A stretch of 64,000 nucleotides of DNA from Podarcis liolepis (taxonomy: Eukaryota). A program made the translations under genes and the position numbers. This document shows, piece after piece, positions 1 to 64,000 of this stretch; within the stretch, counting starts at the first letter, position 1, and every line of letters begins with the position of its first letter. The stretch lies in NCBI GenBank assembly GCA_965112155.1, contig OZ218098.1; one strand, given 5' to 3'. The notes under the pieces are model-generated. The model saw only the letters and a program-made list of their open reading frames with translations. It was not told the DNA's origin and ran no database searches.

Positions 1-1163
1 GGAAAGCAGAGCACACAGACTAAAATGCTAGACTGACACACCTACTGTCTGGAACTTCTTGATTCATTTTGAAGTCTGGAGGCGACTTCAACGGAGAAAT
101 GGTTATGGCCCTATAGAAAACAATTCTGAAATTGAGGGTTATTGTGTAGCTGTGATTGGGCCTGTGCACCCCAAAACAAAAGGTAGTAAGTCTCTCCAAG
201 TCATCTTTTACATCAAGAAAACGGATCACCCCAACCTTTGCAAACATATTAAACAGTTAACATGCCAATACTTAATGCTAATAAAATTAATCATTAAGAG
301 AATAGGGGGTATTTTATATGGCAAAGTGGTCTAATATTGTTATACTCATATTGCTAAGAGGTGGAAGAGAGTACAGTAGTTTACTACAACCCTGCAGTGC
401 AGTTCAGAAAATCCAGGACTGGTATATTTCAGGAAATACCTTTGTGGGACCCACATTACATGTGAATGCATCTAGTCCCTTTGGAGGGAGGTGACTCTTT
501 TATAGTGTTTATTATTAGAGCTTCTAATAGCAAATAACTCCTTAGGTCAATGAAGACTGCAATCTCTCTTACCTTGGAGTAAGTCCTGCAGAACTGAGTG
601 TTACTTGCTTCTGATTATAGGATTGTGATGTGTAGGGTGAAAAAACTTGTTATATTTTCATTTCATTGGGTGCCATTTACTTCACCATTCAGGTCTGATC
701 GTGAACTAATTTACTTCAGCCTTATTGTCAGTCTTAGTGCTTTTCAACACAATGACTTTCATGTACTTCCAGGCATTATTTATTTATATGCCATTGTATG
801 TGACAAGGGTACAAGTATATCCTCTATTATATGTGTATAAAAACTGTTGTTGTTTTTGCACCTCTGAAGCCATTATTTGAAACTTACTGGTTGATCCATG
901 GCAAAATGAAAATTCCCCTATTCCCAAAGCATTATGTCAAATATTCTTCCCTCTTACTCTGTCCAGCATCCATCTGAAGATGTCGACTGTTGTGTGACTC
1001 AGCTATCTGCATGGGTGGTGTCTAACTGGTGTTTGCTAGAGATAATGTTCCCCACTACATCCTCTATTCTGGCTCTTTTGTTTGTTTTGCTTATAGGCAG
1101 GAAAAGAACAAAACTTTTTCCATAGACTTCTAAGAAGGCCTGCGTGTAACAGGCCAAAAAAAC

Positions 1164-1190
1164 ATGACGGAAAATGACAGGTGCACAACT
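1164..1190 (+). CDS. Galectin-related gene, putative first coding exon (MTENDRCTT)
   Basis: ATG in AACATGA context, in-frame upstream TAA at 1131, GTAAGT donor at 1191 (phase 0), polypyrimidine acceptor at 1096/1100. Confidence 0.6.
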
Positions 1191-4100
1191 GTAAGTATTG
1201 AAAAATCTACTTTCTTGCAAGCCTATTTACCGTATTTGTTGCTCTATAAGACTCACTTTTTCCCTCCTAAAAAGTAAGGGGGAATGTGTGTGCGTCTTAT
1301 GGAGCGAATGCAGGCTGTGCAGCTATCCCAGAAGCCAGAACAGCAAGAGGGATCGCTGCTTTCACTGCACAGCGATCCCTCTTGTTGTTCTGGCATCTGA
1401 AATTCAGATTATTATTTTTCTTGTTTTCCTCTTCCAAAAACTAGTTGCGTCTTATGGTCTGGTGCGTCTTATAGAGCGAAAAATACGGTATTTGTGTAAG
1501 TATGTAAAGAGGAAGAGGCGAATGAGTTTTTATTTAACTTATTCATTTTAATGTTACATCTCTTTGAATCCTGGGGGGAAAAATCAGATATGGATTTGCC
1601 TGCCAGTGCTAATCCCGTAAATGTCTTTGTTTGGCTGCAGCATCCACATTGTTCAGACAGAGTGCTATTAAATGCTTCTGATGCACTGAAATCAGAAGCA
1701 GAAAAAGAGGGCTCATAGAGTGGGAGGCCACACAAACTGAACCAGTCTGTTCCCCTTTGCGAGTACAGCAGCATACATTTCCTCCATACATTTACCATAT
1801 TGTAAATAAGCCAAGCGATTCTCTACCCATTTTAAGTGACTATGTCAGTGAAAGGTGTCAGTCAAGGCTGCAGTTCCTGCCAACCATGAAATTATTAGTT
1901 GTGAGATAACATGATTGTTTTAGATGTTTGAAACTGCTTTAAGTCCATTTTTATTTTTCATTTTTAAAAAATCACTTGCCACCTTGGCAAGAAGGGCAGG
2001 ATATAAATTTAATAATAATAAATTGCCACGGAATGCAGTGAGACTTACTTCTGAGTAAATCAATTGAGAACCAGGCTGCACAAGGAAAGCTACTGCAAAG
2101 TACTTCTGTGGCTGGCATTTTAAGATTAAGATTCTGTAGAAATAACTGGTTAAATTGAAAATGGGAAATGTTTTGCAACTGTGAGGCTTTAACAAACCAA
2201 TGACGGTCATGGAAACTTTTAAAAAATGCATATCAAGTAACCACACCCATCCTTGTGGATGGCAGGGCCAGGAATCAATCTAGATTGAAAGCAGCATGCT
2301 AAAGACAAGCATGAACTATTCCAGACTGAGAAAACACTATATTTTTGTGCTACAAATGGCTTGGTGTTTGTGCAGGCATTGTGGTGCAGTACAGAATCAA
2401 TCTGCAAGGAGCTTTTATTTTTGGAATGAAGCACTTTTCAGGAGCAAATAGATCTAGATTGTTTGTGTACTATGTAGAGAAAAACAAGCACTCAGTTTCC
2501 TTTGATTCTAGAATAAAATGTCATGTGCACAGCTTAAGAGTCATCCAGTACAGTACATTTTTGTACTGGCAGTTCATAATTGCTCTGGGAGGTGTTTGGA
2601 CACACATTTCAAACATTCCAGATTACATTCCATTCTGTGATCAGTGCTTTTTCATTGTCTAGCAAGTATTCATGCGATAGGTCCCCTCACTCCATCTCTC
2701 CAAAGGACTGGAGGGAAAGAGTTGAAAGTTATGCCTGAATACGAGATTAGTGGTTTTGTTCTTGGAGTATTCAAGAAGGTTTCAATGAAGGATTGCTATG
2801 CCTCTAGTGAGCAAGGGATGTGGCATCTTTGACCCTCCAGATGTTGTTGGACTCAAGAGCTCCCATCAGTTGCAGCCAGCATAGCCAATGGTCATTTTAA
2901 TACATCAACATCTGGAGGGCCACAGGTGCATTATCCCTGCTGAGTAGCCATCTCTCTTAAACAGGATTTGGCAGTGGGTATAGGGTGGGAGGAGATTGTA
3001 ATGTTTCAAAAACTGGCAAAGTATTTACAACCAGAGACCATGCTTTAGCATATAAATAAAAAACAATAGTTCTGAAATAAGAGGCATATTGTTATGTGCT
3101 ACCCCAATCTCTGAGTGGTGAGAAATTCCAGGAGTTCCAGTGCTTACCTAGGGTTTGGCTTCCTTGAAATGAAAGTCAGTGGAGACAACACTTTCTTTAG
3201 GATCAGGGGTAGCATTTCCCATTTCATCGCTTGTGTCCTCCCCTGCAGTTTTATCCTCACAAAAGCCCTTTGAGGTAGCTAAGGAAGAGAGAGATGGGTC
3301 ACCTAGTGAGCTTCATAGCATAGGATTTGACTCTGGGGCTGTGTATACACCATACATTTGAAGCACTTTACCTCTCACAGAACCACAATTTCCAGCACCC
3401 TTAATAAACTACAGTTCCTAGATTCTTTGGGGGGAAGTCATGTGCTTTAAATATATGTTGTGTGTACACAGCCACAGGTCTCCATTTCCAGTCTGACATT
3501 GTAAGCATTGTATTACACTGACTGTTCACTACACATTTATTAAGTCTAGAGCAGGGGTCAGCAACCTTTTTCAGCTGTGGGCCGGTCCACTATCCCTCAG
3601 ACCATGTGGTGGGCCAGACTATATTTTGAAAGAAAATATGAATGAATTCCTATGCCCCACAAATAACCCAGAGATGCATTTTAAATAAAAGCACACATTC
3701 TACTCATGTAAAAACACCAGGCAGGCCTCACAAATAACCCGGAGATGCATTTTAAATAAAAGGACACATTCTACTCATGTAAAAACACACTGATTCCCGA
3801 ACCATCTGCAGGCCGGATTGAGAAGGCGATTGGGCTGCATCCATCCCCTGGGCCTTAGTTTGCCTACCCCTGGTCTAGAGTAACCAAAGTGTGAAACGAG
3901 GTTATTCAACCTTTTCGGGCTTGAGGGTACATTTGGAACTGTTGGAGGTACCATAAATATCCATTTGACGGAAGAAAAACAGGTGATGCTCACCCACCCC
4001 CATAACATGCAAAACACCTAGTCCTCCCCGCAAACTCCCCCAAATAAAACCGAGACAAAAAAAGCAGGCAATCTTTCTAAAAGTCAGCTCCCTAACCAAC

Positions 4101-6904
4101 CAAAAGCCCAAAAAACTACTTTAAAAAATTGAGAGGGGTCAGGGCCAAGGGGGCTGTCTGAAAATGATGTAGGGCCCACATTGCGGGCCCCAGGTGTAAA
4201 GAAATGCTTTCATGAGGCAGCGCAATCCTCAGCAAGACCTACGGTCCAAGGTAGCACTCTTGTGTACAGTTATCTGGGTGTAACCCTCAGTGAACTCCAG
4301 TTAAAAGGTTTGAGCTTCACACCCATTTTCCTTTCTCCTGCAGGGTGGCTCTTTGGATGAAAGACTGTAGCTCGGTTGTAGGTAGAGCACTTGCTCTGCA
4401 CGCATAAGGTCCCAGGGTCAAACCCCAGCATCTCCAGAGAGGACTGGGAATGTCCGCTGTCTGAAACCCTGGAGAGCCACTGCCAGTCACATTATTCCAG
4501 TACCGAGCAAGATGAACCAATAGTCTGACTTGGCATAAGGCAGATTTCTATGTTGTTGTTTTTAATGCAGAGCTTAAAAGACAGGTACACCTAGGAAGAA
4601 AACTCCTGTGTACGTATAGTATTAGTAATAGATAAATATGCAGCTTTGTATTTTATTGTACAGATGTCATTTTCAAACACATATTCAGAATTATTGTTTC
4701 CCCCATTAGGTGGAGAAATACGTCGGTGAGATTAAAGGAGGACTAAGGCCAACCATGAAAATCACTATCATGGGGGTAATATGCCCTGCCCCCAAGAGGC
4801 AAGTGTGTCAGCCGGCATTCTAGCAGCTGCTTCATGGATGTATCTGGCGAAAATTGCTCATAGGTGCAGATCTATTGAGAATAGCATTAGCTGGGCAAAA
4901 AGGGAGAGATAGTATCGTCAATATGGAGAACATCAGAGGAGCACTGAACATAATTCACTATTTCTGAGCACTGTAGCTCAGCACAGCATAACTGACCATT
5001 CTTAGCTCACACATCCAGACACTAGTCCCTTCCAATTCTAATCTTCTATGATTCCATAATTAAGTCTCCTGTGAAGCCAAAGTAATCACTCAAAAAGATG
5101 GCTGCCTGCTGGAACTCTGCATGCTTCTTTCAATTCGCCTTCACTGGGGATGGGTAATCCTGCTGACCCATCTCTGCTTCAGTTGTGGCTGGAGCACTGA
5201 ATGATCCTGATTCATCACAGAATTGCCTCTACTGTCACCAAGGCTCCCTATTGCCCCCCCCCCCCGCATGAGCCAGTGCTTGTGCTTCCATCCTTCCCAT
5301 TGGGAGGGCAGGGGAAAGGGGTCGTAATTTTGCTGTATTTGTTTGTTTGACTGGATCATTCCAACACTTCTGATGCAAAGATGGAGGAGAAATAGCTGTT
5401 CCCAGAGGAGGCATTCCCAGAATAATGCCCCATGCACAGAGCCAGCCATACCAGTAGGCAGAAAGCGGGAACCCAACTGTTCCTTCTGTACCCCCCCCCC
5501 CAGCTGTTTTCTTCTGTTGCTGTTTTGTTCTGCCTTGTCCCTCTAATCTGGCCTGCTGCTTTATGTGTACTGCAAGAAGCTATCCCATCACCCCTGGTGC
5601 TGAAGGAAAATTAATCTGCATGTCTGGTCAGCTGTTTAAAATTTGCTTAAGTAGCCACGCACAATGCATCATCGCCTCATATATCTGTGCTGTTTCTTAC
5701 AGAGCACTATGATGATGTCACACTAAAAAGGCAGGCTCTATGTCATTTCTGATGTATGTTTCTGGACAGCTCTCATAATGCTTTTTCAGCGTCTAGGCGA
5801 GTGCAGTTTAGCTACTTTTCTCCAATTGCAGCTGGAGGTAAGCATTTAATGCAGGGTTGGAGAACCTGTGGCCCTCCAGAGAAATTGCTGGGCTCCCACC
5901 AACCCCAGGCTACATGGCCCATGGCGAAGGATGGTGGGAGCTGCAGTAACAGCATTTGGAGGGCCACAGCTTTCACATCCTTAGACTAGGCCATACTTAC
6001 CCTGGAAACAAATATGACATTATAATGCCACAGCATGTGATAAATGAGCTCACTATTATGTTAGATTGTTGAATTGTTACTTATCACATGTTCATTCCTT
6101 CAAGTTTTTCAGTGACTTTGCTCTGTGACCCCATGGATGCCAATCTGGACATTGGGCTGTTGTTTGCAGTCAGCTTTCTTGAGAAATCCATTGTCCGGAA
6201 TTCACGGATTGCTGGGAAATGGGGTAAAGAGGAAAAGACCATTCCCTACTTCCCATTTACAACAGGGGAGTCATTTAAGGTAATTTTACTTGCTAGTATG
6301 GGAGACAGATATATAGACAGAGATATAAACTGCCTAAGACTCGCTGGCCCAGTATTGTCTCCTTTGACTGACAGCAGCTCTCCAAGGCCTCAGGCAGATT
6401 TTCTCTTTCAACTCTTCTGATCATCTAACTATAGGTGCTTGGAACTAAAGTTGTAGTCGTGTTTGTAATAAACATGTCCTCTATTTGCTCCATCTGTATT
6501 TACAGGATCAAAAGGAAGACCATTTATTTATTTATAAAGATATTTCTAGACTGTCAAGTCATAATAAAATATGGTTGCCATTTAAGTACGGTAGATCTTC
6601 CAGTGTAATATTTCCAATTGATTTTCAAAAGCATCTACGCATAATCAAGTCCCATTGAAATCAATAAGCTTTCGACTCATTACTTTGTGGGCGCCCAACT
6701 TTATTGGGATTGCTGTCAGTCTCTGCCCCTGCCACCCATGGATCTCCTTTGTTTTTTCAGATGGAGCTCTTGTGTGAACATCAGCAGATTCGGGTTTTGC
6801 TTGATGGACGTCAGCTCTGCAGTTTCACTCACCGTGTGCAGCCTATGCAAAGGGTGACAGCTTTACAAATCTCCGGAGACATCAAGCTCACCAAAGTGGC
6901 TTGA
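1164..6904 (+). CDS. Galectin-related protein-like (LGALSL/GRP paralog), 4 coding exons, 144 aa
   Basis: Exons 1164-1190, 4710-4798, 6105-6279 and 6761-6904 splice in frame to MTENDRCTT-VEKYVGEIKGGLRPTMKITIMGVICPAPKS-FSVTLLCD...RNSRIAGKWGKEEKTIPYFPFTTGESFK-MELLCEHQQIRVLLDGRQL...QISGDIKLTKVA*. Strong similarity to LGALSL (IKGGMRPG, IPYFPF, EILCEH, GDLQITKL) with matching exon phases. The first exon is the least certain. Confidence 0.85.
1230..1488. mobile_element. Tc1/mariner (pogo/Tigger-like) MITE
   Basis: TIRs CCGTATTTGTTGCTCTATAAGAC / GTCTTATAGAGCGAAAAATACGG flanked by TA; internal inverted repeat at 1330-1399. Confidence 0.8.
2810..2940. mobile_element. Short high-copy palindromic element (CCCTCCAGATGTT...ACTACAACTCCCA...CATCTGGAGGG family)
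   Basis: Related copies at ~5850-5985, 7625-7750, 14150-14280, 33615-33870, 43610-43680, 45105-45240 and 58130-58230; CAGG-type termini suggest hAT MITEs. Confidence 0.6.
3337..3473. mobile_element. Short TIR element (MITE) inserted in a MIR-like SINE; related copy at ~10866-11027
   Basis: TIRs GGCTGTGTATACACCATACATTTGAAGCAC / GTGCTTTAAATATATGTTGTGTGTACACAGCC. Confidence 0.65.
3552..3872. mobile_element. hAT (Charlie-type) non-autonomous transposon
   Basis: TIRs CAGGGGTCAGCAAC / GTTTGCCTACCCCTG; perfect 8-bp TSD GTCTAGAG (3544-3551, 3873-3880); internal ~70-bp tandem duplication. Confidence 0.88.
4355..4553 (+). mobile_element. Squam3-like tRNA-derived SINE
   Basis: TGTAGCTC...GGTAGAGCAC...AAGGTCCCAGGGTCAAACCCC head (A/B boxes); body CTGAAACCCTGGAGAGCCACTGCCAGTC; tail TAAGGCAGATTTCTATG. 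Confidence 0.75.
4710..4798 (+). CDS. Galectin-related gene, CRD exon 1 (89 nt)
   Basis: tag acceptor; VEKYVGEIKGGLRPTMKITIMGVICPAPK; GC donor AG|GCAAGT. Confidence 0.88.
6105..6279 (+). CDS. Galectin-related gene, CRD exon 2
   Basis: aag acceptor; FSVTLLC...WGKEEKTIPYFPF...FK; GTAATT donor. Confidence 0.92.
6761..6904 (+). CDS. Galectin-related gene, last coding exon
   Basis: ttttcag acceptor; MELLCEH...GDIKLTKVA, TGA stop. Confidence 0.92.
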   Translation: MELLCEHQQIRVLLDGRQLCSFTHRVQPMQRVTALQISGDIKLTKVA

Positions 6905-9299
6905 AGAAAAGAATATATAATCCCCTATCTCCCCTTGGTTGGTGAAGAAATGTTCTCCTTATGCCATTGGATATTGTTCCTTACTTTTGCTCTTATGTGT
7001 GCTTCTTGAGATTTTAAATGAAGGCTGAGCTCTATAAATAGCCTTATTATACCTTGATAAGTTGCAGCAATATATTTCAATGTGCATTCTTTTCAAGCTG
7101 CAGCACTTTTGTCTATGGCTGTTTACACATCACCAGCTTAAAACTCAGATTCTTTTTCTCAATTCAGATTGAAGCTGGATTGAGGAGAAACGCATCAAAA
7201 CACAGTATTTAATAAGAAATGACAGGGTAGATTTGAAGCGTAGCTATCATCATGTGTACACTATTTCCTAAACCAGCAATGGGAGGATGTAGAGTTAATG
7301 AGACTATGTACACAGCCTATAATAAGCTACCATATGGTAAAAGGCAGCACATATGTAGTTGTACTTTTTTCTAGCTGTACATCATCTGATCTGAAGCATT
7401 TCTGGTGTGGACAGTCATGCAATGACAACATGAAGAAAACAATGTGGTGAGAAAAAGGAGCATTCCTAATAAATCAGTCCCTATTCCACATCATGTGCAT
7501 GCCCCCAACATAAGGGTGGATCAGACTAGGAAGACAGGACTTTACATGCACCTTTTCCCTAACAGTTGCATTTTAAGAAGCCAATATACAGAATTTATAT
7601 GAATTAGTCTCAAGGTCTCATCAAGCTTTCCTATGTGAAGGGGATGGTGAATGTGGACTATAGCTCTCATCATCCCTGACCATTGGTTATGCTGACTGGG
7701 GCTGAAAGAAACTGGAGTCTCACAACATCTGGAGGGCAACAGATTCCCCATTCTTGCTATGACTTCAGAGAAAACACACAGAATTCTCTGTGGGTGCATT
7801 TGGGATCTGGGCAAATGTTTTGGTATGAAAGGTTGGATGCACAGAAAATAGTAATTTCCAAAACTGAGTGGGAGGGTTTCATATTATAGTGTTTAAAAAT
7901 ATATGCTCAGGCTTGAACCGGCAACCAAACACAGCAACTCTGCACATCATCTTTCCCTCTGGTTGTGACTGTTGAGTTTTATTATATAAAGTTGTTTTCC
8001 ACAAACAACCAAATCCATAGGCCAACTTTATGCTTGTCAGCAAGTCTCTTGTGCTTTTGAAATTATTAACATTTAAAGGCATACCACAAGTGGCTCATCA
8101 CTGTTTATTTTATTTTTTAAAAAACTTTTTTTGCAATTTTACAGCTGCAGAATAAATAAACAAATCGGAAATACAAACAAATCATAGAAAAGATCATACA
8201 AAAAAAATATGGAAGATCATTAAAACATACCCCAAATATCACTTTTAAATATGGTAATTACCTTCTGTGAAACCTCATTGTCAGAGCTTCTTAAGTGTTT
8301 CATGGGACATTTTTACTTAAAAAAGAAAAGAAAATACTATATTTGGCATGCAGTTCAATCTGCAGGAGTTACCCATCTTGAGACATCTAGCCTCATTATC
8401 CTCTACAGAAATTAATTTCCCACAGGTAAAACACAACATAAAAAATATTGGACCTGCCATTTCCCCTTTTCCTCTGCCTTCTGGCAGAAGGTACTTCTGC
8501 TTGTAAGAGGTGAACTGTTCTCAGGAACTCAAACTGGCCAGTGGGCTCTATACATGAACTTTCATATGGTCATACACAAATAGGCCAGCTTAAAAATGTA
8601 TAATATGCTATAAAAAAACAGAACTGAAGCTTAAAACCATCTAAAAGCTGGCAATGAAATTGGGAGGAATTCAGTGTTGCGCTATGATGAACCTTCCGTT
8701 TGTACAAGTATTTCATCTTGACAGGCAGAAAAGTTTCCCCTGCTCTTCTCCCTCTGCATGCTATTCTGGGTGTTCTCTGGACACACACACCCTAGGCAAC
8801 TTCAGGGGGAATGGAAGGAGGAAAGGAGAAAGACCCATTGCACAAGTGGGAATCCTTATGCAGGGCTTCTGCTGATGGGGCTTGTTAGGCGAATCCCATC
8901 CTATATCCTTCTGGGCTGTAAAGGTGAATGGAAACGGATGGCAGAGGTCCAATTCAATTTCCAAGCTTGATGTCCCCATTCTAGGTTTGTCCAATTCTGT
9001 GTCATGTGATTTAGCTTTACTCAGATGAATGTACCTGGTTGAGTATTCAGAATTCCCAGAATGATTCTAGGAAAATGATGCATAAGTATTGTGGACCACA
9101 TACAGGAACTGACTTATGAAAAAATCTGAATGTACAAGTCTTCAGATAGGGAAAGTGTGGTGAAGGCCCGAGTAGATTTGTTGGATGCAGGCTTTCTGTT
9201 TGGCTGAAACAACTCACTTATGCACCTCAAAAACCAACCATTATATTACCCCCAAAGCAATGATCCAAGTCTATGGTTTTGTCCACATAATGCAAATGT

Positions 9300-9427
9300 C
9301 TATGTTAGCTGTTTGATGGCTTCAATCCAGCTTGCCCTCTCTGCCTTGGAACTGGCCTGTATAAAGTAGTGAATGTCATTCTTTGTTATGATTTTGAAGA
9401 GGTTGCCCTGCACATTCCCTTTCACTC
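9300..9427 (-). CDS. PLEK2: PLEK2 exon 9 (stop TAG at 9302-9300)
   Basis: VKGNVQGNLFKIITKNDIHYFIQASSKAERASWIEAIKQLT*. Confidence 0.95.
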
Positions 9428-12400
9428 CTGCAACAAAAAGGAAAAGGAGGGGAATGTTAGCAAGGCGCAGGGACAACACAATTGCTGCAGTAACAGCAAA
9501 ATCTCACAAGGGAGAGAGTTTGATAACTCAACACAGTTTTGCTTTTGTTGATAAAAGAGTGTACCACTGCATTGATATGAATACAGGCTTGGATCTGGAT
9601 CCAGCTAACCCGGTGTGCTAGCAGAAGCTAGTGCAAGGGCTCCCGCTAACACAGTGGGTTTCTTCCCCCTCTTGTCTGCCTGAACACCCACACACCTTGT
9701 CCAAATCCACTTTGGAGGGTTGGGAGAATCCCTAGAACAGCAGAAGGGGAAAGGGTGTACCATTTCATCTGAAAAGCAGAAATGCTTGCACTGATCAGAA
9801 GAGTGATGTGATGTTGAATTCTTTACATGACCTCCCATCCACGCAAGTGCCATGAAAGGCCAAAAAAGCAACACTTATTTTCTCCATGCTATACTGTCCT
9901 TAATCTGGCGATATGGCTGCTTGAGCCAGCTATTTATAATCAAGAGAGCTACAGCCAGTCCTATTGTCACAGTTTTTCAAGGTGCCCTAATTGGTGCTCA
10001 GACTGGAGAAGGGGCAAACAGGGCCTGGCCCCCTGGCCTTTATGACAATTTCCTAAACTACTGTTTTTGGAAACCTACAGGGGAGGTGTGATTTGACTAA
10101 AATAGGAGGGTGTGGATTTCATTATGCCCATCACCATTACCATTTAATCTCCCATAACTGGGAGCCCAGGCCCTAATATCTGAAATGGCTTCAGCTTTCC
10201 CAGTGTAATCAGCTGATTCACACTAAACTTTATTCATAAATAAGAAAAGAACATGTGAAGAGCTCCACAACCAAAGGAACTGTTATGTTCATACTTGCCT
10301 GTTGGGACTCCATTATCTTCCAATGCTGAGACAAGGCAACCACGGAGAGAGAATCCTCCAACCGGTCGGTTATCTTCCTATGGTGGGTGGAAAGAGTCCA
10401 AATGGAGAAGTAAGGAATATGAATTATATGTTCTATGCAACACATTTTATTTTGGCAAGACATGCAGTAGCTGGCCACATCAGCACAACATGAATCTTGT
10501 CCCAGCCTGTTCCTCTTTGGGCTAGGCCTCTGGAGGTTCTAGGTGTTAATTATGTAAAGAGGTAGTATCTTAATTTAAAAAATTATACATGTCTTCCTCC
10601 AAAGTGTTTTAATAACAGAGCTGAATTCTAAAGACAAGGGGGGAATTATAGGAACCTAGGAAGCTGTCTTATACTGCATCAGACAGTTTGTCCATCTATT
10701 ATTTAATAGTTGATTCCATTTATGACTTGCCTTAATAAAAACATTATCTAGGCAACATACACAGCAAGATCAAAAAACCAACACATATTATATAATTCAA
10801 TGAAATCATAAATAAATTGATAAAATCAACCCAGCAGTGTTATAAATCCAATCTAGATCAACACAGGCTGTGAATTATACCTTTGAAGCATATTTCCCCC
10901 CCTCAAATAATTCTGGGCACCGTAGTTTCTTAAGGGTTTCTGGAAATTATAAATCTGTGAGGAGTAAATTGCGGTGCCCAAAATTCTTTGAAGGAAATGA
11001 GCTTTAAATATATGGTGTGCACACAGCCACAGACCAAACTCCAGCAACCAACCTAATTAGCATAACAACAAAACACAGCGCCATGTGGCCTTGCCCCTAC
11101 AATTGAGGGAGCGGGGGAACGAAATGCACACACACCCCAGGATGCCACATTTGTTGACCACAAGAGGTTTAGTTTCAGCCTCACATGATTCTAACTTAAG
11201 CACAAAAAAATTCAGATCTATTTTACCAAAAAGTTACACACAAGACATGAGATAGTTTATGTACTGGGAGTCCACCATCTCACCTTTGTGGGGTCATAAT
11301 AGTGTAGGAAAGCAGGGTCAGCCCTCAGGACAAAGCGCCTCACCTTCCAGTTTTTCCTCTTGTGTCCCTAAAAGTTGAAAAGATTAATAGATCCATTTCA
11401 CCTTCCATTTCTCAGTTTGTCCTTCTGAAATGGCCTGTAGATCTGCATACACTGAGACATTTCTCGTTATCTGTTTTACCACATTTTATCTTCACAACAG
11501 TCCTGTGAAACAGGTTTAGCCCAGAGGAATATTGTCATAGCCAAGTAAGTTAGACAAAGAAACATCGTCGGAGGCAGAATTGAAGTCATTGTGCATTTTG
11601 CTAAGCCACTACATCAACTTCCTTTCCTAGCTCAAACAATTAAAGACAGAAGTTTCTGAATAGCAACTGTAGGCTAGATTCAAATGCTTGTTTTTGAGAA
11701 CCAAATTTGCTTCAGAATCGGAATATAATAATGTACACATTGGGACCGCTGTTTCATAGAAGATCTGATTTTAGTGCAAATTATTTTGGAATTCTGCTGA
11801 GAATGACAATTCAAAAGGATCACTTGGTGCACAAATCCTTCTGGGGGATTCTATTCACCAAGGCACTTCACAATGGTCTCTTAATTCCATTTTAACTTTC
11901 AGTGCACTGAAGTGTGTGGGGGAACAACCTGATTTACAAAACTATTTGAAATCAGTATAGATAGTTCTGTGTCGGGGCGGGGGGGGGGCGGGAATCAAAG
12001 GCTTTCCTGGTCAGAAAATTGTTTTTTCCGATTATGATTTGAACAGCATTCCTTATGTCACACAGAAAGCTAAACCATACATTTACATTTAGAAATATCA
12101 CAAGGCCCAGGGCTTTTTGTGTTGTACCACATCAGGTGAAAGATTGTGTTTCTCAATTATTCTCCACCTCAAACATTATTTGCTAAAGGAAAGGTAACAT
12201 ATCTGCAAGGATTCCAGTTAGTGTACTAAAGGCATATATATATTTCCTACTGAAGTATTAGGCATAGAACACCACATTTTTTTCCTATACATTTGGTCCT
12301 ATGTGCACTCTTTTGCAACACTGTTCATGTGATTGTGATCTTAGGGTTGTATTCAACAGTACGTCAGCAGACTTCACTTCTCCTCTCTCTCCTCTCCTCA

Positions 12401-15400
12401 TGTGCCCCCCTCAGTTCTACTCCAGATCCTCCCCCAATGCACTGGAGCAGTTTTCGAGGGTGGGCACGAGCAGAAGAGGAGAGAGAAGTCCCATTGGACA
12501 AGTGGAAGTTTATTGTACAAGCAGATACAACCCATATTATTTAATTTTATAACCCAACTTTCTTCTTTAAAAAGAGCTTAAGAAGACACTAAATACAGCA
12601 TTGCCCAGTCTCCCATTCTCCACTTGCCAACATGATTCAGAAGTCATGGTTACCTGTTTTATTAAAAATCCTTGTTTTAAAATGGTGCCACTCAGTTCAA
12701 TAATGTTAAGATGAATATTTTCTTTGGAGGTGGTTCTCTTCTTATAGTTTTCTGCCTGCAATAAAAATTAAAGATATTGGGGAAATTGGGGGTAGCGGTA
12801 GCAAAACGAGTACAAAATACAGAAGCGTTCCTTTCCTCCTTTAACATGGAACTTTTCATTTCTCAGTCATAGAAATTTCCATCTTCAAAGCAGTTTTTTT
12901 GCCAGACACAATAAACAGCAGGGATGGTCTCAGCACCCAGTATCCTCAGGCAGTTGGCAGGACCCCAATGCTCTTAAAGTGCCCACCGCTACTGATGTCA
13001 CTCCTAGGCAGCTGGCTCACAACCACCCATTGCAGGTCTCAGCACTGCTGCCACCACTCCCAGCAAATAATGCTGCTAGAGAGGCCCAGAGGGCCTTTTG
13101 CTGCCCCCTCACTAATAAACAGGCACAGAAGTGCATAAATTAAGTTTCATTATTGCAGCTACAATGAGCTGTTCCCATATTGCATCCAGATAAACGCCAA
13201 ACTGTTGCTGTTGCACGTCCACACCCAACCCAAAGTCCAACTACAGTATTAGTCAGATATAACTTGGAAAGCATTAGAAAGATTTTGCCCCAGTTATCTT
13301 TTGGCCTGATTTTCATTTGCTGCAAATCTTTCCTATCAGTCTCTCCAATGCGTATGCACACTGTGCCCCCGTTTTTTTTTAGTGTCCTCATGTGCAGAAA
13401 GGAGACTTCCAGAAATCCCATCACTTACAAATGTGTACAGAGCTGTAGAGTCATCCAAAAACTGCTCTGTCAAATCACCATTCCTCATGGCTTCAACACT
13501 GCGGGCTCCCACAGGCTTAATGAAATTTTCGTCCACCAACACAGAGGCCAGGGTGACAGCCTCTAGACGGGAGGCTGCAAAGCTATTGGAAATCAGCCAG
13601 TCAACCAGCACAGAGCCTGAAAAGAATCAAGGCAAAAACAGGTGAGCAAAAACAGCAAACAGCCAGTCAATTCCCAAGGAAGGTAGAGGTTTTTAGTACT
13701 CATCCTCTAATAGAGAAATGAGTCTTAAATTGTAATCTAACCTGACTGAAGAGCAGACATTTGCATGCACATTTTCATAAACTTGGCAGGTAGCACTGTC
13801 TTTCTGGATAACCTCATTCTAGACCAGCCCAAGACACTTTGCAGCCAAAGGGAACCCTTTCAACTGTACAATTCTATGATTCTGTGAAGCGCGCACACAT
13901 ACAATTCACAAATGATACCTAAAATTAGAGGTGTTTGGGCTCTAGACTGTATTTTCCCCTTACATTTTAATCTTGCCTTTCCTTTAAGGAGCATAGTACA
14001 GTGTAGACGGGTCTCCCTCTTTCATTTCATCCTCATCACAGCCCAGGGAGGTAGATTAGGCTGAGACGCCATGATTGGCTCAAAGTCACCCAGTGAACTT
14101 CACGGCCAAGTAGGGAATTGAACCCAAATCCCCTGGTCCTAAAGCAATTGAGGAGTAGCCAATGTGGTGCCCTCCAACTGCAGTTGGACCAACTGCAATC
14201 ACCTCTAGACATTTGTTTAGCTGGCTGGGGCTGATAGAAGTTGTAGTTCAACACCATATGAAGGGCACCATGTTAGCTACCCACCCCACACTCCAAACAC
14301 TACCCAAATACTAGGTTTGGAACCAACTCCCACTAATGCGTAAGTACCTCCATCTAATCACCAACATGTGAGGTCTGGCTGTAGCTACTAGTGGGAGAGA
14401 AATCACTGAAGATGTATTGTTCATGTCCCAGGGCTGTGCCCTAATAATGAAAACAAGGTTCTGAAGCTGCACCATGGTGGGCCCTGGGAGAAAACAACAT
14501 TCCTTTGCATCAGATTATATTGAAGTACTAGGAGGCTAATAACATGCGGTTTGCCTACCTGTAAAACTTTCTTTATATGTGCTGCCTTGTTCTGTGTTGG
14601 GTGTGAGCTTAATTCCACTGCTGCTGTCATGCATTTTGTCCACAATGTGACTGGAAAAAAACCAGCAAAAAGGTTAATGTTTAAGAAAACAGAGAATCCG
14701 GTTTTGTGAGGGGACTCAAATCCCTCTGTCTCAATTCATACAGCCAATAAAGAGCACAGTTTCGATTGAAAGTACCTCAGGCATGAGTGGAAGGCAATTC
14801 CAGTTACACACAGGAGAGTACCATTGATTTCTGTCCCTTCAGTCCTCTACCCTTGATTCAATCAAGTAGTGGCGTAGTGGTGGGGGGGCGGCATGGGGCA
14901 ATTGCCCTGGATGCACAATTGGGGGTGGCAGGCGAACCAGGCTGGGGAATGCGGGGGATGATATTCACCCTCCACATGTCCCTCCCCCGCCTGTGAGTGC
15001 CTGCCCGGTGGCGGTGGCAAGGGCCAGATGAGCACACTCTACACCCGCCCCGGGTGCTGGCAAACAGCACTATGCCCTTGCTTGAATGCATCTCATTCTA
15101 TGTTGCTGTCAAGTAAGCTCAGTCTTGGGACTATATTCCAGTGGGGTCCCTCTTTAGATGGTAAGGCGTATTACTTCACTTCAAAATGTGGTAAACCAGC
15201 CTTGCTGCCTTTGGGGGTCCTCCTGGTCATTCTATGAAGTGGGGCTCTGAGCTTCTGCCCCAAAGTCCTGCCCTGATGGCACCCACTGTCCAGAGAGTCC
15301 CCTGAGCCTCAGGTCTATAAAAACATAAGAGCAGCCCTGCAGAATCAGACCAAACGTCAACCTAATCCAGCATTTATTCTCCTGCAGTAGCCAAGCAGAT

Positions 15401-16081
15401 GTCCATGGGGAGCCCACAAACTTCTTCCCCTTAACAACCATGAGTGGTTAGCCCAAACAAACCTTGGCTACAACTTATGGTTTGTCTGAATTGAGACAAA
15501 CCACAATCTTGGATTCAGACATAATGTTAAACTAAACCATGGCTTAGCTTCAGGTAGCACAGCAGCAGAACTGGGGGAGAAGTGAAGCAGCCATGACATT
15601 TGCTATGAGCATGTTCACATTTAGCAACAGTCTGGCTTAGTGTTATATACAAACTGGGCTACACACACCCCACAAATTGCAGGAAAGAAGATGGAAGGAT
15701 TATTTAACACTTACTTCAGGCTGATATTTGAGGGCAGTTTGAAGGAATTTTTCATGCGGTGAAGTTGCTGGACTTGCACTGGGTTGCCAGCATGAATAGC
15801 ACCAGTTATATCCAACGCCCAGGCATCACGCTCTTCTCGAGAGCAGAAATCGAGGAAATACTCTGTGTTTGTTTTTGTCTTCAGTTTAATGACCAACTAC
15901 AAATAAACCCACAAGAAACAACATTACATTATTTGCTAGAAATTATCAGTGCATCACTCAGAAATATTTACTGAAATTTGAGAGATCTTGAACCGCTTTG
16001 CCTTTCTGGTGATAAACAGATGTGATCAAACATTTTCACAGGTAAAACTACATGATAAATCTACCTGTGTTTTATTTATCA

Positions 16082-16121
<40 letters not shown>

Positions 16122-18736
16122 ATCTATCTACCTACCATCTCCTGGAAATTAAGGATAAGTGTGGGTTTCAGGTGTGCTGCTTTGATGTGTGAATACTATA
16201 ATATGTTCAATTTTTTAAAATACAGTATGATAAAGTTGTATATCTATCACTTGCCTTTCCTAGCTAAACTAGAGAAAATGTGTAAGATTTGTGATAGGAT
16301 CTCACAACATTTTTTCAGAAGTAGCCAGTTTCAACACTGCTCTTCACCCCTAGCTAATGGGAGAATGTCCTAGCTAATATGACCCACACATACACGGTAC
16401 CAGCACTGCCCCCTTCTAATATGTTCCATTTTCTAGAGCCAACACAGCAACAGTAATTTATACCAAATGGGAAGAGAATTGGACATACCGGCCTGTTATA
16501 CTCCAAACATGGACAAGTCATTGTGCAGCCATCCAAAATAATCCTGCCCTTTGGAGAAGGCTCTTTCTTTCCTCCCACAACTTTATAATAGAGCAGTCTG
16601 TCCTGGAGAAGAACAAACCACCTTGCTTTCCAGTTGTGGACAACATGTCCCTGCAAACAAAAAGTGTCAATCTTAGGTGCAACTTATAAACAACATTTAT
16701 TACCTGCTTTACTCACTGCACTCAGTTGATAATTTATATAGCCTCTAATGTGCTCTCATCTGGTAGGACTTTAAAACGAGTTCTTACCTTCTTTCCACAA
16801 ATCCAAGGTTTCCCCAGATGTACTTTAGTGATTCCACAAGCGAGCTTTTTGCAACGATAGCACATTTTCCCAGGCAGTCATTATAGGTATATGATCACAA
16901 TAACCTGGTGCCAGTACTGAGTACCCTAGTATCCCCGGGGAAAAGCACTAACTACTATTATACAATGGGAAAGATGCTGATTCACCCCAACTAATGAAAT
17001 AGATTTGTCTCACTCAGATCCAAATTCAGTTTTACAGTCACTAGACATGAGTGGTTCTCAAAAGGTCCTACTCTACCATGCAGCAAGGTAGGGCAGTAGA
17101 TTTTTATTTATTTTTTGCAATAGTTTTTTTTTTGGGGGGGGGGAATCCAATACTTTTTGAAGTGGTGGGCCCTAGCATGGGGGAGGCATCATTTGGTACT
17201 CTGCCTCAGGCAGTGACATGTTTTTGGTGTTCCTCACCTTTAATTTTTACAACAGAGAGGATTCAAACCATACATAGCATGGAGTGGGGTTCTAGCTTTA
17301 AAAACCCTGATTTCAGAAAATGCTCTCAAGTCCCATACAGCAGTTCTCATCTGTTTTTAGTTTACCCAACATATTGCTATCTCAACAACATGACGGGACA
17401 TTTCACTGTTGGAGGCAGTTTGCCTCTGAATATCAGGTGTTGGAAGCACAATGGACAGAGATTGCAGGTTTCCCATAGACATCGTCTGGCAACTGTGAAA
17501 GCAAGATGTTGGACTAGGTGGGCCTTTGGCCTGATCCAGAAGTTCTTTGCTTATCTTCTTCACTCTACCCCCAAGCAGATGGCTCTGTCAGCCAACTGCA
17601 GTACTACGTAGTCTCTGTTCCATTTTCCCTGTTTTCCCTTAGTGGGGCTAATGGAAACCTCTGGGAGCAACTTAGATCAGGGAAAGAGCATGGTGGGGAG
17701 GAGAAAGAATAAATGCCCAATCAAATTAGGAATTCTGTGGCTTCTCTGAAGTAGAGAAAAGAAATTCATTCATTAATTTCCTGCATCATGTGCAATTTGG
17801 CCCTTAGACATGAGCATAGGGAAAGCACATTGGACTGGATAAATTGTTAGAAATTAGGGCCCTTCTGAAGATCTGATAAAGACAATGACAGATTAAGAGA
17901 GGTGGTATATTTCAGATATTGCAAAAGGATAATTTGAATAACTTGGGCTACATTTTGAACCTGGAGCCCTCCTACCATAAATTGAGTGTGCACAATAAAA
18001 GGCAAAAGATCAAGATGAGCAGACAGGTAGAGCAAGAAGAACTAGATTGTTGCTCTGACCTGTTGCACCCTAGGTCAGAAGGGCAGGATATAGGGAGAGC
18101 TGCTTGAAAAGAAGACAAGAATAAAAGATGACAGCAGCGGTGGATCTTGAGGAGATCTGCATGCATGCAAGACAGGACCTGACATTGAATAAGATGCTGC
18201 AGGTCAGAGCAAGAGAGGAATGTTAGCAGAATGTTAGCACAGCACTCTAGAGCAGTATCTAAACCTTATACATCCTTTGCTTAGCTATGGGAGACATTCA
18301 TGTTGGAAAAGTAATAATCTGGCAAAATGTATTTACTTCTGACATTTATAGCTCACTCTCTTTCCCAAACAAGGGCAAACACATTTTTAAAGAGGAGGTT
18401 GCAAGTCTGAAACCACCTAGAGATAAAACTGTGGCTGCACATTACAACCGTGGCTGTGTGTGTGCTCTCCCATTCATTCACTCTGCCTCCGGGACTCTCA
18501 CACCACTGATTTGGGAAGCGGTGTACACATGCCATTAGCCACAATCCATATCTATCTTGTCGTTCCTTATGAAACATTGCTTATTGATGTCCCCCCCCCC
18601 CCAAAACCAGCAAGAGAAGCTGAGAAAAAGAACAAACTAGTTGTGTTTTAAGCTGGTAATGTACACATCGCCTGTGACTGCAGCTTACCTTTTTAACAAG
18701 AAAGCCTTCCTTCAGAATTCCACTCCCTTCCTCCAT
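9300..18736 (-). CDS. PLEK2: Pleckstrin-2 (PH-DEP-PH), 9 exons, 354 aa
   Basis: Exons (minus) 18736-18689, 16650-16489, 15896-15715, 14650-14559, 13616-13429, 12755-12654, 11367-11284, 10377-10299 and 9427-9300 give 1065 nt in frame. Motifs ILKEGFLVKK, GHVVHNWKARWF, LVDWLISNSF (DEP), GHKRKNWKVRRFVL, WIEAIKQLT*. Confidence 0.97.
10299..10377 (-). CDS. PLEK2: PLEK2 exon 8
   Basis: EDNRPVGGFSLRGCLVSALEDNGVPT; GC donor. Confidence 0.93.
11284..11367 (-). CDS. PLEK2: PLEK2 exon 7
   Basis: GHKRKNWKVRRFVLRADPAFLHYYDPTK. Confidence 0.95.
12654..12755 (-). CDS. PLEK2: PLEK2 exon 6
   Basis: AENYKKRTTSKENIHLNIIELSGTILKQGFLIKQ. Confidence 0.95.
13429..13616 (-). CDS. PLEK2: PLEK2 exon 5 (DEP domain)
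   Basis: SVLVDWLISNSFAASRLEAVTLAS...DDSTALYTF. Confidence 0.95.
14020..14140 (-). mobile_element. MIR-like SINE fragment
   Basis: ATCCTCA..CAGCCC..GAGGTAG..AGGCTGAGA...AAGTCACCCAGTGA...GGAATTGAACCC core; similar fragments at ~3245-3336 and ~11480-11600. Confidence 0.55.
14559..14650 (-). CDS. PLEK2: PLEK2 exon 4
   Basis: HIVDKMHDSSSGIKLTPNTEQGSTYKESFT. Confidence 0.93.
15715..15896 (-). CDS. PLEK2: PLEK2 exon 3
   Basis: LVIKLKTKTNTEYFLDFCSREERDAWALDITGAIHAG... Confidence 0.95.
16075..16135. repeat. (TATC)n microsatellite
   Basis: Directly visible tandem ATCT units. Confidence 0.95.
16489..16650 (-). CDS. PLEK2: PLEK2 exon 2
   Basis: GHVVHNWKARWFVLLQDRLLYYK...CPCLEYNRP. Confidence 0.95.
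18689..18736 (-). CDS. PLEK2: PLEK2 exon 1, coding part
   Basis: MEEGSGILKEGFLVKK followed by a GTAAGC donor. Confidence 0.92.
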
Positions 18737-19207
18737 GCTGATCCAGTAGGAGGTGAATGTGCCTTCCAAGACGTCTGCGGGCAACTGCAAGCCGATCTCT
18801 CTGCATGAGGAGTTTTAAAACAGTGACTGTTTTCTTAGCCACCTCCTCCTCTGCTGTGACGTCTACACCCCTCCCTACCCAGGAGACAATAGGCAAATAG
18901 TGAGCTGGCACTGGGAGATCACCTGTCCTTAAGGGAATACAAAACAGGGAAAGTTTAACAAGATAATTGTACCATAGCAGTACTTCCCCTAGAACTGTGA
19001 ATGGATCAAGCTCATTGAATGACTCAGAAGATATTAGTCAGCCATCCGGATTATACAACACAGGAAGGAGACAGACCTTCTGTATATAGAAGCCAAGGAC
19101 TGGAGGTTCCCATGTTTTGTTCACTGGGCATTTCCATTTTTAATATATTGTTTATTGTTATCTCCGTGTACTACAACATACCAGGGACAAACACTGTGGC
19201 TACCACA

Positions 19208-19560
19208 GGACTTGGACTCGGTCCAGTATACCTGAACAAACGTCTCCACCCACATTGTTCAGCCACATTGTTCACTGAGGTCCAGCTCCAAGGGACTTCT
19301 GGCAGTTCCCTCACTGTGAGAAGGTTACAGGGAATGAGGCAGAGGGACTTCTCAGTAGTGGCACCCAACCTGTGGAATGCTCTCCCATCGGATGTCAAGG
19401 AAATAAACAACTATCTGACTTTTACAAGACATCTGAAGGCAGCCCTATTTAGGGAAGTTTTTAGTGTTTGATGTTTTATTGTGCTTTTAATATTCTGTCA
19501 GGAGCCCCCTAGAGTGGCTGGGAAAACCCAGTCGGATATTATTATTATTATTATTATTAG
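19208..19560 (+). mobile_element. L2-type LINE 3' fragment
   Basis: Translates to the ORF2 C-terminal motif FSVVAPNLWNALPSDVKEINNYLTFTRHLKAALF; ends in an (ATT)n tail. Confidence 0.75.
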
Positions 19561-22500
19561 TAATAGCAGCTGCAGGGAAAAGGAGCAATGTAAGTGAACT
19601 GAACTCAAGAAAGGAAAAATGAAAAACCTGGGGAATCAAAATACAAATATTTCTCTATTCTATGAAAATATTTTCAATACCAATGAATTTACTATGCAAT
19701 GGCTGTGACCTTACCCAGCACATGTGTGCACCAAATCAACATGAATGTTAGGGTTCTTAAGCTACATTAGTCCCATCAAGTACACACAAACACATTCCAG
19801 TCTCCTACTAAGTCATAAACTCGTTTTTAAAACAACACCACTAAAAGAAAAAGCAGGTTTATAGTTTGACATAGGGTCAGCGCCCGTGATAAAAATGGCT
19901 GAAAATGCAAAAACACATTATTGTGCTTGCATAATCTCTTATACATACATTGGTCATTGTTTGGATTTGTAGATAAGAGTAGAATCTAAAGCCTATAATG
20001 TGCATGGGTTTCTATGAAGGGAAGTTCTAGCATACAGAAATCACCTGAGGAGAAAGTACACAAATGTTGTTATTGTTGGCATCTGTCCGTCTCAAGAGAC
20101 AATGGAGTGTTTCTCCGGAGGCAAAGTCTGCATTAGCAGCGCCCTGGGGTGCAAGCCTGGGCAGTGTGCGTGGAGGTCCAAGGACATATTGGAGCTGATG
20201 GCTCATGCTCCACAGTTCCAATCCAGTAGATCCAATGTACATACATGGGCTTCCGAAACGCACAGAGGGCTTCTGTTTGCACAGGGACTTTTCTCATAAC
20301 CTCAAACCCAGGGACATTTCCAGGTTTACGGCACTGCTTCTGACATTGACATGAACAAGGAAGTCCTAAATTGTATAGAGCTCTGTATTTTTTGTTGTTT
20401 TGAATTTACTGACGTATTCTGTATTTTGTATATTTGTATGTTAATTGTTCTCTATTTTAATGTTTCTTTGCTGTAACCTGCTTTGGGCCCAGCTTGTTAT
20501 GGGAAAACAGCACATATAAACAATCAGTCACTCAATATGTGCATTGGAGCCTTATGGATCCATAGAGAAGGGAGAAAGTCTTTAGAAAAGTGGCTTCAGA
20601 TGTTGCTTTAAGTTAGCCTTTCTGCTTTAGAAACCTTTAGTCTCAAGGCTAGCAACATTCTTCCATGCTATTGTGAGGTTTACCAGTCTCCTCAATCACT
20701 GTGTGGCAGAAAGCAGGCTTTGTTGGTCAAAACATATGACTTAAAGTAGGATCATAGAGATAAGAATTCAGTAAGGGCAAAATTCATGCCATGCTTGTAA
20801 TACTTCTGAAATACTTGCTGTTGTCCCGCTTGAGATAACAATCTGAACTCTAACAGCGTGAGTCACAGGATAGGAAACATTAGTCACCTCATCATCGTCC
20901 CACATAGTATCCAGGCTATGGGCACACAGAAGATTGTGGAGTGGGTAGGAGACAAATAAGAAGGCATTTGTTTTTCCCTTTATAGAGCACTGATAGAATG
21001 ATCTGGTATAAGAAGTCAACCCAACAACTTGCTTATTTTCTTGGCCGGGGTGGCCAACTTCTGTATTCCTAGAGACACCTTTCAAACACTGACCTTAGGG
21101 CTGGAATGATCTGTATATTATTCCAGCCAGCTGCCCTGGCTGCCTGTTCCCTTCCAGGCCCACCTACCCACCATGTGAACCTGCCTGAGCCCTGGGTTCA
21201 GCTACGGCAGTCCTGCTTGTATGCTGGCAGTAGGGGTAGCTCTTTTATAACTAAGATGATAGGTTGCTGATTTTGCTATTTTGGCAATTTTGTTATTATG
21301 CACAGGGGGAGAGGACAGGGAGAAGAAGTTCCATTGCGCTAAAAGAATTACTTTGTGGATATCATCCTATGGTTTTCAATGCAAATGAGCAGTGTGCTGG
21401 CACATACTGAAATTGTGGCTGCTTTGCTTCTACGCTGCTGTTTGTTACATAGCCAGGAAACAAGTGATGGTCTAGCGTGTCATGCTGTCTGAAAACAGCC
21501 TTCTGGTATGTTTCTTTCTAAATAAGCCAATGACAAAACCTTGGTTACCACTCATAATTTGTTTGGAAAGAAACAAACCACAGGGTTTGATGTAACAAGT
21601 TAGTCTATGGCTTGTTTCCTGGTAGTGGTTGGAACAAAATGCCCACTACCTCAGCACCGGTATGCTCTTAATTCACATGAAACCGGTTTAACTATGGCTG
21701 TGATGTGCAGTCAAGTAAGTGGTTGTGGATTAGGGTTTGTATAGTTTAATCTTTCTTGAAATGAAATGGTTTTACTGCTCTATTTATATTTTGATTTTCT
21801 TGTTAATTTTAAAATGTTTTTATTGTGCATTGTGTATCACTTTGGGAAGATATTTGTAGCCTGAAAGGTGACTAAGAAGTTTATCAAATAAAATAAATAG
21901 AGCAAACTCTAATGGATGATAAGGCTCTAGAAGTTATCACTGAGCGGCAAGGACTTAAAAAATGCAAATACTGTACTGGATAGTGGGAAGTCATAAGGGC
22001 GTGTGTATCAGGGAAAGGGCTAACTCAGAGATGAATGTGTTTCCTGAACGATCCCTCACAGATCCTTTCTAGCGTACTTTCGAAAAAGCAATTCAGCAAA
22101 ATGTACATTCAACAAATGTGGAAAGCCAACATTACTTTTCCTAGAAGAGAAATGGGGTTCAAAATCTTTTACTACATGTTAAAGGTCACCAAAAACCAGA
22201 TTTTTAAAAATAAAAAACCCCACTACTTTGGGTTTCTTTTCTAAAATCAAGCAGTATATAGTTTATGAAATAAAATAAATAAATAAAATAAGCTTGTATT
22301 CTCGCTCTCAATACAGCAAAACAATCTTTGGGGGGGGGGAGGTTTGAAGTCCTGAAAGTTTTCTGTAAGGAACAAATCTTCACAATTAAAGGAAGTGACT
22401 AGATAGGTTTGTTTTGAATGCCAGGGTCTGAGAAGGGGTGTTGTGGTGGTGCAAGGAGTCTTAACCATCTTAAGGTTATGCCTAAGAGCTCTCAGACCTT

Positions 22501-24433
22501 CCTAGCTATAGGAGGCTGTTGTTACAGCCAAGGGACAATTGATAAGAGAGCGGGAAAATAACATTTAGAATCATTAATACAATTAAAGATTGATATATAC
22601 TAATTATTTCTAGTCTCTGCTGTGTGATGGTTTTTAATGAGGTAGTTCTAGCTTTCATATTGTTTTGTGCTGCTTTCAGATCTTAGCATTGAACTTTACT
22701 ATACTATTGTGCTTTTTAATCTTTTTATATTGACTTACTGTATGCCACCTGGAGTTTCAAGTAACCAATATAAAACACACACATTACCATGTATATTATA
22801 GCATTCCACACACAAACAAGGTGGAGGCTGAATATCTGAGTGTAGGTAAGAGTTCAAAGCAGAGATCTGATTTTCAGCATTGCTTAACTTGTCATCACAA
22901 GCAGCTCCAGATTTAGTAGTAAACATAACCTCATGTCATAGAAGACAGGTAGAAGCCTGTATGCGTGTAAGACTCAACACAGACAGTGATGTCAGGCTCA
23001 TGAAAACAGACATAGCTGCAGGATCTAATCAGAACCAGGTGTTTGCTCTTTGTCCTGTAGAGTAGACCACCCACATCAAGAGAGGGAGAAGTGAGAAGTC
23101 ACCTGTCTGAGATTTCTGTCAGAACTTTTCTGAGGTCCTCAAGATTTCCTTTGGTGGGGAAAAGTTTGCAGCCGTATTTGTATTGTGTGCCATAGGCGTA
23201 AGCATTAAATTTATCAGCTACAGGTCTTAATGGTCATCAACACTGGAATACAACCATTTTCGTTTTCTACCCTAGGAGCAGAAAAGGCTATTTTCCTCAG
23301 TGACATTCCTCCCAGTTGGGATTACTGGGAAATACACAATTACATGTGAAGGTTCTCAGGATTTCTCTGTTCCACCAAAAGCTGCTGTGAAAATGAAACA
23401 TGTGATTGTAATCTCTGTAGAATTTTTAGGTGCACTGCAGCATGTGTTCCTATAATATTGTTCCTAAATTGTTCCTATAATATTGAATCTATAATACTGC
23501 TGAATTTGCATGTTCACTACCTACATTTCCCCTCTCATGAAATAAGGGAACCCCTACATGAGAAATTGGCCTTATACCTTCACTTAAACATCAAATGATT
23601 AACTTAAAATAATGGCAGGATTCCTACCACCTCATTCAAATTTTGTAAGTTAAGATACCTTCTTTCTGTAGCAACACTTAAACCCAACAGCCGTAAACAG
23701 AGTATCTGGATTTTCTGATGCACGACAATGAACACAGAAACTTAGACGTGTAGAGTTGGGTCACGTAGTTCAACCACCTGCAATGCAGGAATCACATCAC
23801 TGATGTTTCTTGGGGCGGTTGTGAGCTAGCCCAGGACATTTTGTTGCATCAGGCAAATGACAAAATTGTGCCCTCTGCACCTCCCTTCCCCAATTCCACA
23901 TTCAGAAGCTGACTGGACTGGCAGTTAAATTGACTTGATTTTATCACCTTTAGCAGCAAGTCCTTCGCCCCATGTGCATTAAAACTCTCTTAAGAATGTG
24001 AAAAGAGGAAGAAGAAAAACCTAGATAAATATCCAAGAAATTTATTGAATATTTGCATGAGTACAGTCTGCGGAGGAATACTGGTTTAATTTCCAGAAAC
24101 CTCACTACCAGACATACTGAATGGTTGCTCATCTTGATTTGTTAGATATGAAGATAGTAAATACAACCTTTAGACAATGCCTGGTTTATTGTGGGGAAGG
24201 GAATTACATCTTCAGAGAGAAGCATCTTCCCTTTGAGGAAGTTAAGCAGCACTTTTGAAGCAGATAGCAGATGGTTTCTTGTCTCTTCAAAATTTGGTCT
24301 CATCAAAATTCGAAAATATTAAAGTCTTTTCTTGTGGAGTTTTCAATATCAAGACACCTTATCACTCAAAGGTGTTGTCACTGGCTGGTGTTTGTTTGTA
24401 TAACTGCAACCCTTTTCTTTAATCCCATGCAAT

Positions 24434-34565
<10,132 letters not shown>

Positions 34566-35248
34566 TTATATCGAGAGACAATTTATTAATTTGTAACAGC
34601 CCAAACCGAATCATGATATGGCGAACAGTAACATCTATTTAGACTGTTCTGGTACTGGAAAAATTTCCCATTTTCCTGCAGCTGGCAGAAAAAAGGAAAA
34701 CATACCAGACACGCATGTTTGCAGAACGCTGCTTAGAAACCTCCTTGTCACTCTCTGTGTTCTGGGCCGACATTATGGTCGCCGCAACAACTACATCGCT
34801 ATGAAACCCTCTCGTTTTTCTCCGTCCAGTTCCCCTGCGGACGGTTATTGACTAGTTCTCCTCCCGAAACACCAAACGTGGGGGCTGTGTGACAAAGCGC
34901 AACTTAAGGAGAGGCGTCGCGGCGGCGGTGGGGGACGGGGGACGGGACGGGTGTCCTTTTGTGACATAACCCGCACCTCACCGAGGGAGGCCTGTGTCCC
35001 AAGAGAAGCGCGGCCGGGAAGCCGATGCCTCACGTCGGAAGAGGCCCCGCGGTCCCCTCGCGCGGCAGCCAAGGAACGGGATGGGGAGACTCCGTCTCGG
35101 CCTGCCGGGCGCGCCCCGCGAGTATCCCGCATGGCGGAGGACACCCACCCACCCCCTCGCTCGCCGCGGCCGGGCGCCGGTCACAGAGCGGCCCTCCTCC
35201 CGCTCGTAGGCCGCCCCGGAGCGGCCGGCCCTCCTGCCGCTTGCTCAC

Positions 35249-35370
35249 CTGTCTCTTCCACAGGCCGCGCTCTCTGCGCTCCGGGCTGGGGTCTCGGCCG
35301 ACTGCTCGTATCCGCCTCTGGTCACAGCGTGTACCCCGCCTCAAAATGCGCAGCCGCCATCCCGCCTCTT
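35249..35370 (-). other. EIF2S1: EIF2S1 non-coding exon 1 (5' end approximate)
   Basis: CAG|GTGAGC donor at 35248 inside the CpG island, just downstream of ETS (CCGGAAG) and YY1-like (GATGGCGGC) motifs. The ATG exon has an acceptor only 1 nt upstream of the ATG, so an upstream exon is required. Confidence 0.65.
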
Positions 35371-36096
35371 CCGGAAGCATTTTCGGGAAAAGTAGCCGGA
35401 AGCATTTCTACCCAGCTGCTCCCATAAGTCTTTGGTTGCCCTGATAGACGGGAGGGCGGGAAGGAAAAGGCTCGCGCGACACGACCACCAAGCCTTATTA
35501 GCGCCTCCCGCCCGCAGCGGAATTCCTTCTCTGCACAGAGATAGAAAAGGGTAGAATGGTCACAACGGCTATTAGTATTGGGAAGACGAGGCAGAATACA
35601 AGGATTTCTCAGGTTGCAGTCAGACTTGTACATTTACCATAGTTAGAGGTGGAGCTGAGGTTCGTTTGGCTTTCCAACCCGCCCCCCGCCGCCAAAAAAA
35701 GAAATCGCATGCAAGGGTGCTGCGTATTTAAATATTTCAAAACTTAAAAAAGCAAATACATCTCTTTTTACTCAAGCTCTCCCTGCTGACCCATAATATT
35801 GGACGCTGTTTTATTTGAATCCTCTGAATCTTTTGCTTTTATACTGTTGCTTTAATGGTTTTAAGTTGTACTTTTGTTTTAATGGATCTTGGCTTGTGTC
35901 CAGTGCCTTTAAAAAAATACTTAAAAGCGGGGGAGGGGGGAATCGAAATTTTGCGCACAAAATAAGATCCGGTTGTGAAACTGCAGCAACTCCTGTTACT
36001 GCTGATATCGCAGCGGCTGATGTGTACACTGTGCAGCCACGGTTAAGCTCCGCTCGTGGAGGTCTCCGCACAGTCTCTCTTCTGCCCCAGGATACC

Positions 36097-36099
36097 AAA

Positions 36100-36130
<31 letters not shown>
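36097..36130. repeat. (AAAT)n microsatellite / retroelement tail
   Basis: About 8 tandem AAAT units. Confidence 0.9.
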
Positions 36131-36531
36131 GGAATTTGGACCGCCTGTGTGAGCCTAACGTACAACAACAAAGGCAAAGGGTAAATGGATTGTATCATTA
36201 AAAATCCAAGGGATGGAGCAGCGCCACAATGGGGAATTAGAGCATGTGGCGGATTTCCACTTCTGTTGAATCCGTTTCTCTGCGACGTACAGTCGGCGGG
36301 TCCTCCGCAGTTGCACTTATCTCGGAAGTCAGGGCTTTGGACCATAGAGTTTTTGCCAAAGCTCTCCTGTCTAGGATTCTGGCTCTATGCCTTTTGACGC
36401 GGTGCCCGCCGGGCTACGCGCCCAGACGAGCCGAGGAGGAGGTGCCTCCTCGGTGACGGGCGGCGTGGGGGGCGGGGCTTCGTGGTTGGAAGCGGAACTG
36501 GAGGCCGCGGTGCCCTTGGTAACCAAGAGGA

Positions 36532-36541
36532 GTCACGTGAC
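36532..36541 (+). promoter_or_regulatory. CLEAR / E-box palindrome GTCACGTGAC (MiT/TFE or USF site)
   Basis: Exact 10-bp CLEAR consensus about 85 nt upstream of the ATP6V1D ATG. Confidence 0.7.
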
Positions 36542-36624
36542 AGGAGCGGGAGCCCAGCTGAGAGAAGGAAGCGAAGGAGCCAGCGGCGTCTCCCGAGCAA
36601 TCTCCGCCGACCACCCCGGGCAAG

Positions 36625-36665
36625 ATGTCAGGCAAAGACAGGATCGAGGTTTTCCCTTCGCGGAT
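36625..36665 (+). CDS. ATP6V1D: ATP6V1D exon 1, coding part
   Basis: [14 protein letters not shown]; GTGAGT donor. Confidence 0.95.
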
Positions 36666-39600
36666 GTGAGTGGCCTTCCTGGTCCTTTCGGGGCCTCCCT
36701 TGGGCGGTGGGGGGTGCCGGTCAGTTCCTTCCCTGCGGCCCCACAGCCGGACACTGTGCGCTGGGGGGGGGGGTGTTGAGCTCTCAAATTCAAGCTGCCA
36801 CGGATCAGCCACAACACCCTTTAGCCGCCGTCACGCGGGTGCATTTTCTCACCCTTGTAATTCCCAATGGAAGGGTGCGATCCGTTTTCAGCGGCCTTAA
36901 GAGCCCAATAGAATGGTAGCTATTTTGGATTGCTTCAATTCGCGTTGAATTTGGAGAGCGCTTTGGGGTGCAGAATTTGATACTCGTCAAATTCTGTTTC
37001 GAATCCCATAACTATCACCAATGTATTGATTGGCGTTGGTTAAATTTACAAGGGGTTGTGGGAGGAATGCGTTGGAATAAAAAGGTGATGTTACCTGTCA
37101 TGTAAGTGTCTCTCCCCCCACCCCCCCCATTCAGACAAGTCAGGCTTGTAGGCTTAAAAAATGGGGAAGTGAAATGTGAGTTGTTTCCAGGTCAAAATGG
37201 CAAATGCTTTGTCATATGGTCAGATGTCTTTGACAATTATGGAACAAGGTTGTCATTTTATCTGACTATGCAATGCTTGAAATGTCTCCTATTATTAATA
37301 ATATGTTTGTATTAGAGACACTTTTTACTAGTCAGAGGATGATAGGAAGGGGCAGTACTAAAGGGGAAAAAAGAGGAAAGTGAAGCCTCAAAATGATGCT
37401 CAAAAGTAGAAAGCTTATTCTAGTACATAAGATTGCAACCTTAGTAATTTCAAAATAGAAACTTCTTAATAACAAACAACTGTGTTCAGCTTTCAAACTG
37501 AATTTTGAGAGGGAGAACTGAGTTTCCTTATGAGCACTCATATTTTGAAGGCTGTAAGTCTTCTGTTTCTTTTAAGTGCCATAAAATTAATTGTACTTCT
37601 AGCGCCTAGCTTGGCAGTTTCTCATTTTCGCACATTTCCATACTGTTGTGTTAACTTGGAAGTCCCACTGATTTCAGTGGAATTTTCTCTAGGCAGCTAT
37701 GCATTAAATTTCACCCTTGCAGTACAATCATATGCAGAGTTTTTATTATGAGTATAGATTCCTGCTCCTTACATAGATCAGCCATATTTCCAGTATGTTT
37801 GCTGAATCTGGCATGGCATTCTTGATAGTAAACAGAGGCATGTTTAGTATCCACACACAGTTTTGCTGAATCTTGTTCCAACTAGTAAATGAGTTAGTCT
37901 GACATAGAGAGGCAGTGGTGCAAGCCAGTCAGTGCAGGAATACAGACACCAGACCTTCCCTTCATTTAAAGAAGTTCCAGTTCTCTTCCTCAAGTTGTTT
38001 TCCAGCTTAGGCGGTTCCTGGGAGACATATTATAAACTCTCTAAGGAATTACCATGAAATCTCCTTATTCAATATTTCTAGTACTGCCCAAAATTAGTTT
38101 GTTGTTATGTTTCCAATTACTTTTCCTTGGAGATCATGGGAATCATGGGTGGACACAGCAATTACTGAACAGGCAAAAACCATTGAATTCAGGCAAATCC
38201 ATAGAGTGAGCACAGACCGTTGTTTACTGTGTGGCAGCTGCTTGCTACCATTCTTTGAGATAATTGCAAGCATGTAGAAAGCAAGTTGTGTCTAGCCATT
38301 AGGTGAAGCCAATGTTATTGCTTCTTGCTACGATTATAAAAGTGAGGCAAGGGCCTGCAGTGGTTGTCTCATTATGTGCCAGTTTTCAAATATCCACCAT
38401 TTGTCATAGGATTGCCTCTGTCCATGCTGCTGTTCATACATTACCAGGTAGCTCCCTTTTCTAACCTGGAACTTCATATTGAGAAAAGTAGTATGTGATG
38501 TGATTTGGTTTGTGTTGAATGGTAGAAGAGACAGCTCATAATGCAAAACAAATTATTGAGTTTCCAGTAAGGAACTTAGCTTATGATATGGTTTCGATAT
38601 TTCTAAAAGTGAAAATTCGGACACAAAGGTTGCTGATCTTCTTTTGGCAGAGTGAACGAATTCTAAAGTTCTCTTGTCAGCACTTCCATAGCAGCCTCCC
38701 CATAAATCTGGAGTTTGTCATCTTTGTTTATTTGGTATGGGGATGCAAACGTGTTTAGAATTGCAGCCTAAAGGTTATAAGCTTATTTCTTCTCCTTCTT
38801 CTCCTTCGGCAATCACTCATAGCCAAGTAAGATTGTCTTCCATGAACACAGTCTTAACAGTGAGTCCATAAGTGACTGTGGAGGCCAGTTCTGGATCCAC
38901 AAGGCCTTCTACAGTGGAGACATAGGTTTCCGGGCAGGAGTTGATTGTGGTGAGGGTTTGCCAAGCATGCCTTCCTCTTAGCTCGTTTCTCCCTTTCGTC
39001 CTGAGTTCGAGCATCTTCAAAGTCCATGACACCTTTGGTAAAGGCTGTTCTCCAATTGGACACTCGTAGGCCAGTGTTCCCCAGTTATTGGTGTTTATAC
39101 TACATTTTTTAAAGATTTGCCTTGAGAGATTCTTTAAACCTCTTTTATGATGTACCCTTCAGTGCACAGTAGGTATTATTACAGAGTAAACAAGCATAGG
39201 ATTAGACTGTCAGACATGTGTTGTAAGTGTATGTTCAAGTTATGTGAGCCAAATAATATTTCCTCTTGTTTTTAGGAATGTGCCTTTTCAGGAACAATCT
39301 TCTCTTTCTCCCAGATCATCTCCAGTGACAAGATCAAAAGTATTTATCACTTTTTTGAATTTGACAGGGCTCAGACCATCATGAAGGCCCGTTTGAAAGG
39401 AGCCCAGACAGGTCGCAACCTTTTGAAGAAGAAATCTGATGCTCTAACTATGAGATTCCGGCAGATTCTTAAAAAAATTATTGAGGTAGGGTGTTTTAAT
39501 GTACTGAATTTACCTGTGAAATAAAGCTAAAGAATTTCCAATGTACGAACCATTATAATAGCAGGAATGAGTTTTGCTCTTTTTAAAACAAGAACAAAAC

Positions 39601-42600
39601 AGGCCCATTCCAGACTTAACTCTCAATTGTAACCTGTATATTGGTTTCAGAAAATGTCCTTTTTTTTTGGGTTGTGTTTGCAGACAAAGATGTTGATGGG
39701 TGAGGTGATGAGAGAAGCAGCCTTTTCTCTTGCTGAGGCAAAGTTCACAGCTGGAGACTTCAGGTAAACCTCACAAATGGGTGTAGTTGAGGGAACTTCT
39801 GTGTGAGACATTTGGCCTTCCTCAAGAGGTGAACCATTCCTTTCTGTTTATGGGGGAGATTGGGAGGAAAATGAAAATTCTGCAGCAGATCCTTTAAGAG
39901 GAAAAGGTAGAAAGCAAAGCCCATAGGAAATTAAATATATTTCCAGAGTGTCTGCAAAGATAAACGAGCAGAAGAAAAATATGAGGGCAGGAAATAACAC
40001 TAAAGTTGTGATAGACTCCACAGTGTTCTAAATATTACTACCTACCTTCATATTTTAGCTTCTTCTAGTTGACAAATGACTCCTTGAGTTTCTGTGACTT
40101 TGTGTTCCAGTAGCAGTCATCGATTACTCTTTAAAACAAATTACCACTGCATTGCCCACAGCGCATCAGAGCATGTTTTGAAGACTGATCAGCATGGTTT
40201 GCTGTGATCACTGCTTTGAACATTATAAAAATGGCAGTTCACTAATCATGATTTCAGAAACGTTTTAGGAATAAATTGTAGGAATGTTTTAAAATGCGAC
40301 GTCCCATTTCACAGGCATAAAACATTTCTGTTATCACATTTATGAATAAGAAAAACAGCAGTGCATTTTTATTGGCTCAAGAGCTGGAACCTTTAATTCA
40401 GCTTAGTACTGTATTTGGGGGGAAACAGAACCTCTAGTACTTTTCTGCTTTATAGGATACCATGATGTTGTGTTATGTATACACTGTCCTGGGTTTAAGC
40501 CTCACAAGTGAGACTTGCTCTGAGAAAACATACATGGAATTGTGCAGCAGGTGCTAGGACCAGGTTTTACATTTCTATGTATGCTGCTGTGTTCGCATTA
40601 AACATACTTCATGAAAACTAAGAAAATATACTGGCAATTGCTTCCTCAAATCCGTTGAATACGTACTGATACATATTTGTTTCTGCAGTACAACTGTGAT
40701 TCAGAATGTGAACAAAGCTCAGGTCAAGATCAGAGCTAAGAAAGACAATGTAGCAGGTGTGTATCTTTATGCTACGCATGTTATAATTATTTTAAATTCT
40801 ATTTATTTAATTATTTAAGTCACGGAGAAACTACCACATTGTTCAGTGAGGCTTATAGTAGAATCAAATAGTTGGAGTGGACTTTGAAGGTTATCGAGGT
40901 CCAATTCCTGTTCAATGCAGAATCTAATAGATTGCTAGCCAGCCACTCTTTAAATGCCTCCAGCACTGGAGAGCCCACCACTTCCCAAGGCTGTCTGTGA
41001 TACTGTTGAAACAGGAGGAAGCTTCTAAAGTTTATCCAAAATCTGCTTCTCCGCCATTTTCACTTGTTTGTTCTAGATTTGGAGCAATAGATAATAATTG
41101 TTCTATATTCTGTGAGAGCCCTTCATATATTTGAAGCCTGTCATGTCTCCCCTTAAATACTTTTTCTTAAGCCTAAATATACCCAGCTCTTTCAGCTGTT
41201 GCTCATAGGTTTCCTGACTTTTCACACTACTGCTGGCCCTGCTCTGGGCGCACTTCAGTCATCAGTGTTTTTATTAAAATGTGGCTCATTTTATAAACTG
41301 AGCTTCAGAGGATGTGTTCTGCTTCATTTATGCCATCATTTCTCATGACATCTGAACTTGGAAACTGTGATTTAAGTGCTCCCTATAAACCAGAATCAAA
41401 TTGGCTTTAGGTCCCAAAGGGTGTGGTCATGAGCGTTATGAGGACAAGATGGAAGCCAGAATAGAAATTAGGAAGTGGAATTCATTAATTGCACAAACTG
41501 CTGTGTATCTTTTACAGGTGTGACCCTGCCGGTTTTTGAACATTACCAAGAAGGAGGAGACAGTAAGAAGTGATTTTTCTTTTCTTTTCCTTATCTCAAG
41601 AGGTTTTGATGTGATCTTAGCTTTAATATGCCATGTTTGAGACCCTTGAAAACTGTGTCTTCTGTAACTGGCCTGTAGTATAATATAATAGCAATGGTTA
41701 TGTGGACTATTTACAGCTTCTCTGTAAATGTTTAGGGGAGAATTTAACATTGCACTCTTCTGATCATTCTGTCAAGTGCAAGTATTTCTGCTTGCCTGAT
41801 GAAATGATCCCCCTCTTTGCCCCTGTGTGCTGTTCTGAGGGTTCTCCCTGCCTTCCATGGCAGATTTTTTTTTGCGGGGGGGGGGGGAGTCCCTTTACAC
41901 TAGCAGGAGCCCTTGCACCGACTTCCGCTAGTACTCTGGGACTAGCCCTCAATTTTTAAAAAACCATGGGTTGCTTTTAGAGGAGAGGTTAACATGTGAA
42001 AGACCACAGGGTGTGGTGTCTTTTAAAATGCAATCCTGAGCTTTGGGAAGTTATGGAAACTCATGCTATTTACTTTAGTAGCGTCAAGATTGCATTCTTT
42101 GGGCAATATCACTTGTGCGATGGGACTTCCCCTTCCTTTTGCAGTCCTACCTCCACCCCACTCCTAAATTTGTTCTGGAGGGTTCTCCAACCCTCTGGAT
42201 CAGACTTTGAGGGTACAGGGATTGGAGAGGAAGGGGAAATTCTATCACACTGGTGGAAACCCATTCTGCAAGTGTCCTCCTGACACCATCAGATATATTC
42301 CTTTACAACTATTTGCATTTTCCATATTAGAAGTGGAAGCTGAGATGAGTGGCTTTGCAGCTGTCTCATGCTTGGAACCATCCTCCACCCCACAGTAAAT
42401 ATTCTGATGGTTTAGTTTTCTGTTTGGTGGTTGATTTTTCGTTGCTGCTAAATGTTCCGGGTGAATTCTTTCAGGTTATGAGCTGACTGGTTTAGCCAGA
42501 GGTGGAGAGCAGCTGGCCAAACTGAAAAGGAACTATGCCAAAGCAGTAGAACTCCTTGTGGAATTGGCCTCTCTGCAGGTAGGTGGAGAAAGAAAACTAT

Positions 42601-45600
42601 TAAAAGGACCTCTGGTATGGCTGTATATATAATAATTCTTTGTGAGGTCTTTTTAAAGTATCTGCTTTCTTTTCTAATTGATCATCCGTAGTTGTTTCTA
42701 AGATATACTTTGAGGACAAGAGGAACTGCATATTGTGCTCTGACCTGAAGTCGGGGGTGCATGGTGGTGGCCAGGGAGTGGTTTTGGGGTAGGTGTAGCT
42801 ATATGACTTTCGTTTAAGGGAAAATTAGATTGCAGCCTTTGGACTTGGCTTCCAAAACACTGATGAGCTGACAGTTGCACAGAATCCCACCTTGTTGCAA
42901 TAAGTTTGTGCTATTCTCTCAACTTCTTTGAAAGGAGCACACAGCTGGGTCTTTTTGTTGAGTTGCTGAATCTGAATTATCAGCCTGGTAGAACTTTGTG
43001 TGCTCACTTTTGTGTGCGCTTGTGGATGTACACATTGTACAATAGCCCCTTCCCTTTGCCACTAACAGTATATAGGCTATAGTTTGCTGTGCAAGAATTA
43101 GCAACACCCCCCGTTTTCCACCTTACAAATTAACACTAGAATGTGGGTAAATCAGCACTAGGAGTGCGGGCAGCCTGTTTTTATTTTGCCATCTCCTAAT
43201 GGTAGGCTGGTGCAAACAACAACAACAACAACAACAACAACAAAAACAAAACAAACACAAAACACAAAAACAACTGCTAGTAAGTTTGGAAGACTGAGCT
43301 GTCAATAAATACTCTATTTAGGGAAACTTGCATGTGAAATACCAAGTGAGTGACCAAGCCTGCATGATGCCAGATCAATTTATCTTTCTTAGCAATAAAA
43401 GTCCCATATATTTGCTGACATGTCTCTGCTCAGGGTTGAGGTACAAAGAGCTAGTGCATCATGCTTTTTTCGCACAAATATCTAATTTTCTACTCATTCT
43501 TTCCCCTTTCTATAGACTTCGTTTGTTACACTAGATGAAGCCATCAAGATAACCAATAGGCGTGTGAATGCTATTGAGCATGGTGAGTCAAAGTTAACTT
43601 AAGTTGCTCAGCCTGATACCTTCCAGATGTTTTGGACTACAACTGTTGGGGATGATGGGAGTTGAAGTCCAAAACATCAGTGTGTTCTAACTATGGTGAA
43701 TGAGCTGGTTTGCATAACAGGGCGAGCAATATGTGGGCTCTCAGATTGCAGCTGCTTTGCTCCTCCTCAGTCCATTTGGCTTAGGGTCTCATCTGAACCA
43801 GGTCCAAATGGAGAGCATAACCAAAAAAATACTGCCCACCATAAATTGGGTAGTAAATGAAGCTTCCTAATATGCATCCTAATACCATGATGTGATTCAG
43901 AGCTGTGCTGATGGATGGCTTTTCCAAGGCCCCATTTCATAGTACTATCTTGGAAGAGGTCAGAATCTAGAAGAACCATCTCTCCAAGATGACCCTTTCC
44001 CCCCACAACCACTATGTTTGTGGCCCCTGGAACACCACATCACTGTGAAGCCTTTTTCCTTTTGCTCTGTCACACTCTGACCATCCTGTGTAGTGCTTAA
44101 ATTACTGTGCCATACAACGAACTATGCATCTAACTCAGGGGTTGACAACCTGGGCACCCCTTGGCAGGAGATCAGACTATACACATATCTATGTATGTTC
44201 AAAAACCATAGATGGCAATCACCAGAATAACTTTTGCATGGCTGCCCTCCTTGTATTTATAGAATCATACTTACTAATAGCAATTTCTTTTTATAGTGAT
44301 TATTCCCAGGATTGAACGTACACTCTCTTATATCATAACTGAGTTGGATGAGCGAGAGCGAGAGGAGTTTTACAGGTGAGTGACTTGGCCATCCAAAAAT
44401 AGGAAATTATGAATCTGGAAAATATTGTTGGTATTGTGCAGATATTAAGTAAGAAAAATATGTCTAAGACCTTCAGCCTAAGTCATTATGCCAGTCTGGT
44501 TATTCAGAGCTTGGAGTTGCTTCAGGAAAGTTTGCTTTAGCAGGAGGCTCTGCTGATTATTGTTGTTGTGGACCACTTCAAAAACACTTGTTGGGAAGAG
44601 GTTTATAAACCCTTAAATGAAGAACATTTGTATATTTTTTTAAAGTACATATATTGGTGGCATTTCTTCTCCCGAGCACTTCCCTTTGAGTATCCTCAGG
44701 AACAGAATTATGTGGAGAAATAAAAATGTAAACTGAGTTGCATATGGGTATAGCCAATGGCTGCTGACACCATTTTCCAGAATCACAGTTGCACTTTTTT
44801 TGCCCTCTGTGATCTTGGGAATCGCTGCTAAGCACTGCAAGTGGAATTAAAATAGCTGCCCTGGGATGGAGTCTTTTGAGCCCACAAATGCCTCTGTTAA
44901 CCAGAGAGGAGGGAATTTTTGCACACTCAACGTTTTTCTTGCAGCTCCACCAGTTTTCATCCTCATTTTGTAAGGTCTCCCAATTCTGTGGAGTCTATTG
45001 GGGTGGGAACCTGCAGTGAGGAAGAGTTAGCAAAAATGGCCTCCCCCTTCTTGGATTCCACTCTGTACGAGTGTGCAACCTAGTTCATACTGATCCCCCA
45101 ACAGTCCTTGCTAACCTGATGTCCTCCAGATATTTTAGACTACATCTCCTATCAACCCACAGACAAGTTGGCTGGGACTAATGGAAGTTGTACTCCAAAA
45201 GATCTGGAGGACACCAGGTAGTTCCTTTTCTCACCCCTGCTCTAAGCAATAACCTCACTTTTTCTAGGAAGAAATTCAATTTTTAAATAATTGTGCCAAA
45301 AGAAAGCAGGTGTTTAGGGCTGCAAACAACTTTCAAAGCTACAATGGAAAGTACACCTCCACCTCCAAATGTTGGTACATTTTGCCCTTAAATTTTCAGC
45401 TAAGTTCCACCGAATTGATGGCCCATTACTGTCAACTATTTGAAACAAACAAACAAACAAAAATCCTTCCAGTAGCACCTTAGAGACCAGCTAAGTATGT
45501 TATTGGTATGAGCTTTCGTGTGCATGCACACTTATCTGAAGAAGTGTGCATGCACACGAAAGCTCATACCAATAACAAACTTTTGTTTCGACTACGGCAG

Positions 45601-46126
45601 ACCAACACGGCTACCTGCCTGTAACTGTCAACTATTTCTCTTTGGCATAGAATACAAATTTATATTAACTTATGTTTACCAAAGCCTTCAAATGCAGTGT
45701 GTCAAATGGAACAATTTATCATCTAAGGGGTGGCACACTGGGACTGCGACACCCACACATAACAGCACAGTTGAGTTTCCTCTCCTCCTGGTGCATAGGA
45801 AAGCACTCAGTGCACCAAGCCATTGCAGGGGATGAGAAGCCCTAGCTTTTCCTCAAACTTTGTGAAATTGGAAATAAAATCCCGATAATGGCTGTGTCAC
45901 ATTTCAGGGTGGGGTGTGGAATGTAGGAATGACCTGCTATCTGCACACCAGCTTTACAATAATTTGCACTATTTTTCTCTGTAGATTAAAGAAGATCCAG
46001 GAGAAGAAGAAGATACTGAAAGAAAAGAATGAAAAACTGCAAGAGTTGCAGAGGGCTGCTGGACAGCTGCGCGAGCCTGCTAATTTGCTTGCGGAGGAAA
46101 AGGATGAGGATCTTCTCTTTGAATAG
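36625..46126 (+). CDS. ATP6V1D: V-type proton ATPase subunit D, 9 exons, 247 aa
   Basis: Exons 36625-36665, 39368-39485, 39684-39763, 40689-40756, 41518-41562, 42475-42578, 43516-43582, 44297-44375 and 45985-46126 give 744 nt, all [33 protein letters not shown]...[14 protein letters not shown]. Confidence 0.98.
38787..39147 (-). mobile_element. RTE-clade LINE 3' fragment
   Basis: ORF 38854-39063 ends in a C2H2 finger ([21 protein letters not shown]) typical of RTE ORF C-termini; short 3' UTR and (AGA/GGA)n tail. Confidence 0.75.
39368..39485 (+). CDS. ATP6V1D: ATP6V1D exon 2
   Basis: [39 protein letters not shown]. Confidence 0.96.
39684..39763 (+). CDS. ATP6V1D: ATP6V1D exon 3
   Basis: [26 protein letters not shown]. 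Confidence 0.96.
40689..40756 (+). CDS. ATP6V1D: ATP6V1D exon 4
   Basis: [22 protein letters not shown]. Confidence 0.96.
40855..41290 (-). mobile_element. Old CR1 LINE 3' fragment
   Basis: AGAATC...AGTTGGA.TGGAC end and GGAGAGCCCACCACTTCCCAAGG body, similar to the copy at 30811. Confidence 0.6.
41518..41562 (+). CDS. ATP6V1D: ATP6V1D exon 5
   Basis: [14 protein letters not shown]. Confidence 0.95.
42475..42578 (+). CDS. ATP6V1D: ATP6V1D exon 6
   Basis: [34 protein letters not shown]. Confidence 0.96.
43214..43272. repeat. (CAA)n / (CAAAA)n simple repeat
   Basis: Directly visible. Confidence 0.9.
43516..43582 (+). CDS. ATP6V1D: ATP6V1D exon 7
   Basis: [22 protein letters not shown]. Confidence 0.96.
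44297..44375 (+). CDS. ATP6V1D: ATP6V1D exon 8
   Basis: [25 protein letters not shown]. Confidence 0.96.
45442..45623. mobile_element. Penelope-like element terminal fragment with inverted repeat and hammerhead core
   Basis: Perfect 14-bp flanking direct repeat ACTGTCAACTATTT (45428-45441, 45624-45637); 41-bp inverted repeat 45493-45533 / 45542-45582; CTGAAGA-stem-GAAAGCTC motif typical of reptile Penelope pLTRs. Confidence 0.75.
45533..45568 (+). ncRNA. Minimal type-I hammerhead ribozyme-like motif
   Basis: UAU-CUGAAGA-A-GUGUG(CAUG)CACAC-GAAA-GC-UC|AUA. Confidence 0.55.
45985..46126 (+). CDS. ATP6V1D: ATP6V1D exon 9 (stop)
   Basis: [46 protein letters not shown]. Confidence 0.96.
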
Positions 46127-49100
46127 CTGTGGACATCTGTTACAATGCAGGACTCAGAACAGTGAGTTTGAGATACAGTTCTGGACACATTGTGATGCTT
46201 TTGTGGCTCTTCATTTGGTGTATTAGCCTGTGCTGTCCAGTCTGGATTTATTCCAGGATTTTTTTCTGTTGTGGAAAATAGCTGGTTTGTCCATTGAACA
46301 CATGCATGAAGCAGAAACATTTCCAGTTCTACATATCTCCATTTAATTTAGTTGGCAGAGAAGTATTGCCACTTCTGCTTCTGCTGTTCTCTCAGCTGTA
46401 CTTAACTTCATTTTCCCCACATACTGCCAAATTCTTGTGAGCAAAGTTCCTTGTTTTGACCTGCTTTGTGTTCACAAGTGACAGCAACTGTAATAACTTA
46501 TTAAATGAACAGGCTTCTTTCTTCAAAATGCAATTTTAAAAAAATCTGTGTGATCACATTGTATCTTTTTGTTTCTAAAAGAAAGAATGGTTTCCATTTT
46601 ATGTTGTATTTGCCAACTCATCTGTGCTGTAAAATCAGTAAAGGAACCTGTGTCTAAACTTGTGTCATTTTTGTAAAACATTTATTAAATCTCCAAAATA
46701 GGTAGGTGGGAACTAGTTGAGTGAACAGGATTTCTCTTTTGCATCTGAACAACTATTCTATAGTTACTTGAACTCTGAAGCAGCTGAAAAAGGCATCCTC
46801 TTGTCAAAATCTCCCTTACTCAGTGCATGCTTACTTGTCCTGCAATTTGACAGAAAGCTGGCCCTAACAAGCAGGCTGGAAAACATGTTATAATATCATG
46901 CCAATGTTAGGATTGTCCTACATACACTGTCATGTGATAGACAACAATCCCATGACTGCAAACATGGAGCAGGAATCCTAACAGCCATATGGTAAGTAAT
47001 CCTATACAGTACAAGGCTATTGTTCTTAATAGAATAGGAGTTGAACATAGTGTTTTTGCCCTTGGGCTGTTATCAGAAAAGGAGCAACCATTTCCCTATG
47101 CAACTGGTGTGTTTATATGGGCTGCCATAGGTGGCACCAGCCTCTCTCTACTCCATAGGGGTTTATAGTTTCTTCAGCGCTGCCTACCTAACACAGCTAT
47201 GGTTGTGTCCTGTGCTGCATGCATTTAGCATTCATAGTCTTACTGAATTAAGAATGTGGGAAGTTCTTGGGAGTAGATGTGGTTTAGCTCCTTGAGATAG
47301 TGCAGCAGCTGAAGGATGCCTGGATAGGGATTCCTCAAAAGATCTAACCAAACTTTTAACTTGATTCTAGCAAGTGTCTGGAAGCACCTAATGATTTGAG
47401 ACAGACATGACTACTCATGAAGTTCCACACCAGCAAAGAATTGATCCACTTAGTGAACAGTTAAGGAAATCACTATCACAGCAACTAATGGTGACCTAAC
47501 GGAACTTAGAACAGTTCCACTCTTGAAATAAGCTTGTAATAATGCTTAAACTGGTAAGTCTACAATTTTAGAAGCATAAGGCAACATTAGTATTGGTTTA
47601 CTGAAGCAAGAATGAGTCACTGGAGTTATACTTTCAATTTACCTTGTACACCATACTTCTCTTCACCTTCAAACATAGCAAAACAGCACCCAGCAGGACT
47701 GAAATCCCCATCAGCTTGATAAGACACTAGGCATGGGTTGGGAGAAATGGCCTTGTGTTCCACCTTGGAACTTCTGGTGGTTTGGCTTGTGGTCTGGAGA
47801 TTCATTAATTCTGCTCTGCATGCAACAAAAACAGTACTACATCCAGAAGTGGGAGGGGTGATTCTAAATAATAAGGCATTTAAAATGAGTTGTGAATTCC
47901 AAAAAAAGATGCATACAAATTCTCCTCTCCCCTCCCCTCATTGCACCAAGTTCACATAAGGTGCTGATTTATTTAAAGAATACACTTTGTGTGCAATATA
48001 AGTAATAAGTGACCTTTATTTTTGGTAAGCAAATAATGATGCAAGATATGCCAATTCCTTTCCAAGGGACAGAGAAAAACCTCCACAATTAAACATATGC
48101 TTATTCAAGTTTCATTTTTCAGTCAAGTACCTTATTTTCCATCATGATGTTACAAACTTGTGCTGAAGTTTTAAGCCATGTTAAAGATATGCTGAAACAT
48201 TTATAAAGCAGGGTTGTTTTTAATAATCTCAGGACCACTCTGGCGTATTGGGACCACACTGGCTCCTGGAACTACTTTGCTCCTCCATGGTCTTTTTTTT
48301 AGTCAACTGTGTTCTCTGAATTCTCACGTGGTTAAATTCTCTTCACCACCCCCAAGCTGCAGCTAAGAATACATTGATTATACACCTTATCGTTAGTGAG
48401 GACAGAGCTTAACCAAGAGCTCAGCTCAGTGTAATTGGGGGAGTAAAAACCTGGTAGGAACAGAGATGGATTTTTGTTTTTTTTAAAAGAGGAGGCTGCA
48501 AGCTCTGGGAACCCACACATTTCCATAGGCCATTCTGGTTATGAGGTTGCCTTTAGGAACCAAATGACACAGCCAACTCTCTGCAACAAAAGTTACTGTG
48601 TGTGAAGCTGTGCCTATGCACTTCTGGGGAGCATATTCTGCCACGATGGAGCACACAAAGGGTCTTAGGTACCATGACCAAGTAGGCTTTGGAACACACC
48701 TTCCAACTCTACAAATAAGTGACTGCACTGACTGAGCTACAAGGGCAGTATCTGCTTGACAGCTCAATACAAAACATTAGATGCACAAGATTGCACTGAT
48801 GAAGCTGAATGCCAATAAGGCTTCAGGATAGTACAAAGATGAGCTGGCTTTTGCTTCCCTGCCTTTTGTTAGCATATAGTGGCTGTAGGCTGTACCACCA
48901 TACCACCCCTGGCACTGGCAGCCAGCACAGCAGCATGGATGCAACTTGGAGCAATCTTGATACTGCTTTCCATAACACTACAGTCTGCACACAAAGCTGC
49001 AGCTGTTTTATACAACCCTCTATATTTATTTCCTGGCACAGTAGCCTGTAGTACTAAGCCACTAGGAAGTGAAATATATTACCTCACAGTTACATTTACA

Positions 49101-51568
49101 ATAGTATACTTGAAGGCTAGGAATATTATTTTACATGTTTACATTAATGTGCAGTTTATAATAGCTCAAAATAGAGTGCACGTAGATGTCAAGCTTCAAC
49201 CTGGGCATTGTGTAGAGATATACTGTATTACCTTAAAAAGCTATTTTGTTATCCCTTCACCCTTTCTCTTTCCATTTTTAAAGAAATATTACAGTCATGG
49301 TTTGTTTACAAGGCATATCTTTCACTTGGTTAATCAAATATTTCCCCCTATTTAACTAGCCTAGAATAGAACAGCACTTGTTGCAAAGCTCATTATAATA
49401 CACAATATTGTATCCTCTGAAAGAAGTTTAGGATTTTCTTCCCTCATCCAAACAGATATGCCCATTTTTCTGTAATTACAATATTGTGGAACATCCTTTT
49501 CCAAATGTCAGTAGTAGAGTAATTGACAGATATCAATTTAGTTATACTGGATGATTTCTGAAAGCCCTCTTAATTATTATTGTTTGCCACAGTTGCATTT
49601 CTATAGCCAGAGCTTGGTGTGGATTTTTAGGCCACCACTCTTCTCTCAAAGGACAGCAGGTGGCAGGCACATTTAATATATATAGTAATTTCTGCATTTA
49701 AAAGACTATGTCCAATTGATTTATTAATCATCTTAGAAATTCAGAAGGGGGATAGGAAAAACAAATGGGATTTTACTGTTAATACATCACTCTTAACCAG
49801 TATAGTATGCCAAAACCAGTATTTCATATACTGTCCTAGAATGCATCATGGATTACACCAGCATTTTCTTAACATTTAAACCTAAGATACTGATAGAGTT
49901 GTAGAATTATTTCACATGGCTGTAAAAGTAATTAAATTTAGACCTCATGGACATCAGCACCATAACTCTTAAGATGATGAAAAATACATACATTTGGGTA
50001 ATGCACAGACTATACAATGCAGATAAAACACTTTCCATTCCTTAACCATAGGTAAAGAAGTGGGAGCAGGCCATGGCACTGTGTGCGCTCTCCCTAGCCT
50101 TCTCTTTGTGTGCGGATTCTACCATCCTTAACCATGAACCTTCATCTCTGCACAATCCTGAACGTTTGTTAAGTCTTAAGATAGGATTTGTAAACCACTT
50201 CAAATACTGATTCTGAATGCCAGTGATCAAGCTTCACCATGGTTTAACAGTAGTGTAGACATAGCAAAGCATAGTTAAGACAAGGGAGGGATGAGGAATT
50301 GTGCGAGAAAAAGGAAGGGGAAAGGACTGAATAATCCCATAGCCCATTCCTGATCCCCTATGCATGCTTAAAGGGTGGGAAGCCTTACATCTGCACTAGC
50401 CCAGAGTTTCTGAATTTTGTTGTCTACTATCACATCAAAGCAAAGCAAGGAAGAAACACAACATTCATTTTTCTGCTTTGTATTCTAAGCAAAGTTGACA
50501 ATTTGAGATAAATCACTATTTTTCAGGTTGACAGTGATACATAGATTATTCCATATCACTTCTATTTCCTACCCAAAGGCTTCATTGGATAGAGGCACAG
50601 TGTTGAGTGATTTTACAATCTCTTGATAAATGTGCGACGCTTAAAGATCATATGCATATACTCTGCAGAGGAGGGGAGCTGTTGGTTGATTCCAGATTTC
50701 TCTTTTCTCCCATGGTGGGGGAGTGGATCATAATACTAAGAGAGGAATTTCAGTTCTTAAATAGTATTACCCCCCTCCCCCCAATTCTCCATATGTCAAT
50801 GTATACTGTATGTTCAACTATGAACACAAAAAAGTTTCAATCCTGCTTGGATTTTCTGTTTAATCCTTCAGAGAAAAATATGAAAGAACATGGAAAGACT
50901 AATTCTTAACTATTAGGTTATATTCAACTACATGTTGAAGTAGTTCCAGTGTATGACAGTATATAAAAATAAAAGCTATGATTGAGAACAAAGAAAACTA
51001 TTCATATTCACATTAAGGGTGCCACAAAGCAACAAAGCTAATCAGTTTCAAAGGCAGCTACAATTAGAGAAGTTTCATAAATGCAATAGCTGTAATATTT
51101 GAACCTTTATGGGTATTTTCAATTGCATATAAGGATATGCTGGTTCTAGAAACAGAACACATCAGGTTCCTAATTTAGTAACATTCACATTCTTCCACTA
51201 GTTTTGTTTTACAACAGTATCAATTAAATCCAGGATGATAACTGGGTTACTTAATATTATAAACTCCACTTTATAACTACCTACATGATCAACAGCCATG
51301 AGACACCTTGTGCCTAGGTATAAAAATACAAGAAAATATTCTAATATTCATCATCCCAAAGTCTGTTTCCTTGGTTATAAAAGACAAATTTACATTTTAA
51401 GGAAGCAAAGTATTCTTTTAAAAAATCCATATAAGAATTTCTATTTTCATAAAAATATAGCTTCCCATCTAAACTCTTCTATAGTCCCATGTGTTAACCG
51501 TGGCTCTCAATCAATTGATATAGCAAAGAGGAAAAAATTCATAAAATACCACATCTAAAATATCAGCA

Positions 51569-51590
51569 GATATATATATATATATATATA
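51569..51590. repeat. (AT)n microsatellite in the PALS1 3' UTR region
   Basis: Directly visible. Confidence 0.9.
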
Positions 51591-52244
51591 ACCTTCCATA
51601 GGACTTACTGTTATTTAATTAGCTGTGAATCTGATTTACAAACTAACTAAAGACAAAAAAGTTTGAAATATTTACAATGTACACATCTTCAAAAATTGCA
51701 GTGCGATTAGATAATGGAATGTTTCAACAACAATTTGAAGCCCAAGAAGGCAACTTCAAATCAAAGTAGCCCCTTTATACATTTGAGAGTACTTGTAGAT
51801 TAATTCCTTCATTCCCCTTGTAGGTATATTCCTTTATCCAATATTCTGTAAAGGTGTTTTTGCAAACTACCATCATGTCCGCAACATAATTAACTTAAAA
51901 ACGTTAAATAACAATCAGTTTTTATAGTGATCAAGGACTGTATACATATATTTACCTTGAGAAAAAACTCTAGTCAGAAAAGGTAAATTTAAAGCAGCCG
52001 CTTGAAAGTGTTTTCAAATGATTAAAAATGTAGTGGCTTGTTCAAAATGTCAATGTCTGGGAAAAAGGTAGTGAAAGATCAGACATTCAAAATCACAGTA
52101 GAATGGTGTCAGACTGTATGAGTATTATTTTTTTAAAGCACACAGTTAATCCGTGCACACAGAGGACTAGAGGTTAATCCATCATCTAATATACAGGGTG
52201 AGCATTCTTCTATTGGCAAGGTCCTTTTCTTCCTTGTAACTCTT

Positions 52245-62945
<10,701 letters not shown>

Positions 62946-64000
62946 CTATAATTGTGGTGCAGTGGATAAAGTAGAATTGGGAAGACACAGGTTCAAATCC
63001 CCAATCAGTCTTGCGTTAGTCTATAACTCTAGTCTAACTCACTTCATAAGACAATGTATGCTGAATACTACCCTGAACTCCTGATGATGGGCAGAGCAGA
63101 AATATAACCAACAATAAATAACATTTCTGAAAATACAAGTTCTCTACAGTTTCTAAGGAATACTGTAATTTTATAGTTAGCACATCAGAGAAAAGTCTAA
63201 GAGAAGACAATAACAACAAAATGAGCCTGAATAAGCTTTTCTTGTTTTGCAGGGAGGCACAGTATCCAGCTCATCAAAACATTCTTCCCATTTTTAGTTG
63301 GGATTTTGAAAGCTTCTCTTCTTAATGAATTTTAATTATTGACTTACACTGTTTTTAATGATGCTCTTATATTGCTATCTTGCTGTGCTTCTAGATGATA
63401 TGACATTTAATAGATTTATTACTGTTATTCTGGATTTGCCACACTGACATTTTAAGAAGAGAATGTGAAATGATCATGAAGTCACTATTAAAAACATTTA
63501 ATGATTGCAATTAAAGGAACAAGACAGGGAGGGTCTTAGCTTTACCTGAAGCACCTCATGTAGTAATGGTGCTGTTAAATCAAATCTGTGCTAAGGGTAT
63601 TTTGTTGTAAGCAATCTTTGTTGTAACCAATCTTTTTTAATTAAAGAATGTGTTACATTAGCATCAATACTTGTGGCTCAGTGAGTTAAAAGCTGCCCTT
63701 TCCTTTTGTTGCTATATAGCCGTAGTCAAGGACAGTTACCCACAGCGTTGGAGGGGGACAAGTAAAGGATCATTCATCCCCATGAAGTGACATTTTATTA
63801 TTCTTTCTGATCCACAACACCAGAAACCTTGTTTAGGTGGTGATGAGGGTTGAGACATGATCAGGTCCTAGTGGAACTACCAAAAGGTGCAGCCTAGGCA
63901 TGCTTGCTTATTGATCTTTGTTATAAATTACCACATGGAAATTCTGAAATGCATAAAGCAGTGAGGAAAATACTAGTGTATGAAGAAACACAGTAGCACT

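Follow-up and report, generated by a model that had tools for sequence, protein, structure and literature searches.

Positions 1164-6904 of the window, by which we mean the whole 64,000-nucleotide stretch of Podarcis liolepis DNA that was analysed, hold a real, spliced wall-lizard gene, which is the lacertid ortholog of the already published LGALSL2 (LGALSLA, galectin-related protein 2). We regard it as very probable that this four-exon gene encodes a likely non-lectin adaptor and is by descent the sister of LGALSL. Its features and those of its neighbour are:

1164..1190, plus strand: coding exon 1 of LGALSL2, 27 nt, with the ATG, 9 codons and a GT donor
4710..4798, plus strand: coding exon 2, 89 nt, strands S1-F2, with a GC donor at its end
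4799..6104, plus strand: intron 2, GC-AG
6105..6279, plus strand: coding exon 3, 175 nt, S3-F3, of the short C-terminal-CRD type, carrying L58/A60/S62 and N71, W78 and E81
6761..6904, plus strand: coding exon 4, 144 nt, F3-F1, with the TGA stop
6905..7547, plus strand: 3' UTR, with AATAAA at 7468; spliced contigs extend to 7146-7547 and do not fix its end
13339..16683, minus strand: PLEK2, DEP and PH exons, convergent with LGALSL2; a synteny marker outside the gene

Together the coding exons make up 435 nt, which read without interruption as 144 codons and a stop; introns 1 and 3 are GT-AG and intron 2 is GC-AG, a detail not given in the earlier note. All three exon joints were found in contigs of 4/4 RNA-type runs from three studies, "RNA" being a guess at a run type that is on record for none of them. 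The joints fall at 1190>4710 between exons 1 and 2, at 4796>6103 with a 2-base slide between exons 2 and 3 (in all four runs; a loose contig end also reads exon 2 into exon 3) and at 6277>6759 between exons 3 and 4 (cut +2, GT..AG). Intron 2 was retained in one contig per run in X1 and X2 (contigs 4769-6132). The earlier note, made from the DNA alone, had read the same four exons into an uninterrupted 144-aa single-CRD protein, and the motifs that it quoted (IKGGLRP, IPYFPF, ELLCEH and GDIKLTK) all lie where it placed them; it had named a lack of spliced expression together with a dN/dS of about 1 as grounds for giving up its reading, and spliced RNA-type contigs were found. Intron 3 is spanned unspliced and in one piece by the genomic-type runs (3/3), which rules out a processed copy. 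Other splice sites were rejected: starting exon 3 from the acceptor at 6113 disrupts the reading frame, and to leave exon 2 the RNA-type contigs use the GC site rather than any of the nearby GT donors (after 4802, 4804 and 4806). Intron 1 contains four AG/GT candidates for a hidden GRP-type N-terminal exon, none of them GRP-like by eye, and such an exon was rejected because the contigs splice exon 1 directly to exon 2. A 5' UTR sequence probably lies ahead of exon 1, starting from a possible acceptor near 1097. In comparison with related lizard runs, all four listed coding differences are synonymous, a count that covers the listed rows (one run's contig had 7 differences, 6 of them listed). 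A host-DNA scan of metagenomes for LGALSL2 gave 73 pattern matches that came down to one locus, at 38% identity and no ortholog.

The product matches the database protein P0001, a Podarcis wall-lizard entry with the name galectin-related protein A-like isoform X1, at 144/144 residues; lizard LGALSL2 is therefore already annotated at NCBI, as the earlier note had thought possible. According to PMC10343441 (2023), where the gene received the above names, LGALSL2 has vti1b, zfyve26 and plek2 as syntenic genes, occurs in all jawed vertebrates and was lost in mammals. Its chicken ortholog was studied in 2026 (PMC13696195). The gene is thus already named, mapped and characterised to a first pass in print, with the lizard protein in NCBI, and the note's descriptions of it as functionally uncharacterised and as new biology have been overtaken by these two papers. 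When the chicken LGALSL2 cloning and qPCR primers of PMC13696195 are placed on the lizard coding sequence, 15/21, 21/22, 16/22 and 19/23 of their bases match and the spacing gives the published 183-bp amplicon, while both chicken LGALSL primers fit at only 12/22 bases each. In a 50-row ML tree (its domains selected from 519 detected ones and 4 of the lizard's own genome; about 140 columns), lizard LGALSL2 nests among 14 LGALSL2 rows, from shark to bird, at 99/96, and seven LGALSL rows form a separate group at 100/99. The homolog search returned 101 proteins; those with a name, 89 in all, belong to reptiles, birds, amphibians, gar and cartilaginous fish. A profile-free full scan added members from coelacanth, bichir, sturgeon and teleost. 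Identity to a galliform ortholog is 72%. The note's statement that the gene was kept in reptiles is too narrow, as it is also present in birds, amphibians, coelacanth, gar, bichir, a teleost, sharks and rays.

The gene neighbourhood supports the same identity. The next gene downstream is the adjoining minus-strand PLEK2, which the note had recognised and whose DEP exon (13339-13626) matches pleckstrin-2 at E 6e-28 compared to 6e-9 for pleckstrin. Beyond it lie EIF2S1 (minus), ATP6V1D (plus) and a guanylate-kinase gene (minus) that would be PALS1/MPP5 if the chicken order is followed. Upstream on C1 we found a FYVE match at 48.705 Mb (28 kb away), putatively ZFYVE26-like from its position relative to the chicken order, followed at 48.60 Mb by an arginase and at 48.47 Mb by a TMEM229-like match; the paralog names ZFYVE26, ARG2, actinin and pellino are given here from Pfam family and position, not from ortholog alignment. 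A VTI1B family search of the lizard's own genome gave no match on C1. In PMC6339939 and PMC12159700, the chicken order is TMEM229B, PLEKHH1, PIGH, ARG2, VTI1B, RDH12, ZFYVE26 and LOC423277 (galectin-related protein-like), followed by PLEK2, EIF2S1, ATP6V1D and MPP5. The order around lizard LGALSL2 is the same as that around LOC423277 (PMC6339939), and TMEM229B is therefore not its immediate neighbour.

The protein matches Pfam Gal-bind_lectin at E 8e-35, with exons 3 and 4 each exceeding the galectin cut-off alone. Its predicted structure is a galectin beta-sandwich (pLDDT 86.9) with chicken and human GRP as best Foldseek matches (rmsd 1.1-1.3 A). In classical galectins, the S4 triad H-x-N-x-R grips galactose. 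The triad positions of the lizard protein are L58, A60 and S62; H, N and R of strand S4 are missing at each position in 36/36 aligned LGALSL2 orthologs, where these positions vary as L/Q/E/F, T/A/V/R and N/S. W78 is retained in 36/36 orthologs, N71 in 35/36 and E81 in 34/36. The classical signature H-x-N-x-R ... N ... W-x-x-E-x-R is accordingly incomplete, with 3/7 residues exact (N, W and E) and the last R replaced by K. Since the triad is missing, LGALSL2 is likely a non-lectin adaptor, and we think it fairly probable that this adaptor grips a protein via its F face. A search of the protein for a hydrophobic leader found none; with no signal peptide, it would be leaderless or cytosolic, and its back (F) face would contact protein partners.

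Among the 36 orthologs, from sharks to birds, 31/144 positions are invariant. Nine residues set the group formed by LGALSL, LGALSL2 and cyclostome proteins apart from 27 other domains, and six of the nine (E99, H104, R108, D112, T141 and K142) are located in F3-F5/F1 strands or turns. Conservation in the LGALSL2 alignment, calculated over whole strands and not over surface residues, is 0.77 for F strands and 0.72 for S strands, strand S6 being as conserved as F1 (0.83). This excess of F- over S-strand conservation is weaker than it is worded in PMC13696195.

PMC13696195 reports that chicken LGALSL2 is expressed more in testis than in epididymis and that the protein binds vesicles of Sertoli cells and of efferent-duct epithelium. 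By extension from chicken, lizard LGALSL2 would probably act in the male reproductive tract. Assayed on 672 glycan probes, the chicken protein exhibited no significant binding (PMC13696195), which argues against LGALSL2 being a lectin whose reshaped S-face groove takes up some unusual glycan (sulfated, fucosylated or mucin-borne). We consider such a lectin possible but rather unlikely. It is suggested by the retention of W78, N71 and E81 in 34-36 of the 36 orthologs and, in PMC13696195, by the carbohydrate-rich vesicles that chicken LGALSL2 stains, by the very weak signals that a few fucosylated probes gave and by a citation of chicken LGALSL as a binder of a few rare glycans; the S4 positions, however, vary freely among orthologs, a pattern that hardly points to a fixed ligand. 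The non-lectin adaptor is our preferred reading. Its binding partner is named neither in our analysis nor in PMC10343441 and PMC13696195.

The same genome contains a separate LGALSL at C3:2.325-2.334 Mb, with an extra N-terminal exon and 89-93% identity to owl and mammal LGALSL. High identity, the N-terminal exon and a pellino neighbour, by which LGALSL can be recognised, are all found in the C3 gene and not in LGALSL2; the lack of the GRP N-terminal exon had been pointed out in the note. On C3, LGALSL and PLEK are 4 Mb apart, which parallels PLEK2 beside LGALSL2 and agrees with the LGALSL-PLEK linkage that the note gave for human. Lizard LGALSL2 and its own-genome LGALSL are 38% identical over 134 columns. 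The domain exons measure 89/175/144 nt in LGALSL2, 89/166/150 in galectin-8C and 89/178/144 in LGALSL. The 89-nt phase 0/2 exon, taken by the note as a sign of LGALSL, is not diagnostic because it also occurs in own-genome galectin-3, galectin-4C and galectin-8C.

In the 50-row ML tree, LGALSL and LGALSL2 group with a lamprey and a hagfish protein in a single clade (100/100) on a long stem, in a sample where the galectin-8 rows are tetrapod only, galectin-3 is represented by a single lizard and by three unusual tandem genes of fish, and galectin-1/2/12, GRIFIN and invertebrate rows are left out; an exploratory tree with a mis-assembled LGALSL row served solely for row choice. The clade holds at SH-aLRT 99 after removal of the columns from the S3-S4 loop to S6 (loop and sugar site), and the cyclostome rows stand weakly beside LGALSL (82/46). 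The note's proposal of an ancient, diverged paralog closest to LGALSL is borne out; it would have been abandoned had the protein fallen inside the LGALSL clade in a species with no other LGALSL, and we found a distinct clade and a separate gene on C3. AU tests on groups taken from PMC10343441 reject LGALSL2 with galectin-8C (p 0.0006; p 0.004 on the trimmed alignment) and LGALSL with galectin-3 (p 0.0015). Shared diagnostic columns number 8 for LGALSL2/LGALSL, 0 for LGALSL2/galectin-8C and 1 for LGALSL/galectin-3. At the level of sequence, these results favour LGALSL2 as a sister of LGALSL rather than a galectin-8 derivative. Both genes would go back to a non-lectin ancestor, one shared with cyclostomes, and they were probably split by a vertebrate genome duplication. 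Pleckstrin, pellino and actinin-type genes occur on both C1 and C3, though the nearest-neighbour slots differ.

This conflicts with the origin proposed in section 3.7 of PMC10343441, where LGALSL2 is paired with tandem galectin-8 after loss of the N-terminal domain and LGALSL with galectin-3. LGALSL2 would then be the genome-duplication sister of tandem-repeat galectin-8, and the likeness between LGALSL and LGALSL2 would be secondary. That paper's own tree already shows the LGALSL/LGALSL2/cyclostome clade, at 99%, and terms it remarkable, so that what is added here is only the formal conflict with the model. The neighbouring genes partly fit the galectin-8 origin better than the LGALSL-sister relationship, galectin-8 and LGALSL being both on C3 and galectin-3 and LGALSL2 both on C1, with the following matches near them:

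C3:78.6 Mb: actinin-type EF-hand match, 0.1 Mb from galectin-8
C7:87.9 Mb: actinin-type EF-hand match, 0.03 Mb from galectin-4
C1:48.0 Mb: actinin-type EF-hand match, 0.73 Mb from LGALSL2
C16: actinin-type EF-hand match, near the galectin there
C3:2.47 Mb: pellino match, 0.14 Mb from LGALSL
C1:7.29 Mb: pellino match, 1.2 Mb from galectin-3

Early gene conversion may also qualify the sequence evidence. With the clade at 100/100 and both pairings failing the AU tests, we nevertheless judge the galectin-8 origin improbable. As for the gene being the only LGALSL of the species, diverged or moved, or else a decaying duplicate, LGALSL as best solved-structure match and the non-standard intron 2 donor would fit, but the chance of this is negligible, since it is refuted by the spliced contigs, the separate C3 LGALSL and the tree, together with the open frame and the four out of four listed coding differences that are silent.

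No mammalian LGALSL2 was present among the 89 named homologs in protein searches (12 further of the 101 are unnamed), in agreement with the note, and the two named mammalian single-domain matches of the full scan are LGALSL. In human, PLEK2 adjoins TMEM229B and ZFYVE26 adjoins RAD51B. No paper giving the human order at PLEK2/ZFYVE26 was found, most subscription papers lying outside the search. The gene list of a 1-Mb interval in cattle (PMC13491712) contains PLEK2, TMEM229B, ARG2, VTI1B, RDH11 and RDH12 without ZFYVE26; it is alphabetical and has unnamed LOC entries. No unbroken block of the sauropsid order could give such a list, which hints at a mammalian inversion with a breakpoint at the place of LGALSL2. 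On this basis, we tentatively propose, as a combined scenario whose chances are appreciable yet clearly below even, that LGALSL and LGALSL2 are a genome-duplication pair from a non-lectin ancestor pre-dating the lamprey-jawed split, that they share a conserved back-face patch (the six residues E99 to K142 listed above) for one protein partner, and that mammals lost LGALSL2 at a ZFYVE26/PLEK2 inversion breakpoint. LGALSL2 may exemplify gene loss at a mammalian rearrangement breakpoint, and the nine shared residues provide a short testable list toward the binding partner of LGALSL2 and of human LGALSL.

Compared to published LGALSL2, the lizard gene has the same ZFYVE26-PLEK2 position, single C-terminal-type domain, long S3-S4 loop, loss of the S4 sugar residues with W retained, shark-to-bird range and lack of a mammalian match in protein searches, and nothing substantial differs. 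LGALSL (GRP, HSPC159; PDB 5it6, 2jj6, 3b9c) is the closest paralog and resembles LGALSL2 in its fold, in the nine signature residues and in having no S4 H-x-N-x-R triad. It differs by 37-40% identity, by its location on another chromosome, by its extra N-terminal exon and by its slower evolution in amniotes (89-93% versus 72-83% for LGALSL2, in lizard-to-other-amniote rows); it is also retained in mammals, whose rows (2/2) have R at the position of W. Classical galectins bind beta-galactosides. Those compared here (galectin-3 and the C-terminal domains of galectin-4, -8 and -9) share with LGALSL2 the fold, the N, W and E of S5-S6 and a domain encoded by three exons, of which the first measures 89 nt and the middle one is short, but they are only 25-37% identical to it and their H-x-N-x-R triad is present.

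For LGALSL2, the four-exon galectin-related gene, we compared the sequence upstream of its ATG with squamate orthologs.

window 1140-1163: in-frame stretch upstream of the LGALSL2 ATG, matching the 8-aa N-terminal extension of orthologs

This extension begins with ATG in the gecko, skink, monitor and agamid orthologs, whereas Podarcis liolepis carries a CTG codon at that position. Sequencing runs X1 and X2 also show a 1-base insertion inside the stretch. Given this codon and this insertion, the second ATG seems to be the start in lacertids.

Further features lie within the gene and in an intron of the downstream EIF2S1:

window 4799-6104: LGALSL2 intron 2, of GC-AG type, retained form seen in contigs
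window 1228-1493 and 3545-3875: high-copy repeat pieces inside LGALSL2 intron 1
window 31431-31673, minus strand: weak reverse-transcriptase fragment inside an EIF2S1 intron

Intron 2 was apparently retained in one contig of run X1 and in one of run X2. Several database isoforms of LGALSL2 orthologs, P0036, P0035 and P0156 among them, are missing exon 2 or have inserted sequence at this junction; the cause may be a donor that is weak or mis-annotated.

Other galectin loci were found in the lizard's own genome (G000):

G000:C16:39.41 Mb: L003, intronless stop-free galectin domain
G000:C1:9.59 Mb: L004, intronless stop-free galectin domain
G000:C9:10.75-10.83 Mb: local cluster of five galectin middle exons
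C7:84.61-84.66 Mb: local cluster of four galectin middle exons

The two clusters are a single-domain galectin expansion in Podarcis liolepis. Since L003 is nearly identical to one exon of the C9 cluster, L003 and L004 are probably retrocopies. Among the database relatives, four characiform fish proteins (P0170, P0242, P0190, P0179) carry galectin-3-like domains as tandem pairs or triplets; they are annotated as galectin-8-like or -4-like, yet group with galectin-3.

Upstream of LGALSL2 we noted one feature:

G000:C1:48731200-48732000: CpG-rich patch immediately outside the window on its upstream side, some 1.2-2 kb ahead of the LGALSL2 ATG

This patch is probably the ZFYVE26 promoter. As only 266 bp separate ZFYVE26 from LOC423277 in chicken (PMC6339939), ZFYVE26 and LGALSL2 could have a common head-to-head promoter.

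PLEK2 and EIF2S1 lie on one and the same strand in the lizard (window 8000-64000; G000:C1:48.0-48.8 Mb), whereas the human genes are convergent. Given this difference in orientation and the shift of ZFYVE26, two mammalian inversion breakpoints would fall at or beside LGALSL2.
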